Of a DNA stretch of 64,000 nucleotides, positions 1 through 64,000 are shown piece by piece (the first letter of the stretch is position 1; the number at the start of each line of letters is the position of its first letter). The notes under the pieces are model-generated. The model had not been told where the DNA came from and did not search any database. It saw only the letters and a list, made by a program, of their open reading frames with translations. Location: assembly GCA_035265935.1 (NCBI GenBank), contig DATFOC010000076.1, positions 4,084 through 68,083 of the forward strand, written 5' to 3'. This DNA comes from Gaiellaceae bacterium (GTDB taxonomy: Bacteria > Actinomycetota > Thermoleophilia > Gaiellales > Gaiellaceae). The translations under genes and the position numbers were made by a program.

Positions 1-336
1 GCGAGGGAGCATCCCCTTGACCGCCTTGCGCAGCACCTCGGTCGGCCTGCGGTCGAGCTGCTCGCGCAGCGTGCGCGTCCGCAGCCCTCCGGGGTAGCCC
101 GAGTGCCGGTGGTAGAGCTTCTCATCGAGCTTCTTGCCGGTGACGGCGATCTTCTCCGCGTTCACGACGACGACGAAGTCACCCGTATCCACGTGCGGCG
201 TGTACTGGGCCTTGTGCTTGCCGCGGAGCGTGTCCGCGATGCGCGTCGCGAGACGCCCGAGGGTCTGCCCCTCGGCGTCGACGACGTACCAGCGGCGATC
301 GACCTCGCCCGGCTTTGCGTTCCAGGTTTTGCCCAT
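1..336 (-). CDS. rplM: 50S ribosomal protein L13 (N-terminal part; C-terminus runs off the left edge)
   Basis: Own translation of the minus strand from ATG (rc of 334-336) gives [57 protein letters not shown]..., a canonical L13 N-terminus. It is absent from the ORF track because there is no stop in the window. Confidence 0.9.
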
Positions 337-506
337 ACGGAAAAGAGGCGGACACACCGGCCCGCCGACGCCCGATGGTAGCAATCAGCGCTCTTCGCCG
401 TCCTTGCGGCCCCCGACCCAGACGGCGAGACCGATCGCGACGATCAGGAGGGCCGCCGTGACCTCGACCACCGCGCCGGCGACCCCGCCATGGGCGAACA
501 GCGGGA

Positions 507-1889
507 CTAGCCCGAGGAGAGCAGCCACAGCCCCGTGCACGTGTAGAGCACCATCAGCGCGAGCATCGCGTACTGGGTACGGATCGCCGTCTGCGCCGAC
601 GAGAAGAGCGCGATCGCCTTGTCGTGCGCGAGCACCAGGCCGAGGACGTGCCCGACGACGAGCACGCCCACCTGGACGTACCAGATCGTGTTGGGCCCAA
701 AGACGTTCTCGGCCGGCTGGAAGTCCGCCGTCCCGAAGATGTCCCAACCCTTCCCGAAGGGATCGGAGGCCAGGAAGATCGCGTCCTGCCCGGCGTCCAC
801 GAGCAGCGTGAAGTAGTGGGCGACCGAGTAGGCGAGCGCGATCGGGATGAGGCTGCCGATGAAGGCTCCGGCGAGGTTGACGTCGGTGTGCCCGATCCGC
901 TTCGCGACATAGACGGCGAGCGAGTACAGCGCGCCGATGGCGACCACCGCCGTGAGCAGGCCGACGAAGTTGAACCCCATCGAGACGAGATCCGCCTTCG
1001 TCGGCGACTCGACGATGTACCTGACCTCGAGCTCGTACAGCTGGTCCTGCCACCACGTCGCCCGGCTGAGCCCGTCGAAGGCGACCGAGCCGAGCATCAC
1101 CGACACGAACGCAACGGTGCCGGGGTGCGAGTCGCCCGCGGCCAGGCTCGACAGCGGCGTGCGGACGACAGCCCGGCGACGCCCGTCCACATCCCTGACG
1201 GCGAACGCGGAGATCCGCGAGAGCAGCCCGAAGTAGACGGCGAAGGCCTCGCCGTTCTCGAGCCAGGGACGGCGGCCGTAGATCAGCATGCCCGCCCAGG
1301 TGATCCAGCTGTAAACGACGATCGCGAGGGCGAGGGTCCGCGGCTCCGCCGACCGTGGCCAGGCGAGCTCGAGCGTCGCGAAGGCGAGGAACAGCACGGC
1401 TGCGGGCCAACGCCCCAGGCGCTCCGGGTAATCGGCGGCGGCCTCCCAATCTCGGCCGAGCTTCGCCCACAGCCAGGCCACGCCGTCCGCAGCCGCGCTC
1501 CACGGGTTCAGGAGGATCCAGACGTTCCCGAACAGCACAACGATCGGGACGAGCCCGAGCCAGAAGACGACCCAGATGAAGACCGGCGCGATGTTGTCGC
1601 CCGCATCGGGCCTGCCGAAGAGCGCGGCCAACCAGACGACGACCAGGAGCCCGAACGAGAGCCCGCCGAAGATGATCCGCCAGCCCGGCCACAAGAGGAA
1701 GCGCTGCCACGGGTCGGCGAGCGGCCTACCGGCCTCGTGGCCGGTCAGCCGGGGCTGCTTCCAGAGGACGGCGAGGGCGACGAAGGAAAGGATCAGGATC
1801 AGCGAGGCCGCGTAGTAGAAGAGCCAGCGCGGAACCGGTAGGTCTTGGATCTGGCCAAGGCCATGTGCGAGAGGGAGGGCGATCGTCAT
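507..1889 (-). CDS. Polytopic integral membrane protein, function unknown
   Basis: 460-aa ORF with many hydrophobic segments (LFYYAASLILILSFVALAVLW, IFIWVVFWLGLVPIVVLFG...). Its ATG overlaps the stop of the upstream cupredoxin-like gene (ATGA). Confidence 0.7.
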   Translation of the reverse strand: MTIALPLAHGLGQIQDLPVPRWLFYYAASLILILSFVALAVLWKQPRLTGHEAGRPLADPWQRFLLWPGWRIIFGGLSFGLLVVVWLAALFGRPDAGDNIAPVFIWVVFWLGLVPIVVLFGNVWILLNPWSAAADGVAWLWAKLGRDWEAAADYPERLGRWPAAVLFLAFATLELAWPRSAEPRTLALAIVVYSWITWAGMLIYGRRPWLENGEAFAVYFGLLSRISAFAVRDVDGRRRAVVRTPLSSLAAGDSHPGTVAFVSVMLGSVAFDGLSRATWWQDQLYELEVRYIVESPTKADLVSMGFNFVGLLTAVVAIGALYSLAVYVAKRIGHTDVNLAGAFIGSLIPIALAYSVAHYFTLLVDAGQDAIFLASDPFGKGWDIFGTADFQPAENVFGPNTIWYVQVGVLVVGHVLGLVLAHDKAIALFSSAQTAIRTQYAMLALMVLYTCTGLWLLSSG

Positions 1890-2323
1890 CCTTGCGTCGT
1901 AATGCGGGCGATCTGGACGCCGGTGTCCTCCAGCTCGGCCTCGACAGTGCCGAGGATAGTCGCCCGGAACGCGATGCGCGCAGGCTGTCCTGGCCCGACT
2001 TCGCGAATCACGTTATAGCCGTGGAGATGGACGGTGTCCGGGGCGTCCGAGGTGACGTTGAGAATCACGGGCCGACCGCGTGAGACCGTGATGCGGCGGG
2101 GGCCGCCGACGGGAAGGCCGCCACGAACGACGATCCGCACCTGTGCCGGAGGCGGCCGCCCGGGCGGAGGCGGCGGAGGAGCGGTGGCCGTCCCCGTGGT
2201 GGTCGCCTCGGTGGTCGCCGGAGGCGGGGTCGCCGTCGGCTCGTCGGTGTCGTCCGGGCGGAACACGAGGTACAGCCCAGCAGCCACGACGATGGCGATC
2301 CCGACGATCAGAATGCGATTCAC
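1886..2323 (-). CDS. Membrane-anchored cupredoxin-like domain protein
   Basis: 145 aa: N-terminal TM helix, Pro/Thr-rich linker, then a ~90-aa beta-type domain with VILNVTSDAPDTVHLHGY, typical of small cupredoxin-like proteins. GTG start overlaps the upstream stop (GTGA). Confidence 0.55.
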   Translation of the reverse strand: MNRILIVGIAIVVAAGLYLVFRPDDTDEPTATPPPATTEATTTGTATAPPPPPPGRPPPAQVRIVVRGGLPVGGPRRITVSRGRPVILNVTSDAPDTVHLHGYNVIREVGPGQPARIAFRATILGTVEAELEDTGVQIARITTQG

Positions 2324-2889
2324 CGCTGGATGGATAGCAGGAGACCGGCCGTGAACTCGGCGGCACCACCGTGCGAGGGGTGCCGGACGTACTCGCCGCC
2401 GAGCACGGCGTGCGCCACACGGCCGACGGCGATCGGGACCCGGCCGACCAGCAACTCCTCGAGAAACGGCATGCCGCCACGTATTTCGACCGTCGTCGGC
2501 CGCCGGTTCGCGCCAACCGTCCCCGGATGGCTCGGCACCACGTTCCAGAGCAGCACGTCGTCCGCGATTCCGAGCTCGTCGAGCGTGCGCTGGACGATCG
2601 TCGCGGTCGCCTCCGCAGGCCCGGTTCCGGTCAGCTGGCGCTGGGACGTGAACGGGATCCCGCTCACGCGCGCGCCGCGATAGCCGGCGGCTTCGCCGAC
2701 GAGGACGTAACGCGCCTCTCGGCGCCGCTCGAGATACCCGCCGAGCCGGTCGCGACAGACGGCCGACTCCGCGTACTGGTTGAACGTCCGGCCGATCCGC
2801 GCCGCGGCGAGCCGTCGCACGAACGCACGAACGTTTAGGGGTCGGCGAAGGTCGGAATCAGAAACAGACACTTCCGAGGAGGTAAGCAT
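2320..2889 (-). CDS. Uracil-DNA glycosylase superfamily protein
   Basis: ORF 2320..2970 contains the UDG-like motif VLVGEAAGYRGARVSGIPFTS and a C-terminal HPSHGG. I prefer the internal ATG at 2889 (MLTSSEV...). The start is uncertain. Confidence 0.65.
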   Translation of the reverse strand: MLTSSEVSVSDSDLRRPLNVRAFVRRLAAARIGRTFNQYAESAVCRDRLGGYLERRREARYVLVGEAAGYRGARVSGIPFTSQRQLTGTGPAEATATIVQRTLDELGIADDVLLWNVVPSHPGTVGANRRPTTVEIRGGMPFLEELLVGRVPIAVGRVAHAVLGGEYVRHPSHGGAAEFTAGLLLSIQR

Positions 2890-3013
2890 GCGTATCCGTG
2901 TCCCGACGAAGTCGCGGCGCAGCAGAACACCATGGGTGGTCGCCGGGCTCGCGGCTGCCGGTGTCGCCATCGCCGGCGCGGCAGCGGCGCGAAAGTTCCG
3001 GTCCGACGACTAG
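2888..3013 (+). CDS. Small (41 aa) single-TM protein
   Basis: ATG at 2888 is preceded by a strong SD (GAGGAGG, 5-nt spacer). Product is MRIRVPTKSRRSRTPWVVAGLAAAGVAIAGAAAARKFRSDD: basic N-terminus, hydrophobic helix, charged tail. Confidence 0.4.
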   Translation: MRIRVPTKSRRSRTPWVVAGLAAAGVAIAGAAAARKFRSDD

Positions 3014-3049
3014 CCCTCGCCGGCCGCGCAGGCACCGGCATCCGGGAAG

Positions 3050-4108
3050 ATGCGCGGCGTGCTCGAGGTGAGAACGCTGACCGACGGGGGCCAGACCCCC
3101 GTCGCGGTGGCGGAGCAGATCGCCGCCTTTGTGGGCGGTGCCCGGTCGACACTGGACTTCGCCCACTACGACTTCAATCTCGACGGCGACACGGCCGGGA
3201 TCGTCGGCAGCGCGATCAAGGCGGCAGCGGCACGAGGCGTGACTGTGCGGTTCGTCTACAACCTCGACCACCGGAACCCGATCCCCGTGCCGCCGCCGCC
3301 CGAGCCCGACGGGCTGCTGATCGCGTCTCTCGAGGTGCCCGTACGGGCGATCGCCGGCGTGCCGGACCTGATGCACCACAAGTACGTCGTGCGGGACAAC
3401 GAGTCGGTCTGGACGGGCTCGACCAACTGGACCGAGGATTCGTGGTTACGGCAGGAGAACGTGATCGTGATCGCGGAGTCCCGCGAGCTGGCCGTGCGCT
3501 TCACCGAGAACTTCGACGAGCTCTGGGACACGGGCGCGGTCGAACGCAGCGGCTTCGTCACCCCGCGGCCCGTGCCCGTCGGGAACCTCCGCGTGCGGCC
3601 GTGGTTCGCGCCGGGGAACGGCGAAGGCCTGTCGCACCGGATCGGCAAGGCGATCGGACGGGCGCGCAGGCGCGTGCGGATCGCGTCACCCGTCATCACC
3701 GCGGCTCCCGTCCTCTCGACGCTCGCGGAGAAGATCTCAGAAGGCGCGCTCGACATCGCCGGCTGCGTCGACCAACCCCAGGTTCAGGGCGTCATCTACC
3801 AGTGGCGCCAGAACGGCAACATCTCGTGGAAGCTGCCGCTGCTCGAGCGGGTGATGCAGGCGCCGTTCTCGGGCAAGCGCTCGACGCCCTGGGGACCGGG
3901 AACGCTCCACGACTTCATGCACGCGAAGGTCACCGTTGCGGACGACACGGTCTTCACGGGGAGCTTCAACCTGTCGCGGTCGGGTGAGCTGAACGCGGAG
4001 AACGTGCTCGAGTTCGAGGATCCCGCGCTGGCCGACCGGCTCGCCCGCTACATCGACGAGGTGCGGGCCCGCTACCCGGTGTTCACGGTCGAGCGCTCAG
4101 TCGTATGA
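3050..4108 (+). CDS. Phospholipase D-like (two HKD motifs) protein
   Basis: 352 aa with two HxK(x4)D motifs: HHKYVVRDNESVWTGSTNWT and HAKVTVADDTVFTGSFNLS. Confidence 0.85.
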   Translation: MRGVLEVRTLTDGGQTPVAVAEQIAAFVGGARSTLDFAHYDFNLDGDTAGIVGSAIKAAAARGVTVRFVYNLDHRNPIPVPPPPEPDGLLIASLEVPVRAIAGVPDLMHHKYVVRDNESVWTGSTNWTEDSWLRQENVIVIAESRELAVRFTENFDELWDTGAVERSGFVTPRPVPVGNLRVRPWFAPGNGEGLSHRIGKAIGRARRRVRIASPVITAAPVLSTLAEKISEGALDIAGCVDQPQVQGVIYQWRQNGNISWKLPLLERVMQAPFSGKRSTPWGPGTLHDFMHAKVTVADDTVFTGSFNLSRSGELNAENVLEFEDPALADRLARYIDEVRARYPVFTVERSVV

Positions 4109-4468
4109 GAGGAACTCGAGCAGGCTGCCGTCCGGGTCGCGGAAGTAGACGCTCGTGATCCGGCCGCGGGGGAACTCCGCCGAGTGAGGCCCCGCCTCGA
4201 TCGGCACTCCGAGCCGCTGAAGATGCTCGACCGCCTCCTCGATGGTCCCGTCCCAACGGAAACAGAGGTCGCTGTTGCCGGGCTTGACCGGCAGCTGCGC
4301 GTTGAGCCCCTCGAACCCGGGCCCATGGACATTGAGCTGCCAGTCGTCGAAAACGTAGAAGCCGAACCACTCGTCCCGCTGGACGATCTCAGCGCCGAGC
4401 ACGTCGCGGTAGAACGCGTTCGAGCGCCCCCAGTCGGAGACGGCGATCACACAGTGGTCGAGTCTCAC
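4097..4468 (-). CDS. VOC / glyoxalase-bleomycin resistance family protein
   Basis: C-terminal 123 aa of ORF 4097..4738 (VRLDHCVIAVSDWGRSNAFYRDVLGAE...VYFRDPDGSLLEF) is a typical VOC fold. GTG at 4468 overlaps the nitroreductase stop (GTGA). Confidence 0.75.
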   Translation of the reverse strand: MRLDHCVIAVSDWGRSNAFYRDVLGAEIVQRDEWFGFYVFDDWQLNVHGPGFEGLNAQLPVKPGNSDLCFRWDGTIEEAVEHLQRLGVPIEAGPHSAEFPRGRITSVYFRDPDGSLLEFLSYD

Positions 4469-5076
4469 CAGCGCTCCCAGCGGACGACGTCGTCGCGCGC
4501 CTTCCGGCGCCGGGTGAAAACGCTGGCCCCGGCGCTCGGCTGATCGTCCGTTCCCGCCGGGTAGCCCATCGTCACCACCGCGACGAAGCGGACGTCTTCC
4601 GGCAGCCCCAGGGTCTTCGAAAGTCCCTCGAGGTCGGTGACCCCGAAGATCGCGGTGTCGAGGCCCTCGTCGATCGCGGCCAGCATCAGCGTCATCGCGG
4701 CGGCGCCGGCGTCGACGAACCAGTACGGGGCGGGCCACTCGATCTCCCGCCCGCCGGTGATCTTCAGCTTGTCCTGCTGCCGATACCGGTCGTGGTAGTC
4801 GTCCTCGCGCGTAAGGACGACCATGTGGACGGGTGCGGCCGCCTTCCAGCGCTGTCGGCCTTGCGCGGTGAGCTCGTCCTCCTTCGCGGCCGTTGCGATC
4901 TCCTTCCGGGTCTCCGGATCCGTGACGACGACGATGCGAAGACCCTGAGAGAAGCCGGCGCTCGGCGCCCAGACGACGGCCGCGTCCGCGATCCGCTCGA
5001 GCACCTCATGCGGCACCTCTCGCTCGGCGTAGGTTCGGACGCTCCGCCGCCGGGTCAGGACGTCGCGGAAGTCCAC
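4465..5076 (-). CDS. Nitroreductase family protein
   Basis: 203 aa. N-terminus MDFRDVLTRRRSVRTYAEREVP and the later AIFGV...GYPA region match the FMN nitroreductase fold. Confidence 0.85.
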   Translation of the reverse strand: MDFRDVLTRRRSVRTYAEREVPHEVLERIADAAVVWAPSAGFSQGLRIVVVTDPETRKEIATAAKEDELTAQGRQRWKAAAPVHMVVLTREDDYHDRYRQQDKLKITGGREIEWPAPYWFVDAGAAAMTLMLAAIDEGLDTAIFGVTDLEGLSKTLGLPEDVRFVAVVTMGYPAGTDDQPSAGASVFTRRRKARDDVVRWERW

Positions 5077-5086
5077 GGAGACTCGG

Positions 5087-5491
5087 TTAGATCCCGATCA
5101 GGACTGCGCCCGCCGGCTCCGCCTCGAGATGTCCCTGCTCGATCTGCTCGGCGATCCGGTTCTCGATCCGGCCGAGGCCGATGCGGTGTGTCGTGCGCCA
5201 GGTGTGCGTCTCCGCGGGCGGCCCATCGGTGTGCGCGCGGATGTTCGGCCGCGCGAAGCTGAGCCCGCGCTCCAGGAGCCAGATCACGAAAAGCGGGACG
5301 ACTACGACCCACGTGAACCAGCCGGCGCCGTCGACCGAGATCAGCCGGACGATGAACACCAGCATGATCGCGGTGGCGATCAGGCTGGGCCAGAAGAACG
5401 GCTCCTGTCGTCGTTCCGCGAACGACTTGCCTTGCGAGATGCGCTCGAGGGCCCAGGTCCTGCCGTCAGGCGAGCGAACGGTGCGTGCCAC
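5087..5491 (-). CDS. Membrane protein, function unknown
   Basis: 134 aa with two central hydrophobic helices (FFWPSLIATAIMLVFIVRLI, WFTWVVVVPLFVIWLL). Confidence 0.6.
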   Translation of the reverse strand: MARTVRSPDGRTWALERISQGKSFAERRQEPFFWPSLIATAIMLVFIVRLISVDGAGWFTWVVVVPLFVIWLLERGLSFARPNIRAHTDGPPAETHTWRTTHRIGLGRIENRIAEQIEQGHLEAEPAGAVLIGI

Positions 5492-5508
5492 GGGCGCCGA
5501 TCATACGC

Positions 5509-5703
5509 TCAGGCAATGGCTGCGACCAAGAGCACGAGCATGACGATCGCCCCGAGCACGAGCAGCGCGAGGGTGATCGCCGCGCCGAGCAGAATGCGCC
5601 TCGCACCCTGCGTCAGCCGTGCCGGCAGCGGGCGCGGATCGTCCGCCGTGAGGATCCGGAACGCGCGCCGCAGTACCCAGAAGCCGACCAGCCGGTAGAC
5701 CAT
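5509..5703 (-). CDS. Small (64 aa) membrane protein
   Basis: ORF with a C-terminal hydrophobic helix (LLGAAITLALLVLGAIVMLVLLVAAIA). It fits exactly between neighbouring genes. Confidence 0.4.
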   Translation of the reverse strand: MVYRLVGFWVLRRAFRILTADDPRPLPARLTQGARRILLGAAITLALLVLGAIVMLVLLVAAIA

Positions 5704-5733
5704 CGCGCTACTCCTTCCCAGGAGCGCGCCGGC

Positions 5734-7308
5734 TTACTCCCACTCGATCGTGCTGGGCGGCTTCGAGGAGATGTCGAGCGCGACGCGGTTCACGCCCGGG
5801 ATCTCGTTGATGACCCGGCTCGAGATCGTCTCGAGCAGGTCGTAGGGCAGACGCGCCCAGTCCGCGGTCATGGCGTCCTCGGAGGTGACCGCCCGGATCA
5901 CGATCGGGTACGCGTACGTCCGCTCGTCGCCCTGCACGCCCACCGAGCGGATTGCCGGCAGCACGGCGAAGGATTGCCAGAAGTCGCGGTAGAGCCCGGC
6001 GCGCCGGACCTCCTCCTGGAGGATCGCGTCCGCCTCGCGCAGGATTTCCAGCCGCTCACGCGTGACCTCGCCGATGATGCGGATCGCGAGGCCCGGGCCT
6101 GGGAACGGCTGGCGCCAGACCATCCGTTCGGGGAGGCCGAGCTCCTCGCCGACGCGGCGCACCTCGTCCTTGAAGAGCAGCCGCAGCGGCTCGACGAGAT
6201 CGAAGTCGACCTCCTCCGGCAAGCCGCCGACGTTGTGGTGCGACTTGATCATCGCCGCGACACCTTCCGTCCCGCCCGACTCGATCACGTCCGAGTAGAG
6301 CGTGCCCTGGACGAGGTAGCGGATCCGCCCAAGGCGCTTCGCTTCGTCCTCGAACACGCGGATGAACTCCTCGCCTACGCGCTTGCGCTTCTCCTCCGGG
6401 TCGTCGATGCCGTCGAGCCGGTCGAGGAACCTGTCCTGGGCCTCTACATGGACGAGCGGGACGTTGAAGTGGCCCTGGAAGGTCTCGACAACCTGCGCTC
6501 CCTCTTCCTTTCGCAACAGCCCGTGGTCGACGAATACGCAGGTGAGCTGGTCGCCGATCGCCTTGTGCACGAGCAGCGCGGCCACCGCCGAGTCCACCCC
6601 GCCGGAGAGCGCGCAGAGAACGCGCTCGGAGCCGACCTGCGCGCGAATGCGCTCGACCTGCTCCTCGATCACCGCGGCCGCGGTCCAGGTGGGCGGCGCC
6701 TCCGCGACGCCGTAGAGGAAGTTCTTGAGGACATCCTGTCCGTGCGCCGTGTGCACCACCTCGGGGTGGAACTGGACACCGTAGAGGCCGCGCTCGCGCG
6801 CCTCGAAGGCCGCGATGGGCGTGGACGGCGAGGACGCCGTCACCTGGGCGTACTCCGGCGGCGCGGTGACGGAATCGCGATGGCTCATCCAAACGACCTG
6901 CTCCTCGGGTGTGTCCTCCAGCAACGCGCCGCCGGCGGAGCGAAGGTCGGCGCGGCCGAACTCGGAGCCGCCGGTCCGCTCCACCCTGCCGCCGAGATCG
7001 AGCGCCATCAGCTGCATGCCGTAGCAGATGCCGAGCGTCGGGATCCCGAGCTCCCAAACCGCCTCGTCGAGCTTGGGCGCCTCGTCGGCGTACACGGATG
7101 CCGGCCCGCCGCTGAGGATCAGGGCACGCGGGTTCCGCGCCCGGATCGCCTGCGCCGGCGTTCGGTGTGAGACGAGCTCCGAGTACACCCGAGCCTCACG
7201 GACGCGCCTGGCGATCAGCTGCGAGTACTGGCCGCCGAAGTCCACGACCAGGACCGGCCGGTCTTCGACTGAAGGCTCGCGCTCCGGAAGCGGGACAACT
7301 TGCCCCAC
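5734..7308 (-). CDS. guaA: GMP synthase (glutamine-hydrolysing)
   Basis: 524 aa with a GATase domain (ICYGMQLM), ATP-PPase SGGVDS motif and canonical C-terminus KPPSTIEWE. Confidence 0.97.
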
Positions 7309-8465
7309 TAGCCCATCCCGATCTGCTGCGCCTTCTGGAGCCCCTTGCCCTCGGTCTTGATCGCCGGCGCCAGCATGATCTCGGCCTTCTGGAAGTCATG
7401 GATCGACTCGTAGCCGCAGGTCGCCATGGCGGTGCGCAACGCCCCCATCAGGTTCAGCGTTCCGTCGTTCTCGGTCGCCGGGCCGATCACGATCTCCTCC
7501 AGCGTGGCGGGCTGGTCGACCTGCACGCGGGCACCGCGGGGAAGCGTCGGGTGGAACGTCGCCATCCCCCAGTGGTAGCCGCGGCCTGGCGCCTCCTTGG
7601 CGCGGGCGAGCGGTGAGCCGACCATGACGGCGTCGGCGCCGCAGGCGATCGCCTTCGCGATGTCGCCACCGGTTCGCATCCCGCCATCGGCGATCACGTT
7701 CACGTAGTTGCCGGTCTCGAGCAGATGCTGGACACGTGCCGCGCTGGCGTCCGAGATCGCCGTCGCCTGTGGAACACCGACGCCGAGCACGCCGCGTGTC
7801 GTGCACGCCGCTCCCGGCCCGACGCCGACGAGCACCGCTTCGGCGCCCGTCCTCATCAGGTGCAGCGCCGTCTGGTACGAGGCGCAGCCGCCGACGATCA
7901 CCGGAATCGGGATCTCCGCGATGAACTCCTTCAGGTTCAGGGCGGCCCCGTTGGACGAGACGTGCTCGGCCGAGACGACCGTTCCCTGGATGACGAGGAC
8001 GTCGAGCCCGGCGGCAAGCGCGATCTCGTAGTGGTCGCGGACCCGCTGAGGCGTCAGCGAGCCGGCGACGAGGACGCCTCTCGACTTGATCTCCTCGATC
8101 CGCCGCGCGATCAGCCGGGGCTCGACCGGCTGCTCGTAGATCTTCTGCATCATCGCCGTTGCCTTCTCCTTGGGCGCCTTGGCGATCTTGGTCAGCTGGA
8201 TGTCCGCGTCGTCGTAGCGGCTGAAGATCCCCTCGAGGTTGAGGACGCCCAGGCCTCCGAGCTCCCCGAGCTTGATCGCGATCTCCGGCGACACCACCCC
8301 GTCCATCGCGGAGCCGAGCAGCGGCAGCTCCAGCAGGTGCGGGCCGAGCTTCCAGCCGATGTCGACGTCCTGTGGGTCTCGCGTCCGTCGGCTCGGCACG
8401 ATCGCGATGTCGTCGAAGCCGTAGGCCTGACGCGCCTTCTTCCCTCGCCCGATCTCAATCTCCAT
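7308..8465 (-). CDS. guaB3: GuaB3-type IMP dehydrogenase-related protein
   Basis: 385 aa. [31 protein letters not shown]... and an IMPDH-like TIM barrel without a CBS insert, as in actinobacterial GuaB3. Strong SD AGGAGGAG. Confidence 0.9.
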
Positions 8466-8477
8466 GGGCTCCTCCTA

Positions 8478-8517
8478 GAAGCACAAAGGCCCAGGCTCCT
8501 CGCGGTTGGCCTGGGCC
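8478..8517 (-). terminator. GC-rich hairpin plus T-rich tail on the minus strand (terminator or attenuator) just upstream of the guaB3 SD
   Basis: GGCCCAGGC (8488-8496) pairs with GCCTGGGCC (8509-8517) around a 12-nt loop. On the minus strand it is followed by TTTGTGCTTC, then AGGAGGAG-ATG of guaB3. Confidence 0.4.
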
Positions 8518-8585
8518 GAAAGACCTCGCTGTGTCAATCCCTTTCAATCGAGAATCGATCGTAACAGCGGGCCTTGACGGCATCG

Positions 8586-8754
8586 GGAGGGCTTGGTGGA
8601 ACGTCGCTCGTCGCAGGCGTGCGATGCTCGTTCCGAGGCAAGGACGCAGGGAGCGTTCGTATCGATGAGATACGGGCGCGAACTGAGGACGCAGACCTCG
8701 GGGCGAAGCAGCGCGGCGGCCCTGCGGCACAGTCGTCGTTTCGCCAAGCCCTCC
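8586..8754. repeat. Foldback element B: 169-nt long imperfect hairpin
   Basis: GGAGGGCTTGG (8586-8596) pairs perfectly with CCAAGCCCTCC (8744-8754). The helix continues inward (8597-8606/8734-8743, 8610-8617/8721-8728, 8621-8638/8696-8714) to an apical hairpin at 8653-8679. Confidence 0.7.
8652..8680. promoter_or_regulatory. Apex dyad AGCG-TT-C-GTATC-GATGA-GATAC-G-GG-CGCG
   Basis: The same 29-bp dyad architecture occurs at 10807-10835 and 61738-61766, with an AT-rich core in a GC-rich context. Confidence 0.5.
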
Positions 8755-8757
8755 TTA

Positions 8758-9783
8758 TCAGCGGTTCCAATGGGGGTAGGCGACTGCACCGGTGATCAGC
8801 TCGCGCGCCCGGAGGGCTGCGACCGAGTAAATGCGGATCGTGCACGGCAACTCGGCGCGGCAGGCCGCGCCGACGACGTTGCGCCCGTCCCGAGACGGAT
8901 GGTCGGCGTACATGGGCTGCTCTCGCCGCGTCCGGCGGTCGAGGTCCACAGCATGGGCTCGACCCGAGTGCCTGTTCACGAGTGCGAGCTCCGCGCCCCA
9001 CTCCGTGGGAATCGTCGCGAGGAGGAGCGGCGAGCGGGAGACCCAGGCGAATGGTCTGACGCCGTATCGACCGAGCTCGGCGAACCGATTCGGAAGCGTC
9101 CGCATTACGGGCGCCCGCTGCCCTCCTTTGGTCCCCATCTGCCAGATCCGCGGCTTGAAGCAACCGGTGCCCACCGGCCGGTAGGCGAAGACGATCGAGT
9201 CTGTCCCCCAGACTGGGTGGCTGCTCCGACCACCCGTGGTCAAGCGACGTTTCGAGCTCCCGTCGATCTGGGCGCTGTAGATGTCGAACCCGCACTCGCC
9301 GGAGGGCGGCCGAGGGAGGTAGACGTCGTACGCGAGCGTGGCTCCGTCCGGCGAGATGCTCCACGTGGTCACCTCACGCCCCTCGATCATGTCGACGCTT
9401 CGATCCTCCAGGTCGATGTTGACGAATGCCTTTCGTTGAAAGGCCAGCAGATGGCCGGAGTCGGGTAGCCATCCCGCCGGCTTCGCCCAAGCGATGAAGC
9501 GCTCGCCGCGGCCGTTGGGGTCGACCGTGTAGATCCCGCCCCGCCGCGAGATCGCGATCGTCCGGCCGTCGGGCGAGACCAGCCCGTAGTGCCCGAGCGC
9601 CAGTCGTCTCATTCGGGTGCCGTTGACGTCGCCGATCCAGACCGCCTTCTGTGGCTTTCCGACGGCCTTCGTGTAGACGAGGTGCTTGGAGGACAGCGCG
9701 GCAGTCGGTGCAGTGTCGTCACCGATCCCGCAGGCGGAGCAGAGAAGGGCGGCCGCCGCGATGAGCGCCGCCCGCGTCATCAC
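8758..9783 (-). CDS. Lipoprotein with TolB-like (PD40/WD40-like) beta-propeller repeats
   Basis: 341 aa. Lipobox signal (LIAAAALLCSACG) and repeated SPDGR/ISPDG motifs typical of PD40 repeats. Confidence 0.75.
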   Translation of the reverse strand: MMTRAALIAAAALLCSACGIGDDTAPTAALSSKHLVYTKAVGKPQKAVWIGDVNGTRMRRLALGHYGLVSPDGRTIAISRRGGIYTVDPNGRGERFIAWAKPAGWLPDSGHLLAFQRKAFVNIDLEDRSVDMIEGREVTTWSISPDGATLAYDVYLPRPPSGECGFDIYSAQIDGSSKRRLTTGGRSSHPVWGTDSIVFAYRPVGTGCFKPRIWQMGTKGGQRAPVMRTLPNRFAELGRYGVRPFAWVSRSPLLLATIPTEWGAELALVNRHSGRAHAVDLDRRTRREQPMYADHPSRDGRNVVGAACRAELPCTIRIYSVAALRARELITGAVAYPHWNR

Positions 9784-10739
9784 AACTCCGAGGGAACGGG
9801 CTCGAGCTTCTCGATCTTCACGCCTTCGGCGAGTCGCGTCAGCTCGCGCGGCTCGAACCGGCCGGCGCCGACCTCCTGGACCGCAGCGGCTCCGGCCGCG
9901 ACCGCCCGCTGGAGTGCCTCCTCGGGAGCGAGGTCGTCGAGCCGCGCGGCCATGTAGCCGGCCAGGAGCACGTCGCCCGACCCGGCCGGCGAGACCGTCG
10001 CGACCTCGGGCACCGCGGCGTGGAACCGCTCGACCTCGCGCTCCGCCCGGAGCAGCGCGTAGCAGCCCGAGCTGAGCGTGATCAGGACGTTCCTGGCGCC
10101 CAGGTCGGAGATGTGGTCGAGCGCCTGGACGAAGTCCTGCGGGTCGTGGAACTCCTGCCCGACGAGCCCTTCGGCCTCCCGCTCGTTCGGCGTGACGAGG
10201 AACGGCTCCGCCTCCGTTCCGAGCCGGAGCGGTTGTCCCTCCGCGTCGAGAATCGCCCGGATCCCGCGCCGCTCCAGCTCGCGAATCGCCTCCGCGTAGA
10301 AGCCCTCTTCCACACCGCGCGGCAGCGTGCCTGCGAAGACGACCGCGTCAGCGCCGCGCGAGAGGTAGCGGACCTTCTCCAACAGGAGCTCGAGCTCTTC
10401 CGGCGTCACGTGCGGCCCCCACTCGTTGATCTCCGTGTACGTGCCGCCGGTCGGGTCGACGACGGCCGTGGAGGTTCGCGACTCCTCGCCGATTCGCACG
10501 AAGTCGTTGAGGATCCCCTCGCGGGTGAGCTCGCTGACGACCCGCGCGCCGGTGCGGCCGCCTGCCAGCCCGGTGGCAACGACTGGGACGTCCATCCGTT
10601 TCAGCGCGCGGGCGATGTTGACTCCCTTGCCGCCGGCGAGCGTCAGGCCGGCGCTCGCTCGGTGGCGCTGGCCGGGCTGAAAGTTGGGGACCGTCACCGT
10701 GCGGTCGAGGGCCGCGTTCATGGTCACCGTCACGATCAT
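9780..10739 (-). CDS. pfkB: 1-phosphofructokinase family sugar kinase (PfkB/ribokinase fold)
   Basis: 319 aa. MIVTVTMNAALDRT..., GGKGVNIARAL and the C-terminal anion-hole motif SPAGSGDVLLAG are typical of FruK/PfkB kinases. Confidence 0.85.
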   Translation of the reverse strand: MIVTVTMNAALDRTVTVPNFQPGQRHRASAGLTLAGGKGVNIARALKRMDVPVVATGLAGGRTGARVVSELTREGILNDFVRIGEESRTSTAVVDPTGGTYTEINEWGPHVTPEELELLLEKVRYLSRGADAVVFAGTLPRGVEEGFYAEAIRELERRGIRAILDAEGQPLRLGTEAEPFLVTPNEREAEGLVGQEFHDPQDFVQALDHISDLGARNVLITLSSGCYALLRAEREVERFHAAVPEVATVSPAGSGDVLLAGYMAARLDDLAPEEALQRAVAAGAAAVQEVGAGRFEPRELTRLAEGVKIEKLEPVPSEL

Positions 10740-10740
10740 G

Positions 10741-10902
10741 TGACCCTCCCGGTGACGTTGCCGCGTTCCTGGCGTGCGAAAAACGCCTCAGGCCTGCCAG
10801 GAAGGGCGCGTGCATATCCAAGGGATATGTGCGCGACCGAGGGGCGCGCGTGAGGTGATTTTGCAGCCGCCAGGGACACGGAGGGCGTTGCCGGGATGGT
10901 CA
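10741..10902. repeat. Foldback element C: 162-nt long imperfect hairpin filling the carboxypeptidase/pfkB spacer
   Basis: The outer stem pairs 10741-10759 with 10884-10902 (18 of 19 positions pair, 4 of them G:T). The helix continues through 10761-10774/10868-10881 and 10776-10790/10851-10864 to the apex CATATCC-AAG-GGATATG (10813-10829). Confidence 0.7.
10807..10835. promoter_or_regulatory. Apex dyad CGCG-TG-C-ATATC-CAAGG-GATAT-G-TG-CGCG (candidate operator or RNA apical stem)
   Basis: Near-perfect 29-bp palindrome about 70-95 nt upstream of the pfkB start. Shared with 8652-8680 and 61738-61766. Confidence 0.5.
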
Positions 10903-12018
10903 CCTAAACCAGCCTCCAATGTGATCCAGTGTGCGACCCGCATACCAGCCGGTGCGGTCGAAGAAGCCAGGGTCGTCGCGCGCCTCGGCCGCGATGAGCG
11001 GCGTCCGTCCGAGGAGACGCTTGCGGTCGTAGAAGCGGACCTCGCCGACGACTTGTCCCTCGCGGACGGGAAGGTCGAGCCGGGACGGCAGGACGACGCG
11101 CTCCACCAGCGGCCGCCCGATCCGGACCGGTCTCCGCATCGGCCGCGCGGCGACGACGGAAACCGGCTCCGAGCCCCACTCCGCGGGGATCCGGCCATAG
11201 ACACGGTCCGCCGACGCGAGCGGCACGAACGCGTACCGCGACATGCCCCAGGCGAGCAGCTCCTCGAGGTCCGCGTTGCGGACGGCGCGCGACGGGCTTC
11301 CGAGAATCGTCGCGTAGATCGTCACGTGGTTGCCGCGGGCTGCCGCGACCTGATTCCACCCGGCGCCGGAGGTGTGGCCGGTCTTGACGCCGAAGGTGCC
11401 CGGGAACTCGCCCAGGAGGTCGTTCCAGGTGTGGAGCGTCCGGCCGCCGGAGATCGAAGCCGACTCCTGGCGCACCAGCTGACGGATTATCGGCTCGCGC
11501 ATGGCGGCCATCGCGAGCTTCGTGACGTCCCGAGCGCTCGAGTAGTGGCCCTGCGCGTCGAGCCCATCCGGCCGGACGAAGCGCGTGTCGGGAAGCCCGA
11601 TGCTGCCGGCCGTGTTGTTCATCAGCGTCGGGAACGGCTCCCCGACCCGACCCCCGACGAACTCTCCTAGCGCAACGGCCGAGTCGTTCGCGCTCTGAAT
11701 CAGCGCGGCCGCCATCAGCTCGCGGACGCGGATCCGCTCCCCGGCGCGCAGACGGATCGTCGACCCGGTCACGCCGACGGCGTCTGGATCGACAGTCACC
11801 AGCTCGTTCGGCCTCGCGTGGGCCACGGTAAGCAAGGCGGTCATCAGCTTCGTGATGCTCGCGATCGGCAGCCGATCGTGAGCCCGGCGGGCAAGCAGCA
11901 CCTCGCCCGTCTGCGCCTCCTGCACGAGGTAGGCGCGAGCGTCGACCTCAGGAGTCGCCGCGGACGCGGCTGAGGTCGAACAGGCAAGGACAGCGACAAG
12001 GACCGCCAGTCGCTTCAC
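10900..12018 (-). CDS. D-alanyl-D-alanine carboxypeptidase (serine peptidase S11, PBP5 type)
   Basis: 372 aa. Signal peptide, SxxK active site (ASITKLMT), SGN-like and KTG (VKTGHT) motifs. Confidence 0.85.
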   Translation of the reverse strand: MKRLAVLVAVLACSTSAASAATPEVDARAYLVQEAQTGEVLLARRAHDRLPIASITKLMTALLTVAHARPNELVTVDPDAVGVTGSTIRLRAGERIRVRELMAAALIQSANDSAVALGEFVGGRVGEPFPTLMNNTAGSIGLPDTRFVRPDGLDAQGHYSSARDVTKLAMAAMREPIIRQLVRQESASISGGRTLHTWNDLLGEFPGTFGVKTGHTSGAGWNQVAAARGNHVTIYATILGSPSRAVRNADLEELLAWGMSRYAFVPLASADRVYGRIPAEWGSEPVSVVAARPMRRPVRIGRPLVERVVLPSRLDLPVREGQVVGEVRFYDRKRLLGRTPLIAAEARDDPGFFDRTGWYAGRTLDHIGGWFR

Positions 12019-12027
12019 GGGCCTAGG

Positions 12028-12351
12028 TTAGTCGACGCGGATCGGCATGCCGACCGTGAGAGCCGTAGGGTCGACCCCTGGATTCAGCTCCATCAGGCGG
12101 TCGACCGTCGTGCCGAACTTCTCCGCGATCGAGGCAAGCGTGTCGCCGCTACGGACTGCATACGTCGAGGCGGGGGCGAGCTTGACGCCCGCCTTCTTCG
12201 GCGCCTCCTCGACCTGCTGAGCCGTCACCGTCGGCTGCGCCGCCTCACCTCCATGGAGCGCCGGCCGTGCGAGCAGCACGACCATCGTCACTGCCGCCAG
12301 CGCCAGGGCCGGAAAGCCGTAGCGGACGAACCACCAGGGGATCGTCACCAT
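12028..12351 (-). CDS. LysM domain-containing membrane-anchored protein
   Basis: 107 aa. N-terminal TM helix, then a LysM consensus (YAVRSGDTLASIAEKFGTTVDRLMELNP...IRV). Confidence 0.75.
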   Translation of the reverse strand: MVTIPWWFVRYGFPALALAAVTMVVLLARPALHGGEAAQPTVTAQQVEEAPKKAGVKLAPASTYAVRSGDTLASIAEKFGTTVDRLMELNPGVDPTALTVGMPIRVD

Positions 12352-13253
12352 CCCGCAACCGCCCAGACCTCGCTGCGCAGGCGAGCGGCCTCGGCTGCGG
12401 CGGCAGACCGCCAGTCGTCCTCACCCTGGCGATAGGCGTAGATGACCGAACGCGCCGCTGCGACGAGCGCGCTGGCCGGTCCGCTCGTGAACGCTCTGGC
12501 CACGTCTCCGGGTTTCGCTCCCTGGGCGCCGAGACCTGGCAGCAACAACACGGATTGCGGCAGCAGCCTCCGCGCCTCGGCAACCGCGCGCGGGTGGGTC
12601 GCGCCGATGACGGCTCCGACGCTCGACAGGCCTCGCTCGCCGACGACGTCCGCTCCCCACTCGGCGACCTGCGAAGCCACGTGCTGCCAGAGCGACCGGC
12701 CGTCGGAGAGGACGAGGTCCTGGATCTCCCCGCCGCCTGCGTTCGAGGTCCTGACGACGCAGAAGATCCCGCAGCCGTGCCGGCGGCAGGCTGCCAGGTA
12801 CGGATCGACCGAGTCCCGCCCCAGGTAGGGGTTCACCGTCAGCGCGTCCGCGACCGGCTCGGCGCCCTCACCACGGGGCTCCAGGTACGCCGCCGCGTAG
12901 GCGCGCGCGGTCGAGCCGATGTCGCCTCGCTTCCCGTCGGCGAGCACCAGGAGCCCGGCCGCCCGCGCGTAGTCGCAGACCTCCTCGAAGGCGGCAAGCC
13001 CCGGCGCGCCGAGCGCCTCGAAGAAGGCCAGTTGCGGTTTGACGCCGACCACGTAGGCCGCGACCGCATCGATGATCCCGCGGCAGAAGCGCGCCGATGC
13101 CTCGGCCGGCGGTTCGCCCCGGAGCTCCACCGGAAGGAGCTCGGGCCTCGGGTCGAGACCGACGAGCACCTGGGACTGCTTGCGGTCGACGGCGTCCGCG
13201 ATGCGGTCGCCGAAGGTCGCCCCACGCACGTTCACGGCCTCCACCTCGGACAC
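12345..13253 (-). CDS. pyrF: Orotidine 5'-phosphate decarboxylase (type 2)
   Basis: 302 aa. VGLDP..., KPQLAFFE and ADGKRGDIGST motifs of long-type PyrF. Confidence 0.9.
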   Translation of the reverse strand: MSEVEAVNVRGATFGDRIADAVDRKQSQVLVGLDPRPELLPVELRGEPPAEASARFCRGIIDAVAAYVVGVKPQLAFFEALGAPGLAAFEEVCDYARAAGLLVLADGKRGDIGSTARAYAAAYLEPRGEGAEPVADALTVNPYLGRDSVDPYLAACRRHGCGIFCVVRTSNAGGGEIQDLVLSDGRSLWQHVASQVAEWGADVVGERGLSSVGAVIGATHPRAVAEARRLLPQSVLLLPGLGAQGAKPGDVARAFTSGPASALVAAARSVIYAYRQGEDDWRSAAAAEAARLRSEVWAVAGW

Positions 13254-13283
13254 GGACTGAGCGTACTGGCGGCCCCAGACATG

Positions 13284-13309
13284 GAACGGGGGCCTTCCGG
13301 CCCCCGTTC
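13284..13309 (-). terminator. Perfect 11-bp GC-rich hairpin downstream of hup
   Basis: GAACGGGGGCC-TTCC-GGCCCCCGTTC lies 21 nt after the hup stop. There is no clear U-tract. Confidence 0.5.
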
Positions 13310-13329
13310 GAACTTCCGCCCCGGGGGTG

Positions 13330-13614
13330 CTACATCGAGCTCTTGACGGCGCTCTTCAGCTGGCTCCCCGCCGAGAACTTGGGCACCTTCGATGCGGGGA
13401 TGTGCACGCGCTCGCTGGGGTTGCGGGGGTTCACGCCCTGCCGGGCCGCGCGATTCTGCACTGAGAACTTTCCGAATCCGGTGAAGGCAACTTCCTCGCC
13501 GTTTCGGAGGGCGTCGGTGATCGACTCCAGGAACGCGTCGACTGCCTCACCGGCTTCGCGCTTGCCGATGTTGGCCTTCTGCGAGACGCGATCCACGAAT
13601 TCCTGCTTGGTCAC
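13330..13614 (-). CDS. hup: HU family DNA-binding protein
   Basis: 94 aa. MTKQEFVDRVSQKA...FTGFGKFSVQNRAARQGVNPRNP matches the HU/IHF signature. GTG start with SD GGGAGGAG. Confidence 0.92.
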   Translation of the reverse strand: MTKQEFVDRVSQKANIGKREAGEAVDAFLESITDALRNGEEVAFTGFGKFSVQNRAARQGVNPRNPSERVHIPASKVPKFSAGSQLKSAVKSSM

Positions 13615-13662
13615 GAAAGACTCTCCTCCCTGACGTCAATGCCAGTACCAATGCCTCTAAGG

Positions 13663-13691
13663 ACCCTAACAGCGATCCCGATTCCGCTCAA
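13663..13691 (-). promoter_or_regulatory. Candidate promoter of hup (TTGAGC-N17-TAGGGT)
   Basis: On the minus strand, TTGAGC (rc of 13686-13691), a 17-nt spacer and TAGGGT (rc of 13663-13668) lie about 50 nt upstream of the hup start, in a locally AT-richer patch. Confidence 0.3.
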
Positions 13692-13719
13692 CCATGCGGT
13701 TTGCGGCGGTTTTCTCGCT

Positions 13720-14244
13720 TTAGAGCAGCTCTCCTGCCCGAAAAAGGGCCCTCAGGCGCACCCCGACACGCGCGAGCTCGTCGGTTCCCCCCTCCTCCCG
13801 GTCGACCACACAGACCGTCGTGCGGCACTCCAGGCCGGCCTCGCGAAGCGCCTCGACGGCCGCGACTGCGGCGCCTCCAGAGGTCACGACATCCTCAACG
13901 AGGCACACCCGCTCGCCAGTCTCGAAGGCGCCCTCGATGCGGTTGGAGGTGCCGTAGTCCTTCGCCTCCTTGCGCACGATCAAGAACGGCAGCCGCGAAG
14001 CGAGCGAGGAGGCGGCGGCGAGGGCAACGGCGCCGAGCTCGGGGCCTGCGAGCCTCACAGCGGCCGGTTCGTGCTCGCCGACGACCGTGGCGACTCGCGC
14101 GCCGATCGCCTCGAGGAGCTCCGGCCTCGTCTCGAAGCGGTACTTGTCGAAGTAGTGCGAGGAGCGGCGGCCGGAGCGGAGGACGAAGTCACCCTCGAGG
14201 AGGGCGTGCTCGCGGAGAGCCGACCGCAGCTCGTCATCGGTCAC
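13720..14244 (-). CDS. pyrE: Orotate phosphoribosyltransferase
   Basis: 174 aa. FVLRSGRRSSHYFDK and the PRPP-binding loop VCLVEDVVTSGG. Confidence 0.92.
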   Translation of the reverse strand: MTDDELRSALREHALLEGDFVLRSGRRSSHYFDKYRFETRPELLEAIGARVATVVGEHEPAAVRLAGPELGAVALAAASSLASRLPFLIVRKEAKDYGTSNRIEGAFETGERVCLVEDVVTSGGAAVAAVEALREAGLECRTTVCVVDREEGGTDELARVGVRLRALFRAGELL

Positions 14245-14429
14245 GCCAGGAGCTCGAGCAGCTCGCGGGCGTCGTCGAGGAGGTCGTCGGCCTCGACTCC
14301 TCGCTCGAGCCGCAGCAGGGACGCATCGTCGTAGACCATGTCGACGTACTCCTTCGGGCGCATCGCTCGCCGCCAGAGCAGGATCCCGACCAGGATCGCG
14401 AGCGGGATCGTGACCCTACGAGGGAGCAT
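14241..14429 (-). CDS. Small (62 aa) membrane protein translationally coupled to pyrE
   Basis: The internal ATG of ORF 14241..14501 gives MLPRRVTIPLAILVGILLWRRAMRPKEYVD... with an acidic tail. Its TGA overlaps the pyrE GTG (GTGA). Confidence 0.45.
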   Translation of the reverse strand: MLPRRVTIPLAILVGILLWRRAMRPKEYVDMVYDDASLLRLERGVEADDLLDDARELLELLA

Positions 14430-14778
14430 TTGCCTTTGCCTTCGTGCGGCGCCCGACCTTCCGCAGCGTCGTCCGCAGGTCGTGGAGCACGAGGCCGGCA
14501 ACCGAGTCGCGGCCGGTGGCGGCGACGATCGCGGCGCTGCCCTCCCGCAGAGCGAACACGTTGCCGTCCGCGGTCACCGCCTCGAGCCTCGCGGCCGAGA
14601 CGCCGGAGCGCAGCGCGTCGCCGTAGGCAAGCATTGCCGCCGCGATCTCGGCGGCCTTGGCCGCTTCCGCGTCCCCCACGGTTGCCGCCTTCGGTCGTCC
14701 TTCGGAGTCGAGGATCACCGCCGCGACGACGTCCTCGGAGACGTCGAGCAGCTCCACCAGGGCCTGATCGCCGGTCAC
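14416..14778 (-). CDS. Roadblock/LC7 (MglB-like) domain protein
   Basis: 120 aa. LVELLDVSEDVVAAVILDSEGRP...AAIVAATGRDSVAGLVLHDLR resembles the Robl/LC7 fold. Confidence 0.7.
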   Translation of the reverse strand: MTGDQALVELLDVSEDVVAAVILDSEGRPKAATVGDAEAAKAAEIAAAMLAYGDALRSGVSAARLEAVTADGNVFALREGSAAIVAATGRDSVAGLVLHDLRTTLRKVGRRTKAKANAPS

Positions 14779-14798
14779 GCCGGGAACATACTGCGACG

Positions 14799-15614
14799 AT
14801 GCACGAGCCGCTCCGCAAGTTCTTCGCCGACCGCGGGCCGCACCTCGCGGCGATGATCGCCTACTTCGCGCTGCTGTCGCTCGTGCCGCTGATCTTCCTG
14901 GCGCTCGCGCTGCTCGGGCTGTTCGGACGGGTGGACGAATCCACCTACCTCGTCACGGAGCTGAACAACATCTTGCCGTCGGCCTCGATCGGGCAAATCG
15001 TCCGCGTGGTCAACGACATCCGCGACAACGCTGCCACGCTCGGGCTGATCGGCGGCGTCTTCCTGCTCTGGACGTCGCTCTCGCTCTTCAGCGTGCTCGA
15101 GTCCGCGTTCAACATCGTCTACGGGCGGCCGAACCGCCCCTTCCTGCACGGGAAGGGAATCGCGGTCGTGGTCATGATCGGGACGCTCGTGACGCTCTTC
15201 GCCGGCCTCGTGATCGGGACGATCGGCTTCGCGCTGATCCAGGACGCCGCCCCGGGGTTCACCGGCAACCGCTGGGTCGCCTACGTGCTCTCACTCCTGC
15301 TTTCGACCGGCGCGGTGTTCGTCTTCCTCGTCTCGACCTATTACCTGCTGACGAACGAGAGCCTGACCATCCGCGACGTCCTTCCCGGAGCGATCCTGGC
15401 GAGCATCCTGCTCCAGGTCAGCTTCCAGGCGCTGCCGCTGTACGTGGGGCTCTCCCAACGGGATGAGGTGCTGACCCTGCGCGCCCTCGGCGCGCCGGTG
15501 ATCCTCCTGATCTGGCTCTATGTCATGGCGAACGCGATCGTCTTCGGCGCAGAGGTCAACTGGTGGAGAAGCCGGGCCCGCGAGGAGGAGGATGCCGTCC
15601 CGGGCCTTGCCTAG
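14799..15614 (+). CDS. YihY/BrkB (ribonuclease BN-like) family membrane protein
   Basis: The internal ATG of ORF 13701..15614 gives MHEPLRKFFADRGPHLAAMIAYFALLSLVPLIFL..., the canonical YihY N-terminus, with 6 TM segments. The upstream 366 codons are Arg/Pro-rich antisense noise. Confidence 0.85.
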   Translation: MHEPLRKFFADRGPHLAAMIAYFALLSLVPLIFLALALLGLFGRVDESTYLVTELNNILPSASIGQIVRVVNDIRDNAATLGLIGGVFLLWTSLSLFSVLESAFNIVYGRPNRPFLHGKGIAVVVMIGTLVTLFAGLVIGTIGFALIQDAAPGFTGNRWVAYVLSLLLSTGAVFVFLVSTYYLLTNESLTIRDVLPGAILASILLQVSFQALPLYVGLSQRDEVLTLRALGAPVILLIWLYVMANAIVFGAEVNWWRSRAREEEDAVPGLA

Positions 15615-16165
15615 GCCAGGGCCTCGCTCAACGCCCGCGCGGCTCGCGCGCGGTGGGAGTACTCCGCTTTCCATGCGTCGCCCAGCTCGGCGGCCGTTCG
15701 CTGCTCGCCTTCGGGGATGAAAACCGGGTCGAAGCCGAAGCCCTCGGAGCCGGACGGCTGTTCGGCGATCCGGCCCTCCAGGATCCCCGTGCCGCGGTGC
15801 TCCACCCCGTCCGGCGAGAGCGCGACCAGCTCGCAGACGTAGCGCGCGCCCCGGGCCTCGCCGTCCACGCCCTCGAGCTCGGCCAGCAGCCGCTCCACGT
15901 GGAGGCCGCCGGCGAACCGGGCGGACTTGATCCCCGGTGCGCCGTCGAGGCCGGCGACCTCGAGACCCGAGTCCTCGCCGAGCACCCAATGACCGGCTTC
16001 GCGCTCACGGCCGAACCGGGCCTTCGCAAGAGCGTTCTCGTAGTAACTCTCCCCGGTCTCGGGCGGATAGTCGTCCGCTCCGAGCGGCCTGATCTCCCAG
16101 TCGGGGAGGGCGCGCCGCAGCTCTCGGAGCTTGCCCGGGTTGGCCGACGCAAGGACCGCTTTCAA
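15611..16165 (-). CDS. rdgB: Non-canonical purine NTP pyrophosphatase (RdgB/HAM1)
   Basis: 184 aa. ASANPGKLRE, EDSGLEV and GFGFDPVF motifs. Confidence 0.9.
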   Translation of the reverse strand: MKAVLASANPGKLRELRRALPDWEIRPLGADDYPPETGESYYENALAKARFGREREAGHWVLGEDSGLEVAGLDGAPGIKSARFAGGLHVERLLAELEGVDGEARGARYVCELVALSPDGVEHRGTGILEGRIAEQPSGSEGFGFDPVFIPEGEQRTAAELGDAWKAEYSHRARAARALSEALA

Positions 16166-16845
16166 GGGTTCCAGCGGGCGGCGCGGACTGCTTCGGCCTG
16201 GGTGAGGGCGTCGATCAGCTGAGCGGCGGTCTTGCCGCTTGCGAGACGCACGCGCAGGTCGACCCTGCGACTGTCGCCCTCCTCCTCGAACTCGAGCGAG
16301 CTCACGTCGGCGCCGGCGCCCTCAACGGCCTCGAGCACCGAGACGGCGCTCGTGCCCGCGGGGAGCTCGACCGCCAGGCGCCCCTCCTCCGGCCTGGTTC
16401 GCGACGAGAGCTTGAACGCGACGATCCGCAGTGGCCAGAGGCTGACCAGCACGAGCGCGGTCGTCACGAGCGCGGCCCAGTAATAGCCCACTCCGGAAGC
16501 CATCCCGATCGCGGCGACCACCCAGAGCGTGGCAGCCGTCGTCAGTCCCCTCACGGACAGGCCCTGGCGGATGATCGCGCCGGCGCCGAGGAAGCCGATT
16601 CCCGTCACGACCTGGGCGGCGATCCGCGTCGGGTCGAAGACGAGCCCCTCCTGGTTCGAGAAGCGCCAGTCGGTCCATGCATAGGCGGAGACCATCGTGA
16701 AGAGCGCGGCCCCGACGGAGACGAGGAGGTGCGTGCGCAGCCCGGCCTCGCGCTCACGCAGCTCGCGTTCGAGCCCGATCGCCCCGCCGAGCGCAGCCGC
16801 AAGCCCGATCCGGAGGACGACCTCGGCCCAGGAGAGGTCAGGCAA
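16162..16845 (-). CDS. MgtC/SapB family membrane protein
   Basis: 227 aa. LRIGLAAALGGAIGLERE and GLRTHLLVSVGAALF are MgtC-family signatures, followed by a C-terminal soluble domain. Confidence 0.85.
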   Translation of the reverse strand: MPDLSWAEVVLRIGLAAALGGAIGLERELREREAGLRTHLLVSVGAALFTMVSAYAWTDWRFSNQEGLVFDPTRIAAQVVTGIGFLGAGAIIRQGLSVRGLTTAATLWVVAAIGMASGVGYYWAALVTTALVLVSLWPLRIVAFKLSSRTRPEEGRLAVELPAGTSAVSVLEAVEGAGADVSSLEFEEEGDSRRVDLRVRLASGKTAAQLIDALTQAEAVRAARWNP

Positions 16846-17548
16846 GCACCGCCTCCACGGCCCGCTGCTGTGCCTCGCCGATCTGCTCGATGCCGGCGGC
16901 CGCCAGATCCAGCAGCTCGTCGAGCTGCTCGCGGGTGTAGCGCTCGCCCTCGGCGGTCGCCTGCACCTCGATCAGCCGTCGATCGCCGCTCATGACGACG
17001 TTGAGGTCGACCTCGGCGCGCGAGTCCTCCGAGTAGTCGAGGTCGAGGAGCGCCTCGCCGTCGACGATCCCGAGCGAGACGCCGGCGACGGAATCGGTCA
17101 GCGCCTTCCCGAGGCCGAAGCGGTCGAGCGCCCGGCGCGACGCGACGTAGGCACCGGAGATCGCTGCGCAGCGGGTGCCGCCGTCCGCCTGCAGCACGTC
17201 GCAGTCGATCCAGAGCGTGCGCTCGCCGAGCGCGTCCAGGTCGGTCACCGCGCGGAGCGACCGCCCGATCAGGCGCTGGATCTCCACCGTCCGGCCCTTC
17301 TGCCGGCCCGAGCTCGCCTCGCGCGCGGTGCGCTCCCCCGTCGACGCAGGCAGCAGCCCGTACTCCGCGGTCATCCAGCCCTTGCCCTTGCCCATCAGCC
17401 AGCGCGGAACGCCTTCGGTAATCGACGCCGTGCACAGAACGCGGGTCTTCCCCGCGGAGATCAGCGCGGAGCCGGCCGGCTGCTCGAGGTAGTCGACCTC
17501 GATCTCCAGGGGCCGGAGTTCGTCCGCCCGCCGCCCGTCCGCTCTCAC
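16838..17548 (-). CDS. rph: Ribonuclease PH
   Basis: 236 aa. MRADGRRADELRP..., GWMTAEYGLLPAST and GRTVEIQRLIGRSLR. Confidence 0.95.
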   Translation of the reverse strand: MRADGRRADELRPLEIEVDYLEQPAGSALISAGKTRVLCTASITEGVPRWLMGKGKGWMTAEYGLLPASTGERTAREASSGRQKGRTVEIQRLIGRSLRAVTDLDALGERTLWIDCDVLQADGGTRCAAISGAYVASRRALDRFGLGKALTDSVAGVSLGIVDGEALLDLDYSEDSRAEVDLNVVMSGDRRLIEVQATAEGERYTREQLDELLDLAAAGIEQIGEAQQRAVEAVLA

Positions 17549-17567
17549 GTCGCCGGCCTCCTCCGGC

Positions 17568-18389
17568 TCACGCCGCGGCCGCCTCGAGCTCGGCGATCTC
17601 GACCCGGTCGACCCCCTCCAGCGGGAGCTGGAGGAAGCGCTGGCCGAGCTCCTTGAACTGGTCTGTGTCGCCGGTGGTCAGGAACCGGTACCCACCCTCG
17701 CGCCGTGGGTCGTTCTCGATCCCCTTCCGGGTCAGCGTCTCGGCCACCTCTCGCGCCGTCTCCTCCGCCGAGAAGACGAGGGTGACGTCGCGCCCGAAGA
17801 CGCGCTGGAAGATCGGCCGGATCAGCGGGTAGTGCGTGCAGCCGAGGATCACGGTGTCCACCTCGGCATCCTTCAACGGCTGCGCGTAGCGCCGGACCGC
17901 CGCGGTGGTCTCGGCCCCGAACGGCTCGGGACCTTCGATCAGCGGCACGAGCTCCGGGCAGGCGAGCGGGAAGAACCGCGTACCGGCGTCCAGCGTGTGG
18001 ACGAGCTCCGCGTACCGCCCAGCCGCCACCGTCGCCTCGGTCGCCATCAGACCGATGTGCCGGTTTCGCGTCACCTGGACGGCGGCATGGGCCTCGGGCG
18101 TGATCACGCCGACGACGGGGACGGAGATTCGCTCCTGGAGATCCGGCAGCGCCGCCGAGGTCGCCGTGTTGCAGGCGACGAGGATCAGCTTGACGCCCTG
18201 TGCGGCGAGGTAGCCGGCGATCTCGAGCGAGAAGCGGCGCACCTCGTCGAGCGGCCGCGGGCCGTACGGCAGTCGCGCGCCGTCGCCCAGGTAGACGAAG
18301 TCCTCGTGCGGCATCGTCACCAGGCACTCGTGGAGGACGGTTAGCCCGCCCATGCCGGAGTCGAAGACGCCGATCGGCCGCGAATTCAT
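17568..18389 (-). CDS. murI: Glutamate racemase
   Basis: PIGVFDSGMGGLTV, VACNTA and GCTHYP motifs. The ORF track starts at TTG 18392; I prefer the adjacent ATG at 18389. Confidence 0.93.
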   Translation of the reverse strand: MNSRPIGVFDSGMGGLTVLHECLVTMPHEDFVYLGDGARLPYGPRPLDEVRRFSLEIAGYLAAQGVKLILVACNTATSAALPDLQERISVPVVGVITPEAHAAVQVTRNRHIGLMATEATVAAGRYAELVHTLDAGTRFFPLACPELVPLIEGPEPFGAETTAAVRRYAQPLKDAEVDTVILGCTHYPLIRPIFQRVFGRDVTLVFSAEETAREVAETLTRKGIENDPRREGGYRFLTTGDTDQFKELGQRFLQLPLEGVDRVEIAELEAAAA

Positions 18390-18434
18390 CAATCGATTGT
18401 AAGAAGCCTGAACGTTGATCTACCCTCTTTCGCC

Positions 18435-19919
18435 GTGGGTCGCCGATTTCTCCTGCTCGTCGCAGTCTTCTTCGCCTTCCAGGCGAGCGCAGCACACGCG
18501 CTGCACCCGGGCCACACCGGCGAAGCCGGCATGGCCCGGAATGTAGGCAGCGCAAGCGCCGCCTACGCCAAGACCGATCATTGGCTGCCCATGGGCGACG
18601 GGGTCTCGCTCGCAGCGACGCTCTACAGACCCGACGGCGCGCCGCCCCAGGGCGGTTGGCCGGCCGTACTCGTGCTCCACGGCCTCGGACAGGACCGCAG
18701 CGTGACGAACGCTGTCGCCGAGGCGCACCTCGCGCCGAACGGCTACGTGGTCCTCACGGTGGACGCGCGCGGGCACGGCGCGTCGGGAGGACAGTCGTCG
18801 CTCGTCGGGCCGCGAGAAGTGGCCGACTACGCCGCAGCGCTCCAATGGCTGCGCCTGCAGCCCAGCGTCAGCGACACGAGGGTCGGCGCGCTCGGCTTCT
18901 CGCTGGGCGGCGGGTCCGTCTGGAAGCTCTTGACCGCTCCGGGAACACGCCTCGCAGCCGCAGTCCCGGTCACGACCTGGACGAGCCTCTACGACGCGCT
19001 GCTTCCGCAGGGCCTCGCCAAGTCCGGGCTCATCGCCTACTTCTACAACCTGCTGCCGCCCGAGCGGTGGGATCCCGCGGTCACGACACTCAGGGACGAC
19101 GCGCTGCAGGGCCGCAACGACGCCGCGATCCGAGCATTCGCCGCCCAGCGCTCCGTCCGTGCCGACCTCGGCAGGATCCGGACGCCCGTCTTCATGCTTC
19201 AGGGCCGCCGCGACTACGCGTTCGACATGCAGGAGGCGCTTGCGGCGTTCGGTCGCTTGCGCGGCCCTAAGCGGATGTACCTGGGTGATCTCGGCCACGC
19301 ACCGTCGGCGAACCCACCGGCGGAGCAGGCGTACTACTTCGGCCAGATTCGGATGTGGTTCGACCGGTTCCTGAAGGGCCAGCTGAACGGGATCGACAGG
19401 CGCCCGCGGATCGAGCTCGCGCCGGATCCCTGGCGTTCGCGCACCTACCAGGCATCGCAGGTTCCGGCGCGGAGGGTTCTCCGGCTGACCTTCCGCGGTC
19501 GCCGGACAATCGACGGGCTCGGCGGCAAAGTCGTCCGCACCGTCGCTCCGACACGGCGCCTCAACGAGACCTTCGGCCACGCGCTCGTCTCGGTGAAGGC
19601 GTCAACGCCGACGGGCTGGTCGCACGTCGTCGCCGTCCTGTCGGCGATCACGCCGCGCGGCGGCGAGATCGTGGTCAGCCAGGGCGGCGTCCCGACGACG
19701 ACGTTGCGCTCGACGACGCGAAACCTCACCATCCGCCTGCTGAGTCAGGCGACGACGATTCCGCGCGGCTCGCGGTTCCGATTGACCCTGGCGGGTGTCT
19801 CGACCGCCCAGAATCCGAGCAACCTCCTGTACCTCACCGGCCCGGAGGCCACATCCCGAGTCTCCCTCGGCGAGGCCAAGGTCGTCGTGCCCGTCCTTCG
19901 CCGGCCGGTCTCGCGTTGA
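18435..19919 (+). CDS. Secreted alpha/beta hydrolase, CocE/NonD (X-Pro dipeptidyl-peptidase S15) family
   Basis: 494 aa. Signal peptide, nucleophile elbow GFSLGG, and a C-terminal beta-sandwich-like region. Confidence 0.7.
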   Translation: MGRRFLLLVAVFFAFQASAAHALHPGHTGEAGMARNVGSASAAYAKTDHWLPMGDGVSLAATLYRPDGAPPQGGWPAVLVLHGLGQDRSVTNAVAEAHLAPNGYVVLTVDARGHGASGGQSSLVGPREVADYAAALQWLRLQPSVSDTRVGALGFSLGGGSVWKLLTAPGTRLAAAVPVTTWTSLYDALLPQGLAKSGLIAYFYNLLPPERWDPAVTTLRDDALQGRNDAAIRAFAAQRSVRADLGRIRTPVFMLQGRRDYAFDMQEALAAFGRLRGPKRMYLGDLGHAPSANPPAEQAYYFGQIRMWFDRFLKGQLNGIDRRPRIELAPDPWRSRTYQASQVPARRVLRLTFRGRRTIDGLGGKVVRTVAPTRRLNETFGHALVSVKASTPTGWSHVVAVLSAITPRGGEIVVSQGGVPTTTLRSTTRNLTIRLLSQATTIPRGSRFRLTLAGVSTAQNPSNLLYLTGPEATSRVSLGEAKVVVPVLRRPVSR

Positions 19920-21130
19920 GAGCGGCACTCGTCGTCCTCGCCTTCGCGGCGCTCGTCGCGCTGCCGGGCGCCCACGCCGGCTCCGCCGCCGATCCCGGCG
20001 TGGCAGGCAACTCGATCCTCATCGGCGGGACCGTGCCGCTCACAGGGCCCGCCGCGGCGTTCGCCTCCGTCGCACCGGGCGCGGACGCCTACTTCCGCTA
20101 CGTCAACGACCGCGGAGGCGTCTTCGGCAGGAAGATCCGGTACAAGTACGTGGACGACGGCTTCGAGGTCAGCCGCACCGTCGAGCAGACCCGCCGGCTC
20201 GTCCAGCAGGACCGCGTCTTCGCGATCTTCAACTCGATCGGCACGGAACACGCGATCGCCGTTCGCCCCTATCTGAACCAGGTCCGCGTCCCGCACGTCT
20301 TCACCGGCACGGGCGCGAGCACGTTCCAGGCTCAGCGCGGCCAGTACCCATGGTCGATGGGCTACCTCCCGAGCTTCGTGGGCGAGGGCGCGATCTACGG
20401 GCGCTACGTCGCCGCCTCGATGCCGGGCGCGCGAATCGCCGTGCTCTACGAGAACACCGACTATGGTCGAGACCTGACGAACGGCCTGAGGCGGGGGCTC
20501 GGCCGACGCGCGAGCCGCATCGTCGCCGTGCGCAGCTACGAGATCACGGACGCGGACGTCAACTCCCAGATCTCCCAGCTGAAGCGGTCGGGTGCGAACA
20601 CGTTCATGCTCTTCGCGACACCCGGCTTCGCGATCCAGGCGTTCCTTTCGGCCCACCGCCAGGCCTGGAGGCCGCGCACCTTTGTCAGCTCCGTCTCGAT
20701 CGAACCGTCGATCATGAAGGTGGTCCGCCTGAACACGAGCGCGCCGGCGACGGCGGGGACGATCAGCATGGGCTACCTCAAGGACCCGACGTCGCCGACC
20801 TGGAGCCGCGATCCGGCCGTTCGCCTTTACCGCCGGATCATGCGCCGCTACCTCCCGGGCCGGAAGGCGAGCGACGTCTACCACTTCTACGGGATGGCCG
20901 TCGCGCACTCGATGGTGCACGCACTCCGCAAGTCGGGCAGGAATCTGAGCCGGGCGGGGCTCCAGCGGGCGGTCACCCACCTGAACCAGACCGACAACCC
21001 CTTCCTGCTCCCCGGCGTCGCGGTCCGCACCTCGCCCCGCAACTACTTCCCGATCGCCCGGGCGAAGCTCTTCCGGTTCAGCGCGAAAGGGCAGTGGGTA
21101 CCGTTCGGCCGCCTCCTGGCGGCCCGCTGA
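19916..21130 (+). CDS. ABC-type substrate-binding protein (LivJ/branched-chain amino acid family), no adjacent permease or ATPase
   Basis: Coding part of ORF 19355..21130 from TTG 19916, which overlaps the upstream TGA. Signal peptide ALVALPGAHA, then ILIGGTVPLTGPAAAF...YFRYVNDRGGVFGRKIRYKYVDDG. Confidence 0.8.
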   Translation: MRAALVVLAFAALVALPGAHAGSAADPGVAGNSILIGGTVPLTGPAAAFASVAPGADAYFRYVNDRGGVFGRKIRYKYVDDGFEVSRTVEQTRRLVQQDRVFAIFNSIGTEHAIAVRPYLNQVRVPHVFTGTGASTFQAQRGQYPWSMGYLPSFVGEGAIYGRYVAASMPGARIAVLYENTDYGRDLTNGLRRGLGRRASRIVAVRSYEITDADVNSQISQLKRSGANTFMLFATPGFAIQAFLSAHRQAWRPRTFVSSVSIEPSIMKVVRLNTSAPATAGTISMGYLKDPTSPTWSRDPAVRLYRRIMRRYLPGRKASDVYHFYGMAVAHSMVHALRKSGRNLSRAGLQRAVTHLNQTDNPFLLPGVAVRTSPRNYFPIARAKLFRFSAKGQWVPFGRLLAAR

Positions 21131-21217
21131 CCACTCGGACGACTCGGCGGCCGGGCGCGGGAGAAATCCGCAACTGATTCGCCCAATTTCCGTCTCACCC
21201 CACTGAAAGGGGGTCTC

Positions 21218-22300
21218 TTGACCAAATCAATCCGCTTCGTCCTGCTTCTGTCTGCGTGCGCTCTTGCGCTGGCTTTCGGAGGCAATGCACTTGCCGCATA
21301 CAACCCGTCGTTGCTCGTGGCCGGCACCAGCCACTCCACCGGGAGCGGTGGCCCCATCGTCATCGGGGTGGGCCAGGACCAGGCCGATGACACAACTGCC
21401 GTTGTCAACATCTACTCACCGCTCGGCTATGGCGTCACGCTCACGCAGGCGCCCGGGACGAGAATCGGTGACCTGGAGGCTATCGTCCTCATCCGCGCAT
21501 TGGGTGGGGCCCGCGTGCCGCTCCAGGGCACCGTCACGGCACGGGATCCGGGTGCGTTCGTGAACCCGGCCCAGTTCCCCTGCGGCGAGGGCCGCCGCCA
21601 CGAGGCCGTCTGGCTGATCGAGGGAACGCTCAACAACACGCCGATCCAGATCCCGATCTTCGTCGACCGGGTCACAAGCGGTGCCGAGGCGCAGTTCGCC
21701 TCGGCGAAGATGCGCATCTGCCTCCCCTCGGAGCAGGCTTCGACCACGGGAGCGACGCTGATCGTTGCCGCCTTCTCCGTGTCCGGCGTCTTCAGCAACC
21801 CGAACACCCGCGGGACGTATCCGTGGAACGCCCTGTTCATCCCGTATTCACCGGGAACCAGCATCCCGAACCCGGCGAACGCCGCGCAGAGCACGTCGTA
21901 CACACGGTTGCCGGTGCAACTGGCCGTGAATGCGAAGAAGGTCCGCCAGGGCAAGCGCAAGTACGCCCGTGTCACCGCCTGCCTCAGCGAGGCCGGACAG
22001 CGCGTTCGCGGCGTCCGGGTCAACATCCTCGCCGGCCGGTCGGCACGCGGGACGAGCCGCGTGGCCTTCGGCCGCACGAACTCGCGCGGCTGCCTCACGC
22101 GGACGATCCGGCTCCGCTACCGGACGACGTTCATCCGCGCATCCACGACGGTGCCGGAACGGGACGTCACGAGCGCACCGGGCTGCACGCCGCGGCTCTC
22201 CGCAGCACCCGGCACGCTCCCACCCGCGCGCTGCACTTCGGCGACGCTGGCTCCCGCGCTGAACCTGTTCAGCCGAACCACAGTACGAGTCCGCCGCTAG
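21218..22300 (+). CDS. Secreted hypothetical protein
   Basis: 360 aa. TTG start with SD AAGGGGG and signal peptide (LLLSACALALAFGGNALA). I recognised no family. The C-terminal region resembles a carboxypeptidase-regulatory-like beta-sandwich. Confidence 0.6.
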   Translation: MTKSIRFVLLLSACALALAFGGNALAAYNPSLLVAGTSHSTGSGGPIVIGVGQDQADDTTAVVNIYSPLGYGVTLTQAPGTRIGDLEAIVLIRALGGARVPLQGTVTARDPGAFVNPAQFPCGEGRRHEAVWLIEGTLNNTPIQIPIFVDRVTSGAEAQFASAKMRICLPSEQASTTGATLIVAAFSVSGVFSNPNTRGTYPWNALFIPYSPGTSIPNPANAAQSTSYTRLPVQLAVNAKKVRQGKRKYARVTACLSEAGQRVRGVRVNILAGRSARGTSRVAFGRTNSRGCLTRTIRLRYRTTFIRASTTVPERDVTSAPGCTPRLSAAPGTLPPARCTSATLAPALNLFSRTTVRVRR

Positions 22301-22313
22301 AGAGAGCGCAACC

Positions 22314-22339
22314 GAGAGGGCCCCACCGAGGGCCCTCTC
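22314..22339 (+). terminator. Perfect 10-bp GC-rich hairpin downstream of 21218..22300
   Basis: GAGAGGGCCC-CACCGA-GGGCCCTCTC lies 14 nt after the TAG. There is no U-tract. Confidence 0.5.
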
Positions 22340-22353
22340 ACTATCCTGGTCTC

Positions 22354-23283
22354 GTGGCCGAACGGATCCGGGTCGGGACCTGCTCGTGGGCGGACGAGGC
22401 GCTCTCGAAGCACTTCTATCCGCCCGGGCTCAAGGCCGGCGAACGACTCGCGTACTACGCCAAGCACTTCGACACCGTCGAGCTCGACTCGACGTACTAC
22501 CGGCTTCCCGTGGAGTCCATGGCCGCCCGCTGGGCCGAGCAGACGCCCGACGACTTCGTCATGCACGTCAAGGCCTTCGGAGTGATGACGCGGCACCCGG
22601 TGAAGAAGGATCAGCTTCCGACCGACCTGCGCGAGGCCGCACCCGTGGACGAGAAGGGCCGGATCGACCGTCCACCGCGCGAGTTCCGCGCCGAGGTCTT
22701 CACGCGCTTCCGCGAGGCACTCGAGCCGCTGCGCTCGGCCCGGAAGCTCGGCGGAACGCTCTTCCAGTTCCCTCCCTATGTCGTCTACAAGGACCTCTCC
22801 CTCGACTACCTCGCCTGGGCCGGCGAGCAGATGGGCGACGACGAGATGCTGGTCGAGTTCCGCCACTCGAGCTGGTACGAGGAGGACGTCCGCGACGAGG
22901 TGCTCTCGTTCCTCGAGGAGCATGGGATGTCGCTCGTCGTGGTGGACGCACCGAAGGTGGAAGCGAAGAACGTCCCGCGAACGCTGCTCGCCGTCACCGG
23001 CCCGACGGTCTACGTCCGGTTCCACGGACGCAACGAGAAGACCTGGAACGCCCGCGGCGGGAGCGCCGCCGAGCGGTTCGACTACCTCTACCCGGAGGAC
23101 GAGCTGCGCGAGTGGGTGGAGCCGCTGCGGGAGCTCGCCGGGCAGGCGCAGAACGCCTACGCGTTCTTCAACAACAACAACCGCTCACCCGGTGACGGCG
23201 GCTACGGCGGGTATGTCGCGCAAGGTGCGGCGAACGCGCAGATGCTGAAGGGACTCCTGGCGCAGGCCGGCGTCCCGGCCTAG
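22354..23283 (+). CDS. DUF72 family protein
   Basis: Coding part of ORF 21823..23283 from GTG 22354: IRVGTCSWADE...YYAKHFDTVELDSTYYRLP...YVRFHGRN...YAFFNNN, typical of DUF72. Confidence 0.85.
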   Translation: MAERIRVGTCSWADEALSKHFYPPGLKAGERLAYYAKHFDTVELDSTYYRLPVESMAARWAEQTPDDFVMHVKAFGVMTRHPVKKDQLPTDLREAAPVDEKGRIDRPPREFRAEVFTRFREALEPLRSARKLGGTLFQFPPYVVYKDLSLDYLAWAGEQMGDDEMLVEFRHSSWYEEDVRDEVLSFLEEHGMSLVVVDAPKVEAKNVPRTLLAVTGPTVYVRFHGRNEKTWNARGGSAAERFDYLYPEDELREWVEPLRELAGQAQNAYAFFNNNNRSPGDGGYGGYVAQGAANAQMLKGLLAQAGVPA

Positions 23284-23288
23284 CGGCC

Positions 23289-24086
23289 ATGAATCCCACG
23301 GCGTTCCCGGAGCTGAACGCCGTGTTGGCACAACTCGTTGCCGGCCTGCGCGCCAGGCTCGGCGACCAGCTGGTCGGCGTCTATCTCCAGGGCTCCTTCG
23401 CGCTCGGCGACGCCGACGAGCACAGCGACGTCGACTTCCTGGTCGTCATCGAGCGCGAGCTCACCGAGGACGAGCAGCATGAGCTCCGGGCACTGCACGA
23501 GCGGCTCTTCCAGCTCCCGAGCCACTGGGCCCAGCACCTCGAGGGCTCCTACGTCCCGCGTGATCGGCTGCGCCGCCCCGACCCGAAGCGTGAGCCGTGG
23601 TTCTACTTCGACAACGGCGCGACAGAGCCGATCTGGGACAACCACGACAACAGCGCCGTCGTCCGGTGGTCACTACGCGAGCACGGGATCGTGCTCGAGG
23701 GGCCGAACCCAACAATGCTTGTCGATTCCGTCTCCGGTGACGAGCTCCGGCGGGAGGTTCGGTGGGTCATTGACGACTTCGGTGATTGGCTTCGCGCGCG
23801 AGAGATGTGGAGTGCACGGCTCCAGACGCTGGCAGTGATCTCGTACTGCGGGATACTCCACACGCTGGAAACGGGGGCCGTCGCGTCAAAGCGCGAGTCG
23901 GGCGAGTGGGCCCGCGAGACGCTCGATGCCGAGTGGAGAGATCTCATCCAGCGTGCTCTCGACGACCGCCCGGATCCATGGTCGAAGGTACGAGAGGCTG
24001 CCGACCCGGGTCTCGTTCGCCAGACGCTCGATTTCGTGGACTACGCCGCTAGACGGTCGCGAGAAACTCCGTCAGCAGCTCGTTGA
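23289..24086 (+). CDS. Nucleotidyltransferase with DUF4111-like C-terminal domain (aminoglycoside adenylyltransferase ANT(3'')/AadA-like)
   Basis: 265 aa. GVYLQGSFALGDADEHSDVDFLVV (GS...D.D NTase motif), then a helical C-terminal domain as in AadA-like proteins. Confidence 0.75.
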   Translation: MNPTAFPELNAVLAQLVAGLRARLGDQLVGVYLQGSFALGDADEHSDVDFLVVIERELTEDEQHELRALHERLFQLPSHWAQHLEGSYVPRDRLRRPDPKREPWFYFDNGATEPIWDNHDNSAVVRWSLREHGIVLEGPNPTMLVDSVSGDELRREVRWVIDDFGDWLRAREMWSARLQTLAVISYCGILHTLETGAVASKRESGEWARETLDAEWRDLIQRALDDRPDPWSKVREAADPGLVRQTLDFVDYAARRSRETPSAAR

Positions 24087-24690
24087 AGCGGTTCCGGCGC
24101 TCGACGTTCGTGAAGTGGCCGGCGCCCTCGAGCACCTCGAGGCGGCCGTTCGGTGCCGACTCGACGATCTCGCGCGCTTCGGCCTCGGGGAGGAACGGGT
24201 CCTCGCTGCCGACGACCATCCAGAGCGGGCGCTCGTAGTCGCGGACGAAATCGGTCGAGTCGCGGCGGTCGCGCAGCGCCTCGGTCGCGCGGATCAGCTC
24301 CTCCACGGTCCGCTCGGGCGGGGGCGGCGCGGGCGCGCTCGGCGCCCACGCGTCGATGCCCTGCTCGCGCAGAGTCTCGATCGCGGCGTTGCGAGCGGCC
24401 CGCCGGTCGGCATCGTCGGCCCCGACCCGAGCACCGGCCAGGAAGAGCCCGCGCGAGCGCTCACCGGCGAGCCGCGCCAGAGCGAGCGCCGCGTAGCCGC
24501 CCATCGACAGGCCGATCGCCGCAAAGTCGTCGTCGAACCCGTCCCAGATCTGCTCGGCCCATCCGTCGATCGAGTTGCCCTCGAGCTCGTAGAGGTTCGG
24601 GAGGAGCACCTCGTGGCCTTCGAGCGCGTCGCGCTGCGGCGCCCACATCTCGGGCCCGAGCGGGAACGCGTGGAGCATGAGGACCTTCAC
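24049..24690 (-). CDS. Alpha/beta hydrolase
   Basis: 213 aa. Nucleophile elbow GLSMGG and a C-terminal GAGHF. GTG overlaps the upstream stop (GTGA). Confidence 0.75.
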   Translation of the reverse strand: MKVLMLHAFPLGPEMWAPQRDALEGHEVLLPNLYELEGNSIDGWAEQIWDGFDDDFAAIGLSMGGYAALALARLAGERSRGLFLAGARVGADDADRRAARNAAIETLREQGIDAWAPSAPAPPPPERTVEELIRATEALRDRRDSTDFVRDYERPLWMVVGSEDPFLPEAEAREIVESAPNGRLEVLEGAGHFTNVERRNRFNELLTEFLATV

Positions 24691-25421
24691 GCGTGCTCGA
24701 CGACGAGCCCACCGGGGAGCCCGCGCGCCTCGTCGAACCGGAGCTCGGCGCCTTCGATCCCGAGTGCTGCGGCGACGTCACCGAGGAGGTCCTCGGCCGC
24801 AGGCAACTCGTCCGGGGACTCCGCCGTTCGCGCGACCGACCTGATCCGGCCAGGCTCGGCGCCGGTCAGCCGCGACAGGGCAGTCGGGTTCGCCCGGAGC
24901 GCGATCGCGTCCCCGGGAGCGACGTTGCGGAGACTCGGGACCGACACGTACTCGTCCATCAGCCGCCCGCGCTCCATCGCGATCAGGTGGACGATGCGGG
25001 CGTACTCGACGCCGATCGTGATCGTCACGTGGGCGGAGGCGCTCGAGAGCTCCCGCCCCAGCGCACGAAGCTTGTCCGGGTCGCGCTCAGCGTCCTCGTC
25101 GTAGACGGCGATCCAGCCGTTCCTCGCCGGCGAGACAACGGTCTCCCGCGAGGTCAGCACCCGCGGCACGAGCCGCTCGACGAGCTTCACGACGGATCCC
25201 TGGTCGTCCGTCTGGAGGTGCACGGAGCCGAACGATCCCTCCTCGAACTCCTGAACCGCTTGCTCGTCGTCCGTCGCAGCAGCCCGGAGCAGTGCGAGCG
25301 CGACTCCCTCCCGGGGTTCCTTCAGCTCGAGCACCACACCGTCCGTGTCTCGGCGCAGCGATCCCAGGAGCTTTCCGTCCTCCTCGACCACGAACGAGTC
25401 GCCCTCTCGGCGGACGTTCAT
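24687..25421 (-). CDS. Hypothetical protein
   Basis: 244-aa ORF, coupled by ATGA/GTGA overlaps to both neighbours. I recognised no domain. Confidence 0.6.
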   Translation of the reverse strand: MNVRREGDSFVVEEDGKLLGSLRRDTDGVVLELKEPREGVALALLRAAATDDEQAVQEFEEGSFGSVHLQTDDQGSVVKLVERLVPRVLTSRETVVSPARNGWIAVYDEDAERDPDKLRALGRELSSASAHVTITIGVEYARIVHLIAMERGRLMDEYVSVPSLRNVAPGDAIALRANPTALSRLTGAEPGRIRSVARTAESPDELPAAEDLLGDVAAALGIEGAELRFDEARGLPGGLVVEHA

Positions 25422-26233
25422 CCCGGATTCCGGCTCGCGAGGAGCAGGTAGTGGGCGGTGAGGTTCTGAAAGGGCTCGAACCGGGGGCCGAGCTCTCGTG
25501 TCTCGTCGATCGTCAGCACGCGGCCGTCACCATAGAAGGCGGAGACCGCGTACCGCAGCGCGAGGTCGCCGACGGGCCAGGCGCGAGGCCTCGCGAGATG
25601 CCGCGCGAGGAACCAATCGGCCGTCCACTCGCCGATTCCCGGGAGCCTCGTGAGCTCGGCCTTGACGTCATCGTCGGAGAGGGACGAGAGCGCGTCCAGG
25701 TCCTGGTCGGAGCGGGCAAGCTCGAGGACGTAACGCGCCTTGCTCCGTGAAAAGCCGATGGTCGTCAGGTCCTCGGGCGAGGCGACGGCCACGGCGTCGC
25801 GCGCCGGAAACGCATAGGCGCGCTCTGCCCGAACGCCGAAGCGCTCGATGAAGCGATTGAGGACTGCGCGGGCCGCCTTCACCGAGATCTGCTGCGCCGT
25901 GATCGCCCCGACTAGCATCTCGAACGGCTCGGGCGCGAGCGCGGGCCGAAAACCTCTGAGCCGGGCGACCTCAGGTGCGAGCACGGGATCGGGCTCAAAC
26001 CCCGCGAGGTCGAACTCGCCGCCGAGGAGCTTGAGCACGACGCGCCCCGTCTCCTCGTCGAGCGGATCGACATCCACTCCGCCGGGCACTGCCTTGACCC
26101 GAACCTCCCGCCCGCCGACAACTCGGTGAAGCCCACCTGGGCTCCACAGCGTGACGAAATCGGGCCCGAACACACGAAAGCGCTCGGTCGTCAGCTCGAA
26201 GTCGAATGGCTGGGGCACGGCCAGAAAAGCCAT
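25418..26233 (-). CDS. DNA-3-methyladenine glycosylase II-like (AlkA, HhH-GPD superfamily)
   Basis: The internal ATG at 26233 gives MAFLAVPQPFDFELT.... HhH-GPD region: LVGAITAQQISVKAA...LTRLPGIGEWTADWFL...VGDLAL. Confidence 0.8.
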   Translation of the reverse strand: MAFLAVPQPFDFELTTERFRVFGPDFVTLWSPGGLHRVVGGREVRVKAVPGGVDVDPLDEETGRVVLKLLGGEFDLAGFEPDPVLAPEVARLRGFRPALAPEPFEMLVGAITAQQISVKAARAVLNRFIERFGVRAERAYAFPARDAVAVASPEDLTTIGFSRSKARYVLELARSDQDLDALSSLSDDDVKAELTRLPGIGEWTADWFLARHLARPRAWPVGDLALRYAVSAFYGDGRVLTIDETRELGPRFEPFQNLTAHYLLLASRNPG

Positions 26234-26264
26234 ACCCCGAACCGTAGGCACTAGCGTGCACGGC

Positions 26265-26912
26265 ATGGACGTCGAGAAGATCGCCCCGCGCCTCTGGCAC
26301 TGGACTGCCCCACATCCGGAGTGGAAGCCGGCCAACCGCGGCAAGGACGGCCTCGGCTGGGACGAGATCGTGTCGTCCTACGCACTCGTCGACGACGACG
26401 CATTCGTGCTGATCGATCCGCAGGTGCCAACCGACGAGGCCGACGCCGCCTCCCTTTGGGACGCGCTCGACGGCGACGTCGAGGCCCACGGTCCGCCCGC
26501 AATCGTCATCTCCGTTGACTACCACATGCGGAGCGCGGAGGACATCGCCGGCCGCTACGACGGCAGCTCGATCTGGGCGCCGGCGGACTCACGCAAGAGC
26601 AAACTCGACCGCACCCGGAGCTACGCGACAGGCGACGAGCTGCCCGGCGGCATCCGGGTGTTCGACGTCGGGATGCCGGGCGAGCGCGCGCTGTACCTGC
26701 CCTCGCACAAGGCAGTCGCTTTCGGCGACGCCGTCCTCGACGGCGTCCGTCTGCTCCCGGAAAGCTGGCTGGAGAAGGGCATGACCAGACAGGACGTGGC
26801 AGATGCCCTCCGCCCGCTGCTGGACGAGGACATCGAGCTCGTCCTGCTCACGCACGGCGGCCCGGTGTCCGATCGGCCACGCGAGCAGCTCGAGCGCGCG
26901 CTCGCCGCCTGA
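26265..26912 (+). CDS. Hypothetical protein, possibly a degenerate MBL fold
   Basis: The ATG at 26265 gives MDVEKIAPRLWHWTAPHPEW..., resembling actinobacterial MBL-fold proteins, but the HxHxDH motif is not intact (VDYHMRSAED). Confidence 0.5.
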   Translation: MDVEKIAPRLWHWTAPHPEWKPANRGKDGLGWDEIVSSYALVDDDAFVLIDPQVPTDEADAASLWDALDGDVEAHGPPAIVISVDYHMRSAEDIAGRYDGSSIWAPADSRKSKLDRTRSYATGDELPGGIRVFDVGMPGERALYLPSHKAVAFGDAVLDGVRLLPESWLEKGMTRQDVADALRPLLDEDIELVLLTHGGPVSDRPREQLERALAA

Positions 26913-26923
26913 GTGAGCCGCTG

Positions 26924-27436
26924 CTAGAAATCGAGCGGCAGCGGCCGCCCGGCGACCGGCGTCGAGTGCACGATCGACGTCGTCGTCTGCCCGAGGACGA
27001 TGAAGCGATCGAGGATCTCCTCGAGATCGTCCATCGACCGCAGGTGCAGCTTCACGAAGAAGCAGTCCTCGCCCGTGATGCGGTAGCAGTCGACTACTTC
27101 CGGCATCTGACGAGCAAGCTCTGGAATCTTCTGCAGCTGCCGCGTGGTCGGCCGGATTCTGACGACCGCTGCGATCGGAAAGCCGATCGCCTTCGGATCG
27201 ACCTCCGCGCGGTAGCCCGTGATCACGCCCGCCCCTTCGAGCCGTTGAATCCGCTCCGCGACCGCCGGCGCAGAGAGATTGATGCGCCGGCCGAGCTCGG
27301 CCATCGTCACCCGGGCATCGGACTGGAGCTCCTGAAGGAGGCGCCGGTTGATCTCGTCTAGGAGCTGGTTTTCGTTGGCGACGGCCACCGATGTCCTTGG
27401 CTTCGAAGGCTGGGGAGCCGAAACGGCTTCGTCCAA
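26924..27436 (-). CDS. Lrp/AsnC family transcriptional regulator
   Basis: 170 aa. HTH region LLDEINRRLLQELQSDARVTMAELGRRINLSAPAVAERIQRLE plus a RAM/AsnC_trans_reg domain. Confidence 0.88.
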   Translation of the reverse strand: MDEAVSAPQPSKPRTSVAVANENQLLDEINRRLLQELQSDARVTMAELGRRINLSAPAVAERIQRLEGAGVITGYRAEVDPKAIGFPIAAVVRIRPTTRQLQKIPELARQMPEVVDCYRITGEDCFFVKLHLRSMDDLEEILDRFIVLGQTTTSIVHSTPVAGRPLPLDF

Positions 27437-28365
27437 GTGTGGCAGACGCCGGCCGCTCTCGCGACGATTTCAGGGTGCAGCAGGCGGCTGTCCTCCCGAC
27501 GACACGCGCCTCGCGCGCCGCGGCGCGGACGCCGCCGGAGGCGTTCTTCGTCGGCAGCGCGGTCTTCCACTACCTCGGGCCGGCCTTCGCCGTGCTCCTC
27601 TTCGCGTTGGTCGAGCCGCTCGGCGTCGCCTGGCTGCGGATCGTCACGGCCGCCGTCGTCTTCGCACTCTGGCGGAAGCCGTGGCGCGTGCTGGACACGC
27701 TCGACCGATCCGGTCTTCGGACCGTGGTCGCGATGGGCGTCGTCCTGGCGGTCATGAACGCGTGCTTCTACATCGCGATCGACCGCCTCCCGCTCGGGAC
27801 GGTCGCGGCGATCGAGTTCCTTCCGGTCATCGCACTGGCCGCAGTGGGGATGCGAACCGCCCGCAATGCGGTTGCCCTCGGTTCGGCCGTCGCCGGCGTC
27901 TATCTGCTGACCGACGTGCGCATCGAGGGCGAGCCGATCGGGGTTGCGTTCGCCTTCGCGAACGCCGGCCTGTTCGCGGCCTACATCGTTCTCGCCCACC
28001 GCGTCGCCCGGCTCGGGCGGATAGGCGGGATCGACGGCCTCGGCGCAGCGATGCTCATCGCCATCGTCGTCATCACTCCGATCGGTTTCTGGAGTGCGGC
28101 GCCGGCGCTCCTCGATCCGATCGCCGTCGCCGCCGCCGTCGGTGTCGGCATCTCGTCATCGGTGATCCCGTACGTGTTCGACCAGTTGGCGATGGCGAAA
28201 CTGACCCGGGCAGCCTACTCGCTGATGGTCTCGCTGCTGCCCGCCACTGCAACCGTGATCGGGATCGTCGTGCTCGCGCAGATCCCATCCTGGCCCGAGG
28301 TCGTCGGAGTCGGCCTCGTGGTCGCAGCGGTGGCCGTGCACCGCGAGGCTCGGCCGACGGACTGA
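27391..28365 (+). CDS. EamA/DMT family transporter
   Basis: 10-TM pattern with two EamA repeats. The start is uncertain (GTG 27475 is an alternative). It lies divergent from the Lrp gene. Confidence 0.8.
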   Translation: MSLASKAGEPKRLRPSVADAGRSRDDFRVQQAAVLPTTRASRAAARTPPEAFFVGSAVFHYLGPAFAVLLFALVEPLGVAWLRIVTAAVVFALWRKPWRVLDTLDRSGLRTVVAMGVVLAVMNACFYIAIDRLPLGTVAAIEFLPVIALAAVGMRTARNAVALGSAVAGVYLLTDVRIEGEPIGVAFAFANAGLFAAYIVLAHRVARLGRIGGIDGLGAAMLIAIVVITPIGFWSAAPALLDPIAVAAAVGVGISSSVIPYVFDQLAMAKLTRAAYSLMVSLLPATATVIGIVVLAQIPSWPEVVGVGLVVAAVAVHREARPTD

Positions 28366-29345
28366 TGGAGTACGTGCGCCTCGGCACGTCCGGCCTCAGG
28401 GTCTCGCGGATCTGCCTGGGGATGATGAGCTACGGCGATCCGACGGTTCGGGCCTGGCAGCTCCCGGAGGAGGATGCGGAGCCGATCGTGCGGCACGCGG
28501 TCGAGGCGGGAGTGACGTTCTTCGACACCGCCGACATGTACTCGCGCGGCCGCAGCGAGGAAATCACCGGACGCCTGCTCGCCAGGTTCTTCCCGAGCAG
28601 AGACGACTACGTGCTCGCGACGAAGGCCTACTTCCCGACGGGGCCCGGCCCGAACGACCGCGGCCTCTCGAGAAAGCACCTGCTCGCCGCCGTCGACGCG
28701 TCCCTCAGGCGGATTGGCACCGACTACGTCGACCTCTACCAGATCCACCGCTGGGACTACGAGACGCCGATCGAGGAGACCATGGCGGCGCTTCACGACA
28801 TCGTCCGGGCCGGCAAGGCCCGCTACATCGGCGCGTCCAGCATGTACGCCTGGGAGTTCGCCAAGGCCCAGTACACCGCCCGCACTGCCGGCTGGACGAG
28901 CTTCGTGTCCATGCAGAACCACTACAACCTCGTCTACCGAGAAGAGGAGCGGGAGATGATTCCGCTCTGCCTCGACGAGGGCGTCGGTGTCCTGCCGTGG
29001 AGCCCGCTCGCCCGCGGCCTGCTCGCGGGGAGCCGGACGCGGGACGGCGCAGAGACCACGGTCAGGTCGGGGAGCGATCCGGTCGCCGAGATGTACGAGG
29101 AATCCGACTTCGACGTCGTGGACGTCGTTCGCGAAGTCGGCGAGGAGCGAGGCCTGCCGCCCGCGCAGATCGCGCTCGCCTGGCTGCTCGGCAAGCCCGC
29201 GGTGACCGCGCCGATCGTCGGAGCGACGAAGCTCGGGCACCTTCAGGATGCGATCGCCGCAACGGGGGTGAGGCTGACCGAGGAGGAGTCGAGGCGGCTC
29301 GAGGCGCCGTACCGGCCCCACGCCATCCTCGGTCACCCCGACTGA
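28365..29345 (+). CDS. Aldo/keto reductase
   Basis: The ATG at 28365 (TGATG overlap) gives MEYVRLGTSGLRVSRICLGMMSYG...FFDTADMY...DLYQIHRWD..., an AKR signature. Confidence 0.9.
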   Translation: MEYVRLGTSGLRVSRICLGMMSYGDPTVRAWQLPEEDAEPIVRHAVEAGVTFFDTADMYSRGRSEEITGRLLARFFPSRDDYVLATKAYFPTGPGPNDRGLSRKHLLAAVDASLRRIGTDYVDLYQIHRWDYETPIEETMAALHDIVRAGKARYIGASSMYAWEFAKAQYTARTAGWTSFVSMQNHYNLVYREEEREMIPLCLDEGVGVLPWSPLARGLLAGSRTRDGAETTVRSGSDPVAEMYEESDFDVVDVVREVGEERGLPPAQIALAWLLGKPAVTAPIVGATKLGHLQDAIAATGVRLTEEESRRLEAPYRPHAILGHPD

Positions 29346-29350
29346 CGGGT

Positions 29351-30556
29351 CTAGAAGTGTGAGGTCGCGCCCGCCGGGTCGGCGTCATACGACGCCGGCA
29401 CACCGTCCTCGGTGTACCAGGAGTAGGCGTACTGCCCGTCGTCGAGCGCTTTCGCCAGCTTCGTCAGCTTCAGCGGATGGAAGGTGTCGCACATGACTGC
29501 GAGCTCGTGCGTCTCCGCCATCCCGATCGACTTCTCCGCGAGGCCCGGGTGCGGCCCGTGCGGGATCCCCGACGGATGGAGCGTCACCGACCCGACCTCG
29601 ATCCCCTTCCGCGACGAGAAGTTGCCGTCGACGTAATAGATCATCTCCTCGCTCTGGAGGTTCGAGTGGTGGTACGGGATCGGGATCGCCATCGGGTCGA
29701 AGTCCAGCTTGCGCGGGCAGAACGAGCAGATGACGAAGTTGGGGCCGGAGAAGGTCTGATGCGACGGTGGCGGCATGTGGATGCGCCCCGTGATCGGCTC
29801 GAAGTCGTTGATGTTGAAGGTCCACGGGTAGAGGTAGCCGTCCCAACCCACGACGTCGAACGGGTGGTAGTCGATCTCGTAGTCCTGGTAGCCGTCTCGG
29901 ACGCGGATCTTGAGCCGGAACTCGCCGCGCTCGCGGACGGTCTGGAGCTCGGTCGGCGGGTGGATGTCGCGGTGGTAGAAGGGCGCGTGCTCCATCAGCT
30001 GCCCGTACTGGTTCCGGTACCGCTTGGGGATCTCGATCAGCCCGGGCGTCTCAAAGAGCAGGTACCGCTGCGGGCCTGACGGCTCGAACGTGTAGGTCGT
30101 CCCGCGCGGGATGACGACGTAGTCACCCTCCTTGTAGGGCAGGTCGCCGAAGGTCGTGTGCAGCGTCCCCGACCCCTCGTGGACGAAGTAGACCTCGTCG
30201 CCCTCGCCGTTCCGGAAGAAGTAGTCCATCGACTCGGACGGCCGCACGAGCGAGATCTCGACGTCGCTGTTCCACATCAGGAGCTTGCGACCGGAGATCT
30301 CGTCGCCCTCGGGCTCGGTCCCGATCGTCTTGAAGTGACGGTGGGCATGCGCGTCGGGCACCCACTCCTCGCGCTTGATCGCCTCGAAGTCGCCGAGCTC
30401 CTTGATCCGGCAGGGCGACGTGAGGTGGTACAGGATCGACTCGTTCCCCGTGAAACCCTCGAGGCCCATGACCTCCTCGGTCAGGAGGCTTCCGTTGTCG
30501 CGGAACTGGATGTGGCGCTTGCGGGGGACGTCGCCGCGGACCTGGTACGTGGGCAT
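29351..30556 (-). CDS. hmgA: Homogentisate 1,2-dioxygenase
   Basis: 401 aa. Cupin core with HRHF..., MPPPSHQTF and YHHSNLQSEEMIYYV, typical of bacterial HmgA. Confidence 0.9.
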   Translation of the reverse strand: MPTYQVRGDVPRKRHIQFRDNGSLLTEEVMGLEGFTGNESILYHLTSPCRIKELGDFEAIKREEWVPDAHAHRHFKTIGTEPEGDEISGRKLLMWNSDVEISLVRPSESMDYFFRNGEGDEVYFVHEGSGTLHTTFGDLPYKEGDYVVIPRGTTYTFEPSGPQRYLLFETPGLIEIPKRYRNQYGQLMEHAPFYHRDIHPPTELQTVRERGEFRLKIRVRDGYQDYEIDYHPFDVVGWDGYLYPWTFNINDFEPITGRIHMPPPSHQTFSGPNFVICSFCPRKLDFDPMAIPIPYHHSNLQSEEMIYYVDGNFSSRKGIEVGSVTLHPSGIPHGPHPGLAEKSIGMAETHELAVMCDTFHPLKLTKLAKALDDGQYAYSWYTEDGVPASYDADPAGATSHF

Positions 30557-30606
30557 GGCGCGAAGGTTAGCGCGGTGCGTTCGTAGACTCGCCCGATGGT
30601 GCCGGG

Positions 30607-31428
30607 CTAGGAGCGATCGCCGACGACGTTTCTCAGCACCCCGATCCGCTCGACCTCGAGCTCGACCTCATCGCCCGGCTGGAGCCAGCGCCCGTCACAG
30701 TGCTCCAAGATGCAGCCGGTCCCGACGGTGCCGGAACCGAGGACGTCGCCGGGCCAGAGCTCGGTGTTCCGGCCCGCCTGCTCGACGATGCGATTCCACG
30801 GGTGGTAGAGGTCGGCCAGATTCCCGCGCGAGCGCTCTTCGCCGTTCACGCGGGCGACCATGACGGCCGACGAGCCGTCGAACTCATCCGGCGTGACGAC
30901 GACCGGGCCGAGGCTCGTCGCGAAGTCCTTGCCCTTGGCAGGCCCGAGGCCGACCTTCATCTCTTCGCGCTGGACGTCACGCGCGGACCAGTCGTTCATG
31001 ATTGTGAAGCCGCCGATCTGCCCGTCAGCGCCGATCACCGCCGCGACTTCGAGCTCGTAGTCGAGCTCGTTCGTATCGCCGGGATACGGGATCTCGGCCT
31101 CCGGCCCATAGATCACGCTGGGGTTCGAGAAGTAGAAGACCGGAATGCGGTACCACTCCTCCGGCACCTCCAGGTCACGCTTCGCGCGCGCCGCCTTGAC
31201 GTGCTGCTCGAAGGCGTAGAAGTCGCGGACGGACGGCGGGTGCAGCACCGGCGGCCGGAGCTCGACCTCGGCGAGCGGGTACTCGGCGTGCTCGCGCGCC
31301 TTTCCGCCGCCCGTGAAGAACGACTGGAGCGTCTGCGCGGCGAGCTGGATCACGCGGTCGCCCTCGATCCGGCCCGGCCACCCGCGCTGGAGCTCGGCCC
31401 CTTTGGGGCTGAACATGCACAACTTCAC
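30607..31428 (-). CDS. Fumarylacetoacetate hydrolase (FAH) family protein, short type
   Basis: 273 aa. DYELEVAAVIG, NDWSARD, GKDF and GDVLGSGT motifs of the FAH fold. Confidence 0.88.
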   Translation of the reverse strand: MKLCMFSPKGAELQRGWPGRIEGDRVIQLAAQTLQSFFTGGGKAREHAEYPLAEVELRPPVLHPPSVRDFYAFEQHVKAARAKRDLEVPEEWYRIPVFYFSNPSVIYGPEAEIPYPGDTNELDYELEVAAVIGADGQIGGFTIMNDWSARDVQREEMKVGLGPAKGKDFATSLGPVVVTPDEFDGSSAVMVARVNGEERSRGNLADLYHPWNRIVEQAGRNTELWPGDVLGSGTVGTGCILEHCDGRWLQPGDEVELEVERIGVLRNVVGDRS

Positions 31429-32765
31429 GGCTCGGTGTGCACCACGACGTCGGCGACTTCGGGCAGCTCGGCGCGGATCCGTTCTTCGATCTCGCTCGCG
31501 CGCTCGTGAGCCTCGGCCAGCGAATTGGCGGCAATCTGCACGGTGACGAAGAGCAGGACGCCGTCCTGCGTCTCGATGAAGCGCACCTCGCGCGGCGGCT
31601 TGCCCGTCCGCTCGCGCACGATCCCGGCGACGGCGCGCTCGTCCGCCACGGCCAGGCGTTCGCCGGGGCCGGCCTCTCGAAGCGGCTCGAGGTGCGTCTG
31701 CACCGAAACGACCGCTGGAACCGCCTGCCCGATCGCACGCTCGACCTGCGACGCGACCTCATGCGCCTCGGCCAGCGGCAGCTCGCCGGGCAGCTTGAGG
31801 TGGAGCCCGACCTCGACACCGCCGTTCACGGTCACAACCCGAAGGTTGTGCACCTCCCTGACTCTGGGGACAGCGAGCGCGGCGGCCAGGACGCGCTCGC
31901 GGAGCGCCTCCTCCGTGCGCGGCTCCACGTGGACGACGACATCGCTCTCGGGAAGCGCATCCTGAACCGCGCGCTCGACGCGGTCAGCGGCGGCATGCCC
32001 CTGCCCCACCGCGGCGCCGGGAGGGACGCCGATGACGACGTCAGCGAAGTGGCGACCGGCCGAGCTGCGCAACCTGAGCCTCCGCAGCTCGACCGGCGGG
32101 TCGACGCCGGCGATCGCCTCGCGCGCGGCCTCGTGCGCCTCGTCCGGCGTCGTGTCCATGAGCACGTCGATGTTCGAGCGGATGAGCCTTGCGGCGGCCA
32201 TCAGTACGAGCACGGCGACGAAGAGCGCTGCAAGCGAGTCTGCCTTGCCGTATCCGCCCGCGACGAGGGCGAGGCCGATCAACACGGCGACGGAGCCGGC
32301 GAGGTCGCCGCCGAAATGAAGCGCGTTCGCCTCGAGCGCCGCGCTCCCGTAGCGGCGCGAGCCTCGCCAGGACACCAGGGTCCGGCTTGTGTCGACGGCG
32401 ATGACTACCCCGATCACCAGGAACGTGTACCAGGCCGCGTCGACATCTCGCTCGGCCGAACCGGCCAGGTGCTCGATCGCCCTGTAGGAGATGAAGAGGC
32501 TGGCGAGGACGAGGATCGTCGCCTCGGCGAGCGCAGCAAGGTGCTCCGCCTTGCCGTGGCCGTATGCGTGGCCGGGGTCGGCCGGCCGCCCGGCAACGCC
32601 GAGCGCGAAGAACGTCAGCAGCGCCGCGACGAGATCCGTTCCCGAGTGGATCGACTCCGAGATGAGCCCCAGACTGCCGCTCGCAAAGCCTGCGCCGAGC
32701 TTCAGCCCGATCAGCACGAGCGCCGCGACGACGGAGACGAGCGCGGTTCGGCGCTGCGGCGTCAC
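31425..32765 (-). CDS. Cation diffusion facilitator (CDF) transporter with three tandem cytoplasmic domains
   Basis: GTG 32765 overlaps the upstream TGA. The TM domain has ESIHSGTD and HFGGD metal-site motifs. It is followed by three ~80-aa repeats ending VVVHVEP / VQTHLEP / VVVHTEP. Confidence 0.85.
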   Translation of the reverse strand: MTPQRRTALVSVVAALVLIGLKLGAGFASGSLGLISESIHSGTDLVAALLTFFALGVAGRPADPGHAYGHGKAEHLAALAEATILVLASLFISYRAIEHLAGSAERDVDAAWYTFLVIGVVIAVDTSRTLVSWRGSRRYGSAALEANALHFGGDLAGSVAVLIGLALVAGGYGKADSLAALFVAVLVLMAAARLIRSNIDVLMDTTPDEAHEAAREAIAGVDPPVELRRLRLRSSAGRHFADVVIGVPPGAAVGQGHAAADRVERAVQDALPESDVVVHVEPRTEEALRERVLAAALAVPRVREVHNLRVVTVNGGVEVGLHLKLPGELPLAEAHEVASQVERAIGQAVPAVVSVQTHLEPLREAGPGERLAVADERAVAGIVRERTGKPPREVRFIETQDGVLLFVTVQIAANSLAEAHERASEIEERIRAELPEVADVVVHTEP

Positions 32766-34171
32766 TGCAGGCTCCGGAGCGCCGAGCGGGCGGCGTTCAA
32801 CCCGCACATGCCGTGGACGCCTCCGCCCGGCGGCGTCGACGACGAGCACAGGTAGAGCCCGTCGGCGGGCGTGGAGTACGGATCCAGGCGTACTGCAGGC
32901 CGCGTGTAGAGCTGGCGCAGGTCCTGGACGCCGCCGTTGATGTCCCCTCCGACGTAGTTCGGGTTGCGCGCCTCGACGTCGGCCGGGCTCATGGCGTGCC
33001 GCGCGAGGATCAGATCGCGGAATCCAGGGGCAAAGCGCTCGATCTGCGCCTCCATCCGTTCGGTCATGTCCACGGTCGACCCGTTCGGGACATGGCAGTA
33101 GGCCCAGAGGGTGTGCTTTCCGGCCGGGGCCCTCGTCTCGTCGAAGAGGCTCTGCTGCGCGACGATCATGTATGGCCGCTCCGACGCCTGACCGCGCCAG
33201 ACGGCGTCCTCGGACTCGACGATCTCGGCCGCCGTGCCGCCGATGTGCACGGTTCCCGCTCGCGCGCACTCCTCCGCCGTCCACGGCGCGGGGCCGTCGA
33301 GCGCCCAGTCGAGCTTGAACACACCGGGGCCATAGCGGTACCGGCGCAACGCCCGTAGGTAGCGATCCGGCAGCCAGTGGCCCGCGACGCCGATCACACC
33401 CTGCGGCGTCAGGTCGAGCAGGGTCACTACGGACGGTGGGAGCTCGTCTACCGAGGCGACCGGCCGTCCGGTCTCGACCTCGCCGTCCAGCGACCGGAGG
33501 TAGGAGACGAGTGCGTCGGCGATAGCCTGCGATCCCCCGCGGGCCATGGGCCAGCCGTACGCGTGCCCGAGCAGGGCGAGGACGAGCCCGAAAGACGCAG
33601 TCGGGCTGCGGCGGAGTGACTGGATCGAATGCGCAGCGAGCCCCACGAAGAGCGCCTGTCCCCGCTCGCTCTCGAAGCGGCCGGCCAGCCCTGCGGCGGA
33701 GCGGAATGCATTGAGGCCGAACCGGGCTGCGCCGATCGGGTGGCGCGGAAACGGGCGAGGGCCGAGGAGAAACGGCACGAGCCGATCCTGCTCCCGGACC
33801 AGCGGCTCGATCAGCTTCCGGTAGGCCGGCCCGTCCGTTCCGAGCCGAACGGCCGTCGCCGCCACGGATCGTTCGAGCAGGACGGCCGATCCGTCGTCCA
33901 AGGGGTGCGCGAGGAGCAGATCGGGGTGGACGAGCTCCAGTCCGTGCTCCGCAAGCGGCAGCTCCGAGAAGAATGGCGACGCGGCCACAAGCGGATGGAT
34001 CGCCGAACAGACGTCGTGAAGGAACCCGGGCTCGGTCAGCTCTGCCGAGCGAGTCCCTCCTCCGACGGTCTCCGCCCGCTCGACGACCTGCACCGAGCGG
34101 CCTGCGCGCGCCATCGTGATCGCCGCGGCCAGGCCATTGGGGCCCGACCCGACGACAACGGCGTCAGGCAT
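32762..34171 (-). CDS. Phytoene desaturase (CrtI)-family FAD/NAD(P)-dependent oxidoreductase
   Basis: 469 aa. N-terminal dinucleotide fold DAVVVGSGPNGLAAAITMARAG and a C-terminal PGGGVHG motif, typical of the CrtI/CrtISO-like family. Confidence 0.8.
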   Translation of the reverse strand: MPDAVVVGSGPNGLAAAITMARAGRSVQVVERAETVGGGTRSAELTEPGFLHDVCSAIHPLVAASPFFSELPLAEHGLELVHPDLLLAHPLDDGSAVLLERSVAATAVRLGTDGPAYRKLIEPLVREQDRLVPFLLGPRPFPRHPIGAARFGLNAFRSAAGLAGRFESERGQALFVGLAAHSIQSLRRSPTASFGLVLALLGHAYGWPMARGGSQAIADALVSYLRSLDGEVETGRPVASVDELPPSVVTLLDLTPQGVIGVAGHWLPDRYLRALRRYRYGPGVFKLDWALDGPAPWTAEECARAGTVHIGGTAAEIVESEDAVWRGQASERPYMIVAQQSLFDETRAPAGKHTLWAYCHVPNGSTVDMTERMEAQIERFAPGFRDLILARHAMSPADVEARNPNYVGGDINGGVQDLRQLYTRPAVRLDPYSTPADGLYLCSSSTPPGGGVHGMCGLNAARSALRSLQ

Positions 34172-34961
34172 CGTCGAGAGGCCAGATGACGACGTCCTGG
34201 CGTGCCGAGAAGTGCAGCAGCGGAACCTCGTCGAGGAGCTCGATCCCGGGCGGCGGCATGGTGTTCTCCTCGATCTCGGCTTCGGCGGGCTGGAGTGGCC
34301 ACGGCTCGTGGTGGATCTCGGCCCGCTTCAACCGCCCTGCGTCCTCCGCGTACAGGCAGTAGCGCTCGGTCAGGAAGTGGGCCAGCGAGCTCGGATCGGC
34401 GTCGATGACGTCGCCGATCGGCCGGTACCCGACGCGAAGGGCCCCACGTTCACCGCCGCCACGCATGCTCTCGTACCTGAGCCGGCCGTCTCGCCAGTCG
34501 GCCCGCATGTCGGCGCGGAAGTACGGGAGCTTGTAGGCGCGCCGCGCCGCCTCGACGGCGAGGTCGCTCTCAGCATCGAGGCTGAAGAACCAGATCCCGG
34601 GCTTTCCGCCGGCCGTGACGTAGGTACGAGTGTTGACCTCGAGAAAGGACGAGATCAGCGGCAGCGGCGGCAGCCCGCGCGCCCTGAGCCCGGTGACGCG
34701 AAACGGCGTCACCCCGATCCACGCCGCGTCCTCGAAGAGATCGAGCTCGAGCCCATCGGGGAGGTGCGGCCGGAGCGCGTCCGCTGGCGCTCGCCAGTGC
34801 GCGAAGAGCAGGTCGTCCCAGGTCTGGCCCATCACCCACGACGTCTCGGGCAGCCGCCAGGGCCGGTGATCGGTCGCCTCCAGCGAGGCCGATTGCCGGG
34901 CCGGTGCCTGTAGGGCGTCAAGGAGGCTCCGGGAGAGTGCGCCGCCCATCGTCCATGGCAC
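34164..34961 (-). CDS. DUF2071 (YqjF-like) domain protein
   Basis: 265 aa. LLFAHWR, WIGVTPF and FLEVNTRTYV resemble DUF2071. It has an 8-nt overlap with the CrtI-like gene. Confidence 0.7.
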   Translation of the reverse strand: MPWTMGGALSRSLLDALQAPARQSASLEATDHRPWRLPETSWVMGQTWDDLLFAHWRAPADALRPHLPDGLELDLFEDAAWIGVTPFRVTGLRARGLPPLPLISSFLEVNTRTYVTAGGKPGIWFFSLDAESDLAVEAARRAYKLPYFRADMRADWRDGRLRYESMRGGGERGALRVGYRPIGDVIDADPSSLAHFLTERYCLYAEDAGRLKRAEIHHEPWPLQPAEAEIEENTMPPPGIELLDEVPLLHFSARQDVVIWPLDDA

Positions 34962-35030
34962 CCTACGGAACCGGACGATGCGTCAGACGCTGCGCGGCAT
35001 CATTGATCGGGCGCTGACCGAGCCTTTGCC

Positions 35031-36125
35031 CTAGAGGTTGCCGCGGAGCGCCTGCTCGCGCTCGATGCTCTCAAAGAGCGCCTTGAAGTTGCCCTCGCCG
35101 AAGGTCGTCGCGCCGTGGCGCTCGATGACTTCGAAGAACACCGTTGGCCGGTCCTGGGCAGTCTTCGTGAAGATCTGGAGCAGGTAGCCGTCCTCGTCGC
35201 GGTCAGCCAGGATGCGCAGCCGCTTCAGGTCGTCGTAGTCCTCCGAGATCTCGCCCACGCGGCCCTCGACCTCGTCGTAGTACGCCTCGGGCGTGTCCAG
35301 GAAGATCACGCCGCGCTCCTTCAACGCCTCGACCGTCCTGACGACGTCGTCGCTCTGCATCGCGATGTGCTGGACGCCGGGACCGCCGTTGAACTCGAGG
35401 TACTCCTCGATCTGGCTCTTCCGCTTCCCCTCGGCCGGCTCGTTGATCGGGAACTTGATCTTCCCGCTTCCGTCCGACATGACTTTCGACATCAGCGCCG
35501 AGTACTCGGTCTGGATCTGGTCGTCGCCGAAGTGGACGATGTTCGTCATCCCGAAGACGCGCTCGTAGAACTCGACCCAGTGATTCATCCGGCCGAGCTC
35601 GACGTTGCCGACGACGTGGTCGAGGGCGATCAGCCCGACCCCGTCGGGCGGCTGTCCGTTCTCGATCGTGGACCGGTATCCGGGCAGGTATGGCCCCGCA
35701 TAGTCCCCACGGTTCACGAACGTGTGGATGACCTCACCGTAGGTGCCGATCGCCGACAGCTCGACACGGCCGAACTCGTCTTCGACCCAGCGCGGCTCCG
35801 CAATTCCGCGCGCGCCCCGCTGGACGGCCTGGCGGTACGCCTCCTCCGCGCTCGGGACCTGCAGGCCAATCGACTTGGCGCTGTCCCCGTGCCGGCAGGC
35901 GAACTCGGTGACCTCGTTCTGGGCGCGGAGGCCGCTCGTGAGGACGAAGCGGATGTCGCCCTGCTCGAGCACGTAGGACGCACGGTCGCGGACGCCCGTC
36001 TCGGGGCCTGCGTACGCGCTACGGGTGAACCCGAACGCCTGCTCGTAGTAGTAGGCCGCCTGCTTGGCGTTACCGACCCAGAGCTCGACGTGGTCCCAGC
36101 CCTGCAGCGGCATGAAGTCCGTCAT
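35031..36125 (-). CDS. hppD: 4-hydroxyphenylpyruvate dioxygenase
   Basis: The internal ATG at 36125 gives MTDFMPLQGWDHVELWVGNAKQAAYYY.... Also HVVGNV, GVQHIAM and the C-terminus FGEGNFKALFESIEREQ. Confidence 0.93.
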   Translation of the reverse strand: MTDFMPLQGWDHVELWVGNAKQAAYYYEQAFGFTRSAYAGPETGVRDRASYVLEQGDIRFVLTSGLRAQNEVTEFACRHGDSAKSIGLQVPSAEEAYRQAVQRGARGIAEPRWVEDEFGRVELSAIGTYGEVIHTFVNRGDYAGPYLPGYRSTIENGQPPDGVGLIALDHVVGNVELGRMNHWVEFYERVFGMTNIVHFGDDQIQTEYSALMSKVMSDGSGKIKFPINEPAEGKRKSQIEEYLEFNGGPGVQHIAMQSDDVVRTVEALKERGVIFLDTPEAYYDEVEGRVGEISEDYDDLKRLRILADRDEDGYLLQIFTKTAQDRPTVFFEVIERHGATTFGEGNFKALFESIEREQALRGNL

Positions 36126-36979
36126 GTGTCGGATCTTAGTCCGAGTTCGCGCAAAGCCCAGGGGATCGCCACGCGAGCCTGCGCGAGCTGAAACGCTCGA
36201 ACGCCTGGAGCCGTGGGCGGCGGCGGGAGTCCTGCGCGCGACGCGAAGAATCCGGCGAGCACGGCGGCCAGCCCACCTGCGCCCGGAAGGAGCTCGTGTG
36301 GCGGCGGCCCGCCCTCCAGATGCAGCGATGCAGCCCAGCCGGCGAGGTCGAGGTCGGGGTTTCCGAGATGCACGAAGTTCCAGTCGACGAGCACTGCTCC
36401 GCGGTCGGCGAGGCAGAGGTTGTCGCTCCGGACGTCCAGATGCAGCAGCGCATCTCCTTCGATCGGAGCACGCTCGGCGGCACCCCGGAGCGTCGGCAGG
36501 CATTCATCGAGCCACCCGGCAGACCAGGCGCCGAGCGAGAGGAACGGCGCCGGGTCCCGTTCGATCTCGGCCCAGCCGCCCACGAACTTCTCCCGGTCCT
36601 CCCTGATTGGCGGGACCCAGGACGGAGCCGGCGTCGACCAGACAGCGCTGAGTGTCGCCCGAACTTCATCGATCGCGCAGGCGTCCCACGGAGGAGGCCA
36701 GCGCGCCGCGCTCAGGTCCTCGATCACGAGCAGGGGTGGATTACCGGCGTCGCAGCCCAGAAGCGTCGGCATGAACGAGCCCTGCACGGCTTCGTAGAAG
36801 CGGATCTCTTGGCGCAGGAACTCGCTCGTCACGTCCTCCGCCCCCGCCTTGACGAACGCGGTCGAACCGTCGTCGAGCTCGGCAATCGCATGGAACGCCT
36901 GTGCGTATCCGCGAGTCTGGATCCCCCTCAGCGAGCGAACCGGGCGGTGGACCGCTGCGGCGACGCGCTTCTCGATCAC
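36122..36979 (-). CDS. Aminoglycoside/choline-kinase-like phosphotransferase (APH fold)
   Basis: Starts at GTG 36979 (GTGA overlap). Kinase catalytic motif LLHLDVRSDNLCL...LVDWNF. Its stop overlaps the hppD ATG (ATGA). Confidence 0.7.
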   Translation of the reverse strand: MIEKRVAAAVHRPVRSLRGIQTRGYAQAFHAIAELDDGSTAFVKAGAEDVTSEFLRQEIRFYEAVQGSFMPTLLGCDAGNPPLLVIEDLSAARWPPPWDACAIDEVRATLSAVWSTPAPSWVPPIREDREKFVGGWAEIERDPAPFLSLGAWSAGWLDECLPTLRGAAERAPIEGDALLHLDVRSDNLCLADRGAVLVDWNFVHLGNPDLDLAGWAASLHLEGGPPPHELLPGAGGLAAVLAGFFASRAGLPPPPTAPGVRAFQLAQARVAIPWALRELGLRSDT

Positions 36980-37863
36980 GCCGACTCCAACGCCGGTCGA
37001 CGCCGGGCGAGAACGAGCGCGAGCCCGATCGTCAGGCCTCCGGCGACTTGCAGCCACGTCAGCTCCTCCGACAACAGCACGACCGCGAACAACGCAGCCA
37101 GGAACGGTTGGAGGTTCGTCACCAGTGTCGCGCGCGACGGCCCCACTCGATCGATCGCGGTGAACCAGAGGAAGTTCGTGAGGACGAGCGGGCCGAGTAC
37201 CGCGAAGACGAACCCAGCCCACACGAGCGGCTCGAGATCCCAGGCCTGGTCGAGCAGCTGCGGAATCCCGGTGATCACGAGCGGAACGGCGCCGAACCCG
37301 AGCGCGCCGGCGCTGATCCGCCAGACCGAGTAGCGGCGGAGCAACGGGACGATCGCGACCGAGTAGAAGCCCCAGGTCGCCGCCGCGAGGAAGGCGAGCA
37401 AATTTCCGAGCAAGTTCCCAGAGACGCCGCTCGCAGACCCTGCGGCGACGAGCGCGACGCCGAGGAACGAGATGGCGGCCGCGATCCAGAAGCGCCGGTG
37501 CAGCCGCTCCACGCCGAATCCGTAGGCGACGATCGCCGTGACGATCGGCAGGCTCCCGAAGATCAGCGCAACCGTGGAGGCATTCGTGAGGTCGATCGCG
37601 TACATGAAGCCAATCGAGTTGAGGTAGATCCCGATGAACGCCGCCCCGGCGAGAAACAGCCCGTGGCGGCGCTTGAATCGCAGCGAGCGCTCCCAGCGGT
37701 AGGTGATCCCCGAGACCACGAGCGCCGCGGCGCTGAACCGGAGGGCGGAGTACGCGAGCGGCTGGAACCCATGCGTCACCGCATAGCGCGTAACCGTGAA
37801 GTTGAATGCCCAGATCGTGACGGTGGCGAGGAGCATCCCTTCGGCCGCGCTGATCCTCCGCAC
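36976..37863 (-). CDS. EamA/DMT family transporter
   Basis: 295 aa, 10 predicted TM segments, two EamA repeats. Confidence 0.85.
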   Translation of the reverse strand: MRRISAAEGMLLATVTIWAFNFTVTRYAVTHGFQPLAYSALRFSAAALVVSGITYRWERSLRFKRRHGLFLAGAAFIGIYLNSIGFMYAIDLTNASTVALIFGSLPIVTAIVAYGFGVERLHRRFWIAAAISFLGVALVAAGSASGVSGNLLGNLLAFLAAATWGFYSVAIVPLLRRYSVWRISAGALGFGAVPLVITGIPQLLDQAWDLEPLVWAGFVFAVLGPLVLTNFLWFTAIDRVGPSRATLVTNLQPFLAALFAVVLLSEELTWLQVAGGLTIGLALVLARRRPALESA

Positions 37864-37937
37864 CGTCGCGACCCTACCGATGAGTTCTGCGGCTCCCGTG
37901 GGTCCGTACGGAAAACGAGCCAGGAGGAGGTAGAGCG

Positions 37938-38519
37938 ATGGGAAGACTGATCGTCACGGAGTTCGTCTCGATGGACGGCGTCATGGAAGCGCCAGGCGGT
38001 GAGGAGGGCTACAAGCACACGGCGTGGACGTTCGAGTTCCCGGACGAGGGCCAGTACGAGGTCAAGACGAAGGAGACGGACGAGGCCGAGGTGATGTTGC
38101 TCGGCCGCGTTACCTACGAGGGCTTCGCGGCGGCGTGGCCCGAGCGGGAGCAGGCCGACGACGAGGCCACGGCCGCCTTCGCCAAGCGGTTCAACTCGAT
38201 GCCGAAGTACGTGGTCTCCACGACGCTCGAGGAGGCGACCTGGCAGAACACGACGATCCTGCGGAGCCTCGACGACGTCGCGCGCCTCAAGGGCGAGATC
38301 GAGGGGGACATCCTGGCCCATGGCAGCAACACGCTGGTCCACGGCCTGCTCGAGCGAGATCTCGTCGATGTGCTGCGCCTGATGATCTTCCCGGTCATCC
38401 TCGGGATCGGAAAGCGCATCTTCCCGGACGACCTCGACGACAAGATCGTCTTCGACCTGACCGACCAGCGGCAGTACGGCTCGATCGTCGTTCACGACTA
38501 CACACGCCAGGGGCGGTAG
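37938..38519 (+). CDS. Dihydrofolate reductase family protein (RibD C-terminal domain type)
   Basis: 193 aa. GRLIVTEFVSMDGVMEAP...LLGRVTYEGFAAAWP...HGSNTLV. Strong SD AGGAGGAGG. Confidence 0.85.
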   Translation: MGRLIVTEFVSMDGVMEAPGGEEGYKHTAWTFEFPDEGQYEVKTKETDEAEVMLLGRVTYEGFAAAWPEREQADDEATAAFAKRFNSMPKYVVSTTLEEATWQNTTILRSLDDVARLKGEIEGDILAHGSNTLVHGLLERDLVDVLRLMIFPVILGIGKRIFPDDLDDKIVFDLTDQRQYGSIVVHDYTRQGR

Positions 38520-38559
38520 GTCGGATACTCGTGGCGCTCGCCGTGCGGTCGCCGTAAGG

Positions 38560-38955
38560 TTGACCGGTGAGCGACGTGCAGGCAATCGACGACGCGGGGC
38601 TCCCGCTCCAGTTTTCCTGGCGCTCGTTGGTTCGTACGCGCTCGCCGCGACGCTGTTGCTCATGGGGCTGCTGGGCTTCTTCATCTGGGATGCCCTCGAC
38701 GACGCGGTCGGCGTCGGTGCGACGATCCTCGGGATTCTCGTCCTTGCAGCGACATATCTGGCCTGGCGGGGAAGCCGTGCCGGACGCGCGTTGATCGGGC
38801 TGCTCGCCGCGATTGGCGCCGTTGCGGGTGTCATCTACGTCTTCACCGGCCCCTCCTCGGCGATTATCGGCTCGCTGGTCGTGGCCGCGCTCGGCGCCGG
38901 CACCGTCGCGCTGCTCTTCCTGCCCGAGGCCTCCAAGCGCTTCTACGCGGCCTGA
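38560..38955 (+). CDS. Membrane protein, function unknown
   Basis: 131 aa, four hydrophobic segments, TTG start. Confidence 0.55.
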   Translation: MTGERRAGNRRRGAPAPVFLALVGSYALAATLLLMGLLGFFIWDALDDAVGVGATILGILVLAATYLAWRGSRAGRALIGLLAAIGAVAGVIYVFTGPSSAIIGSLVVAALGAGTVALLFLPEASKRFYAA

Positions 38956-38976
38956 ACGACGGTACGCTCCGGCTCA

Positions 38977-39273
38977 GTGGAGACCGAGCCGACCAGGGAG
39001 GACATCGACGCGCTCGTCGGGCCGGCGACGCCGCACTTCGCGTACCAGATCCGCGCGCGCGTGCGTGAGCTGGTCGAGGGGCTGCCGGAGGATCATCCGG
39101 TCCGCCAGTACGGCGAGGAGCAGATCGAGCTGCTCGACCGGCTCGGCTATGCCTCGTCGAAGGCGGAAGACGGGCCGCCCGAGCCGCGCACGCGCATCGG
39201 CTGGGAGCGCATGCCGAGCGCCGCGCCGGCCGACCACCCGCTTCCCAGGAGCTCACCTCAGAGTGAGCGCTGA
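38977..39273 (+). CDS. Hypothetical protein
   Basis: 98-aa GTG-initiated ORF with coding-like composition. I recognised no family. Confidence 0.45.
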   Translation: METEPTREDIDALVGPATPHFAYQIRARVRELVEGLPEDHPVRQYGEEQIELLDRLGYASSKAEDGPPEPRTRIGWERMPSAAPADHPLPRSSPQSER

Positions 39274-39299
39274 GCCGCCCTGAGGCGAGCTCCGAAGGG

Positions 39300-40040
39300 A
39301 TGACGCGGTTCGAGGGAGCCTCGGTGCTGGTCACCGGCGGCTCGCGGGGGATCGGGAAGGCGATCGCTCTCCGCTTCGCCGAGCTCGGCGCTGCACGGGT
39401 CGCGATCGGCTACATGCGGAACGACACGGCTGCCGAGCAGACGGCCGACGACCTCCGCGGATTCGGTGCCGAGCCACTGTTGATCCGGGGAAACGTCACC
39501 TCGGAGCGTGTCCTCGCCGAGGTCGAGAGCCACGGGCCCTGGAACGTCGTCGTCCACAACGCCGCGACCGGCGTGATCCGGCCGGCACTTGAGACCGAGG
39601 ACAAGCACTGGGACTGGACGCTCGGCGCCAACGCTCGGGCGCTGCTCTCGCTCGCCCGTGTGGCCGCGCCCGCCATGCCGAAGGGCTCCTCGATCATCGG
39701 GATCTCCAGTCTCGGGTCGACGCGCGTAATGGAAAACTACGTGCTCGTCGGAACCTCGAAGGCGGCCCTCGAGTCACTCGTCCGGTATCTGGCCGTCGAG
39801 CTGGCGCCGCGCGGGATCCGCGTCAACGCCGTTTCAGGCGGTGTCATCGAGACCGGCGCCCTCGAGCACTTCCCGAACAAGGAAGACATGATCCGAGCCG
39901 CTCAGAAACGGACTCCGGCAGGGCGCATGGTGGTTCCGTCGGACATCGCGGGCGCCGTGATCTTCCTCGCCTCCGAGGACGCAGACATGATCCGCGGCCA
40001 GACGCTCGTCGTCGACGGCGGCTTCTCGCTCCTCGCCTAG
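39300..40040 (+). CDS. SDR family oxidoreductase (FabL-like enoyl-ACP reductase type)
   Basis: 246 aa. TGGSRGIGKA cofactor motif and YxxxK (VGTSKAALE). Confidence 0.85.
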   Translation: MTRFEGASVLVTGGSRGIGKAIALRFAELGAARVAIGYMRNDTAAEQTADDLRGFGAEPLLIRGNVTSERVLAEVESHGPWNVVVHNAATGVIRPALETEDKHWDWTLGANARALLSLARVAAPAMPKGSSIIGISSLGSTRVMENYVLVGTSKAALESLVRYLAVELAPRGIRVNAVSGGVIETGALEHFPNKEDMIRAAQKRTPAGRMVVPSDIAGAVIFLASEDADMIRGQTLVVDGGFSLLA

Positions 40041-40345
40041 CGGTCGTAGCGGATCACGAGCCTGGCGATCTCGCCGTCGTGCTCGGTCAGGAACATCTGC
40101 CCGGCGGGGACGGCCGGCTCCTTGGCCCAGGCGTACGTCCCGTCGCCGTCGAGCAGGACGATCTCGTCGTCGGGCGGCTGGGCCGCGTAGGCCGCGCCGA
40201 TCGCCTCCCGGCCGGAGAACGGCCCGACCGGGATGCCCTCGAAGACCAGCTCGGCGTCCTCGGCGAATGCTGCGACCATCGGGTCGAAGTCCCCCGACCG
40301 AACTCCTGCGTTGAACCGCTCGACGTGCTCGCCGAGCAGGCTCAA
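40037..40345 (-). CDS. SnoaL/NTF2-like small protein
   Basis: 102 aa. FNAGVRSGDFDPMVAAFAEDAELVFEG resembles the SnoaL-like fold. Confidence 0.65.
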   Translation of the reverse strand: MSLLGEHVERFNAGVRSGDFDPMVAAFAEDAELVFEGIPVGPFSGREAIGAAYAAQPPDDEIVLLDGDGTYAWAKEPAVPAGQMFLTEHDGEIARLVIRYDR

Positions 40346-41853
40346 ACGCGCGCGCCGTAAATGGCCTCCACCTTTGACTGGAGATACGCCAGGTACGGCT
40401 CGACGTCCAACGGCCCGCCGACGATCCGCTCAATCATCTCGTCCGGCGTGAAGCGCCGGCCCCAGCGGTACATGCGCTCGCCGAGCCATTCGCGCAGCGG
40501 ACCGAATTCCCCCGCCTCCATCTGCGAGTCGAGATCCGGCAGCTCCGAGCGCACCTTCTCCCAGATCTGCACCGACGCGATCGTGCCGAGGAGATACGTC
40601 GGGAAGTAGCCGAACGAGCCGCCCGACCAGTGGACGTCCTGCAGGACCCCGCGCGCGTCGTCGGGCGGATCGAGCCCGAGGTACTCCTGCATCTTCTCGT
40701 TCCACATGCGTGGGAGGTCGCGAAGCTCCAGGCGGCCGGCGATGATCTCCTGCTCCAGCTCGTACCGCAGGATGATGTGCATGCCGTAGGTGACCTCGTC
40801 CGCCTCGACCCGGATGAAGTCCGGCTGCACGCGGTTCACGTAGCGCCAGTACATCTCGTCCGTGACGCCGTTCAGCTGCTCCGGGAAGACCTCCTGGATC
40901 CGCGGGAAGAAGAACCGCCAGAACGGCCGCGAACGGCAGACGAGGTTCTCCCACAGCCTGCTCTGCGACTCGTGGAGCACCATGGAGTTCAGCTCCACGA
41001 GCGGGGTGCGCTCGAGCGCGCGGTCGATCCCGTTCTCGTAGAGGCCGTGCCCGAACTCGTGCGCCGTGTGGAAGATCGACTCCGCGTCGGCCTCCGAGTA
41101 CCGCGTCGTCAGGCGGATGTCATCGACCGAGATCGACGTCGCGAACGGGTGGACGGTCGGGTCGAGCCGCCAGGACTCCGACGAGTAGCCGAGCCGCTCG
41201 AGGATCTCCCGCCCGACCATTTCCTGCTTCTCCACGGGGAAGTGTCCGTGCGCGAAGTCCGACGGCACGGGCTCGGCGGCCTTGACCTCGCGGATCAGCG
41301 GGATCACGACCTCCTTGATCCGCTCGAAGATCGCCGTGATCTCCTCGCTGCGGGCATCCTCCTGGTAGTCGTCGAGGAGGATGTCGTAGTCCGACTTGCC
41401 CGTGTCCTTGAAGCACTCGAGGTAGCGGTGCTTCAGCTCCACGTTCTTCTCCAGGTATGGAAGGAAGGCCTCGAAGTCGGAGTTGCGGCGCGCCTCGGCC
41501 CACGCCATGACGCCCAGCACCTCTGCCTTCGTGAGCTCCGCCTGGAGCTCGGGCGGAACGCGGCGCGCCTTCTCCCAGTCACGCCGGGTCACACGAATCA
41601 GTGCAGCGTCGATCGATTCGGGGTCGAGCTCGGACTCGTGCTCGAGCTCGTCGAGGAGCTTGCCCGTCTCCTCGGAGACAAACAGCTCGTGCGAGAGCCG
41701 GTCGATCGTCGCCAGCTGGTCGGCGCGGGCGTCGTTGCCCGCGGGCGGCATCATCGTCTGCTGGTCCCAGCCGACCAGCGCGCTCACCCGCTTGAGGTCG
41801 AGAATCGTCCCGACTCGTTCCTTAAGCTCGTTCAGCGTGGCTTCGTGACTCAC
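40342..41853 (-). CDS. Carboxypeptidase M32 (Taq type)
   Basis: 503 aa. HEFGHGLY zinc motif and the DVHWS...GYFPTY region. Confidence 0.92.
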   Translation of the reverse strand: MSHEATLNELKERVGTILDLKRVSALVGWDQQTMMPPAGNDARADQLATIDRLSHELFVSEETGKLLDELEHESELDPESIDAALIRVTRRDWEKARRVPPELQAELTKAEVLGVMAWAEARRNSDFEAFLPYLEKNVELKHRYLECFKDTGKSDYDILLDDYQEDARSEEITAIFERIKEVVIPLIREVKAAEPVPSDFAHGHFPVEKQEMVGREILERLGYSSESWRLDPTVHPFATSISVDDIRLTTRYSEADAESIFHTAHEFGHGLYENGIDRALERTPLVELNSMVLHESQSRLWENLVCRSRPFWRFFFPRIQEVFPEQLNGVTDEMYWRYVNRVQPDFIRVEADEVTYGMHIILRYELEQEIIAGRLELRDLPRMWNEKMQEYLGLDPPDDARGVLQDVHWSGGSFGYFPTYLLGTIASVQIWEKVRSELPDLDSQMEAGEFGPLREWLGERMYRWGRRFTPDEMIERIVGGPLDVEPYLAYLQSKVEAIYGARV

Positions 41854-43025
41854 TGCGAGGTCAGCGCTCCTTCCGTGTAGACGCCGGACGGGTTCCAGAG
41901 CAGGAAACCGCCGGACTTCCAGCGCCGGGCGGCGCGGATCTGTTCCTGAACGTGTGACAGTGTCGTCGTGCCGCTGAAGCTGAAGTCCTCCAGCCAGGGG
42001 ACGAGCTCCGCCTTGCCGCGCCGCATCTGGCGGCGGAAGTCGCGGAGCGACCGCCCGACTGTCCGCCCGGGGACGGAGACGGGGCTGTCGAGGCCGTACT
42101 CACCCGGCCCGTAGTGCGACGGGTAGACCATCGGGTAGATCGCGTCGACGATCTTCGACAGTCGGCGGGGCGACTGGCCGATGCCGAGGTCGCGCGTCGC
42201 CGAGAGGCCGAAGACGTCGACGGAGACGCGGACGCCCATCGGCTTGAGGCGCTTGGTCGCATAGTGGACGAAGCGCGCGATCGTCAAGCCCATGGCCTCG
42301 TTCCTCCTCCCAGGGAAGACAGCGGACTCGATGTCGCCGTCGCTGGGGAAGCGGACGTAGTCGAACTGGATCTCGTCGAAGCCCGCCCTGGCTGCGGCCT
42401 GCGCGATCCGAAGGTTGTAGTCCCAGACTTGCTTCTCGTACGGGTTCGTCCAGCCCAGGCCGGCGTCGTTCTGCCAGACGGCGCCGCCGGACGTGCGAAT
42501 CGCGAGGTCCGCCTTCGCCCTGGAGAGGATCGGATCCTCGAAGCAGACGACGCGGCCGATCAGGAAGAGCCCTTCGTCGTGCACCTGCTTCGCTGCCTTG
42601 ACCGGGTCGTAGTAGCGCATCGCCGAGCCGATGCGCCTCGCGAGCGGCGGGGCCAGGCGGTGGAACGCAACCTCCCCGTTTTCGTCCTTGACGTCGAGCT
42701 GGATCGTGTTGATCCCGGGAATCCGTGTGTACTCGGCGAGCTTGCCGTCGAGGGAGGCAAGCGCCATCGTCACGTGGACGCCGCGGATCTCCTCCGGGAC
42801 CGGCGGCCCTGTGCGCTTGGGCGGGGCGGCCTTCTTCGCCGCTATCGGAGCCACGACGCTCTTCCCGTCATCACCGCGGTCAGGAAGCGCTCCGGCCCCG
42901 ACCGCGACGGCGGCAGCGGCGAGGAGCAGCGTGGTCGCGCCGACGGTCCGGCGGAGCCGTCGACGCCGCCGCGACTGCGCTCGTCGCTGGCGAAAACGGT
43001 CGTTCGGGTCGAGGTACGGCTCCAC
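41850..43025 (-). CDS. Putative glycoside hydrolase-like TIM-barrel protein (GHL/DUF4015 type), membrane anchored
   Basis: 391 aa. Basic N-terminus plus TM helix, then IRGVHVT...NTIQLDVKDE...FDEIQFDYVRFP. Confidence 0.7.
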   Translation of the reverse strand: MEPYLDPNDRFRQRRAQSRRRRRLRRTVGATTLLLAAAAVAVGAGALPDRGDDGKSVVAPIAAKKAAPPKRTGPPVPEEIRGVHVTMALASLDGKLAEYTRIPGINTIQLDVKDENGEVAFHRLAPPLARRIGSAMRYYDPVKAAKQVHDEGLFLIGRVVCFEDPILSRAKADLAIRTSGGAVWQNDAGLGWTNPYEKQVWDYNLRIAQAAARAGFDEIQFDYVRFPSDGDIESAVFPGRRNEAMGLTIARFVHYATKRLKPMGVRVSVDVFGLSATRDLGIGQSPRRLSKIVDAIYPMVYPSHYGPGEYGLDSPVSVPGRTVGRSLRDFRRQMRRGKAELVPWLEDFSFSGTTTLSHVQEQIRAARRWKSGGFLLWNPSGVYTEGALTSQ

Positions 43026-43099
43026 AGGACTCGCAACGGTACAACGACTACGCCAATTCGGAGGGATTAGACCCTGGCGCTCGTGGGTATTCCGACGCC

Positions 43100-43414
43100 A
43101 TGGGCCTTGTCGTCAGCCTGATCCTGATCGCGGTCGGCGCGATTCTCATCTGGGGCGTGGAAGCTGAGAGCACCGATTTCAACAAGGACGCCGTCGGCGT
43201 GATTCTGATGATCGTGGGCTTCGTGGCCTTCCTGCTCAGCATGATGATGTGGCGGTCCTGGTGGGGCCCCGGGGTCCTTACCTCCCGCCGCAGGTACGTC
43301 GACGACCGCGGCGCGGCTGCGCCGGCGGCCGACCCGTACGACAGCCGCCGCCATGTCGTGCACGAGGAAGAGGACGTCGCAGGCCCACCGCCCGGCGCGC
43401 CGCCTCCTCCCTAG
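43100..43414 (+). CDS. Small two-TM membrane protein (DUF6458-like)
   Basis: The ATG at 43100 gives MGLVVSLILIAVGAILIWGV...VGVILMIVGFVAFLLSMMMW plus a Pro-rich tail. Confidence 0.55.
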   Translation: MGLVVSLILIAVGAILIWGVEAESTDFNKDAVGVILMIVGFVAFLLSMMMWRSWWGPGVLTSRRRYVDDRGAAAPAADPYDSRRHVVHEEEDVAGPPPGAPPPP

Positions 43415-43418
43415 CGGC

Positions 43419-43871
43419 TCAGCGGACCAGCCTCCCGTTCGGCTTCACAACGAGCCAGAGGCCGCCGAACTCGTTGACGTTCTGGCACTTCACCTCGCGC
43501 GGCCCCTCGTGCGCGTAGTAATAGAGCGGCCAGCCGTTGTACGTGACCTGGAGCCGGCCGCTTCGCCTGCGCACCGTGCCGATCAGGGACTGCTTGACGC
43601 CGCGCAGCGCCTTCACCTTGCCCTTGGAGAAGTAAACCGGCCACGCACGGGCGCACGCGCTGTAGCAGGTGCTCTTCCCACCGCGCTTGTCGCGGGTGAA
43701 CCCGTACAGCACGCGATCCTTCGCGTCGAAGAGGATCGGCCCGTAGCGCGTGTTCCGCACCTTGAGGGCGAGCTGCAACTCCATCTCGGCGGAATCCGTC
43801 CTCGCCGAGCCGGCACCGCCGGAAGCGGGGATGACGAGGGCGGCGGCGAGCAGTACGAGCAGCGTCTTCAT
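43419..43871 (-). CDS. Secreted protein with tandem YGxxL/WPLYYY repeats (COG4315-like)
   Basis: The internal ATG at 43871 gives a signal peptide MKTLLVLLAAALVIPASG. Motifs CYSACARAWP and YNGWPLYYY. Confidence 0.6.
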   Translation of the reverse strand: MKTLLVLLAAALVIPASGGAGSARTDSAEMELQLALKVRNTRYGPILFDAKDRVLYGFTRDKRGGKSTCYSACARAWPVYFSKGKVKALRGVKQSLIGTVRRRSGRLQVTYNGWPLYYYAHEGPREVKCQNVNEFGGLWLVVKPNGRLVR

Positions 43872-43935
43872 CTCGATTCTCCTGAGCGGCGTGGCGAGCA
43901 CAGCGTAGGACGCGTCACCTTTCGAAATCCTTAAA

Positions 43936-44859
43936 TCAGCGGCCGTTGCGGCTCGGGAGCAGCCGTCCAAACGTGTCCGAGGCGATGTATCCCGCGATCT
44001 TCGGATTCTCCTGCAGGCGCCGCAGCGAGTAGGCGTACCACTCCTCCCCGTACGGAACGTAGATGCGAAGCCGATGGCCGTCCTCCACGAGCTCCGTGCC
44101 TCGCTGCGGTCTGACCCCTAGAAGCATCTGGAACTCGTACTCGGCCGGCGAGCGCCCTGCCTCGCGGACGAGCCGCTCTCCCTCCTCGATCAGCCATTCG
44201 TCGTGCGTCGCGATCCCGACGTACGAGCCGCCGTCGAGGAGCGCGCCGAGCGCGCGGACGAAGTTCTCGCGCACCTCGTCGAACCCCTGGTACGCGATCT
44301 CCTCCGGCTCGACGTAGATCCCCTTGCAGAGCCGGGCGTTCGGGCTCAGGTCCGACAGTGCCTCGATGTCGTCCAGCGTCCGGCGGAGGTACGCCTGGAG
44401 GACGATGCCGACGTTGTCGAGCCCCGCCTGGCGCAGCTCGCGGTAGAGGCGCAACGTCTCGTCCGTGCAGCTCGAGTCCTCCATGTCGATCCGCACGAAG
44501 TTGCGGCGCTCGGCTGCCTGCCGCACGAGCCGCTCCAGGATCTCGCGGCAGAGGCCGTGGTCCAGCTTGAGGCCGAGTCCGGTGAGCTTGACGCTGACGT
44601 TCGAGTCGAGGCCCTGCTCGTCGATCGCCCGGAAGACGTTCTCGTACTCGTAGCCGATGTGCCTGGCTTCCTCCCAGGTCGTGGTCTCCTCGCCGAGGAC
44701 GTCGATCGTCGCCATCTTCGACTCGGCGTTGAGGCGCTTGACGGCGCGACATGCATCCTCGACCCGAGTGCCCGCGATGTAGCGCTCCGAGATCTTGCGG
44801 ACGATCGGCTTCGGAACGGCCGGCAGCGTTCGGACGATGGCGCGGCTCAGGAGGGCCAC
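43936..44859 (-). CDS. Proline dehydrogenase (monofunctional)
   Basis: 307 aa. ISERYIAGT, DVLGEE, RIDMEDS, GIVLQAYL and YGEEWYAYSLRRLQENP. Confidence 0.88.
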   Translation of the reverse strand: MALLSRAIVRTLPAVPKPIVRKISERYIAGTRVEDACRAVKRLNAESKMATIDVLGEETTTWEEARHIGYEYENVFRAIDEQGLDSNVSVKLTGLGLKLDHGLCREILERLVRQAAERRNFVRIDMEDSSCTDETLRLYRELRQAGLDNVGIVLQAYLRRTLDDIEALSDLSPNARLCKGIYVEPEEIAYQGFDEVRENFVRALGALLDGGSYVGIATHDEWLIEEGERLVREAGRSPAEYEFQMLLGVRPQRGTELVEDGHRLRIYVPYGEEWYAYSLRRLQENPKIAGYIASDTFGRLLPSRNGR

Positions 44860-44882
44860 GAACTGGATGTTATGGCGGGTGG

Positions 44883-45800
44883 CTAACGGCGGCTCTGACG
44901 GATGAGCCCCCGTACGTCTGCCAGCGGGCCGAGGTGGCCGAGCTTCTCAGGGTTGATCACCGATCGGACCGTCTGGACGACACCTTGTGCGATGTCGAGG
45001 GCGAAGACGCTGACAAGGCGGCCCTCGTCGTCCACGACGATGGCACCGGGTTGGCCGTTCACCTGCCGGCGCCGGATCTCGACCCCGGCCGAAACGAACT
45101 GCCGAGCCGAGCCGATCAGCAGGCGGGCGACACGATCCGGGCCGACGATCGGCTTCAGCCAGGACGGCCCCTTGCCTCCGCCGTCCCCGTAGACGACCAC
45201 GTCGTCGGCGAGCAGCTCGACCAGTCCGTCCATGTCGCCGTCGGTGACCGCGGCGAAGAAGCGTTCGGCGAGCTCGTCGCGCTGCCGCCGGGACGATTCG
45301 AACCGAGGTCGCTCCGCTTCGACATGGCGACGGGCGCGCACGGCGAGCTGCCTGCAGTTCGCCTCGGACTTTCCGACGATCTCGGCGATTTCGTCGTAGC
45401 CGTAGCCGAACACGTCGTGGAGCAGAAAGACCGCCCGCTCGACGGGGCGGAGCCGTTCCAGGAGCACGAGGAACGCCATCGAAAGCGTGTCCGCCTCCTC
45501 GGCGTGCGCCGCCGGGTCCTCACCGCCGTTGTCGGTCACGAGCGGCTCAGGCAGCCATGGCCCGACGTAGGTCTCCCGCCGGGTGGGCGCCGAGCGCAGG
45601 TGGTCGATCGCGAGGCGGGTGACGACGGCCGAGAGGTACGCCTTCGGCGAGCGGACTTCCGCCCCGTCCTCGAGCGCGCGTTGATGGCGGAGGAACGCCT
45701 CCTGCACGACGTCCTCTGCATCGCCCACAGATCCGACCATCCGGTAGGCGATCGAGAACATCAGCGGCCGCAGGGTCTCGACTGTCTCTTCGCCGTCCAC
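44883..45800 (-). CDS. ECF sigma factor, ECF41/SigJ type with SnoaL-like C-terminal extension
   Basis: Sigma-2 region (IAYRMVGSVGDAEDVVQEAF), sigma-4 region (YDEIAEIVGKSEANCRQLAVRARR), then a ~120-aa extension. I chose the GTG start at 45800; it is uncertain. Confidence 0.85.
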   Translation of the reverse strand: MDGEETVETLRPLMFSIAYRMVGSVGDAEDVVQEAFLRHQRALEDGAEVRSPKAYLSAVVTRLAIDHLRSAPTRRETYVGPWLPEPLVTDNGGEDPAAHAEEADTLSMAFLVLLERLRPVERAVFLLHDVFGYGYDEIAEIVGKSEANCRQLAVRARRHVEAERPRFESSRRQRDELAERFFAAVTDGDMDGLVELLADDVVVYGDGGGKGPSWLKPIVGPDRVARLLIGSARQFVSAGVEIRRRQVNGQPGAIVVDDEGRLVSVFALDIAQGVVQTVRSVINPEKLGHLGPLADVRGLIRQSRR

Positions 45801-45805
45801 CCGGC

Positions 45806-46768
45806 TCAGGCTGCGCGGGGCGCACGAGCGGCTTCGTCGGTGAGACCGTGCCGGAACCCTTCTCGCCAGCTGCGCCAAGACGGCTCCCAGCCGAGCTCGC
45901 GCTTTGCCTTGGCGTTCGACGAGCCTCGGATCCGAGTCATGAACGAGACCGCGACCTCGCCCGCGACCATTCGGCCGACCCATACAGGCAGGCGACGCGG
46001 CGGCTTGGCGCCGGCCTCCTCGGCGAGATACGGAAGCCAATCCGAGACCCGAACGGGCTCGTCGTCAACGATGTTGTAGACGCCCCGATCGCCGCGTTCG
46101 ACGGCGGCCACCGTCGCCGCTGCTGCGTCGTCGACGTGGATCCATGACCAGACACCGTCCCCGGAGCCGAGGATGGGCAGCTTCCGTCCCCGAACGAGCT
46201 CCACGAGCCCGTCGGAGGCTCCCGGGCCGTACAGGCTGCCGTAGCGAAGGACTATCCCTTCGAGCGGAGCCTCCAGCACGGCGCGCTCGAGTGTGCGAAT
46301 CGCCGCAAGGCTCTTGGCCTGCGCAGGCGGGGGATCGGAGTCGAGCGGATCCTCCTCCGTCTTGACCGGACCGCCTTCGCGGGTGTTCGGCCAGCCGGTG
46401 TAGCTCTGGGCGACGAACCGCTTCACGCCGGTGGCACGCGCCGCCGCGAGCAGGATCTCGGTTCCCGCCGTGCGCAGCTCGTTCGTGCGCGCGAACCAGT
46501 CGTCGAACCGATGGAGGTCGGGCTCGCCGGCGAGGGCGCTCATCTGGTGGATGACGGCATCAGGCTCGGTCCGGGCAACTGCCTCGCCGACGCCGACGCC
46601 GACGGCGTCCAGGCCGTCGACCACGACCGGCTCGGCGCCGAGCGCCCGCAGCCCATCGAGCTTGTCCTGGCTCGTCGTCGTGGCAGTGACCTGATGTCCG
46701 CGGGCGACGAGCTGCGGCGTGAGCCGCCGGCCGATTGCTCCGCTACCTCCTGCGAGAAACACGTGCAT
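45806..46768 (-). CDS. NAD-dependent epimerase/dehydratase family protein
   Basis: 320 aa. Rossmann motif HVFLAGGSGAIGRRL. Confidence 0.85.
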   Translation of the reverse strand: MHVFLAGGSGAIGRRLTPQLVARGHQVTATTTSQDKLDGLRALGAEPVVVDGLDAVGVGVGEAVARTEPDAVIHQMSALAGEPDLHRFDDWFARTNELRTAGTEILLAAARATGVKRFVAQSYTGWPNTREGGPVKTEEDPLDSDPPPAQAKSLAAIRTLERAVLEAPLEGIVLRYGSLYGPGASDGLVELVRGRKLPILGSGDGVWSWIHVDDAAAATVAAVERGDRGVYNIVDDEPVRVSDWLPYLAEEAGAKPPRRLPVWVGRMVAGEVAVSFMTRIRGSSNAKAKRELGWEPSWRSWREGFRHGLTDEAARAPRAA

Positions 46769-46841
46769 CGTGAGGTCCTTTCACTCGTCTCTTGTGGCCC
46801 ACCTCCAGACGAGCGAGGACATCTCGCTGTGACAAAGCTGC

Positions 46842-47135
46842 CTAGCTCTCGCGCATGAACCCCTGGCGCGCGGCGCTGACGAGCGCGACTGCCTCGGGGA
46901 AGAGGACGCGCATTGCGTCGCGCAACGCGATCGCCTGCTCGTCCGAGCTGCCCTGTGTCTGCATCTGGCCGAGGGCGGCGGCGGTGAGCTGAACGGCCGT
47001 GTTGAGCGTCAGCGTGGCGAACTGCTCGCGCTGCGCCTCGGCGACCGACTCGGCCTGCCGCTCGGCGAACTCACGGAGCCCACGCATCAGATCGTCGGGA
47101 TCGCCGCCCATCGGGAAGCCGAAGCCGCCTTCCAT
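46842..47135 (-). CDS. Hypothetical small protein
   Basis: 97-aa ATG ORF, helical and acidic. I recognised no family. Confidence 0.45.
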   Translation of the reverse strand: MEGGFGFPMGGDPDDLMRGLREFAERQAESVAEAQREQFATLTLNTAVQLTAAALGQMQTQGSSDEQAIALRDAMRVLFPEAVALVSAARQGFMRES

Positions 47136-47139
47136 GCCC

Positions 47140-47691
47140 CTACCGTAGCGATTCCTTGTAGTTCGCCTGGACGTCGCTCGTGAAGGACTGCACGGCGCCC
47201 GCGGACGCCTTCATCGCCTCGGCGAAGGGCGACGAGCCCGGCGATCCCAGCGCGTCCTCCAAGCGCTTCGCCGCCGCTCCCACAGCGTCCAGGTACCTCG
47301 CCGTGGCCAGGCGCGGCGGCGCGCCGAGGGTCTGCTGGAGGTGGAGCACAGCCTCCTCCGCCTCCGCGATCCCGTCGGGGTTCTCGGTCAGCCGTAACGC
47401 GACGAGCCGCGAGCGGAGCTCGTCCAGCTCGCCTCCTCCCGCGCTCTCCTCCGCCAGCTCGGAGAGCGCGACGAGCGAGGCGGCCTCACGCACGCGCTCC
47501 CGGTCGGTCACCGGCTCGCCGGAATCGTCGAGCGCGAGCCACGAGACCTCCTCCCCCGAGCGGTAGGCGCACAGGTAGACGCGGCCGCCCTGGGCTGGCT
47601 CGGCCGCGAGAACGCCGGCGAGCTCCTCTTCTCCCAACGCAAATCTGGTCGCCGAAGCGGCAATCCGCTCGAGCTCCCCCGCAAGCCTCAC
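47140..47691 (-). CDS. Hypothetical protein
   Basis: Coding-looking C-terminal 183 aa of ORF 47140..47955, from GTG 47691. The start is uncertain, since it lies only 17 nt from the divergent methyltransferase start. Confidence 0.45.
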   Translation of the reverse strand: MRLAGELERIAASATRFALGEEELAGVLAAEPAQGGRVYLCAYRSGEEVSWLALDDSGEPVTDRERVREAASLVALSELAEESAGGGELDELRSRLVALRLTENPDGIAEAEEAVLHLQQTLGAPPRLATARYLDAVGAAAKRLEDALGSPGSSPFAEAMKASAGAVQSFTSDVQANYKESLR

Positions 47692-47708
47692 GCGGGGAAA
47701 ATAGCCTC

Positions 47709-48398
47709 GTGAAGGATCAGGCTCTCGACCTCTTCGCCCCGCTGGGACCAACCTACGACCGGTACGCGGCCCTCCTCTCCTTCGGACAGGATCCGCGCTG
47801 GCGCCGCTTCCTCGTCTCCCGGATGGACGTCGAACCGGACGCCCGGGTGCTGGATGTGGCGACCGGGACGGCCGCGGTGGCGATCGAGCTCGTGCGCCGC
47901 TTTGGGTGCCGCGTCGTTGGGCTCGACCAGAGCGGAGAGATGCTGGCCGAGGCACGGAGGCGCGTCGACGCCGCCGCCCTGAGTGACCGAATCGAGCTCG
48001 TCCAGGGCGAGGCCGAGCAGCTGACGTTCGACGACGCCTCGTTCGACGGGCTCACGTTCACGTACCTCCTCCGCTACGTGACCGATCCCCTGGCGACGCT
48101 CCGGGAGCTGGCACGGGTCGTCCGGCCGGGAGGGACGATTGCGATGCTCGAGTTCGGCGTTCCGCGAGGCCTCGTCCGTCCGGCGTGGGAGCTCTGGGTG
48201 CGGATCGGCCTGCCCGCCGCGGGGATGCTGATCTCCCCGGGCTGGCGCGAAGTCGGCTCGTTCCTCGGCCCGAGCATCCGGGAGTTCCACCGGGCGAACG
48301 ATCTCCCCGTGTTGTGGCGCTCGGCCGGGCTCGAAGGGGTGCAGTCGCGGCGGATGAGCCTTGGCGGCGGCCTCGTGATGTGGGGCCACAAGGTGTGA
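47709..48398 (+). CDS. Class I SAM-dependent methyltransferase (UbiE/MenG family)
   Basis: 229 aa. SAM motif VLDVATGTAAVA, FTYLLRYV and PGGTIAMLEF. Confidence 0.85.
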   Translation: MKDQALDLFAPLGPTYDRYAALLSFGQDPRWRRFLVSRMDVEPDARVLDVATGTAAVAIELVRRFGCRVVGLDQSGEMLAEARRRVDAAALSDRIELVQGEAEQLTFDDASFDGLTFTYLLRYVTDPLATLRELARVVRPGGTIAMLEFGVPRGLVRPAWELWVRIGLPAAGMLISPGWREVGSFLGPSIREFHRANDLPVLWRSAGLEGVQSRRMSLGGGLVMWGHKV

Positions 48399-49069
48399 GC
48401 CGCCCGGCGTTCTACGCGCTTGCGGCTGGAGGCTGGCGCGACTACGTCACGCTCCTCCACCTCCCCTACACGGCCTGGCACCTGAGCTACGTCGCGATCG
48501 GCGCCGCGCTCGCACCGGAGCTCCACAGGGACCGCCTGCTCGCGGCATTGGCGGCGTTCTTCCTCGCGCTCGGGGCCGGCGCGCACGCGCTCGACGAGCT
48601 CCAGGGCCGGCCCCTCTCGACCCGGATCCCGACCCCGGTGCTCTGGACGCTCGCGGTCGGCTCGATCGGCGGGGCAATTGCGATCGGCATCGGCGCGGCA
48701 CTGGCGTGGACGCTCTGGCTCCTCCCGTTCGTCGCAGTGGGAGCCTTCCTCGCGCTCGCGTACAACCTCGAGCTGTTCGGCGGCCTCTTCCACACGGACC
48801 TCTGGTTCGCCCTCGCCTGGGGCGCCTTCCCACTGCTGACCGGTTACTTCGTCGTCGCCGAGGAGCTGACGGCCGAGGCACTGCTGGCCGCCGCCTTCGC
48901 GATCGCGACGAGCCTTGCCCAGCGAGCTCTCTCGACACCGGTTCGGGCGGTGCGGCGAGGCCGGAGCGACGACCCTCCGAGCACGATCGTCGGGCCGGAA
49001 CGAGCGCTGCGAGCGCTGACCGTCGCGATGGTCGCCCTCGCGTTCGCGCTCCTCGCCCTACGATGGTGA
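48395..49069 (+). CDS. Polytopic membrane protein coupled to the methyltransferase
   Basis: Starts at GTG 48395 (GTGTGA overlap). 224 aa, about 6 TM segments, with an HALDELQG motif. Any UbiA-like relationship is only a guess. Confidence 0.6.
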   Translation: MSRPAFYALAAGGWRDYVTLLHLPYTAWHLSYVAIGAALAPELHRDRLLAALAAFFLALGAGAHALDELQGRPLSTRIPTPVLWTLAVGSIGGAIAIGIGAALAWTLWLLPFVAVGAFLALAYNLELFGGLFHTDLWFALAWGAFPLLTGYFVVAEELTAEALLAAAFAIATSLAQRALSTPVRAVRRGRSDDPPSTIVGPERALRALTVAMVALAFALLALRW

Positions 49070-49073
49070 GTCG

Positions 49074-50180
49074 ATGGGCTTCTTCTCCCGCCGACGGAAG
49101 CAGGCGCAGCGGATCGCCGACGTCGAAGCCGAGCTCGACCGCGCCCGAAACGAGCTGACGCGCGTCATCCGCGAGCAGACCGAGAGAAGCACTGCCGAGA
49201 TCCAGCGCATGCTGGCTCGGGAGCGAGCCGACACGCTGTCCCGCCTGGAGGAGGAGGAACGGAAGATCGCCGAGGAGCGGCGACGGGACATCCTCGAGCG
49301 CGAACGCCAGGCCGGCTCGGAGCTGAACATGAAGCTCGCAGAGGCGCAGGAGCGGGTGGAGCAGCGCTATGCCAGCTGGAGCGCCGACCTCGACCGGACG
49401 CACCAGGCGCTGACGGCGGAGCTGAAGAAGGTCGCCGAGCGCCAGAAAGTCCTCGTCGGGCAGGCGGAGACCCGGCTCCAGGACGACCGCGAGAAGATCG
49501 ACGAGGCGGGCGAGCTTCAGGTCACCGCGGTCCAGAAGCTCAGAGAAGAGCTGCAGCGGGCCTCGGAGCTCGCCGCGCAGGAGCTCCGTGCCGAGCTCGA
49601 CGCGCACGGCGCAGAGCGCCGGCGCGCGCTCGAGGAGATGAGCCAGCGGTTGAAGGCCCGCGAGCGCCAGCTCGCAGAGCGCGTCGAACGCGAGGAGACC
49701 GATGTGGTGCGCCGGATCCAGGCCCGTTTCGTCGACATCGAGCGCCGGCAGGTGGAGGCGCTCGAGCGGACGATCAAGCAGGCCGCCGGGCGCTTCGCGG
49801 AAGCAGCAGCGCTCCAGTTCGACTCGGCGGTGAAGTCGGCGCGCGAGGACGCCGCCCGGCGCCTTGCCCGCGAGCTCGATCGCGCCGTCCACATGTTTGC
49901 GCGGGAGGCGGAGTCCGTCCTCGCCGAGCGGCTCGCGCAGGTCGCCGATACCGGGACCCAGCGCGTCGAGAAGCGGCTCCTCCAGGTCACCGCTGGCCTC
50001 GAGCGGCAGCGCGACGAGTTCATCGCCGAGCTCCAGCGGCGCCTGAGCCAGATGGAGCACGAGATGCGAGACCGGCTGCGCACGCTTGCGGCCGAAGCGG
50101 AGGCGGAACGGTCGGTCCTCGACCGCCGGCTCCAGGAGCTCTCACGTCGCAAGGAGGCGAGCGAGCCCGTTCGCCGCTAG
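49074..50180 (+). CDS. Long coiled-coil protein (Glu/Arg/Ala-rich)
   Basis: 368 aa, almost entirely heptad-like charged helix (ERxxAE repeats), with no TM segment. It starts 5 nt after the membrane protein. Confidence 0.6.
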   Translation: MGFFSRRRKQAQRIADVEAELDRARNELTRVIREQTERSTAEIQRMLARERADTLSRLEEEERKIAEERRRDILERERQAGSELNMKLAEAQERVEQRYASWSADLDRTHQALTAELKKVAERQKVLVGQAETRLQDDREKIDEAGELQVTAVQKLREELQRASELAAQELRAELDAHGAERRRALEEMSQRLKARERQLAERVEREETDVVRRIQARFVDIERRQVEALERTIKQAAGRFAEAAALQFDSAVKSAREDAARRLARELDRAVHMFAREAESVLAERLAQVADTGTQRVEKRLLQVTAGLERQRDEFIAELQRRLSQMEHEMRDRLRTLAAEAEAERSVLDRRLQELSRRKEASEPVRR

Positions 50181-50272
50181 CGCATTTGCGTCAGTTGGCG
50201 CGTTTGATTCCAACTTCGACGGGGAGGGTTCGTCTACGAAAAGACGAATCAGAGCCGATCGAAGGCGTAGAG

Positions 50273-50467
50273 ATGACCGAGATCGTCGAGTACAACCAGA
50301 GTGATCGCGAAAAGGTCGCCAGCTGGCGTCTCCACCAGCTGATCGAGGCCGGCTATCCCGTTCACCTGGCTGAGCGGCTCGCCCACAGCGAGGCCGACCT
50401 CCATCGCGCGATGGAGCTCGTCCGCCAGGGCTGCGACGCCAAGGTCGCGGCCGAGATCCTCCTCTAG
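50273..50467 (+). CDS. Hypothetical small protein (64 aa)
   Basis: The ATG at 50273 gives MTEIVEYNQSDREKVASWRLHQLIEAGYPVHLAERLAHSEADLHRAMELV.... Confidence 0.4.
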   Translation: MTEIVEYNQSDREKVASWRLHQLIEAGYPVHLAERLAHSEADLHRAMELVRQGCDAKVAAEILL

Positions 50468-50532
50468 CGCCCAACGCGATTAGCCAAACGGGCCGTCTAC
50501 CTGCCTGCGCCCGCTGCTGGCATCCTGGCGGC

Positions 50533-51618
50533 ATGGCGAAGGTCGAGGCTGCGCAGTACGGCGATCGGAAGGTCTACAGCGTTTCCGCGTTCAACCGCGG
50601 AATCGCTGATTGGCTCTCTCGGCTGCCGACGGTCTGGGTCGAAGGCGAAGTCACCGAGCTTCGGCGCCAGCAGCGTTGGGCGAGCGTCTTCCTCACGCTG
50701 AAGGATCCGGCTGACGGCTCCTGCCTGCGAGTTTCGATGCCGCGCAGCCAGTTCGACGCGCTGCGGCTCGACCTCGTCGACGGAGAGCGTGTCCACGTCT
50801 ACGGCAGGCCGGAGCTCTTCGAGGCGCGCGGCGACTTTCGCTTCCGGGCGCTGTCGATCGAGCGTTTCGGGCTCGGCGACCACCTGGCTGCGCTGGAGCG
50901 GCTCAAGCGCAAGCTCGCCGCAGAGGGGCTCTTCGAACGACGCCGGCCGCTGCCGCGCTTCCCGCGCCGGATCGGGCTCGTGACCGGCAACGACGCTGCC
51001 GCGAAGCGCGACGTCCTCACCGCGCTCACGACCCGCTTCCCGCCGGCGCGCGTCGTCGTTGCAGAGACGTACGTCCAGGGCCCCCGCGCTGCACCCGCGA
51101 TCGTCGAGGCGATCGGAGCACTGTGCGAGATCGACGACGTCGACGTGATCGTGCTCGCCCGTGGCGGAGGGAACTTCGAGGACCTCCTGCCGTTCAGCGA
51201 CGAGCGGTTGGTGCGAGTCGTGGCCTCCTGCCGGGTTCCGATCGTGTCCGCGGTGGGCCACGAGCAGGACATGCCGCTAACGGATCTCGCCGCCGACGTC
51301 CGCGCGTCGACGCCGAGCGTCGCCGCCCGGCTCGTCGTCCCGGACGCGGACGAGCTGCGCGAGCGCCTCGAGCAGACCCGTGAACGGCTGCGCCGCTCGC
51401 CGCTGCTCACGGTCGAGCGGAAGCGCGCGCGGCTCGATGGAGCCTACGGACGGCTACGAGCACTCTCCCCCACCTCCACGCTCGAGCGCGGATATGCCAT
51501 CGTCCGCCGCGACGGGAGGATCGTCCGGACCTCCGAGGAGGTCGAGGCCGGGTCGCGGGTGGACGTCGAGCTCGGACAGGGCGGCTTCGACGCAACGGTC
51601 GAGGACACGCACCAGTGA
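50533..51618 (+). CDS. xseA: Exodeoxyribonuclease VII large subunit
   Basis: 361 aa. An OB-fold N-terminus (VWVEGEVTE), RIGLVTG, ARGGG and VGHEQD motifs. Confidence 0.9.
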   Translation: MAKVEAAQYGDRKVYSVSAFNRGIADWLSRLPTVWVEGEVTELRRQQRWASVFLTLKDPADGSCLRVSMPRSQFDALRLDLVDGERVHVYGRPELFEARGDFRFRALSIERFGLGDHLAALERLKRKLAAEGLFERRRPLPRFPRRIGLVTGNDAAAKRDVLTALTTRFPPARVVVAETYVQGPRAAPAIVEAIGALCEIDDVDVIVLARGGGNFEDLLPFSDERLVRVVASCRVPIVSAVGHEQDMPLTDLAADVRASTPSVAARLVVPDADELRERLEQTRERLRRSPLLTVERKRARLDGAYGRLRALSPTSTLERGYAIVRRDGRIVRTSEEVEAGSRVDVELGQGGFDATVEDTHQ

Positions 51619-51667
51619 CCTGGGGGTTCTGGTCGTTCGCTGGCGGTGCGGGGCCGGAGGGCACAGT

Positions 51668-51967
51668 ATGAGCAATACGGGCCCGGAGAGCCCCGTGCCG
51701 CCAGCGGGCGAAGGCGACGGCGGAGGCGAGCCTCGCTCGCCGGGAGCTGGCGCCGATCAGAGCCGCCAGGTGACCTTCGAGGAGGCTCAACGCGAGCTGG
51801 AACGGATCGTCCAGCAGCTCGAGAGCGGGCAGGCCGACCTGGACGAGGCGATCACGCTCTGGGAGCGAGGCGAGGAGCTCTACCGCCTCTGCTCCGACAA
51901 GCTCGACTCGGCGCAGGGCAAGATCGAGGAGCTCGCCCGCAGGGTGGAAGCAGTGCGTCCCTCGTAA
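51668..51967 (+). CDS. xseB: Exodeoxyribonuclease VII small subunit
   Basis: Starts at ATG 51668. The core FEEAQRELERIVQQLESGQADLDEAITLWERGEELYRLC matches XseB. Confidence 0.85.
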   Translation: MSNTGPESPVPPAGEGDGGGEPRSPGAGADQSRQVTFEEAQRELERIVQQLESGQADLDEAITLWERGEELYRLCSDKLDSAQGKIEELARRVEAVRPS

Positions 51968-51988
51968 CCTGCTTAGAATCTCGCCCGC

Positions 51989-52399
51989 ATGGCCGACCAG
52001 AGCACCACCCAGCTCCTCAAGGACGTCCCGCTCTTCTCCGATCTGAACGACAAGGAGCTCCACCAGATCGCGGAGACGATGAAGCGCCGGCAGTTCTCCG
52101 CGGGCCAGGAGATCGCCCGCGAGGGCGAGAGCGGCGTCGGCTTCTTCGTGATCGAGGACGGCAACGCCAAGGTCACGGTGCACGGTGAGGAGAAGCGCCG
52201 GCTCGGGCCGGGCGACTACTTCGGGGAGATCGCACTGATCGCGCAGAGCGCCAGGACCGCGTCAGTCACGGCCGAGAGCGACCTGACCGCACACGGGATG
52301 ACGTTCTGGGACTTCCGGCCGCTCGTCGAGGGCCACGCCTCGATCGCGTGGAAGCTCCTCCAGGCCTTCGCGAAGACGTACGGCCCGGACGAGACCTAG
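51989..52399 (+). CDS. Stand-alone cyclic nucleotide-binding domain protein
   Basis: 136 aa. LFSDLNDKELHQIAE...GDYFGEIALI...RTASV (cNMP phosphate-binding cassette), with no HTH. Confidence 0.85.
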   Translation: MADQSTTQLLKDVPLFSDLNDKELHQIAETMKRRQFSAGQEIAREGESGVGFFVIEDGNAKVTVHGEEKRRLGPGDYFGEIALIAQSARTASVTAESDLTAHGMTFWDFRPLVEGHASIAWKLLQAFAKTYGPDET

Positions 52400-53319
52400 G
52401 CCAAGCGCCGACCCAGCGCGACGAGATCCTCCCGCGCCCGCGCGGGGTCGCCGCTGAGCTCGTAGACCTCCATGCCGCCCGGCCGATCGACGACGCGGCC
52501 GCCGAAGAGCGCGCAGCGCACGCCGAGCCCCGCGCAGACGCCGACGACCTCTCCCGGAGCCTTGCCCAACCATGTCGTCCGGTCAACCGTTCCCTCGCCG
52601 GTGACGACGAGGTCGGCGCCGTCCAGCCGGCCCCGGAAGCCGATGAGGTCGAGGACGAGACGGGCGCCCTCCACGAGCTCCGCCCCGAGCGCCGCCAGCG
52701 CGGCGCCGAGGCCGCCGGCCGCCCCGGACCCAGGGAGCTCGCGAAACGGCGCGAGGGCCCGTCTTTCCAGGAGACGCCGCTCCAGCTCGGTCGCCTGGGC
52801 AGGCGTGGCGCCTTTCTGGGCGGCGAAGATCCGAGCCGCGTCGAGGAGAGGCGCGCGCACGTCGCACGCGGCCCGAACCGGCACGCGGAACCCACCGAGC
52901 ACCTCCATGAGCCCGGCGCCGCCGTCCACTGTCGCCGTGCCACCGAGGAAGACGACGATCTCCGCAGGATCGGCGTCCTGCACCTCGGCGAGGAGCTCGC
53001 CCAGTCCTCGGCTCGACGCCCCCAAAGGATCTCGCTCGCTCTCTGCGACCAGGCCCAGCCCGATCGCCTGCGCGGATTCGACGAGCGCGGAACCGTCATG
53101 GAGTAACCAGCGCGCCATGATCGGCCGCCCGAGCGGATCCGAAACCGTTGCCTCGCGCCAGTCGCCGCCCAGCGTCGGCGCGAGCACGTCGAGCGTCCCG
53201 TCCCCGCCGTCGGCGACCGGAAGCTCGACTGCGCCTCCGAGCCCTTCCGCAAGGGCGGCCGCAGCCTCCCGGGCGGAGAGAACGCCCTTGAGGCTAGCCG
53301 GACATGCGAGCGCGTTCAC
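52396..53319 (-). CDS. Glycerate kinase family protein (short)
   Basis: 307 aa. P.SLKGVLSA, ADGGDGT, PGSGAAGG and VVTGEG motifs. Shorter than typical GlxK/GarK. Confidence 0.8.
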   Translation of the reverse strand: MNALACPASLKGVLSAREAAAALAEGLGGAVELPVADGGDGTLDVLAPTLGGDWREATVSDPLGRPIMARWLLHDGSALVESAQAIGLGLVAESERDPLGASSRGLGELLAEVQDADPAEIVVFLGGTATVDGGAGLMEVLGGFRVPVRAACDVRAPLLDAARIFAAQKGATPAQATELERRLLERRALAPFRELPGSGAAGGLGAALAALGAELVEGARLVLDLIGFRGRLDGADLVVTGEGTVDRTTWLGKAPGEVVGVCAGLGVRCALFGGRVVDRPGGMEVYELSGDPARAREDLVALGRRLA

Positions 53320-54346
53320 GCGGCGCCGCCGGCCTGAGCTCCTCGACGATCGACTCCTCCGATTCCTCGTCCGGCATCCGGCGCAGCGTCTCGAGCGAGA
53401 GCCCCTCGCGCATGAGGAAGACCAGCCCGACGCCTACGCCGACCGACATCTCCAGCACCTGGAGGCCGAGCCCGAAGGCGAGCCCGGTCGAGTAGGCGAC
53501 CCCGTACGAGACGAGCGGCAGCGCGACGACCGCCTGGAGCAGGCCGATGTTCCCCGGCCAGAGCGGGAAGATGGTCGCGACGTTCATCAGCAGCAGGACG
53601 ACGGCCGCCGCCGAGATCGGCTCGTCGATGCCGAACGCCGCCATCATCGACCAGACGGCGAGCAGCTGAATCAGCCAGCCGGCCGTCTGGAGCACCGCAG
53701 CCAGCGCCGCAGCCTTCGGCTCGCGCAGGACGTGGAGGCCGCGCTGGGCCATCGCCAGCAGCCGGCGGATGGCGACTGCACCTTCCGGCAGGGGGCGCAG
53801 CTCGCGGCCCGCCACCAGGATCGCGACGAGGAAGAGCGCGATGCCGATGACGGCGACCAGCTCCAGGCTCGTGACCGCCCACTGCGGGATCCGCGTCGTG
53901 GCGAGCACGAAGGCGGTCAGGAGCAGCGCAGGGACGAGATCGAAGAGACGATGCGCGAAGACGGTTCCCAGCAGCCGGCCGGTGGTTCCCTGGCCCCGGG
54001 GCGTCCACCTGGCGAGGACGCCGACCCGAGCGAGCTCGCCGATCCGCCCCGGGAGCACCGCGTTGGCCAGGAGGCCGACCGCGAACGCAGAGAACACGCG
54101 GGGGAACGGCGGCTCCTGCGAGCGGGGCAGCGCCTGCCGGATCACGACGTTCCACGAGACGGCGCGGACGAGCACCGACGCGAGATTCAGGACGAGGGCG
54201 AGGCCCACCCAGCGCCAGGAGACGGCTTCGAAGGCGTCGCCGACGAGGCCCCAGTCGGGGCCGCGCCACCAGAGCAGCAGGAGCAGCGCAGCGATCCCCG
54301 GCAGGATGAGAGCCGCACGCGCGAGGTGACGGCGTGAGATCGTCAC
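53294..54346 (-). CDS. Flippase-like membrane protein (UPF0104 / lysylphosphatidylglycerol-synthase TM-region family)
   Basis: Starts at GTG 54346 (GTGA overlap with the glycosyltransferase). 350 aa, about 8 TM segments, with the motif LPGRIGELARV. Confidence 0.75.
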   Translation of the reverse strand: MTISRRHLARAALILPGIAALLLLLWWRGPDWGLVGDAFEAVSWRWVGLALVLNLASVLVRAVSWNVVIRQALPRSQEPPFPRVFSAFAVGLLANAVLPGRIGELARVGVLARWTPRGQGTTGRLLGTVFAHRLFDLVPALLLTAFVLATTRIPQWAVTSLELVAVIGIALFLVAILVAGRELRPLPEGAVAIRRLLAMAQRGLHVLREPKAAALAAVLQTAGWLIQLLAVWSMMAAFGIDEPISAAAVVLLLMNVATIFPLWPGNIGLLQAVVALPLVSYGVAYSTGLAFGLGLQVLEMSVGVGVGLVFLMREGLSLETLRRMPDEESEESIVEELRPAAPRERARMSG

Positions 54347-55479
54347 GCGGCGACCCGCACCCGTCCGAGCGCCTGCTCGTACACGCCGGCGAGGCGGCGG
54401 CCGATCCCGTCCCAGGAATAGCGCTCCTCGGCCAGCCGGCGGGCCGCGAGCCCGGCGTGGCAGCGAGCCTGCTCGTCTGCAAGCAGCCTCGTCATCGCCT
54501 CGGCAAGAGCGGTGGGGTCGCCGGGTGGGACGCTGAGGCCGACCTCGCTCGTCATGACCTCCCGGTATCCCTCGATGTCCGAGGCGACGACCGGCGTCGC
54601 GCAGGCGAATGCGCGAGTCAACACCATCCCGAAGCTCTCGCCGCCGAGCGAGGGTGCCGCCATCGCCTTGGCGCCGAGCAGCTCTTCCGTCAGCCGCTCC
54701 TGGGGCAGGAAGCCGAGGATCTCGATCCCGTCGGAAGGCGTGCGGAGCTTCGCCATCAAGAGCCTGACCGCAAGCGGGTCGGCGCCGATGACACGCAGGT
54801 CGGCACCGGTGCGTCGGCGGATCTCGGGCCAGGCGCGGAGCAGGATCGACAGGCCCTTGCGGGCCTCCTGGCGCCCCACGAAGAGAATCCGGTTCTCGCG
54901 ACCGGCCGGGTCGGCCTCGGCCGGGATCAGCACGCCGTTCGGGATCACGTCGTAGTCCGCGGGTGAGTACTTGTTCGCCGAGGCCCTCGCCTGCTCCGAC
55001 ACGGCGATGCGTGCGTCGATTCGGTCGAGCAGGAAACCCCAGACCGGAATCGCGACCTTCGCCCAGCCGAGCTCGCCCGAGGCGTGGAAAGTCGCGACGA
55101 CGGGGCACTTCGCCATCGCAAGCGATGCGATGCAGAGCGTCGGCGTCAGCGGCTCGTGAAGGTGGAGCAGGTTGAACCGCTCTCGCTCGAGCGCCCGTTT
55201 GATCCGCCAGACCGAGCGGGGGCCCAGGATGATGTTCGGGAGAGACCCGTTGGCCGGAACGATCGCGGAGCGGCCGACGGGAATGACGTCCGGCGGCGGC
55301 GGCCCGTCCCGCCCCTCACGGGGGTGGAGCGCCCGTGTGAACTGGCCCGGCGGGTCGTTGCCCATGATCGTCCGGGTCTCGATGCCGAGTCCCCGGAGGG
55401 CCTCGGCCTGGAGCTCCGCATGCTCGACGACGGCGCCCCAGAAGGACCACGAGAAGGGGACGACGATCCCGACCTTCAT
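54343..55479 (-). CDS. Glycosyltransferase family 4 (PimA-like)
   Basis: 378 aa. MKVGIVVPFS..., HLHEP and the E-x7-E region GESFGMVLTRAFACATPVVASD. Confidence 0.88.
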   Translation of the reverse strand: MKVGIVVPFSWSFWGAVVEHAELQAEALRGLGIETRTIMGNDPPGQFTRALHPREGRDGPPPPDVIPVGRSAIVPANGSLPNIILGPRSVWRIKRALERERFNLLHLHEPLTPTLCIASLAMAKCPVVATFHASGELGWAKVAIPVWGFLLDRIDARIAVSEQARASANKYSPADYDVIPNGVLIPAEADPAGRENRILFVGRQEARKGLSILLRAWPEIRRRTGADLRVIGADPLAVRLLMAKLRTPSDGIEILGFLPQERLTEELLGAKAMAAPSLGGESFGMVLTRAFACATPVVASDIEGYREVMTSEVGLSVPPGDPTALAEAMTRLLADEQARCHAGLAARRLAEERYSWDGIGRRLAGVYEQALGRVRVAA

Positions 55480-55575
55480 CGGCGGGGACCCTACCCAGGC
55501 GTGGCGCGGTACGGCCTAGGCGCTCTGGGAAAGGTCTCCTGCTGACCCGAGCGCGCGGAACCGCGTATGCACACG

Positions 55576-56106
55576 CTATTTCAGCGCCTCTATCCGTTCC
55601 TCGAGCTCCCGAACCCGGGCCTGCGCCCTGGCCAGCTGCTCCTCGAGCCGCTTCCGCTTGGCGGCGTTCGGGTCGGGCTTGGGCTTCGGCGGCGGCTTGG
55701 GCTTCGGCTTCGGCTTGACCTTCGGCGCCGGCTTGGCCGCCCGGCGCGGTCGCGACCGGGCGCCGGACGGAACGGCGGCGAGCAGGGGCCCGAATCCCGC
55801 CTGCTCGACGTCCTCGGCGAGCGTCCCGGCCGTCAGCGCCTTCGAGGCCTCCTTGTCGATGGAGGCGGCCCGCAGCGTCTGCGCCACGCGGGTCACGGTG
55901 GCGGCCGTAGCGGCGCCGCGCTCCTCGAGTGCCGCTCGTGCCTCCTCCGTCAGCTCCTCGACGAGCCGCCGGTGCGCCGAGTTCGCCTCGCGTAGCTGTC
56001 CGGGATCCCGGCCGCTGACGACCCCGCGCTGCGCCTTTCGCAGCTCGTCGCCGGCCTTCACGAGCGCCTTCGCCTCCTGCGGGCGGCGACGGACCGACTG
56101 GTTCAC
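55576..56106 (-). CDS. Hypothetical protein with Lys/Pro-repeat linker; true N-terminus probably lies further upstream (to about 56265)
   Basis: The ORF track starts at GTG 56106, but the same frame upstream reads ...RRASDLYGLPVEEFTKARDELAKELRNAGKKEAADEVKSLRKPSVSAWAVNQ. This is clearly coding, yet has no ATG/GTG/TTG. Confidence 0.6.
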   Translation of the reverse strand: MNQSVRRRPQEAKALVKAGDELRKAQRGVVSGRDPGQLREANSAHRRLVEELTEEARAALEERGAATAATVTRVAQTLRAASIDKEASKALTAGTLAEDVEQAGFGPLLAAVPSGARSRPRRAAKPAPKVKPKPKPKPPPKPKPDPNAAKRKRLEEQLARAQARVRELEERIEALK

Positions 56107-56251
56107 CGCCCAGGCGGAGACCGAGGGCTTTCGCAGCGACTTGACCTCGTCGGCGGCCTCCTTCTTGCCCGCGTTGCGGAGCTCCTTCGCGAGCTCGTCG
56201 CGCGCCTTCGTGAACTCCTCGACCGGGAGCCCGTAGAGGTCGGATGCCCGC

Positions 56252-56437
56252 CTAGTTTTCGGGATACGGATCCTCTGAGCTGTCCCCGCCAGAGGCGACC
56301 TGCCACTCCTGTGGGCCCTCGCAGTTCGAGCACGGCGGGAGCGACTGGACGGACCGAACCTGCAGCTCGTAGCCGCAGTTCGTGCAGCGGTATGTCCCGG
56401 CCGAGACGTCGCTTCCGACGGGTACGGGATTGGCCAT
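56252..56437 (-). CDS. Zinc-ribbon small protein (61 aa)
   Basis: CxxC...CxxC (YRCTNCGYE...PPCSNCEG) with a strong SD GAAGGAGG. Confidence 0.65.
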   Translation of the reverse strand: MANPVPVGSDVSAGTYRCTNCGYELQVRSVQSLPPCSNCEGPQEWQVASGGDSSEDPYPEN

Positions 56438-56514
56438 GATTACCTCCTTCGAAGTTTCTCTCCCCGTTCCCTGCCTCCGTTCATCGAAACAGCACGCATC
56501 GCTAGGCTCGCCCG

Positions 56515-57546
56515 ATGGCGACTCCGAACGGACTCGCGGAGCTCCATACCCATCTCGGCGGCTCGGTCGCGACCGAGATCATGTGGACGCTCGCGCACGA
56601 GCAGGGCATCGCGCTTCCGGTCAAGGACTACTGGGAGTTCGACGGGCTCGTCACAGTGTCCGACCCGCGGGGGGTCGCCGACCTGGCGGCGCTCGACCAG
56701 ATCTACAAGTGGACGGAGCTGATCCAGTCGAGCCCGCTCGCCGTCGAGCGCTCGGTGCATGCGGCGATCGGCGGGGCATACCGCTCGCAGGGGATCACGA
56801 CGCTCGAGCTCCGCTTCAACCCGATGAAGCGGAATCGGGGCGGCGAGCGCGACCTCGACCACATCATCGTCGCGGCGATCCGCGGGCTCGACCGCGCGAG
56901 CCTCGAGTACTCGCAGGTGCGCGCTGGGCTGATCCTGATGATGGACCGGACGTTCACCGAGCGGCAGAACGCGATCATCGTCGAGAAGGCGATCCGCTAC
57001 GCGCCACGCGGAATCGTCGGGATCGACATCGCCGGGCCTCGCCCGGACGGCGCGGGGCCGTACCCGTACCGCGACCTCCTTCCGCTGATCGAGCAGGCGC
57101 GGGAGGCCGGACTCGGCGTGACGATCCACGTCGGCGAGGAGGGCGGCGAGTTCGGAATCGCGGAGATCCGCGAGGTGGTCTCGACGCTGCGGCCGGACCG
57201 GATCGGTCACGGCATCCTTGCCGCGCAGGATCGCAAGCTGATGGAGCAGCTTCGCGAGGCCGAGATCGTCCTCGAGATCTGCCCGACGTCGAACCTGCTC
57301 ACGAAGGCGCTGGAGAGCGAGGACGCCGTCCGGGCCACGTTCCGCGCCTTCACCCAGCACGAGGTGCCGTTCACGATCGCCACGGACGGCCCGGAGATGA
57401 TGCGAACCCATCTGCGCGACGAGTTCGAGCTGCTGCTGAAGATCGGAGCGCTGGACGAGGACCGGCTCTCGGATGCCAATCGCCGCGGCCACGAGGCGAC
57501 GTTCATCGCGGCGGCTGAAGGCGATGAGAGTGCCCGACGCCGCTGA
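56515..57546 (+). CDS. add: Adenosine deaminase family protein
   Basis: 343 aa. AELHTHLGGS, HVGEE, IGHG and TIATDGP metal/catalytic motifs. Confidence 0.88.
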   Translation: MATPNGLAELHTHLGGSVATEIMWTLAHEQGIALPVKDYWEFDGLVTVSDPRGVADLAALDQIYKWTELIQSSPLAVERSVHAAIGGAYRSQGITTLELRFNPMKRNRGGERDLDHIIVAAIRGLDRASLEYSQVRAGLILMMDRTFTERQNAIIVEKAIRYAPRGIVGIDIAGPRPDGAGPYPYRDLLPLIEQAREAGLGVTIHVGEEGGEFGIAEIREVVSTLRPDRIGHGILAAQDRKLMEQLREAEIVLEICPTSNLLTKALESEDAVRATFRAFTQHEVPFTIATDGPEMMRTHLRDEFELLLKIGALDEDRLSDANRRGHEATFIAAAEGDESARRR

Positions 57547-58456
57547 TAGCTTCCCCGCGGCCGTGAGGCCGCTGGACGGCGTAACCGTCGTCGACCTGAG
57601 CCGCCACCTGCCGGGGCCGTTCGCCAGTCGGGAGCTCCTCGAGCAGGGCGCGCGCGTGATCCGGCTGCTGCCGCCGGGTGGAGACCCGATGGCCGACCTC
57701 GCGCCCGCCTGGCACGAGGCGATGAACGCCGGCAAGGAGACCGTGCTCCTCGACCTGAAGACCGAGCCTGAGCACGGTCGCGCGCTCTGCGCCGACGCCG
57801 ACGTCGTCCTCGAGAGCTTCCGGCCGGGCGTCGTCGAGCGTCTCGGCGTCGGGCCGGACGACCTCCCGGAATCGGTCGTCTACTGCTCACTGACCGGCTT
57901 CGGCAGCGGCGGCCGCCACGTGAACCGCGCCGGCCACGACCTCAACTACCTCGGCTGGGCGGGTGTGCTTGCAGACACGGCTCCCACGCTGCCGCCGACC
58001 CAGATCGCCGACCTTGCAGGCGGAGCGCTGACGGCGGTCACGCGGATCCTCGCCGCCCTCCTCCAGCGTGAGCGGACGGGCCGCGGCGCGCGCATCGTCG
58101 TGTCGATGACACACAGCGCGCACAGGCTCGTCTCGCACCGACTCGGCGGCGAGCCGATTCCCAAGCTGCTGACGGGCGGGCTGGCCTGCTACGGCATCTA
58201 CACGACGGCCGACGGACGCCACCTCACGGTCGCTGCGCTGGAAAGCCCCTTCTTCGCGCGCCTGTGCGAACTGCTCGAGCTGTCGGACCTGACCGACCGG
58301 CATTTCGATCCGGACGCTCAGGAGGAGATCGGCGACGCCCTCGCGGAGCGGATCGCGTCGAAGCCGCTCGCGGCCTGGCTCGAGCTCTTCGACGGCGAGG
58401 ACGTCTCCGTCGGCCCGGTCGCGACCATCGAGGAAGCTGCAGTGGAGCTCTCGTGA
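57524..58456 (+). CDS. CoA transferase family III (CaiB/BaiF)
   Basis: Starts at ATG 57524: PLDGVTVVDLSRHLPGPFASREL..., ESFRPGVVERLG and GHDLNYLG. Confidence 0.85.
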   Translation: MRVPDAADSFPAAVRPLDGVTVVDLSRHLPGPFASRELLEQGARVIRLLPPGGDPMADLAPAWHEAMNAGKETVLLDLKTEPEHGRALCADADVVLESFRPGVVERLGVGPDDLPESVVYCSLTGFGSGGRHVNRAGHDLNYLGWAGVLADTAPTLPPTQIADLAGGALTAVTRILAALLQRERTGRGARIVVSMTHSAHRLVSHRLGGEPIPKLLTGGLACYGIYTTADGRHLTVAALESPFFARLCELLELSDLTDRHFDPDAQEEIGDALAERIASKPLAAWLELFDGEDVSVGPVATIEEAAVELS

Positions 58457-60000
58457 GAACCCGGATCGCACTGCTGATGCTCTCGCTGGCCGCCGCGGGC
58501 GCCGCGACGCTTACGCTGTCGCTCGCGAGCCCTGCCACGGTCCGCTCACCGGTCCCGTGGGCGACGCTCGCCTTCTCCAAGTCAGAAGTGGCGGGCGGAG
58601 GCGTCTACGTCGCCGGGCGGGGCCGCGCGCGGCTCATCCTTCCTGCCGCCTCCGATCCGGCGTGGTCGCCGGACGGCCGCCGGCTCGCGTATCTCGGTCC
58701 CGGCGCGGGTGGCGCGGCGGACGTCTACGTCGCCGACGCGGACGGAACGAACCGCGGCCGCCTGACGGCAACCGAGCTCGAGGAGGCCTCGCCGACCTGG
58801 GCCCCTGACGGTCGGCGACTGGCGGTCGAGCGAAACGGGTCGATCGTCCTTCTGCGGGCCGACGGCGTCGAGGGCCGGACGCTCGCGCGCGGTCTAGAGC
58901 CGGCCTGGTCGCCCGGAGGACAGCGGATCGCGTTCTCCGCCGGCGGCGACCTCGTCGTCGTCCGCACCCAGGGGGGTCGGCCGCAGAAGGTGACGAGCTC
59001 GCCGGCGTCCGAGTCGAGCCCCTCGTGGGCTCCCGACGGCCGGCGGCTCGCATACGTCACGGACGAGACCGGCGCCGCCGACATCCGCGTCCTCGACCTT
59101 CGCAGCCGGGCGATCGTGCAGGTCACCGCTGATCCCGCGGTCGATTCCGAGCCCGCGTTCTCGACCAACGGCAAGCGCGTTGTGTTCGTCAGCGACCGGG
59201 CCGGCGTCGAGCAGATCGTCGGCGCTCCTGCCTCCGGGGGAGCAGCGGCACTCGTCTCCGCGATCCAGCTCCCGGCCCACCCGACCGCCCGGCCCGTCCA
59301 GCGCCCCCTCGAGCTCCTGCCCGATTTCGACCAGCAGCCCCCACGGGATCTCGAGGTGCGCCGGACCGGGAGGCGCTTCCTCCTGTGGTTCACCTCGGCG
59401 GCCGACAACGTGGGGCTCGGCCCGTTCATCGTCAACGGCCGACGACGAGGGGCAGGCGCAATGCACGCCAGCCAGCGGGTCCGGCTCACGGACGGTTCGC
59501 TCCGAACCTACCCCGAGGTCGGCGTCTGGCGCTACAACGCGACCTCCGATCACTCCCACTGGCATCTCTTCGCCTTCCAGCGCTACGAGCTGCGCCGCGG
59601 TGACGGCTCCCTCGTCGTCCGCGATCGCAAGAGCGGCTTCTGCATCGGCGACCGGTACGGCGTGGCTCCGGGCCGAATCGCGGACCGCACATTCCGGCCG
59701 GTCTTCCGGGGGTTGTGCAACCTCTACCAGCCTGGTGCGTCGGACGTGAACGCCGGAACCTCCGTCGGCTTCTCGGACCGCTACCACTCTCGCCTCGACG
59801 GCCAGAACGTCGACCTGACGAAGGTGCCGCCCGGACGTTACGTCCTCGTGAACCGTGCGAATCCGAGCGCCGAGCTCCACGAGCTGCGGTACGAGAACAA
59901 TGCGGCGTCCGTCGCGATTCGGGTCAGCCGGCCGCGAGGCCGGAGGAGCGCGCCCGGCGTGAGAGTCCTCGCGACCTGCCCGGACTCAGGTCGCTGCTAG
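58453..60000 (+). CDS. Secreted PD40 (TolB-like) beta-propeller fused to a lysyl-oxidase-like domain
   Basis: Starts at GTG 58453 (GTGA overlap). Signal peptide, repeated WSPDGRRLAY/WAPDGRRLA motifs, then DHSHWHLFAFQRYEL, RKSGFCIGD and GFSDRYHSRLDGQNVDLTKVPPGRYVL, resembling LOX copper-site and LTQ-region motifs. Confidence 0.8.
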   Translation: MRTRIALLMLSLAAAGAATLTLSLASPATVRSPVPWATLAFSKSEVAGGGVYVAGRGRARLILPAASDPAWSPDGRRLAYLGPGAGGAADVYVADADGTNRGRLTATELEEASPTWAPDGRRLAVERNGSIVLLRADGVEGRTLARGLEPAWSPGGQRIAFSAGGDLVVVRTQGGRPQKVTSSPASESSPSWAPDGRRLAYVTDETGAADIRVLDLRSRAIVQVTADPAVDSEPAFSTNGKRVVFVSDRAGVEQIVGAPASGGAAALVSAIQLPAHPTARPVQRPLELLPDFDQQPPRDLEVRRTGRRFLLWFTSAADNVGLGPFIVNGRRRGAGAMHASQRVRLTDGSLRTYPEVGVWRYNATSDHSHWHLFAFQRYELRRGDGSLVVRDRKSGFCIGDRYGVAPGRIADRTFRPVFRGLCNLYQPGASDVNAGTSVGFSDRYHSRLDGQNVDLTKVPPGRYVLVNRANPSAELHELRYENNAASVAIRVSRPRGRRSAPGVRVLATCPDSGRC

Positions 60001-60669
60001 CCCCAGCGCGGCCGGCAGCGCGAAGAGGTCGGGGAGCCGGTCTTCGGCTTCAGGAAAGGCGTCCTCCCGGTCGACGAGGAACGCCTGCATGCCGAGCGCC
60101 CTGGCGCCCTCGAGGTCGTCCTCGGGCGAGTCGCCGACCATCGCGGCCCGCTCGGCAGGGACACCGAGCCGGTCGAGCACGGCCTGGAAGATCGTCGGGT
60201 GGGGCTTCACCTTCCCGTGCACCCGGGACGACAGCGCGGCGTGCACGCGGATGCTGTGGTGCGCGAGGAACTCGTCGACGTCGCGACCCGTGTTCGAGAC
60301 GAGGCCGAGCTTCAGCCCGTGCTCACGCAGGTGGTCGAGCACCGGCAGCGCATCGTCGAAGAGGTCGAAGTTGTGCGCTTGCTCCCAGGCCTTGGTCATC
60401 TCGACCGCGGCCTCGTACGCGCGATCCGTGTCTCCGCCCATGCCGCGGATGATCCGCTCGGTGAACCCGACCCAGATCTCCTCGTCGTGGCGGAAGTCCG
60501 GATGCTTGTGGAGCCCCTCCACGGCCTTCGCGCGGGCATCCCGATAGAGGGCCGGATCGAGCTCCAGGCCGAAGCGACGACCCAGCCGCTGATACCCCTC
60601 CGGGCCGAGGTCCGGCCCCGGCTTGGCCAGCGTGAAGTCGAGGTCGAAGAGAACCGCCTGGATGTCCAT
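59986..60669 (-). CDS. HAD family hydrolase
   Basis: Starts at the internal ATG 60669: MDIQAVLFDLDFTL (DxD motif), VSNT and GDSPEDDLEGA. Confidence 0.85.
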   Translation of the reverse strand: MDIQAVLFDLDFTLAKPGPDLGPEGYQRLGRRFGLELDPALYRDARAKAVEGLHKHPDFRHDEEIWVGFTERIIRGMGGDTDRAYEAAVEMTKAWEQAHNFDLFDDALPVLDHLREHGLKLGLVSNTGRDVDEFLAHHSIRVHAALSSRVHGKVKPHPTIFQAVLDRLGVPAERAAMVGDSPEDDLEGARALGMQAFLVDREDAFPEAEDRLPDLFALPAALGLAAT

Positions 60670-60835
60670 CAGTGCCTCTGCAGGTAATGCAGCCCCGCTT
60701 CTGGGTCGTGAGCACCAAGCCAGAGACCGCACTCGCCCGCAGCCAAGGCTGAGAGCCTTGGTAAGGGCGAGGGTGGGCTCTGGCGCCGCGTGATCACGGG
60801 CCAGAAGCCGGCGTGTATTGCCTGTAGAGGCACTG
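60670..60835. repeat. Foldback element A: 166-nt long imperfect hairpin filling the whole C-N hydrolase/HAD spacer
   Basis: CAGTGCCTCTGCAGGTAAT (60670-60688) pairs with ATTGCCTGTAGAGGCACTG (60817-60835), with 2 G:T pairs. Inner helices are 60697-60704/60801-60808 and 60719-60738/60765-60784. The apex is CCAAGGCT-GAG-AGCCTTGG (60743-60761). Confidence 0.7.
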
Positions 60836-61561
60836 TTACGGCGTAGGAGTTGGCCACCGGTAGGCATCTGCCTGCCTGCTGGCCAGCGAGGGAAGCTTCG
60901 CGCGAACGTTCTCGAGCCGACGCCTGTCGAGCTCTGCGGAGATCACCGTCTCCTCGTCCGGCGCACACGCGACCACGGTCCCCCACGGATCCGCGATCAG
61001 CGAGCGCCCGTAGCTGAGACGCCCCGGCAGCGTCTCGCCGATCTGGGCCGCGGCCGCGACGTAGTACTGATTCTCGACTGCACGGGCACGGAGCAGCAGC
61101 TCCCAGTGATCCTTTCCGGTGTACAGCGTGAAATGCGCCGGAACCGTGACGAGGTGCGCGCCCTGGAGCGCGAGGATCCGGTAAAGCTCGGGGAAGCGGA
61201 CGTCGTAGCAGACGGTCAGCCCGGTGGCCCAGCCTTCCACCTCGAGGACGACCGGCTCGGCGCCCGGCTCCTCCGCGTCCGACTCCCGATACACGTGGCC
61301 GCCGACCTCGACGTCGAACATGTGGATCTTCCGGTAGAGGCCGGCGATCGACCCGTCCGACTCGAAGACGATGCTCGTGTTGGAGAGCTTGTCGCGACCC
61401 TCCCGACGCTCGGTGATCGAGCCGCCGACGAGCGTGATCCCGTGCCCGCTCGCCCAGGCCGCCATCGCCTGAACCGACTCGCCGTCCTCGAGCGTCTCCG
61501 CTGCACCATGGAGCACGTCGGGGGTGCCGATCGCGTTCCACTTCTCCGGGAGGACGACCAC
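60836..61561 (-). CDS. Carbon-nitrogen hydrolase (nitrilase superfamily); true start probably upstream (CTG at 61684)
   Basis: The ORF track starts at GTG 61561 (MVVLPEKWN). The same frame upstream encodes the conserved N-terminus ...LRVACVQLTSRDDKAANIEKAEQLVARAAATGAD without an ATG/GTG/TTG. Catalytic Cys region: GLTVCYDVRFPE. Confidence 0.85.
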   Translation of the reverse strand: MVVLPEKWNAIGTPDVLHGAAETLEDGESVQAMAAWASGHGITLVGGSITERREGRDKLSNTSIVFESDGSIAGLYRKIHMFDVEVGGHVYRESDAEEPGAEPVVLEVEGWATGLTVCYDVRFPELYRILALQGAHLVTVPAHFTLYTGKDHWELLLRARAVENQYYVAAAAQIGETLPGRLSYGRSLIADPWGTVVACAPDEETVISAELDRRRLENVRAKLPSLASRQADAYRWPTPTP

Positions 61562-61670
61562 GTCGGCGCCCGTCGCCGCCGCGCGTGCGACGAGCTGCTC
61601 GGCTTTCTCGATGTTCGCCGCCTTGTCGTCCCGGCTCGTGAGCTGGACGCAGGCGACGCGAAGCGTGTCA

Positions 61671-61833
61671 GGAGTTCGTTTCAGGGTGATGCTCGTCGTC
61701 AGGGTGCGATGGGTGGATGCCAGGCCCGGACGCAGACCGCGTCCATATCAAGTCGATATTGGCGCGGTTGAGGACGACGCCTGGCGCCGCCCAGCACGGC
61801 CTGGCGGCACAGCCTCACTCTGGAACGAGCTCC
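61671..61833. repeat. Foldback element D: 163-nt long imperfect hairpin in the divergent C-N hydrolase/MFS spacer
   Basis: Pairings: 61671-61693 with 61811-61833 (19 WC, 3 G:T, 1 mismatch); 61700-61716 with 61787-61803; 61719-61725 with 61779-61785; 61735-61744 with 61761-61769. The apex is ATATC-AAGTC-GATAT. Confidence 0.65.
61738..61766. promoter_or_regulatory. Apex dyad CGCG-TC-C-ATATC-AAGTC-GATAT-T-GG-CGCG
   Basis: In register with the dyads at 8652-8680 and 10807-10835. It lies centrally between two divergent genes. Confidence 0.5.
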
Positions 61834-61861
61834 GAGCATCCAGTGGCAGGATAGCCCCGCT

Positions 61862-63094
61862 TTGGAAGTGGCAGCAGACAGACCAGGGCGCGCACGCGCC
61901 CTCCATGCCCTGCGCAGCAGGGACTTCCGCCTGCTCTGGAGCGGCCAGACGATCTCGCTCGTCGGCGACGGAGCCTTCCTGGTGGCGCTCGGCTGGACGA
62001 GCTTCGCTCTGACGGGGTCGAAGAGCACCCTCGCGCTCGTCCTCCTTGGACACAGCGCGGCGATGCTCGCGACGCTGCTAATCGGCGGAGTGCTCGCCGA
62101 CCGCTACCCGCGCCGCACGCTCATGATCATCTCCGACCTCTCGCGCTGCGCGTGCATGGTCGTCCTCTTCGCCGTGGACGTGAGCGGCAACCTCGAGCTC
62201 TGGAGCCTCATCACGCTCGCCGTCCTCTACGGGGCGGGCGACGGGTTCTTCTACCCGGCCTACGGCGGGATCGTTCCGCTGGTCGTCGACGAGCACCATC
62301 TCGCGTCGGCAAACGCGCTCACCGGCCTCTCGCGCCAGGCCGCCTTCGTCGTCGGGCCGGCTGTCGCGGGCGTCCTCTACGGCGTCGCGGGAGCGTCGTC
62401 CGTGTTCGCGCTCAACGCGGTCAGCTTCGTCGTCGCGGCCGCGCTCATGGCCATGGCGCGCCCGCGCGGGTTCGAGCGCGACGAGCCGCAGGGCACTCTC
62501 AAGGAGATCGCCGACGGCCTGCGCTACGTCCTCGGCGTCCCGTGGCTCTGGATCACGATCTTCCTCGCCTCGTTCATCCTCATGGTCGCCATGGCCCCGT
62601 ACACGGCGCTGCTGCCTGCGTTCGTCGAGGAGCAGTTCCACCGCGGCGTCGGCTCGTACGGCACGCTCTTCACGCTCCAGTCGCTCGGCATGGCAGTCGG
62701 GAGCCTTGCGTTCGGCCAGACGAACCCGAGCCGCCGGCGCGTGATCATCATGTATCTGCTCTTCGCAGCCAATGACATCTGCGTGATCGCCATGACGCTG
62801 ACCCACTCCTTCAGCCTTGCCTGCGCCCTCGTCGCGGCGCGAGGGGTCTGCATCGGCTACGGGATCGGGGTCTGGACCACGCTCTTGATGCAGCAGGTCC
62901 CGTCGTCGAAGCTTGCGCGTGTGACGAGCCTCGACTTCTTCGGATCCTTCGCGCTGATCCCCGTGGGCTACGCGCTGACCGCAGTCGTGGCAGGGTCGTT
63001 CTCGCCTGCAACGCTGTTGTTCGTCGGATTCACGCTTTCGGCCATCCTCTGGATCGCTCCGCTCGCGTCGACGCGGGTGCGCACAGCCGCATGA
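61862..63094 (+). CDS. MFS transporter (EntS/DUF894-like)
   Basis: 410 aa. FRLLWSGQTISLVGDG, GGVLADRYPRR, 12 TM segments. TTG 61862 or GTG 61868 start. Confidence 0.88.
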   Translation: MEVAADRPGRARALHALRSRDFRLLWSGQTISLVGDGAFLVALGWTSFALTGSKSTLALVLLGHSAAMLATLLIGGVLADRYPRRTLMIISDLSRCACMVVLFAVDVSGNLELWSLITLAVLYGAGDGFFYPAYGGIVPLVVDEHHLASANALTGLSRQAAFVVGPAVAGVLYGVAGASSVFALNAVSFVVAAALMAMARPRGFERDEPQGTLKEIADGLRYVLGVPWLWITIFLASFILMVAMAPYTALLPAFVEEQFHRGVGSYGTLFTLQSLGMAVGSLAFGQTNPSRRRVIIMYLLFAANDICVIAMTLTHSFSLACALVAARGVCIGYGIGVWTTLLMQQVPSSKLARVTSLDFFGSFALIPVGYALTAVVAGSFSPATLLFVGFTLSAILWIAPLASTRVRTAA

Positions 63095-63486
63095 GAAGCC
63101 CCGAGGAGATCCTCCGCGACACGAAGACGATCGCACTCGTCGGCGCCTCGCCGAACCCGGCGAAACCAAGCCACGGCGTCATGCGCTACCTCCTCGCGAA
63201 GGGATACGACGTCATCCCGGTGCGCCCGCTCGACTGTGACGACGTGCTCGGCGTGCAGTGCGTGGAGACGCTTGCCGAGATCGACCGTCCGATCGATCTC
63301 GTCGACGTCTTCCGTCGTCCCGAGCACACCCCGGCCCATGCGCACGAGGCGGTCGCGGCCGGCGCGAAGGCGCTCTGGCTCCAGCTGGGCATCCGGTCGG
63401 AGGAAGCCCGCCGCATCGCGACGGAAGGCGGCCTCGACTACGTCGAGGACCTCTGCACGGCAGTCGTCCATCGAAAGCTCGGCTAA
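63091..63486 (+). CDS. CoA-binding domain protein (YccU-like)
   Basis: 131 aa. IALVGASPNPAKPSH, IPVRP and DLVDVFR. ATGA overlap with the MFS gene. Confidence 0.85.
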   Translation: MRSPEEILRDTKTIALVGASPNPAKPSHGVMRYLLAKGYDVIPVRPLDCDDVLGVQCVETLAEIDRPIDLVDVFRRPEHTPAHAHEAVAAGAKALWLQLGIRSEEARRIATEGGLDYVEDLCTAVVHRKLG

Positions 63487-63498
63487 CCTGTGCGCTCT

Positions 63499-63572
63499 CG
63501 GGGTGTGGCGCAGCCTGGTAGCGCGCTCCGTTCGGGTCGGAGAGGTCCCCAGTTCAAATCTGGGCACCCCGA
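63499..63572 (+). tRNA. tRNA-Pro (anticodon CGG)
   Basis: Hand-folded cloverleaf: acceptor CGGGGTG/CACCCCG; D arm GCGC-AGCCTGGTA-GCGC; anticodon arm CTCCG-TTCGGGT-CGGAG; T arm CCCAG-TTCAAAT-CTGGG; discriminator A. No encoded CCA. Confidence 0.93.
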
Positions 63573-63585
63573 TTAGATTCCTCGT

Positions 63586-64000
63586 ATGGCTCGGCGCGAC
63601 GACATCCTGAACTTCGCGCGCGAGCTGCTCGACCTCGACAGCTTCCACGACTACGGCCCGATGGGCCTCCAGGTCGTCGGAGCCGACGAGGTGACGAAGA
63701 TCGCCGCGTCGGTCTCATCCTCCCTCGAGGCGTTTCAGCGCACGAAGGACTCAGGGGCTCAGATGCTCCTTGTCCACCACGGCCAGTACTGGGAGAACGA
63801 GCCGCGGATCGTCGACCTCGCGATGAAGCGGCGCCTCCAGACCCTCTTCGACGGGGATATCACGCTCGCCGCCTACCACCTGGCGCTCGACGCGCACCCG
63901 GAGATCGGGAACAACATCATCGTTGCGCAGGAACTGGGGATCTCGGAGCCGGAGCGGTTCCTTGAATGGGGCTTCGGCGGTGCCCTTCGCGAGGCCACCT
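63586..64000 (+). CDS. Nif3-like dinuclear metal centre protein (N-terminal part; runs off the right edge)
   Basis: Own translation: MARRDDILNFARELLDLDSFHDYGPMGLQVVG...MLLVHHGQYW...LAAYHLALDAHPEIGNN, a YbgI/Nif3 signature. Confidence 0.85.
   Translation, partial: MARRDDILNFARELLDLDSFHDYGPMGLQVVGADEVTKIAASVSSSLEAFQRTKDSGAQMLLVHHGQYWENEPRIVDLAMKRRLQTLFDGDITLAAYHLALDAHPEIGNNIIVAQELGISEPERFLEWGFGGALREAT

What the first reader, a model, noticed from the sequence alone, without database searches (positions are those of the whole stretch)
60670..60835. Element A: a 166-nt hairpin occupies every nucleotide between the C-N hydrolase stop and the HAD hydrolase start
The 19-nt outer stem (60670-60688 / 60817-60835) begins 1 nt after the HAD ATG (60667-60669) and ends 1 nt before the hydrolase stop (60836-60838). 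CCTC at 60675-60678 is the complement of the HAD SD (GAGG), so the SD lies inside the stem. Inner helices 60697-60704/60801-60808 and 60719-60738/60765-60784 lead to a perfect 8-bp apical stem, CCAAGGCT-GAG-AGCCTTGG. There are five G:T pairs and no A:C pair on the + strand. This copy lacks the RTATC-N5-GATAY apex, so the family may have subtypes.
Basis: seen in the sequence. Interest (0 to 1): 0.65.

Follow-up and report, generated by a model that had tools for sequence, protein, structure and literature searches.

The report
Mobile hairpin repeat inserted in operon junction
The 166-base hairpin between the two hydrolase genes is real, but it is a recently inserted copy of a previously undescribed family of small hairpin-shaped mobile repeats found in soil Gaiellales bacteria, and it brings its own ribosome-binding site for the downstream gene.

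Summary

The interpretation as a conserved regulatory spacer does not hold. Of 42 related metagenome loci with the same gene pair adjacent, 40 have a 3-8 nt spacer or a 4-nt overlap. These include relatives at 97.6% and 95% HAD identity. Only the same strain carries the element. One distant lineage carries a separate copy at the same junction.

Element A is a divergent subtype of a ~165-nt palindromic repeat family found almost only in Gaiellales/Thermoleophilia MAGs. About 100 copies were retrieved, and three canonical copies lie in this window (8585-8754, 10740-10903, 61670-61830). Pairing is kept by compensatory changes. G:U outnumbers A:C about 10:1 on one strand, which at A is antisense to the operon.

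Best reading: a non-autonomous MITE/REPIN-like mobile element tolerated at a tight operon junction. How it moves and what it does to expression are inferred, not shown. No matching Rfam family or paper was found.

The parts
60670..60835 (+). Element A: 166-nt whole-length imperfect palindrome. It is an A-type subtype with type-3 termini. The + strand is the G:U/purine-rich, better-folding strand. The - strand is the operon mRNA sense.
   Evidence: fold; insertion: filled versus empty sites; sibling copies and covariation.
60670..60688 (+). Outer stem, 5' arm on the + strand (CAGTGCCTCTGCAGGTAAT). Its complement on the - strand carries the HAD SD AGAGG (60679-60675).
60817..60835 (+). Outer stem, 3' arm on the + strand (ATTGCCTGTAGAGGCACTG). 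On the mRNA it is the first 19 nt after the hydrolase stop codon.
60742..60762 (+). Apical stem-loop GCCAAGGCT-GAG-AGCCTTGGT. It replaces the canonical GCGTNCRTATC-N5-GATAYNKGCGCG apex.
60667..60669 (-). HAD hydrolase start codon ATG, directly abutting the element.
60836..60838 (-). C-N hydrolase stop codon TAA, directly abutting the element. Empty-site relatives have TAG followed by a 3-8 nt spacer.
59986..60669 (-). HAD-family hydrolase gene (downstream gene).
60836..61675 (-). C-N hydrolase gene (upstream gene). Its 5' end runs into element E and has no canonical start codon in frame.
61670..61830 (+). Element E: canonical family copy (type 2 termini, apex ATATC-AAGTC-GATAT). It is itself an insertion a few nt after the native ATG of the C-N hydrolase.
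10740..10903 (+). Element C: canonical family copy with type 3 termini (GTGACCCTCC...GGTCAC). It fills a stop/ATG junction between two - strand genes, like A.
8585..8754 (+). Element B: canonical family copy with type 1 termini (GGGAGGGCTTGG...CCAAGCCCTCC).

Best explanation
Element A is one copy of a non-coding, ~165-nt, whole-length palindromic repeat family specific to Gaiellales/Thermoleophilia. The family behaves like a non-autonomous mobile element of the MITE/REPIN kind.

Shown:
- It inserted into a junction where the C-N hydrolase stop and the HAD start are normally 3-8 nt apart or overlap.
- The family keeps its hairpin through compensatory changes and strongly prefers G:U over A:C on one strand.
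- At A, that strand is antisense to the operon.
- The terminal inverted repeat of this subtype carries CCUC/GAGG, so after insertion the downstream ATG has a new SD (AGAGG, 5 nt upstream).

Inferred:
- The strand-specific pairing reflects a single-stranded (ssDNA or RNA) hairpin used in the element's own propagation or recognition, not a function of the host mRNA.
- The element is tolerated at operon junctions because the hairpin brings stop and start back together and supplies an SD. The weaker-folding orientation may be the one that survives in mRNA.
- In the transcript, the SD is buried in the outer stem and is probably exposed only when ribosomes finishing the upstream gene melt the 5' arm.

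The enzyme that moves the element is unknown.
For: Insertion:
- Of 42 orthologous loci with the two genes adjacent, 40 have 3-8 nt spacers or a 4-nt overlap. Only L118 (100% identical) has the 166-nt element, and L146 has a 170-nt relative.
- The nearest relatives are empty: L119 (HAD 97.6% aa, third codon positions 90% identical) and L120 (95%). They read ccgTAG-CGGCT-ATG against ccgTAA-[166 nt]-ATG in the filled allele.
- L146's own nearest relatives (86-92% DNA identity) are also empty, so the junction was most parsimoniously hit twice.

Family:
- The apex pattern retrieved 117 loci, of which ~100 are in Gaiellales/Gaiellaceae/Thermoleophilia MAGs.
- These fold at roughly -94 to -137 kcal/mol and about 23 kcal/mol better on one strand. 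Hits in other phyla fold at about -51 to -89 with no consistent asymmetry.
- The alignment of 103 copies is conserved over the whole length, with three types of termini.
- A has sibling copies at other loci (L068, E 1.5e-20; L011). It aligns full-length to type-3 copies at 72% mean column identity.

Structure:
- 33 of 44 consensus pairs show compensatory changes.
- The A-type set has 88% of cells paired and 18 pairs with double changes; 0/500 shuffles reach this, and slid controls give 36-43%.
- Across the family there are 3578 Watson-Crick, 643 G:U and 61 A:C cells. Minority transitions are 80 G:U against 15 A:C.

Decay products and nesting typical of mobile repeats:
- an apex-deleted copy;
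- a 60-nt mini copy;
- solo termini;
- a copy split by an IS256-type transposase gene.

Niche:
- Type 3 and A-type copies sit stop|element|ATG in 11 co-directional cases antisense against 1 sense.
- In the mRNA sense, SD..AUG has P(unpaired) 0.05.
Against: - No transposase or autonomous partner with matching ends was found in ~1.3 Mb of held sequence.
- Neither resolved filled/empty pair (A, E) shows a clean target-site duplication. At A, six nt of the empty site (G CGGCT) are missing from the filled allele.
- A itself is not detected by the family profile HMM. Its membership rests on shared termini, full-length alignment and intermediate copies.
- Resident orthologous copies are as conserved as, or more conserved than, flanking coding DNA. 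E is 98.2% identical between the window and L120, against 91-93% for the flanks and 82.5% for third codon positions. That fits host-level selection or gene conversion better than a purely selfish, neutral insertion.
- The ribosome-melting model gave only a modest in-silico gain in SD accessibility (0.05 to 0.19-0.30), because the freed SD re-pairs locally.
Confidence: 0.82

Rival explanations
1. Host-selected (exapted) regulatory module. Whatever its origin, the resident element is now maintained by the host. It would act as a translational coupler or attenuator, or as an RNase III/stability site, setting the HAD:hydrolase ratio.
For: - The SD and AUG are sequestered in the outer stem.
- The element supplies the only SD at a junction that otherwise relies on 3-8 nt coupling.
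- Orthologous resident copies diverge no faster, and often slower, than flanking coding DNA.
- Type 3 and A-type copies show an orientation bias in operon junctions, 11:1.
- The same junction is occupied twice, independently and in the same orientation.
Against: - 40 of 42 related junctions work without the element.
- The pairing-optimised strand is the antisense one.
- Slow divergence can also come from gene conversion among copies or from recent arrival.
- There are no expression data.
Confidence: 0.25
2. Conserved cis-regulatory hairpin of the operon transcript, evolved in place.
For: - The fold is extremely stable on the mRNA strand as well (z -9.8).
- The SD lies in the stem.
Against: - The element is absent from the same junction in close relatives.
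- It belongs to a dispersed multi-locus family.
- The G:U pairs and purine mismatches favour the other strand.
Confidence: 0.04
3. A family of small structured RNA genes (long-hairpin sRNA or antisense RNA) transcribed from the G:U-rich strand. At A the RNA would be antisense to the HAD ribosome-binding site.
For: - The family shows a strand-specific G:U excess and compensatory changes.
- Unpaired purine motifs (GGACGCAG / GAGGACG) flanking the apical stem are conserved.
Against: - No promoter-like or terminator-like site lies in or next to A.
- No Rfam family matches, even at E<=10.
- Orientation relative to neighbouring genes is mixed across the family.
- Copies show presence/absence polymorphism, truncated and nested forms, and insertion inside a coding start.
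Confidence: 0.07

Closest known systems
ERIC / RU-2 (YPAL) / Correia-type bacterial MITEs (whole-length imperfect palindromes of 100-170 bp)
   Same: - Size class, and no coding capacity.
- Terminal inverted repeats, and a whole element able to fold as a hairpin in transcripts.
- Dispersed in intergenic DNA and often co-transcribed at gene ends, with reported effects on mRNA. ERIC-type copies are flanked by 5'-TA-3' (review PMC3184786).
- Here the consensus termini are also TAG...CTA, and copies are polymorphic between close relatives.
   Different: - A different phylum (Actinomycetota, Gaiellales) and an unrelated sequence.
- The core and apex are the conserved part, while the termini come in three interchangeable types.
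- The termini carry stop-codon and SD/anti-SD motifs.
- No TA duplication is visible at the two resolved insertion sites, and E's empty site contains no TA.
- There is a strong one-strand G:U bias.
REPINs (REP doublets forming hairpins) mobilised by RAYT transposases
   Same: - A long hairpin is the unit of evolution.
- Compensatory changes keep the hairpin.
- The structure is proposed to form in ssDNA or mRNA.
- There are tens to hundreds of copies, and no obvious target duplication (PMC3116915).
- The family here shows the same signatures.
   Different: - REPINs are two short REP palindromes at the ends with a variable spacer. Here the ends are not self-palindromic and the centre is the conserved part.
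- There is no GTAG/CGTC tag (PMC3733652 title/abstract; sequence).
- No RAYT gene was seen near any of 117 loci.
MIRUs of mycobacteria (from my own knowledge: Supply et al. 1997, not read here)
   Same: Actinobacterial repeats sitting in intergenic spacers of operons, with stop and start signals arranged so that translation of flanking genes stays coupled.
   Different: MIRUs are 40-100 bp direct tandem units encoding small ORFs. They are not single long hairpins.

Membership tests
Bacterial MITE | Terminal inverted repeats and no transposase ORF | tested here: met
   The termini pair over 19 bp in A. Three conserved terminus types occur across 103 copies. The element is 166 nt with no ORF of its own.
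Bacterial MITE | Multiple dispersed copies with presence/absence between related genomes | tested here: met
   About 100 copies lie in Gaiellales MAGs, and there are 4 in this window. Empty sites were found for A (40 loci) and for E (L119, L130, L148 and others).
Bacterial MITE | Target-site duplication flanking the element | tested here: inconclusive
   The consensus ends are TA...TA, but TA is self-complementary and could be part of the palindrome. At A, the empty site TAG-CGGCT-ATG becomes TAA-[element]-ATG with no duplication. At E, at most a GA is repeated.
Bacterial MITE | A related autonomous IS with the same ends | tested here: inconclusive
   None was found in ~1.3 Mb of held loci. 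The only long interval between matching ends is an IS256-type insertion into a copy. Whole genomes could not be searched.
REPIN / REP-RAYT system | Two short REP palindromes in inverted orientation at the ends; GTAG or CGTC tag | tested here: not met
   The terminal 20-25 nt are not self-palindromic and carry no GTAG/CGTC tag. Conservation peaks at the centre (entropy).
REPIN / REP-RAYT system | Hairpin maintained by compensatory changes | tested here: met
   33 of 44 pairs have compensatory changes. The A-type set has 18 pairs with double changes, reached by 0/500 shuffles.
REPIN / REP-RAYT system | Cognate RAYT (Y1 HUH transposase) in the genome, flanked by copies | not testable with these tools
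   No recurrent neighbouring protein family resembling a transposase was found in 117 loci.
Any Rfam RNA family | Match to a curated covariance model | tested here: not met
   Only a tRNA reaches the gathering threshold in the window. No hit falls on family copies at E<=1. At A there are only far-sub-threshold generic miRNA-hairpin hits.
Intrinsic terminator | GC-rich hairpin followed by a U tract | tested here: not met
   No terminator-like site on either strand in 60300-62000.

The most novel reading that the evidence does not exclude
This would be a new kind of strand-specific hairpin mobile element that propagates through a single-stranded (ssDNA or RNA) intermediate recognised at a conserved apical module. 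That module is GCGTNCRTATC-loop-GATAYNKGCGCG, flanked by direct GGACGC purine motifs.

On this reading, the interchangeable termini are adaptations to different genomic niches. TAG/GGAGG ends suit convergent gene ends. GAGG-CACTG ends re-create an SD at stop|ATG operon junctions. The hairpin makes a 166-nt insertion topologically neutral for translational coupling.

Resident copies would then be kept by the host. They are more conserved than neutral sites, and the same junction was colonised twice.
Probability: 0.25. Interest if true: 0.75.

Novelty: new member of a known kind. Interest (0 to 1): 0.5.

Why it matters
The work turns an apparent operon riboregulator into a dated insertion event. 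It also uncovers an undescribed repeat family in Gaiellales, an abundant soil lineage known here almost only from MAGs.

The family offers a clean natural experiment. The same tight stop/start junction exists with and without a 166-nt hairpin in near-identical strains, so one can ask how translationally coupled genes survive such an insertion.

The one-strand wobble bias, the conserved apex with a hypervariable loop, and the niche-specific termini are concrete handles on how hairpin repeats move and are tolerated. That question is still open for ERIC-, Correia- and REPIN-type elements.

On the practical side, these hairpins will mislead ncRNA and riboswitch screens, gene callers and assemblers in these genomes. 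A spurious 293-aa ORF reads through A. Element E removes the canonical start of the hydrolase.

Tried and rejected
- **Rfam.** Gathering threshold on the window and E-value mode on family loci and on 60400-62000 gave nothing relevant.
- **Family profile HMM (nhmmer).** It finds B, C and E but not A. A's membership had to be shown through sibling copies and alignment to type-3 copies.
- **Element D (about 51614-51780, xseA/xseB junction).** It folds well on the + strand. It is not hit by the family profile, and its only match looks like an orthologous junction. I set it aside as a different thing.
- **Autonomous partner.** I looked for terminus pairs 0.3-4 kb apart and for protein families recurring next to copies. 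This found only solo or decayed ends, an IS256-type insertion, and ordinary paralog families (sensor kinases, dehydrogenases, ABC transporters).
- **Target-site duplication.** More filled/empty pairs from cross-comparison of all held loci were too diverged (about 80%) to read junctions.
- **TA-target model.** It fits the consensus ends but not E's empty site, which has no TA.
- **Ribosome-unmasking model.** Forcing the stop-codon footprint single-stranded raised SD..AUG accessibility only from 0.05 to 0.19-0.30, so the result is inconclusive.
- **Mutation-bias explanation of the G:T excess.** I consider it unlikely. The window's + strand has negative GC skew. Minority transitions favour G:U over A:C about 5:1 within the family, whatever the locus.
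- **Literature.** Searches for a described Gaiellales/Thermoleophilia hairpin repeat found nothing.

Full report
**1. The observation**

The region reads exactly as described. Both flanking genes are on the - strand.
- The HAD hydrolase (PF00702/PF13419) starts with ATG at 60669-60667.
- The C-N hydrolase (PF00795) ends with TAA at 60838-60836.
- The 166 nt between them form a single long imperfect hairpin.

Folding energies:

| Molecule and strand | MFE (kcal/mol) | Shuffles / z-score |
|---|---|---|
| RNA, + strand | -126.1 | -69.6 +/- 4.5; z -12.7 |
| RNA, - strand | -106.1 | z -9.8 |
| DNA, + strand | -70.2 | z -11.2 |
| DNA, - strand | -56.4 | z -8.7 |

It is the most stable 180-nt window in the 64 kb. 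The + strand structure has 70 pairs, 6 of them G:U and none A:C. All four 1x1 mismatches are purine-purine. The SD of HAD (AGAGG, 5 nt before the ATG) lies in the outer stem.

The strand with the wobble pairs is the + strand, which is antisense to the operon.

**2. It is not alone in the window**

The five best-folding 180-nt windows all fold 20-35 kcal/mol better on the + strand.

Three of them share a 28-nt apex, GCGTNCRTATC-N5-GATAYNKGCGCG, with purine-rich internal loops (GGACGCAG / GAGGACG) on both arms:
- B, 8585-8754
- C, 10740-10903
- E, 61670-61830

**3. A lineage-specific repeat family**

- About 100 are from Gaiellales, Gaiellaceae, Thermoleophilia or unclassified Actinomycetota MAGs.
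- These fold at roughly -94 to -137 kcal/mol over 178 nt. They fold on average 23 kcal/mol better on the pattern strand.
- The dozen hits in other phyla fold at about -51 to -89 with no consistent asymmetry. They serve as a built-in negative control.

Aligned, 103 copies are conserved along the whole ~165 nt, not just at the apex. They fall into three types of termini:
- Type 1: CTAGGAGGGYTTGGCGG...CCGCCAARCCCTCCTAG
- Type 2: TAGARCTCGTTTCAG...CTGGAACGAGYTCTAA
- Type 3: (T/C)AGTGCCYC...GRGGCACT(A/G)

RNAalifold predicts 44 consensus pairs, and 33 of them show compensatory changes. Over all cells there are 3578 Watson-Crick pairs, 643 G:U and only 61 A:C. Among minority single transitions from G-C pairs, 80 keep a wobble on this strand and 15 give A:C. 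The hairpin on one particular strand is therefore what is being preserved.

No Rfam family matches. I found no paper describing such a repeat in this lineage.

**4. Where element A fits**

The family profile does not detect A. Three lines of evidence still tie it to the family:
- A has a close sibling at another locus (L068:1219-1363, 89% over 114 nt, E 1.5e-20).
- A has a full-length relative with an intermediate apex (L011:2085-2248).
- A gives weak full-length matches to type-3 copies.

In a joint alignment, A shares its termini and arms with type 3 at 72% mean column identity. It carries a different core and apex, CCAAGGYT-loop-RGCCTTGG.

Among five A-type sequences, 88% of cells are paired, and 18 pairs changed on both sides. 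No shuffle out of 500 reaches this, and slid registers give 36-43%.

**5. A is an insertion**

A metagenome scan with the HAD protein gave 80 orthologous loci. In 42 of them the C-N hydrolase lies immediately upstream.
- 34 have a spacer of 3-8 nt.
- 6 have a 4-nt GTGA overlap.
- Only 2 have a long hairpin.

The two filled loci are L118, which is the same strain as the window (100% HAD identity), and L146 (83%).

The closest relatives are empty. L119 has HAD 97.6% aa identity, with third codon positions 90% identical. L120 has 95%.

| Allele | Junction |
|---|---|
| Empty (L119, L120) | ...ccgTAG CGGCT ATGgac... |
| Filled (window, L118) | ...ccgTAA [166 nt] ATGgac... |

L146's own nearest relatives (86-92% DNA identity) are empty too. 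The two elements are 82% identical, while third codon positions of the flanking gene are only 60.5% identical.

The most parsimonious reading is two independent insertions of the same subtype, in the same orientation, at the same junction.

**6. Other signs of mobility and decay**

E is also polymorphic. It is present in L118 and L120 and absent from L119, L130, L148 and others. The gap is a clean 161 nt.

Decayed and nested copies also exist:
- a copy lacking the apex (L159);
- a 60-nt mini copy made of the two termini (L035:4545);
- solo termini;
- a copy split by an IS256-type transposase gene (L065).

I found no autonomous partner and no transposase family recurring next to copies. I could not read a convincing target-site duplication. 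The consensus ends TA...TA are ambiguous because TA is its own complement. A's filled allele lacks six nt of the empty site. E's empty site has no TA.

**7. Genomic niche**

Stop codons of genes pointing at a copy lie within about 10 nt of its end in 53 of 57 type-1 cases. They often use the element's own TAG. Type 1 sits mostly between convergent genes: 16 convergent, 6 antisense co-directional and 2 sense co-directional.

Type 3 and A-type copies sit stop|element|ATG between co-directional genes. The wobble-rich strand is antisense to the genes in 11 cases and sense in 1. Their 3' arm in the mRNA sense reads GRGG-CAC(TG)-ATG. The insertion therefore re-creates an SD at junctions that otherwise show no SD and rely on 3-8 nt coupling.

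It follows from inserting into very short spacers.

**8. How it most likely works**

Shown:
- A is an inserted copy of a dispersed hairpin repeat.
- The hairpin is maintained by covariation.
- The maintained strand is not the operon mRNA.

Inferred:
- The single-strand constraint acts on the element's own life cycle. The hairpin would be recognised in ssDNA or RNA, probably at the conserved apex with its asymmetric purine motifs.
- In the host transcript the SD..AUG region is almost fully paired (P unpaired 0.05).
- A ribosome terminating on the TAA at the base of the stem should open the 5' arm that masks the SD. In silico this raises accessibility only to 0.19-0.30, because the freed SD re-pairs locally. 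I therefore hold this step loosely.
- The 11:1 orientation bias would be explained if only the weaker-folding orientation is tolerated in mRNA.

One complication. Resident orthologous copies diverge no faster than the flanking coding DNA. E is 98.2% identical against 91-93% for the flanks. C is 90% against 69-82%. This points to host-level selection or gene conversion.

**9. Comparison with known systems**

In behaviour the family resembles ERIC/YPAL/Correia-type MITEs and REPINs.

It fails the REPIN definition: it has no terminal REP palindromes, no GTAG/CGTC tag, and no RAYT was seen. It meets the MITE definition except for the target duplication and the autonomous partner, both of which remain unresolved.

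I file it as a new member of the known kind 'small non-autonomous palindromic repeats', with some unusual traits that could lift it higher if the mechanism proves distinct.

**10. Verdict**

The cis-regulatory interpretation is largely replaced by a mobile-repeat insertion. The family is undescribed and reasonably interesting.

Noticed in passing
window 61561-61830 (element E and the 5' end of the C-N hydrolase): E is inserted a few nt after the native start codon of the C-N hydrolase. Empty alleles read ATG TCG GAC ACG CTT CGG GTC. In the window the native ATG is 164 nt upstream and out of frame. The hydrolase frame has a TGA in E's apical loop and no ATG/GTG/TTG before 61561, which would cut off about 33 residues of the PF00795 domain. 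The ORF from the native ATG ends at TGA 61701-61699, which overlaps a CTG in the hydrolase frame. Yet the gene stays intact in L120, which shares the insertion.
   Followed up: partly
alignment A2 columns 98-102 (apical loop N5); e.g. window 8664-8668, 10819-10823, 61750-61754: The 5-nt apical loop is close to random among copies: 1.55-1.89 bits per position, with 28 different pentamers in 47 type-1 copies. The adjacent core has 0.16-0.27 bits. Either the loop shows the true neutral divergence and the rest is strongly constrained, or the loop is remade or hypermutable at each transposition.
   Followed up: partly
window about 51619-51715 (xseA stop / xseB start): Another long hairpin folds much better on the + strand, which here is the sense strand (-124.7 against -96.4 kcal/mol for 51590-51790). 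Its 5' arm is in the xseA-xseB spacer, and its 3' arm encodes an N-terminal extension of XseB. It is not a member of the repeat family by profile search.
   Followed up: partly
L146:1143-1315: An independent A-type element lies at the same hydrolase/HAD junction in a lineage whose nearest relatives are all empty. It has the same orientation, and the HAD start reads ATG AAC GAC instead of ATG GAC. This suggests a preferred target or a strongly favoured site.
   Followed up: yes
family alignment A2, both arms next to the apical stem (e.g. window 8634-8644 and 8684-8694): The motif AGGACGC(A/C)G occurs on both arms as a direct repeat, not an inverted one. It is more than 90% conserved and is predicted to form tandem G.A-type internal loops. 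It breaks the palindrome and defines the polarity of the element, so it may be a protein recognition site.
   Followed up: no
L065:4592-6159: A family copy is split near its apex by a 1.4-kb insertion encoding a 406-aa protein that, by my reading of its sequence (no Pfam scan was run on it), looks like an IS256/Mutator-family transposase.
   Followed up: partly
window 50440-50534 and 39219-39321: At these positions the window is the empty allele, while orthologous sites in other genomes carry family copies (L117:7329-7502 and L001:4092-4265).
   Followed up: partly
window 59986-60867 (- strand): A 293-aa ATG ORF reads through the whole hairpin into HAD. It is an artefact that automatic gene callers could pick as an N-terminally extended HAD.
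   Followed up: no
window 63499-63572 (+): A tRNA gene, the only Rfam hit in the window that reaches the gathering threshold.
   Followed up: no

What the first reader, a model, noticed from the sequence alone, without database searches (positions are those of the whole stretch)
61671..61833. Element D: a 163-nt hairpin between divergent genes, covering the apparent start of the C-N hydrolase
The palindrome is centred exactly on ATATC-AAGTC-GATAT (61745-61759). The outer helix 61671-61693 / 61811-61833 has 19 WC pairs, 3 G:T pairs and one mismatch. The left arm contains the only plausible start (CTG 61682-61684) of the minus-strand C-N hydrolase. The right arm ends 29 nt before the MFS transporter start, so on the + strand the element would be the MFS 5' leader. 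There are about seven G:T pairs versus one A:C pair on the + strand.
Basis: seen in the sequence. Interest (0 to 1): 0.65.

Follow-up and report, generated by a model that had tools for sequence, protein, structure and literature searches.

The report
Mobile hairpin repeat splitting a gene start
The 163-base hairpin is real, but it is not a purpose-built control element: it is one copy of a previously undescribed small mobile repeat that litters the genomes of soil Gaiellales bacteria, and this copy landed just after the start codon of the C-N hydrolase gene.

Summary
Positions 61671-61833 fold into one 163-nt hairpin: -112 kcal/mol on the + strand (z = -10.4) against -82 on the - strand, with 10 G:U pairs and 1 C·A mismatch.

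The hairpin is not unique. The 64-kb window holds four full-length homologous copies, all in + orientation: A 8586-8754, B 10740-10903, E 60670-60835 and D. A search with the conserved apex found more than 116 loci, all in Gaiellales/Gaiellaceae/Thermoleophilia soil MAGs. These gave 123 copies, mostly 163-164 nt.

Family features:
- a highly conserved central core;
- hypervariable but base-paired terminal about 22 bp;
- TA/YTA at both junctions;
- ends that abut stop and start codons;
- filled and empty orthologous sites;
- near-identical copies at different loci in one genome.

This makes it a MITE-like non-autonomous mobile element. No transposase partner was found.

Orthologous hydrolase loci lack both D and E. 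They show that the native start (TATCCT, 8 nt, ATG) now lies to the right of D, at 61853-61848 and 61839-61837. D is therefore a roughly 164-nt, frame-breaking insertion after codon 1-2, not an intergenic regulator.

One feature goes beyond a textbook MITE: strand-specific wobble pairs and compensatory changes, including changes at orthologous copies, point to a single-stranded form under constraint.

The parts
61671..61833 (+). Element D: full-length copy (163 nt) of the Gaiellales hairpin repeat, of the 'type 2' terminal subfamily. The + strand is the better-folding ('model') strand.
   Evidence: Fold. Family CM R2 scores 135 bits on + against 40.7 on -. D is 91% identical to D-type copies in other MAGs.
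61692..61813 (+). Conserved core of the element. It includes the internal loop with GGACGC on both sides and the apex.
   Evidence: Alignment A7 of 97 copies: central columns are 90-100% conserved. The D core is about 99% identical to L075/L034.
61745..61759 (+). Apex: ATATC-aagtc-GATAT. The family motif is RTATC-N5-GATAY, with a variable loop.
   Evidence: The closing pairs are conserved in 93-97 of 97 copies.
61671..61691 (+). Left terminal module (GGAGTTCGTTTCAGGGTGATG). It is subfamily-specific and pairs with 61814-61833.
   Evidence: Differences from the type-2 consensus are compensated in the right module.
61814..61833 (+). Right terminal module (CTCACTCTGGAACGAGCTCC).
61837..61839 (-). 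Native ATG start codon of the C-N hydrolase. It is now separated from the gene body by element D and is out of frame with it.
   Evidence: Alignment with orthologues L117-L120: GCTATCCTGCCAGCCG-ATG-TCC-GGC-ACG-CTG versus window GCTATCCTGCCACTGG-ATG-CTC-[D]-T-GAC-ACG-CTT.
61848..61853 (-). TATCCT, a -10-like hexamer lying 8 nt upstream of the native ATG, with no Shine-Dalgarno sequence between them. Inferred promoter of a leaderless hydrolase mRNA.
   Evidence: The (G)CTATCCT motif is conserved at the same distance from the start codon in nearly all of about 27 orthologous loci, despite different upstream neighbours. Its function is inferred.
61699..61839 (-). 46-codon reading frame opened by the native ATG. 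It runs through the element and ends at TGA 61701-61699.
   Evidence: Translation. The stop overlaps an in-frame CTG of the hydrolase frame at 61702-61700 (sequence).
61682..61684 (-). It lies inside the left arm of the element.
   Evidence: No evidence that it is used.
60836..61663 (-). Body of the C-N hydrolase gene (LRVACVQ... to stop TAA 60836-60838). It is intact.
   Evidence: Pfam CN_hydrolase, E = 7e-63, profile positions 1-255 of 256. 84-90% aa identity to L117-L120.
60670..60835 (+). Element E: a divergent full-length member (166 nt hairpin). It exactly fills the gap between the hydrolase stop and the HAD hydrolase start ATG 60669-60667.
   Evidence: Fold of -131 kcal/mol, z = -12.3. 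R2 scores 24.6 bits, E = 0.0036, on the + strand. E is absent from L117-L120, where stop and start are 1-5 nt apart.
8586..8754 (+). Element A: a type-1 copy (termini GGAGGGCTTGG...CCAAGCCCTCC), 3 nt from the stop of a minus-strand gene.
   Evidence: 144 bits.
10740..10903 (+). Element B: a type-3 copy. It fills the gap between the stop of a D-Ala-D-Ala carboxypeptidase-like ORF and the start of a PfkB-like kinase ORF (names judged by eye from the ORF translations; no family search run). It is conserved at the orthologous site in L021.

Best explanation
Element D is one copy of an undescribed, roughly 163-bp, non-coding, hairpin-forming mobile repeat family (MITE-like), found here only in Gaiellales/Thermoleophilia.

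Shown:
- The family is multi-copy.
- Copies are near-identical at unrelated loci.
- Orthologous sites exist both with and without the element.
- Junctions carry TA/YTA on both sides.
- Ends abut stop or start codons.
- The whole length is a covarying hairpin.

Inferred mechanism: the element is mobilised in trans by a transposase that is not encoded by the element. That enzyme cuts at the inverted termini and inserts at TA-containing sites, duplicating 2-3 bp, as IS630/Tc1-mariner or IS5-type DDE enzymes do. In a 69% G+C genome such sites are concentrated at stop codons and gene boundaries, which would explain where copies sit.

Copy D landed 3-4 nt after the ATG of the C-N hydrolase. It therefore splits the gene's leaderless-type promoter and start codon (61853-61837) from the rest of the CDS with a 164-nt, frame-breaking insert. 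Predicted consequence (inferred): transcription still starts at the old site and D is transcribed in antisense orientation (the weaker fold). Normal translation of the hydrolase is lost or depends on a makeshift start, either CUG 61702-61700 overlapping the uORF stop or CUG 61684-61682.
For: Repeat family:
- A CM built from D alone hits A at 70 bits and B at 51 bits in the window.
- The apex pattern finds more than 116 stretches, all in Gaiellales-type MAGs.
- This gives 123 distinct copies with a length mode of 163-164 nt.

Mobility:
- D-type copies that are nearly identical sit at different loci of one MAG (L032 with two copies, L078, L079).
- Filled versus empty orthologous sites were found for L074/L041/L039, L013/L023, L105/L102, L102/L105 and L017/L064.
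- D and E are both absent from the orthologous hydrolase loci L117-L120.

Junctions:
- Type-1 flanks read C32 T31 A36 | T42 A27 out of 47 copies.
- The flanks of D-type (type-2) copies in the listing read TTA|GAACTCG...CGAGTTC|TTA as a direct repeat in five copies (L079, L034, L032, L078, L105).
- Empty sites carry a single TAG/TTAG/TAA.
- Stop codons lie at distance -1 to 0 from the element ends in most abutting cases.

Other:
- No ORF of its own and no Rfam family.
- Native start of the hydrolase is located by orthologue alignment; the resulting uORF is.
Against: - No autonomous element with matching ends was found in about 1.3 Mb of held loci, so the transposase and the DDE mechanism are assumed.
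- Among the apex-pattern-selected copies, the termini (which a transposase should recognise) are the most variable part and the core the most conserved. 15% of copy pairs with at least 95% identical cores have unrelated termini. This is the reverse of a textbook MITE.
- Wobble pairs are strongly strand-specific (8.2 versus 2.2 per copy; 116 of 117 copies fold better on one strand). Double-stranded cut-and-paste does not explain this.
- TA duplication cannot be told apart from 'the element carries one TA' using sequence alone.
- D itself has no recognisable TA duplication: its flanks read ..gtca|GGAG...CTCC|gagc.
- Resident orthologous copies are more conserved (93-94%) than their flanking coding DNA (83-91%). 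This hints at constraint beyond selfish spread.
Confidence: 0.8

Rival explanations
1. The family is mobile but moves as a single strand, in a REPIN/RAYT-like or IS200/IS605-like way. A Y1/HUH-type enzyme, or another structure-specific enzyme, would recognise the folded hairpin of one particular strand through the conserved apical core. It would cut at the base next to TA. The terminal stem would only need to pair, which is why it is free to vary.
For: - Wobble pairs are conserved on one strand only (for example, columns 82:102 are U:G in 93 of 97 copies). G:U outnumbers A·C about 5:1 even in the variable termini.
- 33 of 38 pairs show compensatory changes.
- The core is conserved while the termini are swapped.
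- The AT-rich apex sits in a GC-rich stem.
- All 13 neighbour pairs less than 60 kb apart share orientation.
- Long-term retention with structure-preserving changes at orthologous sites matches what is reported for REPINs (PMC3337134, PMC3116915; abstracts).
Against: - No RAYT or Y1 gene was identified, and none was searched for genome-wide.
- Most copies carry inverted termini and TA on both sides, which looks like a target duplication.
- Orientation shows only a weak link to GC skew or gene strand (about 60:40). It is random for pairs more than 100 kb apart, unlike the replichore-wide bias of IS200/IS605.
- There is no conserved GTAG-type tetranucleotide as in REPs.
Confidence: 0.2
2. The copies, or many of them, have been taken over by the host as structural RNA or DNA elements at gene boundaries. 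Possible roles are transcription terminators, 3'-end mRNA stabilisers, intercistronic spacers that supply or mask a ribosome-binding site, or recombination or protein-binding sites. Conservation would then reflect host function. This is compatible with a mobile origin.
For: - Copies abut stop codons or exactly fill stop-to-start gaps (B and E).
- Type-3 left ends read outward as CCGGGAGGGTCAC|ATG, a Shine-Dalgarno-like sequence placed before the downstream start.
- Orthologous copies are 93-94% identical while their flanks are 83-91% identical. Changes are compensatory or fall in unpaired positions.
- REP and MITE elements are known to have such effects (review PMC3184786).
Against: - In co-directional gene pairs the strongly folding strand is antisense to the mRNA in 36 cases and sense in 16. 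This is the opposite of what selection for a strong RNA hairpin would give.
- Location at gene ends is also what TA-site targeting plus purifying selection predicts.
- D disrupts a gene start, which is hard to see as beneficial.
- There are no expression data.
Confidence: 0.15
3. D is a locus-specific cis-regulatory hairpin, such as a 5' leader or riboregulator of the MFS transporter, or an operator dyad for the divergent pair.
For: D lies 28 nt upstream of the MFS start and folds best on the MFS sense strand. The central dyad is AT-rich.
Against: - The same sequence occurs beside unrelated genes in dozens of genomes.
- It is absent from orthologous loci.
- The strand bias is a family trait.
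- In the closest orthologues there is no MFS gene at this position.
Confidence: 0.04
4. D is a chance palindrome or an assembly artefact (foldback chimera).
For: None beyond the fact that long palindromes can arise from assembly errors.
Against: z = -10.4 with 0 of 200 shuffles as good. Homologous copies occur in more than 40 independent assemblies from different projects, including long-read MAGs. Covariation is strong.
Confidence: 0.01

Closest known systems
Bacterial MITEs that fold as long hairpins and use TA targets: Correia/NEMIS elements of Neisseria and ERIC of enterobacteria (own knowledge); Nezha and Chunjie of cyanobacteria (PMC3184786)
   Same: Small size (about 100-200 bp), no coding capacity, inverted ends, short TA-containing flanking repeat, many copies, and filled and empty sites between relatives. 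They sit at gene boundaries and inside transcripts. Predicted RNA hairpins are very stable: Chunjie about -98 to -130 kcal/mol per PMC3184786, versus -110 to -131 here.
   Different: Within the set of copies retrieved with the apex pattern, the terminal about 22 bp differ completely between subfamilies while the central about 120 nt is almost invariant. Wobble pairs are strand-specific. The hairpin runs the full length (about 66 pairs). No parent IS is known. The host is high-G+C Actinomycetota (Gaiellales), for which two full-text literature searches returned nothing.
REPINs (REP doublets forming hairpins), mobilised by RAYT transposases (PMC3116915, PMC3337134)
   Same: A long imperfect hairpin repeat in extragenic space. 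Compensatory changes keep the hairpin. A single-stranded form is implied. The elements persist at orthologous sites over long times and are restricted to one lineage.
   Different: In REPINs the conserved parts are the terminal REP units with a GTAG-type motif, and there is no target duplication. Here the centre is conserved, the ends vary, and TA flanks both sides. No RAYT has been identified.
Rickettsia palindromic elements (RPE) and mycobacterial MIRUs (own knowledge)
   Same: These are repeats found inside or between genes of operons, sometimes within coding sequence, with ends overlapping start and stop codons.
   Different: RPEs insert in frame and are translated. MIRUs are tandem direct repeats. 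D breaks the reading frame, and the family is a single hairpin unit.
Integron attC sites (own knowledge)
   Same: Structure-defined, sequence-variable imperfect hairpins that act as one particular strand and flank single genes. E and D bracket the hydrolase gene.
   Different: There are no R/L core sites (GTTRRRY/RYYYAAC). The central core is conserved, copies are scattered rather than in an array, and the neighbouring genes have mixed orientations.

Membership tests
MITE (non-autonomous DDE-transposon derivative) | Small (under about 400 bp), no transposase gene | tested here: met
   157-169 nt in 115 of 123 copies. The only ORFs through D are read-through frames.
MITE (non-autonomous DDE-transposon derivative) | Terminal inverted repeats | tested here: met
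   The whole element is an inverted repeat. Termini pair in every subfamily.
MITE (non-autonomous DDE-transposon derivative) | Target-site duplication flanking the element | tested here: inconclusive
   TA/YTA occurs on both sides in most copies, and a single TA occurs at empty sites. The same pattern would arise if the element carried one TA itself. Size (2 or 3 bp) is ambiguous. D's own flanks are degenerate.
MITE (non-autonomous DDE-transposon derivative) | Multiple copies, with presence/absence polymorphism between relatives | tested here: met
MITE (non-autonomous DDE-transposon derivative) | Ends shared with an autonomous IS that supplies the transposase | tested here: not met
   No isolated arms or termini flanking an ORF in 196 held loci plus the window. 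Whole genomes could not be searched, so this is absence of evidence within a limited sample.
REPIN/RAYT system | Two inverted REP units (conserved, about 20-40 nt, GTAG-type motif) at the ends of the hairpin | tested here: not met
   The ends are the variable part. There is no conserved GTAG; the flanks read CTA/TTA...TA.
REPIN/RAYT system | A single-copy RAYT (Y1 transposase) gene flanked by the repeats | not testable with these tools
   Only 8-kb loci around copies are held. Recurrent neighbouring ORF families were clustered, but none was run against a protein-family library.
REPIN/RAYT system | Hairpin maintained by compensatory change; single-stranded intermediate implied | tested here: met
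   92.9% of cells paired versus 79.8% in shuffles and 34-50% in slid controls. 33 of 38 pairs have double changes. Strand asymmetry is shown.
IS200/IS605-derived PATE | No inverted termini; distinct subterminal hairpins at the left and right ends; insertion 3' of a fixed tetra- or pentanucleotide | tested here: not met
   A single full-length hairpin with inverted termini. The left flank is only CTA/TTA-like.
Integron attC | R''/R' core sites RYYYAAC...GTTRRRY at the base of the hairpin | tested here: not met
   The termini GGAGTTCG...CGAGCTCC, GGAGGG...CCCTCC and GTGAC...GTCAC do not fit.
Described structured RNA family (Rfam 15) | Match to a curated covariance model at its gathering score | tested here: not met
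   The only hit in the window is tRNA-Pro. The best sub-threshold hits on D, E and a type-1 copy score 11-26 bits, far below their cut-offs.

The most novel reading that the evidence does not exclude
The family may be a structure-guided mobile element of a kind not yet described in Actinomycetota. In this reading, a conserved about 120-nt apical core, with a purine-rich internal loop carrying GGACGC on both sides and an RTATC-N5-GATAY apex, is what a dedicated and still unknown enzyme recognises on one folded strand (ssDNA or RNA). The basal about 22-bp stem would be exchangeable. Resident copies would be kept under structural constraint and in locally concordant orientation, making this a REPIN-like long-term genomic resident rather than a decaying MITE.
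Probability: 0.15. Interest if true: 0.65.

Novelty: new member of a known kind. Interest (0 to 1): 0.38.

Why it matters
For this locus:
- The odd 'startless' C-N hydrolase is explained. A mobile hairpin split the gene from its start codon and promoter, so annotation pipelines will mis-call or truncate it.
- A second copy (E) pushed the hydrolase and the downstream HAD gene 166 nt apart.

For the lineage:
- Gaiellales are abundant, almost uncultured soil Actinomycetota. A repeat present about once per 15 kb in this window, sitting on stop and start codons, will affect gene calling, operon prediction, assembly and possibly gene expression across the order.

For mobile-element biology:
- The family offers a clean natural data set, with more than 100 copies, several subfamilies, and orthologous filled and empty sites.
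- It can be used to ask why a MITE-like element keeps a strand-specific, covarying hairpin and a conserved core while its termini change.

Tried and rejected
- **Known RNA family.** Rfam was run at gathering score on the whole window, and at E ≤ 10 on D/E and on a type-1 copy. Nothing was found.
- **Exact inverted-repeat finder.** It missed D because of the G:T pairs. A sliding-window fold and a self-blast recovered A, B, D and E.
- **MAFFT alignment of A, B and D with RNAalifold.** The right arm was misaligned, so the structure was poor. I replaced it with a CM built from D plus its MFE structure, and later with a family CM.
- **Autonomous partner.** Searches for the terminal sequences outside known copies found only roughly 60-bp internally deleted derivatives. 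nhmmer with separate left-arm and right-arm profiles found no isolated arms. Clustering of 845 neighbouring ORFs gave recurrent families (the largest looks like a long membrane protein), but none was run against a protein-family library, so a recurrent transposase was not excluded.
- **Phage or plasmid origin.** The apex pattern gave 0 hits in IMG/VR.
- **Replication-linked orientation.** GC skew and coding-strand majority give only about 60:40. Orientation is random between copies more than 100 kb apart on the same contig. A strict replichore rule is therefore rejected, and the short-range concordance remains unexplained.
- **attC reading.** I considered it because E and D bracket one gene. 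It was rejected for lack of R/L boxes.
- **Nested insertion of the core into a small pre-existing MITE.** The roughly 61-bp mini elements retain pieces of the core ends, so they are deletion derivatives, not empty precursors.
- **Literature.** Searches for Gaiella/Thermoleophilia repeats or MITEs found nothing specific.

Full report
**1. The observation.**
- As RNA, the + strand folds into one unbranched hairpin of 66 pairs at -112 kcal/mol. Dinucleotide shuffles give -66 ± 4.4 (z = -10.4; none of 200 as stable).
- The - strand reaches only -82.3 kcal/mol.
- The outer helix has 19 Watson-Crick pairs, 3 G:U pairs and one mismatch. The centre is ATATC-AAGTC-GATAT at 61745-61759.
- The + strand has 10 G:U pairs and one C·A mismatch.
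- The C-N hydrolase frame (Pfam CN_hydrolase, E = 7e-63) runs into the left arm. It has no ATG/GTG/TTG upstream of GTG 61561. CTG 61684-61682 is in frame.

**2. It is not unique.**
A sliding-window fold and a self-comparison of the window showed other hairpins of the same size, each folding 20-30 kcal/mol better on the + strand. They lie at 8586-8754 (A), 10740-10903 (B) and 60670-60835 (E).
- A, B and D share sequence, about 70% in a plain alignment.
- A covariance model made from D alone finds A at 70 bits and B at 51 bits on the + strand.
- A family model run with filters off finds A (144 bits), D (135), B (100) and E (24.6; E = 0.0036), all on the + strand.
- A shorter hairpin at 51633-51711 has a related apex.

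**3. The family.**
The conserved apex pattern GCGTNCRTATC-N5-GATAYNKGCGCG was scanned against one genome per prokaryotic species. Every one is in a MAG labelled Gaiellaceae, Gaiellales, Thermoleophilia or unclassified Actinomycetota/Actinomycetes from soil projects. No hit was found in IMG/VR.

The models recover 123 distinct copies, and 115 of them are 157-169 nt long, with a mode of 163-164.

An alignment of 97 non-redundant copies (A7) shows three features:
- A central region, GGCAAGGACGCAGG-GAGCGTTCGTATC-N5-GATACGGGCGCGAC-TGAGGACGCCG plus adjacent stem, is 90-100% conserved.
- The 5-nt loop is free to vary.
- The outer about 22 nt of each arm fall into unrelated subfamilies that nevertheless pair. 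Examples are GGAGGGYTTGGCGGAAC..., AGAACTCGTTTCAGAATG... (the D type), GTGACCCTCCCGGTGACG... (the B type) and AGCGCCTAACAGAAAGG....

Because copies were retrieved by the apex pattern, the conservation of the apex itself is partly by construction. The conservation extending about 35 nt beyond it on each side is not.

15% of copy pairs whose cores are at least 95% identical have unrelated termini.

RNAalifold and explicit pair counting give:
- 92.9% of cells paired, against 79.8% after shuffling and 34-50% when partners are slid;
- 33 of 38 pairs with changes on both sides.

The better-folding strand is the same (model) strand in 116 of 117 copies. Mean energies are -116.9 versus -89.9 kcal/mol, with 8.2 versus 2.2 G:U pairs per copy. 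Some wobble pairs are nearly fixed, for example U:G in 93 of 97 copies at columns 82:102. No Rfam family matches.

**4. It is mobile.**
- D-type copies that are almost identical occur at different loci within one MAG and in several MAGs.
- Comparing flanks across loci gave five cases of an orthologous site that is filled in one genome and empty in another. The empty sites carry a single TAG/TTAG/TAA where the filled sites have TA at both junctions.
- For type-1 copies the flanks read C32/T31/A36 | element | T42/A27 out of 47.
- The flank listing shows D-type (type-2) copies reading TTA|GAACTCG...CGAGTTC|TTA, a direct repeat, in five cases.
- Element ends lie at distance -1 to 0 from the stop codon of the neighbouring gene in most abutting cases. 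The stop is then formed by the flanking TA plus the terminal G or C of the element.
- Some copies exactly fill a stop-to-start gap (B and E).
- Internally deleted derivatives of about 60 bp exist.

These are the features of a MITE as defined in the review PMC3184786, which also records cyanobacterial MITEs with predicted hairpins of -98 to -130 kcal/mol. The one defining feature I could not show is a parent IS. No isolated ends or arms flanking an ORF occur in the held loci. Recurrent neighbouring ORF families were clustered but not annotated, so a recurrent transposase among them was not excluded.

**5. What D did at this locus.**
A scan of metagenome contigs with the hydrolase protein gave orthologous loci at 66-90% identity. 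None of the 30 closest has the element at this position.
- In the four closest (L117-L120) the gene begins ...GCTATCCTGCCAGCCG ATG TCC GGC ACG CTG CGC GTC GCC TGC GTC CAG, encoding MSGTLRVACVQ.
- In more distant orthologues it begins M-[PST]-D-[RL]-[LI]-RVACVQ.
- The motif (G)CTATCCT sits 8 nt before the start codon in almost all of them, with no Shine-Dalgarno sequence, whatever the upstream neighbour. I read this as a -10 element of a leaderless mRNA. This is an inference.
- In the window the same GCTATCCTGCCACTGG ATG is present, but to the right of D. TATCCT lies at 61853-61848 and ATG at 61839-61837 on the minus strand. It is followed by CTC, then the 163-nt element, then T GAC ACG CTT CGC GTC....

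D is thus a net 164-nt insertion after codon 1-2. The old ATG is now out of frame with the gene. It opens a 46-codon frame through the element that ends at TGA 61701-61699, overlapping an in-frame CTG at 61702-61700.

The rest of the hydrolase is intact. By eye, the translation shows nitrilase-type Glu/Lys/Cys motifs (VVLPE, YRKIH, TVCYD). I cannot tell whether any protein is still made, for example by re-initiation at a CUG.

D's own flanks show no TA repeat, and its termini differ from the type-2 consensus by compensated changes. Its core is about 99% identical to copies in other MAGs.

Element E is likewise absent from L117-L120, where the hydrolase stop and the HAD start are 1-5 nt apart. 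The hydrolase gene of this genome has therefore acquired one copy at each end.

**6. Mechanism and rivals.**
The best-supported account is a non-autonomous transposable element that inserts at TA-containing sites. In a 69% G+C genome such sites are enriched at stop codons and gene boundaries. I put 0.8 on 'mobile repeat copy that disrupted the gene start', and roughly even odds on the enzyme being a DDE transposase of the IS630/Tc1-mariner (TA) or IS5 (YTA/TNA) kind.

Several results fit double-stranded cut-and-paste poorly and fit a single-stranded, structure-recognising mechanism (REPIN-like) better:
- strand-specific wobble pairs, which also hold in the variable termini (about 97 G:U versus 19 A·C cells in the outer helix);
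- a conserved core with exchangeable termini;
- orthologous resident copies that are more conserved than flanking coding DNA (92.7% versus 83-85%; 93.9% versus 86-91%), with compensatory or loop-restricted changes.

Against a host-RNA function: in co-directional gene pairs the strongly folding strand is antisense to the mRNA 36 times and sense 16 times.

**7. Comparison and novelty.**
The closest known kinds are:
- TA-targeting hairpin MITEs (Correia/NEMIS, ERIC, Nezha, Chunjie);
- REPINs, for the structural conservation.

The family is not in Rfam, and I found nothing on it in the literature library. I file it as a new member of a known kind. The conserved-core/variable-end architecture and the strand asymmetry are the points a specialist would want explained.

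As a finding about element D itself, it is an ordinary transposon insertion, but one with a clear and checkable consequence for the hydrolase gene.

Noticed in passing
window 60670-60835: Element E is a 166-nt hairpin (-131 kcal/mol) that exactly fills the gap between the hydrolase stop (TAA 60836-60838) and the HAD hydrolase start (ATG 60669-60667). It is absent in orthologues L117-L120, where the two genes are 1-5 nt apart. It shares its mid-stem with L043:1527-1690 but has a different apex (CCAAGGCT-gag-AGCCTTGG).
   Followed up: yes
window 8586-8754 and 10740-10903: Elements A (type 1) and B (type 3) are members of the same family, both on the + strand and antisense to the surrounding minus-strand genes. 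B fills the stop-to-start gap between a D-Ala-D-Ala carboxypeptidase-like ORF and a PfkB-like ORF (names by eye from translations), and its left end read outward gives CCGGGAGGGTCAC|ATG, a Shine-Dalgarno-like sequence. B is conserved at the orthologous site in L021, at 92.7% identity against 83-85% for the flanks.
   Followed up: partly
window 51633-51711 (and a second hairpin to about 51770): A 79-nt hairpin with an apex GTAT-gagca-ATACGGGC resembling the family apex fills the gap between ORFs that look like xseA (stop 51618) and xseB (by eye from translations) on the + strand. It may be a truncated relative (R1 gives 19.8 bits, E = 0.02).
   Followed up: partly
window 61848-61853 / 61837-61839 (minus strand); L117-L145 upstream of the hydrolase: A conserved (G)CTATCCT motif lies 8 nt before the hydrolase start codon in nearly all orthologues, with no Shine-Dalgarno sequence. 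This looks like a -10 box of a leaderless transcript.
   Followed up: partly
window 61862-63094 versus L117-L120: In the closest orthologous loci, the divergent neighbour of the hydrolase is the CoA-binding protein gene (MRSPEQILRETKTIA...), about 21 nt away. In the window an MFS transporter gene lies between them, and its stop overlaps the CoA-binding gene start (63091). The MFS gene is therefore a lineage-specific gain, or a loss elsewhere.
   Followed up: no
family-wide (window; L032, L043, L067, L087, L105; contig coordinates): All 13 neighbouring copy pairs less than 60 kb apart have the same orientation, although they belong to different subfamilies. Pairs more than 100 kb apart on one contig are random (5 same, 5 different). 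The weak biases seen for gene strand (about 63-69%) and GC skew (about 60%) do not explain this.
   Followed up: partly
L037:2462-2624 versus L038:6504-6666: The same orthologous site in two MAGs, with flanks 86-89% identical over 300 nt each, carries the element in opposite orientations. The copies are 86.5% identical when both are read on the model strand. This means either inversion in place or independent insertion into the same TA, which lies at the centre of a flanking palindrome.
   Followed up: partly
A7 columns about 62-73 and 112-124; in D 61727-61737 and 61770-61780: A conserved purine-rich internal loop carries the same word GGACGC on both arms, as a direct repeat rather than an inverted one (AAGGACGCAGG / TGAGGACGCCG). 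This built-in asymmetry of the hairpin could be a protein-binding or nucleic-acid-binding site.
   Followed up: no
L034:3126-3186, L094:1435-1495, L080:~873-930: Roughly 60-bp 'mini' versions keep the terminal modules and short remnants of the core. They are internal-deletion derivatives.
   Followed up: partly
window 63498-63573: tRNA-Pro (CGG) lies downstream of the CoA-binding gene. In several more distant orthologous loci, sequence that looks like the reverse complement of a tRNA gene (by eye; no tRNA scan run on those loci) lies directly upstream of the hydrolase instead.
   Followed up: no
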